From Chthoniobacteraceae bacterium (lineage in GTDB: Bacteria > Verrucomicrobiota > Verrucomicrobiia > Chthoniobacterales > Chthoniobacteraceae), in NCBI GenBank assembly GCA_031409335.1, contig JANNWY010000234.1:1-11866 (forward strand): a stretch of DNA of 11,866 nt, written 5' to 3'. Positions 1 through 11,866 of the stretch are shown piece by piece. Numbering within the stretch: position 1 is the first letter of the stretch; the number at the start of each line of letters is the position of its first letter. Both the position numbers and the translations under genes were made by a program. A model generated the notes under the pieces. It did no database searches. It saw only the letters and a program-made list of their open reading frames with translations, and was not told where the DNA came from.

Positions 1-3000
1 CGATTTTCGACGAATACGTTTCCAAGCTGGGAGCGGTCGCATCCTTACCGCTACATCGCGCACAACGGCGAGATCAACACGCTGCGCGGGAACATCAACT
101 GGATGAAGGCGCGCGAGGCGCTGCTGGAGAGCCCGCTTTTCGGGGAGGACATGAAGAAGGTTTTGCCGATCGTGAATCCGAATGGGTCGGACTCGGCGAT
201 GTTCGACAACGTTCTCGAACTGCTGGTGATGGGCGGGCGCTCGCTGCCGCACGCGATGATGATGATGATCCCGGAGCCGTGGACGGGGCATGAGTCGATG
301 AGCGATGAGAAGAAGGCGTTTTACGAATACCACTCGTGCCTGATGGAGCCGTGGGATGGGCCGGCGTCGGTGGCTTTCACCGATGGGACGATGATTGGCG
401 CGACGCTGGATCGCAATGGGCTGCGGCCGTCGCGCTACTACGTGACGAAGGACGATCTCGTCATCATGGCGAGCGAAGCGGGCGTGCTGCCGATCGCGCC
501 GGAGCGGATCGCGCACAAGGGGCGCTTGCAGCCGGGGCGGATGTTCATCGTCGATATGGAGCAGGGCCGCATCGTGCCGGACGACGAGATCAAGAACTCG
601 ATCGCGGCGGAGCAGCCGTATCGCGAGTGGATCGACAAACACATGGTCGAGCTCGCGGACGTGAAAGATCCCGAGCAGGCGATCCCGCCGACGCACGATG
701 AGCTGCTGAAAATCCAGCAGGCGTTTGGCTACACGTTTGAAGATTTGCGGCTGCTGATGGTGCCGATGGCGCGCGATGGCGTGGAGGCCGTGGGCTCGAT
801 GGGCACGGACACGCCGCTCGCGGTGCTCTCGCACAAATCGAAGCTGCTGTACGATTACTTCCAGCAGCTTTTCGCGCAGGTCACGAATCCGCCGATCGAC
901 TGCATCCGCGAGGAGATCATCACTTCATCCGAGACGACCATCGGGCCGGAGCGGAATCTTTTGAAGCCGGAGCCGGAGAGCTGCCATCTCATCGAGTTGA
1001 AATCGCCGATTCTCAGCAACGAGGAGCTTTCCAAACTGCGGCATGTGGCGCAGGGCGAATTCAAGTCGGTGACGATCCCGACGCTGTTCGATCCGAAGTC
1101 CGGCGTGACGGGGCTCAAGTCCGCGCTTGATGGAGTCTTCGCGCAAGCGGACACGTGCATCGCAAACGGGGTGAACATCATCATTCTCTCCGACCGTGGT
1201 GTGAACAAAACCAGCGCGCCGATTCCCGCGCTGCTCGCGGTCGCGGGGCTGCATCACCACCTCATCCGGCAGGGCACGCGGACGCGAGTCGGGCTCGTGC
1301 TGGAAAGTGGCGAGCCGCGCGAGGTGCATCACTTCGCTGTGCTGATCGGTTACGGCTGCGGGGCGATCAATCCGTATCTCGCGTTCGAGACGCTCGACGA
1401 CATGATCCGGCAGCGCCTGCTGGAGAAAGTGGATCACAAGACCGCGTGCAAAAATTACATCAAGTCGGCGACGAAAGGCGTGATCAAGGTCGCGTCGAAG
1501 ATCGGCATCTCGACAATGCAGAGCTACCTCGGCGCGCAGATTTTCGAGGCGGTTGGTTTGAACAAGGCGTTGGTGGACGAATACTTCTCGTGGACGGCGA
1601 CGCGCATCCAGGGCGCGGACCTCGCGGTGATCGCGCAGGAATCCATCGCGCGGCACGCCCACGCTTTCCCCGACCGCCAGGTGAACGGGCACACGCTCGA
1701 AGTCGGCGGTGAATATCAGTGGCGCAAGGAAGGCGAGGCGCACCTCTTCAGCCCGCAGACGATTCACACTTTGCAAAAAGCGGTGCGCACCGGGAACTAC
1801 GCGACTTTCCAGCAATACTCCGCGCTGGTGAACGAGCAGGGGACGCAGCATTTCACATTGCGCGGGATGCTCGATTTCAAAGCGCAAACGCCGATCCCGA
1901 TCGAGGAAGTGGATAGCGTGGAAAAGATCGTGTCGCGTTTCAAAACGGGCGCGATGAGCTATGGCTCGATCTCGAAGGAGGCGCACGAGGCGCTCGCCAT
2001 CGCGATGAATCGCATCGGTGGAAAATCGAACACCGGCGAAGGTGGCGAAGACCCCGCGCGATACACGTGGACGAACGATCGCGGCGACTCGAAGAACAGC
2101 GCGATCAAGCAGGTCGCCTCGGGCCGCTTCGGCGTGACGAGCCTGTATCTTTCGCAGGCGCGGGAGCTGCAAATCAAGATGGCGCAAGGCGCAAAGCCCG
2201 GCGAAGGCGGACAGCTTCCCGGTCTCAAAGTGAATCCAGAGATTGCCAAGACGCGCAATTCGACGCCGGGCGTAGGTCTCATTTCGCCGCCGCCGCATCA
2301 CGACATTTACTCGATCGAAGATCTCGCGGAGTTGATCCACGATTTGAAGAACGCGAACCGCGAAGCGCGCATCAGCGTGAAACTCGTCTCGGAAGTCGGC
2401 GTCGGCACGATCGCCGCGGGCGTGGCGAAAGCGCACTCGGATGTCGTGCTCATCTCCGGCTTCGACGGCGGCACCGGCGCGAGCCCGCAGACTTCCATCA
2501 AACACGCTGGCCTGCCGTGGGAACTCGGCCTCGCAGAAACGCACCAGACGCTCGTGCTCAACAATCTGCGCTCGCGCATCGTCGTCGAGGCCGACGGCCA
2601 GATGAAGACGGGGCGCGACGTGGTGGTCGCCGCGCTGCTCGGGGCCGAGGAATTCGGCTTCGCCACCGCGCCGCTCGTCACGCTCGGCTGCGTCATGATG
2701 CGCGTCTGCCATCTCAATACGTGCCCCGTCGGCGTTGCCACCCAGAACCCGGAACTGCGCAAAAACTTTACCGGCGATCCCGAGCACGCTGTCAATTTCA
2801 TGAAATTCATCGCGCAGGAAGTGCGTGAGCTGATGGCGCAGCTCGGCTTCCGCACGATCGAGGAAATGGTCGGGCGCACCGACATGCTGGAGCCGCGGAA
2901 GGCCATCGAGCATTGGAAAGCGAAAGGTCTCGACCTTTCCAACCTGCTCTACCAGCCGAACGTCGGTCCCGAAGTCGGACGTTTCTGCCAGCAGGCGCAG

Positions 3001-3894
3001 GATCACGGCCTCGACAAGTCGCTCGACATCACCACGCTGCTCGACCACTGCAAACCGGCGATCGAGCGCGGCGAAAAAGTCACGGGCCGCTTCGACATCA
3101 TCAACGTCAACCGCGTCGTCGGCACGATCCTCGGCAACGAGATCACAAAACGCCACTGGCACGGTCTGCCCGATGACACGGTGCGTCTGCACTTCGATGG
3201 CAGCGCGGGGCAGAGTTTCGGCGCGTTCATTCCCAAAGGCGTGACGCTCGAACTCGAAGGCGACGCGAACGACTACGTCGGCAAAGGCATGAGCGGCGGC
3301 AAGATCATCGTCTATCCGCCCGCCGGCTCCACGTTTGCCGCCGAGGAAAACATCATCGCCGGCAACGTCGCACTCTACGGTGCGACGGGCGGCGAGCTGT
3401 ATCTGCGCGGCATGGCGGGCGAGCGTTTCGCGGTGCGCAACTCGGGCGTGAATGCGGTTGTCGAAGGCGTCGGCGACCACGGCTGCGAATACATGACTGG
3501 CGGCAAAGTCGTCATCCTCGGCGCCACCGGCCGCAATTTCGCCGCAGGCATGAGCGGCGGCACTGCCTACATCCTCGACGAAACCGGGGACGCCGCGGCG
3601 CGCATCAACACACAAATGGTCGCGCTGGAAAAAGTGGAAGACCCCGACGAAATCGAAGCCATCCACGCCCTGGTGAAAAACCACGCGGATTACACAAAAA
3701 GCCAGAAGGCCTTCAAGGTCCTCGCGCTTTGGGAAGAGATGGTGCCGAAATTCGTGAAGGTGATGCCGAAGGATTACAAACGCGTCCTGCAAGCATTAAA
3801 GAAAGCCGAGCAAGACGGCCTCAGCGGCGACGACGCCCTGAACGCCGCCTTCGAAGCCAACGCCCGCGACGTGGCGCGGATCGGGGGAAGTTAG
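1..3894 (+). CDS. gltB: Glutamate synthase (GOGAT) large subunit, 5'-truncated by the window edge
   Basis: Frame 1 is open from base 1 ([34 protein letters not shown]) into the listed ORF at 103, so the ATG at 103 is internal. Conserved GltB motifs: [66 protein letters not shown] (FMN domain), [19 protein letters not shown] (3Fe-4S) and the C-terminal GXGXG beta-helix ([22 protein letters not shown]). Stop is TAG at 3892-3894. Confidence 0.98.
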
Positions 3895-3924
3895 AAATAG
3901 CCTTTCAGACGCGCGCTTAGCGAA

Positions 3925-3930
3925 TAACCT
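3925..3930 (+). promoter_or_regulatory. Putative -10 element (TAACCT) for a possibly leaderless hicBA transcript
   Basis: A TANNNT hexamer ends 6 nt before the hicB ATG (3937). No Shine-Dalgarno is visible. A weak -35-like TTCAGA lies at 3904-3909 (15-nt spacer). Confidence 0.3.
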
Positions 3931-3936
3931 CAACTC

Positions 3937-4203
3937 ATGCTCACCGAATATACTGACGCCGCGATGAGGGAAGCTCATTACGAATTGATGGAAGACGCTC
4001 GTTTCTTTGGTGACATCCCATCGTGCGATGGATGCTGGGCTGACGGTTCCACGCTGGAAGAATGCCGCGAGAATTTGCGCAATGCACTTGATGCCTGGGT
4101 TATCATCGGTCTCCGGCTTGGGCATGAACTGCCGGTCATTGCGGGCGTGGATCTGAACTACACTGCCGCGTCTCCGTCGCCAGAGTATGCCGAAACCAAT
4201 TAG
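3937..4203 (+). CDS. hicB: HicB-family antitoxin, short form (88 aa, no C-terminal DNA-binding domain evident)
   Basis: Shows the HicB partial RNase H-fold pattern 'YELMEDARFFGDIPSCDGCWADGSTLEECRENLRNALDAWVIIGLRLGHELP' (IP..GC...G.TLEE...NL..AL). It overlaps a HicA-like ORF by 17 nt. Confidence 0.88.
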   Translation: MLTEYTDAAMREAHYELMEDARFFGDIPSCDGCWADGSTLEECRENLRNALDAWVIIGLRLGHELPVIAGVDLNYTAASPSPEYAETN

Positions 4204-4405
4204 TCGCCGTGAATTGATTCGACGTTTGCGTGCAATGGGCTGGGAAGGTCCGCGCTCGGCAGGTCCGCACATGGTCATGTTGAAAGAAGGTCGTCGGATC
4301 AGTGTTCCGAATCCTCACGGAGGAGATATTGACTGGACACTTACAAAACGGATTCTGAAAAAGGCGCGTATCGACCCCGCCGCCTGGGATAGTCTGGGCT
4401 CTTAG
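4187..4405 (+). CDS. hicA: HicA-family toxin (dsRBD-like mRNA interferase, 72 aa)
   Basis: Small basic protein with the HicA pattern 'RELIRRLRAMGW...SAGPHMVM....RRISVPNPHGGDI...L.KRILKKA', including the G-x-H motif with the putative catalytic His. Adjacent to hicB. Confidence 0.88.
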   Translation: MPKPISRRELIRRLRAMGWEGPRSAGPHMVMLKEGRRISVPNPHGGDIDWTLTKRILKKARIDPAAWDSLGS

Positions 4406-4489
4406 TCATCGAACTCTTTCTTTGAGTTACTCATGCTGTCACCGCATCGACCACCTTCAAAAAATCTTAAATCCAAGTAGCAAACCGAA

Positions 4490-5974
4490 ATGGGAAAACC
4501 AACAGGCTTCATCGACTATCTCCGCGAAATCCCCGCCGACCGCGCTCCGCTCGAACGCACGCGCGACTGGGGGGAATTTCACCTTCACATGCCGGAGGAA
4601 AAACTCCGCACGCAGGGCGCGCGCTGCATGGATTGCGGCATCCCGTTTTGCCACACGGGCACGCTCATCAGCGGGATGGCGAGCGGGTGTCCGGTGAATA
4701 ATCTGATCCCGGAGTGGAACGATCTCGTCTATCGCGGGCTGTGGAAAGAGGCGCTGGAGCGGCTGCATAAGACGAACAATTTTCCCGAGTTCACCGGGCG
4801 CATCTGCCCCGCGCCGTGCGAAGGCTCGTGCGTGCTCGGCATCAATGAACCGCCGGTCACGATCAAAAACATCGAGGTTTCGATCATCGACAAAGGCTGG
4901 GATGAAGGCTGGGTCACCGCGCAACCGCCGCAGGTGCGCACGGGTAAAAAGATCGCCGTGATCGGGTCCGGTCCCGCCGGGCTGTGCGCGGCGGCGCAAT
5001 TGAATCGCGCGGGACACATCGTCACGGTTTTCGAGCGCGCGGATCGTCCGGGCGGGCTGCTGATGTATGGCATCCCGAACATGAAGCTGGATAAGAACGA
5101 GGTCGTCATGCGCCGCATCCGGCTGATGGAAGCGGAAGGCATCACCTTTCGCTGCAACACCGAGGTCGGGAAAGATATCACTGCCGAACAGCTCCGTGAG
5201 GATTTCGACGCCACGATCATCGCCACCGGCGCGACAAAACCGCGCGATCTTCCCATCGAAGGCCGCGAGCTGAAGGGCATCCATTTCGCGATGGATTTCC
5301 TCACCGCGAACACGCGCTCTGTCCTCGATCAGCACAAGAACGGCAACTTCATCACGGCGGAGGGCAAGGATGTCGTCATCATCGGCGGCGGCGACACCGG
5401 CACCGACTGCGTGGGAACATCCATGCGCCACGTCTGCCGCAGTCTCGTGCAGGTCGAAATCCTCCCCAAACCGCCACTCGATCGCGCGAAAGACAACCCG
5501 TGGCCCGAGTGGCCGAAGGTTTACAAACTCGACTACGGCCAGGAGGAAGCCGCCGCGAGATTTGGCGACGACCCGCGCGTTTACACGACGACTGCGACGA
5601 AGTTCGAGGGCGACGAAAGCGGCCACGTCAAAGCCATCCACACCGTGCAGGTGGAATGGGCGCGCAACGACAAAGGCCAGTTCATTCCAAAAAACCTCCC
5701 CGGCACCGAAAAGGTGCTGCCCGCGCAGCTCGTCCTGCTCGCGATGGGTTTCCTCGGACCGGAGCAGCCGTTGCTCGACTCACTCGGCGTCGAGCGCGAC
5801 GCGCGCAGCAACGTGAAAGCGGATTTTGAAAAGTACCACACCAGCATCCCCAGCGTCTTCGCCGCCGGGGACTGCCGCCGCGGTCAAAGCCTCGTCGTCT
5901 GGGCCTTCAACGAAGGCCGCGGTGCCGCGCGCGAGTGCGACCGCTGGCTCATGGGCCACACGGATTTGCCGTAA
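4490..5974 (+). CDS. gltD: Glutamate synthase small subunit (likely NADH-type)
   Basis: MGKPTGF start, Fe-S motifs [11 protein letters not shown]...GCP and [23 protein letters not shown]-binding [16 protein letters not shown], second Rossmann motif [11 protein letters not shown] and C-terminal [16 protein letters not shown]. Lies downstream of gltB. Confidence 0.98.
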
Positions 5975-5987
5975 GTTTTCGGCGCGG

Positions 5988-7382
5988 TTAGCGTCCGGGC
6001 ACTTTTGAACTCGTCGCTCGCGACCGCGTGGCAGCGGCCGCGGGCGTCGGCGCGGGTGCGGGCCTGGCCTTTGCGGAAGTTTTCACCGCAGTCGCCCGCC
6101 GCGTCGTGGGAACTTTCGGCTCTGGCACGAGCGATGGCAGATCGAGGTACTTGTCGAAATCTTTTTGCGTGTAGGTCTTGTTCACCAGTTCCGTCCGCCC
6201 GATTTCCGCGGCGGTCACGCTTTCGATTTCCGCGCGCCCGTTCACGATCGTCGGCGTGAGGAAAATCATCAGCTCGCTTTTCACGTCGCTTTTCACGGTG
6301 CGGCGAAAGGGCATCCCGATCACGCCGGGGATGTCGCCGAGCAGCGGGATTTTCCGCACCGATTCGATCTTCTGCGTCTGCATCAGTCCGCCGATCACGA
6401 CCGTCTTTCCATTCGGCGTCACCACCACGGTTTCCGCGGAACGCTTCGCGATCACGGGCGCGCTGGCATTGCTGGAAATCGGCACGCTTTGATCCGTGAG
6501 CGACGAAATCTCCGGCGCGACGATCATCTCGACCATGCCTTCCGAAGTGATGAACGGCGTCACGCGCAGGATCACGCCGACGTTGTCGTAGGTGATCGTG
6601 TTGATGATGTTTCCGTTGTTGTCCGTGCGGCTGTTCGTCACGAACGGCACTTCCTGCCCGACCACGATCACGGCTTCCTGATTGTTGCGCGCCATGATCG
6701 AAGGCCGCGAGAGCACCTCCACTTTTCCTTTCGTGGAAAGCGCGCGGATCGTCGCGCTCCAGTCGTCGTTGAGGATGCGGGCGAATGTCCCATCCGTCGG
6801 ATTCGGGATCACGCCGCCGAACAGGCTGCCGCCAGTGACACCATTCGCGAGCACCGCGGCCTGCGCGAGGTCGGTCACGAGGCTGCTGGTTTTCGTCGTC
6901 GTCACGCCATTGGTCGTGCTCGCGCTACTGGTCGCGACCGTGGAATTGCCCGTCTTCGCGCCGGTCGCAGTGCCATTGTTAAAGGTGTAATTCGCCTCGA
7001 CGCCGATGTCGGAGCCCTTGTTGTAGGTCACTTCCACGAAGACGACTTTGATGAGCACCTGCGGCTTCGGCTGGTCGATCGTCTTCACGACTTTCATCAA
7101 TTCCGCATGCGTCTCCTCATCGGTCACGATCATCAGCGAGCGCGTCTCGGGATCGACCTGGATGATCGCGTCGCCGAGTTCCGTGTTGCTGCGATACTGG
7201 CGCGTGCCGGTCGCGGAGGTGCGATTGCCGCCCGCGCTGAGGCCGCCGCCGGTGCCGCGGTTGGTGGCACCAGTGCCGCCGCGAGTGGCGCCGCCTGGCC
7301 GCGCCGTCTGCGCGTGCAGCGGTGCGGTGAGCAGGAGCGCCGCCAAGGGCAGCGCGAGGATTTGGATGAGATTTTTTTTCAT
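5988..7382 (-). CDS. gspD: Secretin (GspD/PulD-type), C-terminal part: signal peptide + second half of an N-domain + secretin core
   Basis: Sec signal peptide MKKNLIQILALPLAALLLTAPLHA|Q, then a G/T/R-rich linker, then 'IQVDPETRSLMIV...ELMKVVKTID'. Canonical secretin motifs follow: QPKPQVLIKVVFVEV, VLSRPSIMARNNQEAVIVVGQEVPF, NVGVILRVTPFI, TVVIGGLM, KIPLLGDIP, ELMIFLTPTIV. Ends in a P/A/R-rich tail. Confidence 0.92.
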   Translation of the reverse strand: MKKNLIQILALPLAALLLTAPLHAQTARPGGATRGGTGATNRGTGGGLSAGGNRTSATGTRQYRSNTELGDAIIQVDPETRSLMIVTDEETHAELMKVVKTIDQPKPQVLIKVVFVEVTYNKGSDIGVEANYTFNNGTATGAKTGNSTVATSSASTTNGVTTTKTSSLVTDLAQAAVLANGVTGGSLFGGVIPNPTDGTFARILNDDWSATIRALSTKGKVEVLSRPSIMARNNQEAVIVVGQEVPFVTNSRTDNNGNIINTITYDNVGVILRVTPFITSEGMVEMIVAPEISSLTDQSVPISSNASAPVIAKRSAETVVVTPNGKTVVIGGLMQTQKIESVRKIPLLGDIPGVIGMPFRRTVKSDVKSELMIFLTPTIVNGRAEIESVTAAEIGRTELVNKTYTQKDFDKYLDLPSLVPEPKVPTTRRATAVKTSAKARPAPAPTPAAAATRSRATSSKVPGR

Positions 7383-7418
7383 GGAAAAAAGTGAGTGCGT
7401 GGCGAGTCGTGGAAAATC

Positions 7419-8996
7419 TCAACGTCCGCTCCGGCCACCGCCACCGCCACCGCCGCCGTTGTTCGAGAAATCCGAAGTGTCCATCGTCGCGCCCTGCGTG
7501 CTGCGGTCGTTGAGCCGGTTGTTTTGCTGCGTGCTGGAAATCGCCGACTGGTCGCCGAGCACGCCGCGCAGGACGGTCGCGACCGTGTCCGGGTCCGCGT
7601 TTTCCAAACGATACGTGTACACGCGCTGCTTCTTCGCATCGGTCGCGTCGAGCCGCCCGACGGTTTCCGCGATCTGCATCATCGTGTCGCGCGAGGCGGT
7701 GACGACGAGCGAATTGGTGCGCGCATCGCCGACCGCAACCACCTTCGCCTGAAGCAGCGCGCGTTCGCTCGGCTGGCCGGTGCCGCTCGTCGGCTGCTGG
7801 CCGCCGAAGCCGCCAAAAAATCCGCCGAATCCACCGCGTCCACTTTGGCTGCGACCGTTGCGATTCTGCGAACTGTTCGATGTGTCTGGGTAAAGTTTCG
7901 TCAGCGTCTCCGCGAGTTCCGTCGCGTCCGCGTGGAGCAGCCGGAAAATCCGCGTCTCCGTCGTCGCGTCGATGCTCGTGTCCAGCTTCTCGACGACGCC
8001 CGTGATGTCCGGGATCAACTCCGCCGGCGCGCTCACGATCAGCGAATTGCTCTGCGCATCCGCCACCGCCACGATCCGCGACGCCGCCTGCCGCGCCTCG
8101 CTCTGCCCCGTGCCCGAACTACCCCCGGGCGTCCCTCCAAATCCGCCGAACCCCGGAAATCCACCGCCGCTGCTGCTGCCGCCACGATCCCGATTTCTCC
8201 CGCTGCTGCCGCCGCTCGTCGTCACTTGAAAGAGCGAAGTCACGATCGTCGCGAGTTCTTTCGCGTCCGCGAAGCGCAGCGGATAAACCTGAATCGTCGA
8301 GATGCTCGCCACCGACGTGTCGATCGCGCGAATGATCGTCGCGATGCGGCGGATATTCGTCTGCGTGTCGGTGAGCAGGATCGTGTTCGCGCTTTCGTTT
8401 GCGGTGATCGTCGCGTTTTCCGAAAGCAGCGACTGCAAATTCTCGACCAGCTTCGCCGCCTCGCCGTACCGCAGCGGCAGAATTTGCGTCACCATTTCAT
8501 CTTTGCGCGGGATCTGCTCGGGATCGCTGCCCTGATGCACCGGCAGATCGCGCTTCTGCGCATCCTTCCGGTTCACGATTTTCAAAATCCGCCCGTTACG
8601 AATCGCGATGAATCCCTTCTCGATCAGCACCGCATTCAGCAAATCCACCGCTTCCTCCGCGGAGATTTCCTGGCGGCTCGTCACATTCACCGTCCCGCTC
8701 ACCTGCGCCTCCTGTACGATGACAAAGCCCGCCGCTTCGCTCAGATAGTTCAGCACTTCGGTCAGCGGCGTGCCTTGGAAATTGAGGATGATGCCGCCTT
8801 TGCCCGCGGCTTTCGCGGGCGGCGTCGCCTCGGTTTTTGGAAGTGGCGCAGTCGCATCCGGCGCGGGTACCGCGACGGCAGGCGCGACCGGCTTCGGCAG
8901 CGCGACAGGTTCGGATTTCGGCTGCTGCGCGAACGCTGCGCAGGGCAGGAGTAGCAGCGCGGTGAGCAGTGCGATTTGGCGGGGCAGGGGATTCAT
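7419..8996 (-). CDS. Secretin N-terminal periplasmic module as a stand-alone protein (N0 + three complete NolW-like N-domains + first half of a fourth; no secretin core)
   Basis: Signal peptide MNPLPRQIALLTALLLLPCAAFA|QQ and a Pro/Ala linker. GspD N0 domain 'IILNFQGTPLTEVLNYLSE..GF..V....VSGTVNV.S...IS.EEA..LL..VL...GF'. Three repeats of the pattern '(I/V)xxL.(Y/F/H)..A..L...L ... N(S/T)L(I/L/V).....I...I..LD'. Ends with a half repeat 'RVYTYRLENADPDTVATVLRGVLG' and a Gly-rich tail. Stop is TGA at 7419-7421. Confidence 0.88.
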   Translation of the reverse strand: MNPLPRQIALLTALLLLPCAAFAQQPKSEPVALPKPVAPAVAVPAPDATAPLPKTEATPPAKAAGKGGIILNFQGTPLTEVLNYLSEAAGFVIVQEAQVSGTVNVTSRQEISAEEAVDLLNAVLIEKGFIAIRNGRILKIVNRKDAQKRDLPVHQGSDPEQIPRKDEMVTQILPLRYGEAAKLVENLQSLLSENATITANESANTILLTDTQTNIRRIATIIRAIDTSVASISTIQVYPLRFADAKELATIVTSLFQVTTSGGSSGRNRDRGGSSSGGGFPGFGGFGGTPGGSSGTGQSEARQAASRIVAVADAQSNSLIVSAPAELIPDITGVVEKLDTSIDATTETRIFRLLHADATELAETLTKLYPDTSNSSQNRNGRSQSGRGGFGGFFGGFGGQQPTSGTGQPSERALLQAKVVAVGDARTNSLVVTASRDTMMQIAETVGRLDATDAKKQRVYTYRLENADPDTVATVLRGVLGDQSAISSTQQNNRLNDRSTQGATMDTSDFSNNGGGGGGGGRSGR

Positions 8997-9028
8997 AGTG
9001 AGTCAGTGGTTAAGATATGGCGGCGAAA

Positions 9029-9192
9029 TCCGGGTAGCACGCTCGTCCCGAGCGTTGGTTTCGGCGTCCCGCCGAAATGAACTTTCAAAGACACGCGAAT
9101 TACCGGGCGCGTAGAATGTGATGAGGAAGCGCAAGGAAGTTCATCGAGGCGGGACGCCTCGACCAACGCTCGGGACGAGCGTGCTACCCGGA
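9029..9192. repeat. GTAG-type REP doublet (REPIN/MITE-like inverted repeat)
   Basis: Arms 9029-9084 and 9137-9192 are inverted copies, 50/56 identical, with a 52-nt spacer. Each arm carries GTAG followed by hairpin ACGCTCG-TCC-CGAGCGT and a second hairpin with a TCC loop. GAAATC occurs at 9025-9030 and 9191-9196. Confidence 0.85.
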
Positions 9193-9216
9193 AATCCCCG
9201 CGCATCGATTTACGTT

Positions 9217-9792
9217 TCATTTCCCCATCTCCTTCGCGCGCCGCTCCATCATCTTGCGCAGGATTTCGCTTTTTGCATCGCCGCCAGCGGGCGGCGCGGG
9301 CGGCGCGGCCCCATCAGTCGCAGTCGTCGCAGTCGGCGTGGCCGCAGCTTCCTCCGCCGGCTCCGCCTCCAACGGATCGCCCGGCTTGCCCTCGATCCGA
9401 AACGGGGTCCCGATCACCAGCGTCAGCTTTTTCCCCTCGTGCTCCAGCTCCACCTGCGACGGCTCGATGCCGGTGACTTTGTAGTTCGCCACCGAATCCC
9501 CGACGCCGATCACCTTGCTAAACTCCGAGCGCGACCCGCTGAAAAACGCCAGCGAACGCCCTTCGCGCACCATCGTCCCCGTCAGCGTGAACGTGCTCGA
9601 GCGCGGCCGCGACGGCGCACTCGGACGCGGCGCCTCGACCCGCACAGCCTTCCGGTTTGGATCGAAAATGTTCCGCGTGCGCACGGCTTTGAAAGCATCG
9701 TAGCCTTTGGCGTCGGCCGCATTCGCCGACGGGTCACATGCGATCCATGCGACCCATGCGACCCATTTGAGGCTACTGGTAAATGTCTTCAT
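9217..9792 (-). CDS. GspC/PilP-like periplasmic protein (HR-domain-like)
   Basis: N-terminal export signal, 'RNIFDP' motif, Pro-rich linker and HR/PilP-like beta domain 'FTLTGTMVREGRSLAFF...KVIGVGDSVANYKVTGIEPSQVELEHEGKKLTL'. Located between the PilO-like and secretin genes, with an ATGA overlap (9789-9792) with the upstream gene. Confidence 0.65.
   Translation of the reverse strand: MKTFTSSLKWVAWVAWIACDPSANAADAKGYDAFKAVRTRNIFDPNRKAVRVEAPRPSAPSRPRSSTFTLTGTMVREGRSLAFFSGSRSEFSKVIGVGDSVANYKVTGIEPSQVELEHEGKKLTLVIGTPFRIEGKPGDPLEAEPAEEAAATPTATTATDGAAPPAPPAGGDAKSEILRKMMERRAKEMGK
9737..9766. repeat. 9-bp tandem repeat (CATGCGA[T/C]C x3.3) encoding WVA-WVA-WIA in the N-terminus of the GspC/PilP-like gene
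   Basis: catgcgatc catgcgacc catgcgacc cat read directly from 9737-9766. Confidence 0.8.
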
Positions 9793-10328
9793 CGCCTTTT
9801 CCCTCCCTCGACGAGCCGCACAAAACTAAATCGCATCGTCATCGTGAGCTGCGTCCCTTTCGCATCGCGCGCCGAGATTTCGCACTCCTCGACATGCGCG
9901 GGCAGCGGGTCGGTTTCGATCTCGTAAAGCAACTTTCCCAGCGTTGCCTGATCGCCCGTCGCCGACGCGCGGCACTCGAAAGTCTCGCACCTTTCCTCAC
10001 CCGCGCGCCACTGCGGCACGAGGCTGGTGAAATTCACCCGGCTGTCCAAAGTCCAGCGACCGATCGCCTGGAAGACTTCATTCTCCGCGAGCGAAATATC
10101 CTCGGGCATATCCGTGCGCTGCATTTCCTCCCAGCGCGTCCGCAGCGATTTCTCGCGCGCCACCAGTTGCCGCCCGCGCTGCACCTGCTCGCGCAATTCC
10201 GTGAGCCGCTCGCCCTGCGCCTTCCAGCTTGCGAAGGCCGGCGTGATGATCACGCGATCCAACAGGAACAGCCCGACGACCGCGCCGACGCCGATTTTCA
10301 AAAGTGTTTCGCGTCGATTATTTCGCAT
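9789..10328 (-). CDS. GspM/PilO-like inner-membrane platform protein
   Basis: 'NRRETLL' followed by a single TM (IGVGAVVGLFLL), a coiled coil (ERLTELREQVQRGRQLVARE) and a ferredoxin-like periplasmic pattern 'ECRASATGDQATLGKLLYEIE...AHVEECEI...LTMTMRFS'. Overlaps the upstream GspL-like gene by 11 nt. Confidence 0.72.
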   Translation of the reverse strand: MRNNRRETLLKIGVGAVVGLFLLDRVIITPAFASWKAQGERLTELREQVQRGRQLVAREKSLRTRWEEMQRTDMPEDISLAENEVFQAIGRWTLDSRVNFTSLVPQWRAGEERCETFECRASATGDQATLGKLLYEIETDPLPAHVEECEISARDAKGTQLTMTMRFSFVRLVEGGKRR

Positions 10329-11733
10329 CTCGTGGGACCCATTTGTAGGTAAAGGAAAACTGCACCGGCTTCTCGCCGCGCACCGACTGCACTTGCACCG
10401 CCGTCACATCCGGCCGCGCGCGCAGCCGCCCGAGCATCGCCAGCAGCGCCGGATTACTTTGCGCAGAGCCGCTGCACGTCACTTTGAAATCCTCGCCGAT
10501 CTGCACGCTCTTCGCCCACACTTCGCCCTGTTCGGGAAACGCCTCGGTGATGCTTTCGAGCACCTGCAAATTCAGCGGCGCGGATTCGAACCAAGGTCGA
10601 AACCGCCGGATGTTTTGCTGGAGCGATTCGAGATCCGCGACGTTGCGTTTCATCCCGTCCCACTCGGATTGCAGGCTGCTTTCGATTCGCGAGCGGTTGA
10701 AAAACATCAGCACTGGCAGCACGATCGCGGCGACTGCGGCACCGATCATCCAGCGCCGTCCGCGACTGTCGAAACGCGTCGCCATTTCCTGCCAGCGATT
10801 GACCTGCGGCGGCAAAAACTCGAAGGCCACGGGAGCCTGCTTGAGATGAAGCTGCGCCGCCGCCAGACCCGCCGCCGGATGATCCTCGCCCGCTTTGTAG
10901 GCCGGTCGCTCCAGCCGGCTGGCGATCCCCATCCGGTGCAAATGCTGCCGGATTTCGATGCACAGATTTTCCGCAGAATCCGGCGCACCGCCAAACAGCG
11001 CCTCCGTCACCTGCCCGCGAATCATCTCCGGGAGCCGACCGAGCGTGATGCGGACTTCGCGCGAAAATCCGAGCGCGTCGAAGCCCGCCGCATTTTCCCC
11101 CGCCGCACCCGGCAGCGAGCGCAGCGCCGCGATGCCGCCGCCCGCCGCGATCACGACATCGACGTGATTCCCATTCGCGAGGAAATGCAGCGCGGCGGGC
11201 GACTCCGGCGCGGGCATACATTCGTCGAGTCCCAGCGAAAGCGAGACCGCGCGGCATCCCGCCACCGCCAGCATTCGCTCGATGGCCTCGGCGCGTTTGG
11301 AAGGGATCGCCGCGAGCGTCGCGCGCGGCTTTCCATCCGGCAGCAGGTAGCTGCAATGCGCGATGCGGAGGTCGGAAACCGGGATCGGGAATTCGCGTTC
11401 GGCGCGCAATTCGAGATAGCCGCGCAAGTCCGCGGCATCGACGCCCGGCACATCTGTTGAAGTCGTGAGTGCCCAACCTGCTGGTACGCACACCACGCAG
11501 CGCCGCTCGCGAATCCCCGCCGCCGCGAGCCCCTCCGCGAGAAGCTGCCCCGCTTTTTCCGCATCCGCGATCACCGCCTCCGCGCCGATGGGCAAACTGA
11601 ACGAGCGCGCGACACTGCTTCCACCTTCATCGCGGCGCACCAGATCGACCGCGATGCGCCCCGACTCCAGCGACACGGCGAGCACCGCGCGCGCTTGGAA
11701 ACGTTTCTTCAAAGTGGCGAGGTCCAGTTTCAT
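10318..11733 (-). CDS. GspL-like protein (actin-like PilM-type cytoplasmic domain + TM + PilN-type periplasmic domain)
   Basis: N-terminal 'LAVSLESGRIAV...CVVCVPAGWALTT...ELRAEREFPIP' resembles PilM/GspL. TM 'RRWMIGAAVAAIVLPVLMFF', a coiled coil, and a PilN-like C-terminus 'LESITEAFPEQGEVWAKSVQI...VTCSGSAQS...LLAMLGRLRARPDVTAV'. Synteny with the M-C-D-like genes supports the call. Confidence 0.75.
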   Translation of the reverse strand: MKLDLATLKKRFQARAVLAVSLESGRIAVDLVRRDEGGSSVARSFSLPIGAEAVIADAEKAGQLLAEGLAAAGIRERRCVVCVPAGWALTTSTDVPGVDAADLRGYLELRAEREFPIPVSDLRIAHCSYLLPDGKPRATLAAIPSKRAEAIERMLAVAGCRAVSLSLGLDECMPAPESPAALHFLANGNHVDVVIAAGGGIAALRSLPGAAGENAAGFDALGFSREVRITLGRLPEMIRGQVTEALFGGAPDSAENLCIEIRQHLHRMGIASRLERPAYKAGEDHPAAGLAAAQLHLKQAPVAFEFLPPQVNRWQEMATRFDSRGRRWMIGAAVAAIVLPVLMFFNRSRIESSLQSEWDGMKRNVADLESLQQNIRRFRPWFESAPLNLQVLESITEAFPEQGEVWAKSVQIGEDFKVTCSGSAQSNPALLAMLGRLRARPDVTAVQVQSVRGEKPVQFSFTYKWVPRDAK

Positions 11734-11754
11734 GAAATGGTGGAGCGACGGAAA

Positions 11755-11777
11755 GTAGCGCAGGCGCCCCGCCTGTG
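11755..11777 (+). repeat. Second GTAG-type REP hairpin
   Basis: GTAG-C-GCAGGCG-CCC-CGCCTGT-G has the same geometry (GTAG, C, 7-bp stem, 3-nt loop) as the REP at 9034-9055, with a different stem sequence. Confidence 0.6.
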
Positions 11778-11866
11778 AGTGGCCCGTGGGGGGGCCCCCC
11801 CCCCCAGCAGAAGGGGGGCGGCCGCCTGGAGGGGCGGGGGCCCCCCCGGCGGGGAGCCGGGGGGGG

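Follow-up and report, generated by a model that had tools for sequence, protein, structure and literature searches.

A type II secretion system secretin encoded by two adjacent genes that divide its last N domain

The locus described here raises the question of whether a type II secretion system (T2SS) secretin that is spread over two open reading frames is a damaged gene or a pore made from two chains. The locus lies in a window (the whole stretch of DNA analysed) of 11,866 nt from a Chthoniobacteraceae bacterium (contig JANNWY010000234.1). In one-chain GspD, as represented by PulD (6hcg), E. coli GspD (5wq7/5zdh), EpsD (5wq8), XcpQ (5wln), and the family model TIGR02517, a single polypeptide runs from N0 through the N repeats to the secretin core. 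The same order is found here across two genes, called A and B (Table 1). The one-chain GspD structures and family are the best sequence and fold matches, and a T2SS gene cluster is a further shared feature. The differences are the two genes, the two predicted signal peptides, the division of the last N domain between the genes and, often, an additional N repeat.

Table 1. Features of the two-gene secretin locus and neighbouring T2SS-like genes, in window coordinates.
Feature	Position	Strand	Basis
Gene A, GspD N-terminal portion (525 aa)	7419..8996	-	ORF; TIGR02517 positions 1-332, Pfam, AlphaFold2 model
Predicted Sec signal peptide of A	8928..8996	-	Residues 1-23, AFA end then Gln; best 11-residue hydropathy 2.6
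Orphan beta1-alpha1 of last N domain (A 458-482)	7551..7625	-	Kept in 119/120 A homologues; dN/dS 0.26
LxxR motif (L495, R498) in A tail, typical of split forms	7503..7514	-	126/127 split loci vs 5/55 fused loops
Spacer between A and B, 36 nt	7383..7418	-	129 junctions have a median of 28 nt
Gene B, GspD pore portion (464 aa)	5988..7382	-	ORF; TIGR02517 positions 263-600, Pfam, model, fold match
Predicted Sec signal peptide of B	7311..7382	-	Residues 1-24, LHA end then Gln; hydropathy 2.83
RQY...LG motif (Y63, G70) preceding orphan half of B	7173..7202	-	Y63 0.99, G70 1.0 in 127 loci
Orphan beta2-beta3-alpha2 of last N domain (B 71-103)	7074..7172	-	Pfam 31-69/69; model pLDDT about 88
gspC-like gene	9217..9792	-	NF041515 E 2e-9, below family cut-off
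gspM-like gene	9789..10328	-	NF040576 E 4.5e-9, below cut-off
gspL/pilM-like gene	10318..11733	-	TIGR01709 E 9e-6 and TIGR01175, below cut-off

Gene A encodes, in order, a predicted signal peptide, a Pro/Ala linker, N0, three complete N domains, an orphan beta1-alpha1 unit, and a tail. Pfam places N0 (PF21305) at residues 71-140 and finds four Secretin_N stretches (PF03958), and the N0 and N repeats of a T2SS GspD are thus present on this gene by both Pfam and the structural model. In the AlphaFold2 monomer model N0 is followed by three full beta-alpha-beta-beta-alpha repeats and then by a lone helix (residues 469-479); unlike the beta1 of the three intact repeats, the orphan beta1 (residues 458-464) does not form a strand in this model. 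Gene B encodes a predicted signal peptide, a Gly/Thr linker, an orphan beta2-beta3-alpha2 unit, the secretin core, C-terminal helices, and a Pro/Ala/Lys tail. Its Pfam matches are to positions 31-69 alone of the 69-position Secretin_N model and then to Secretin (PF00263, E 9e-46), its best fold matches are GspD, and its orphan half aligns with the latter half of an intact A repeat (probability 94 %). The monomer model of B has strands at 73-76 and 83-86 and a helix at 89-102 ahead of a GspD-like core, with pLDDT about 88 in the absence of A; AlphaFold2 often folds isolated fragments with confidence. Helices are also present after the core in this model.

A preliminary description of this DNA had placed half of an N domain on each open reading frame and a second signal peptide on B. 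Both points are borne out: the open reading frames and the two segments translate at the coordinates given there, the Pfam and model results leave B with the second half of the domain and A with a terminal helix, and B begins with a hydrophobic leader that ends in LHA before a Gln. The signal peptides of A and B were called by hydropathy and cleavage pattern only. Both predicted mature chains start with Gln (window positions 8925-8930 and 7308-7313), as does that of B in 125 out of 129 junctions. Such Gln-first mature chains resemble the pyroglutamate rule of Bacteroidota.

In this window gene A ends in a TGA at 7419-7421 and the ATG of B starts at 7382, 36 nt further on, both on the minus strand; the two genes share one frame here and are 12 codons apart. 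No promoter-like or terminator-like site was found in the A/B junction. The stop codon on which the preliminary description depends was compared with contigs from two sequencing runs of one study (X1, from which this DNA may itself derive, and X2), which cover positions 7000-7800 with zero letter differences, so that the junction is identical in both. A 447-base joint in two runs was not taken as a deletion, since it lies between diverged contigs with unknown sequence between them.

Related loci were inspected in genomes and metagenomes, 154 in all with duplicates included. The secretin is split in 147 and fused in none, and seven were left unscored, six of them with no A half in the upstream DNA examined and one with B in pieces. 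After duplicates and three copies of G023, in which B starts in another frame, had been dropped, there were 129 distinct junctions. All 129 are broken at the same place, within the last N domain's loop, and A and B are adjacent in every junction scored. The two-gene arrangement and breakpoint proposed in the preliminary description are therefore shared by related genomes, and its close homologues are not single fused frames. Relative to A, gene B is in frame 0, 1, or 2 in 43, 46, and 40 junctions, respectively, the stop codon of A is TAA in 59, TGA in 45, and TAG in 25, and the spacer length varies. With frames, stop codons, and spacers spread in this way, no conserved read-through can yield a single chain.

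A hydrophobic leader is present on B in 126 of the 129 junctions, followed in 125 of these by small-x-[AGS]-Gln. Among the three junctions scored without it, L170 has a leader after a long extension, and L205 and L206 each have one that precedes a frameshift and lies in a different frame. The tail of A is never hydrophobic over the junctions scored (maximum hydropathy 1.42). Additional stop codons or frameshifts are present inside A in L035 (G007) and in or before B in L039 (G016), L037 (G023), L205 (G482), and L206 (G442); these extra breaks may be assembly errors or decay. Six genomes for which open frames of 611-957 aa were listed, and which seemed to be fused, were all split on inspection (for G521 and G421 the listed length disagreed with the translation), and an apparent split at another site in L068 (G306) was rejected because the break sits at a run of N. 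In L181 (G377), 496 nt, apparently with an inverted-repeat element, separate A from B, and both frames are open in the DNA examined. The split is real and it is old.

Of 401 genomes in the class, 85 match a profile of B at E 1e-75; the matching genomes represent 31 family codes and 50 out of 188 genera. For 41 of these genomes the DNA was read; the other 44 were judged by listed open frames of no more than 518 aa, a length that could not accommodate a fused chain, although such listed lengths disagreed with the translation in the two cases named above. Named records with the split belong to Chthoniobacteraceae, Limisphaerales, and other Verrucomicrobiota, and an A-B pair is also present in one genome outside the class (G277). 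As the loci were gathered by likeness to B, fused members could be under-sampled. On the A side, however, the 120 best homologues reach up to 919 aa and none has a secretin domain; 119 of them end 35-47 residues past the orphan half, and the best B relatives longer than 812 aa are at most 42 % identical.

The surroundings of the two genes are those of a T2SS. In addition to the gspC-, gspM-, and gspL/pilM-like genes upstream of A, the best gspE-K matches of this genome are on contigs C104 and C78; matches to gspC, E, F, G-K, L, and M are therefore all found, most of them below curated cut-offs. In the complete genome G523 the order is gspE-F-G-H-I-J-K-L-M, an open reading frame without a family match at the gspC position, A, and B. 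There, a gene for a beta-strand repeat protein (TIGR02601; L210:9441-10475) follows B on the same strand and is a possible substrate. In the present window a HicB-like (UPF0150) and HicA pair lies on the plus strand at 3937-4405, between gltB (to 3894) and a gltD-like gene (4490-5974), both of glutamate synthase.

Conservation was scored over 127 loci, being the 129 junctions less two with frameshifts, and both orphan halves retain the columns that are hydrophobic in an intact repeat. In the half on A, V459, L464, V472, V475, L476, V479, and L480 are conserved at 0.96-1.0, and in the half on B, I74, L83, I85, V86, L95, V98, V99, and I102 are conserved at 0.99-1.0. In a comparison with four close relatives, the orphan halves of A and B have dN/dS values of 0.26 and 0.10; the corresponding halves of the intact repeat have 0.19 and 0.095, the secretin core 0.07, and the B leader 0.84. 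Both orphan halves are under purifying selection, with that of A evolving somewhat faster than its intact counterpart (mean identity 0.62 vs 0.67-0.72).

The new ends left by the break are also conserved. Besides the LxxR of the A tail, a Tyr stands 14 residues ahead of D77 of B in 126 of 127 split loci, and in one of 55 fused forms. The fixation of LxxR and Tyr at both new ends suggests, at the level of sequence, a contact specific to the split form; the shared ancestry of the split clade could explain part of this fixation. Mutual information between the A and B orphan halves (127 paired loci, effective number 74, and so underpowered) reached a top z of 4.7, which does not exceed that of shuffled pairings (a mean of 4.76) or of unrelated control stretches.

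The nearest one-chain relatives are about 40 % identical, and A and B map on them end to end; two of the top 38 long fused relatives are labelled Tepidisphaeraceae. Fused relatives keep the last N domain whole around a Gly/Ser/Thr loop, 34-121 aa in length with a median of 86 (resolvable in 55 of 79), and this loop coincides with the break site of the split genes, exactly where the preliminary description had located the split. In a quick secretin-core tree of 42 rows the split forms make one group, sister to fused forms (SH-aLRT 98), and in a tree of 17 rows the split group is supported at 100/100, with further fused forms outside both groups. Given a loop at the break site in fused relatives and a split clade beside fused forms, the simplest reading is gene fission within the loop together with the gain of a signal peptide on B. 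The conserved junctions, the B leaders, and the supported split clade likewise uphold the earlier view that this is not a pseudogene. Three short proteins, P0338, P0395, and P0400 (the last with a Candidatus Brocadiaceae label), have a leader and the same half domain and are placed among the fused forms, so that a second origin of the split is possible; a single clade of split forms that includes them is not rejected by the AU test (p 0.255). Giant one-chain secretins are also related to the group, P0335 with 4238 aa and P0308, P0343, P0365, and P0369 with 4694-5532 aa. The 43 Secretin_N stretches ahead of the core in P0335 imply a very long periplasmic vestibule.

It is probable, at roughly 0.72, that A and B are a T2SS GspD in two genes, both chains of which are exported by Sec and together rebuild the last N domain in trans. 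Each chain would be exported through, and cleaved from, its own signal peptide, A would supply beta1-alpha1 and B would supply beta2-beta3-alpha2, and the rebuilt domain would link the pore ring with the vestibule in the periplasm, presumably with A and B in a 1:1 ring. The LxxR and Tyr at the cut ends may act as a clasp. N3 is reported to be essential for secretin oligomerisation (PMC6155069, PMC6946019), and B alone is therefore without part of a required domain, which A carries. Tentatively, and with considerable doubt, the split might also be an assembly switch, such that the pore chain cannot oligomerise until the vestibule chain gives it beta1-alpha1, with LxxR and Tyr as the clasp. If so, pore formation would depend on a second exported chain that is also bound to the inner-membrane platform.

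The main alternative is that B forms rings alone, its half domains packing against one another or on the base of the barrel, and that a ring of A docks without a canonical N domain. This would fit the folding of the B half in the model without A, the invariant Y63 and G70 of B, which could cover the exposed face, and the rhizobial RhcC2, which bears the pore on a chain apart from RhcC1 (PMC3459982). It is nonetheless unlikely, as it leaves the buried-type hydrophobic pattern of the A orphan half without a partner in A, and the halves on A and B complement each other exactly, neither overlapping nor leaving out an element.

That the split allows different vestibules to be swapped onto one pore, as the preliminary description had suggested in speaking of a detachable or exchangeable vestibule, is highly improbable. 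The length of A does differ by lineage, with three complete repeats in 74 of 102 loci and two in 28, and L181 tolerates its insert between the genes. However, a second orphan half was sought in this genome and none was found: it has one A and one B with orphan halves, alongside other secretin-domain genes. Each of the 85 genomes likewise has one B match, and the 13 relatives that match A strongly have one such match apiece, with a further 91-aa piece at a contig end in G003. With a single A and a single B that are neighbours in every scored junction, an exchangeable vestibule is unsupported. Finally, the proposal that the stop codon is an error or pseudogene lesion, or is bypassed by read-through or frameshifting to give one chain, could draw on the shared frame of A and B in this window and on the few loci with extra breaks, but it is refuted in substance by the even use of frames, all three stop codons, and variable spacers over the junctions, the absence of fused loci among the 154 examined, the purifying selection, and the exact match of the junction in the contigs of two runs.

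The preliminary description knew of no characterised precedent, without excluding one, and two are published (PMC3459982, PMC8134430). RhcC1 and RhcC2, of rhizobia and of the T3SS-2 of P. syringae, are a two-gene secretin with an N-terminal part and a pore part (PMC3459982, PMC3574062, PMC3973906), and these genes are described as having different origins, through partial replacement by a Tad secretin, and as not being adjacent (PMC3459982). A and B, in contrast, are adjacent, have T2SS rather than T3SS neighbours, are broken inside a domain, and both map on the same fused GspD proteins. A BON domain was sought on A and B by Pfam without a match, and the Tad-like pore of RhcC2 is not seen here.

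The second precedent is the mitochondrial T2SS, which likewise has its secretin in several polypeptides. There GspDN2 corresponds to the C-terminal and GspDN3 to the N-terminal half of an N domain (PMC8134430). In the available part of that report a two-hybrid signal is given for GspD with GspDN1, and none for GspDN2 with GspDN3. As described, the mitochondrial halves are small separate proteins, whereas those of A and B are joined to the vestibule and the pore. The mitochondrial system is also eukaryotic and without N0 and GspC, while N0 and a gspC-like gene are present here and the relatives are Verrucomicrobiota. Tentatively, the mitochondrial halves and the possible second bacterial group might reflect repeated cutting of this one loop. 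A literature search for this bacterial split found no description, with thin coverage of subscription journals, and the text on split and fission available from PMC6668835 contains no secretin of this kind.

The A/B pair is a real, conserved and new form of GspD. Its architecture is that of a T2SS secretin, but it is neither one chain nor intact in N3, with scores of 229 and 252 bits against the TIGR02517 cut-off of 351 bits. As they fall below family cut-offs, such pairs can be misread as fragments. The split demonstrates that the N3 loop can be cut, and a natural, widespread two-chain N3 would allow completion of N3 as a trigger of pore assembly to be tested with a short peptide, apart from the function of the vestibule. 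For the mitochondrial T2SS and its half-domain proteins, the pair also provides a model in bacteria.
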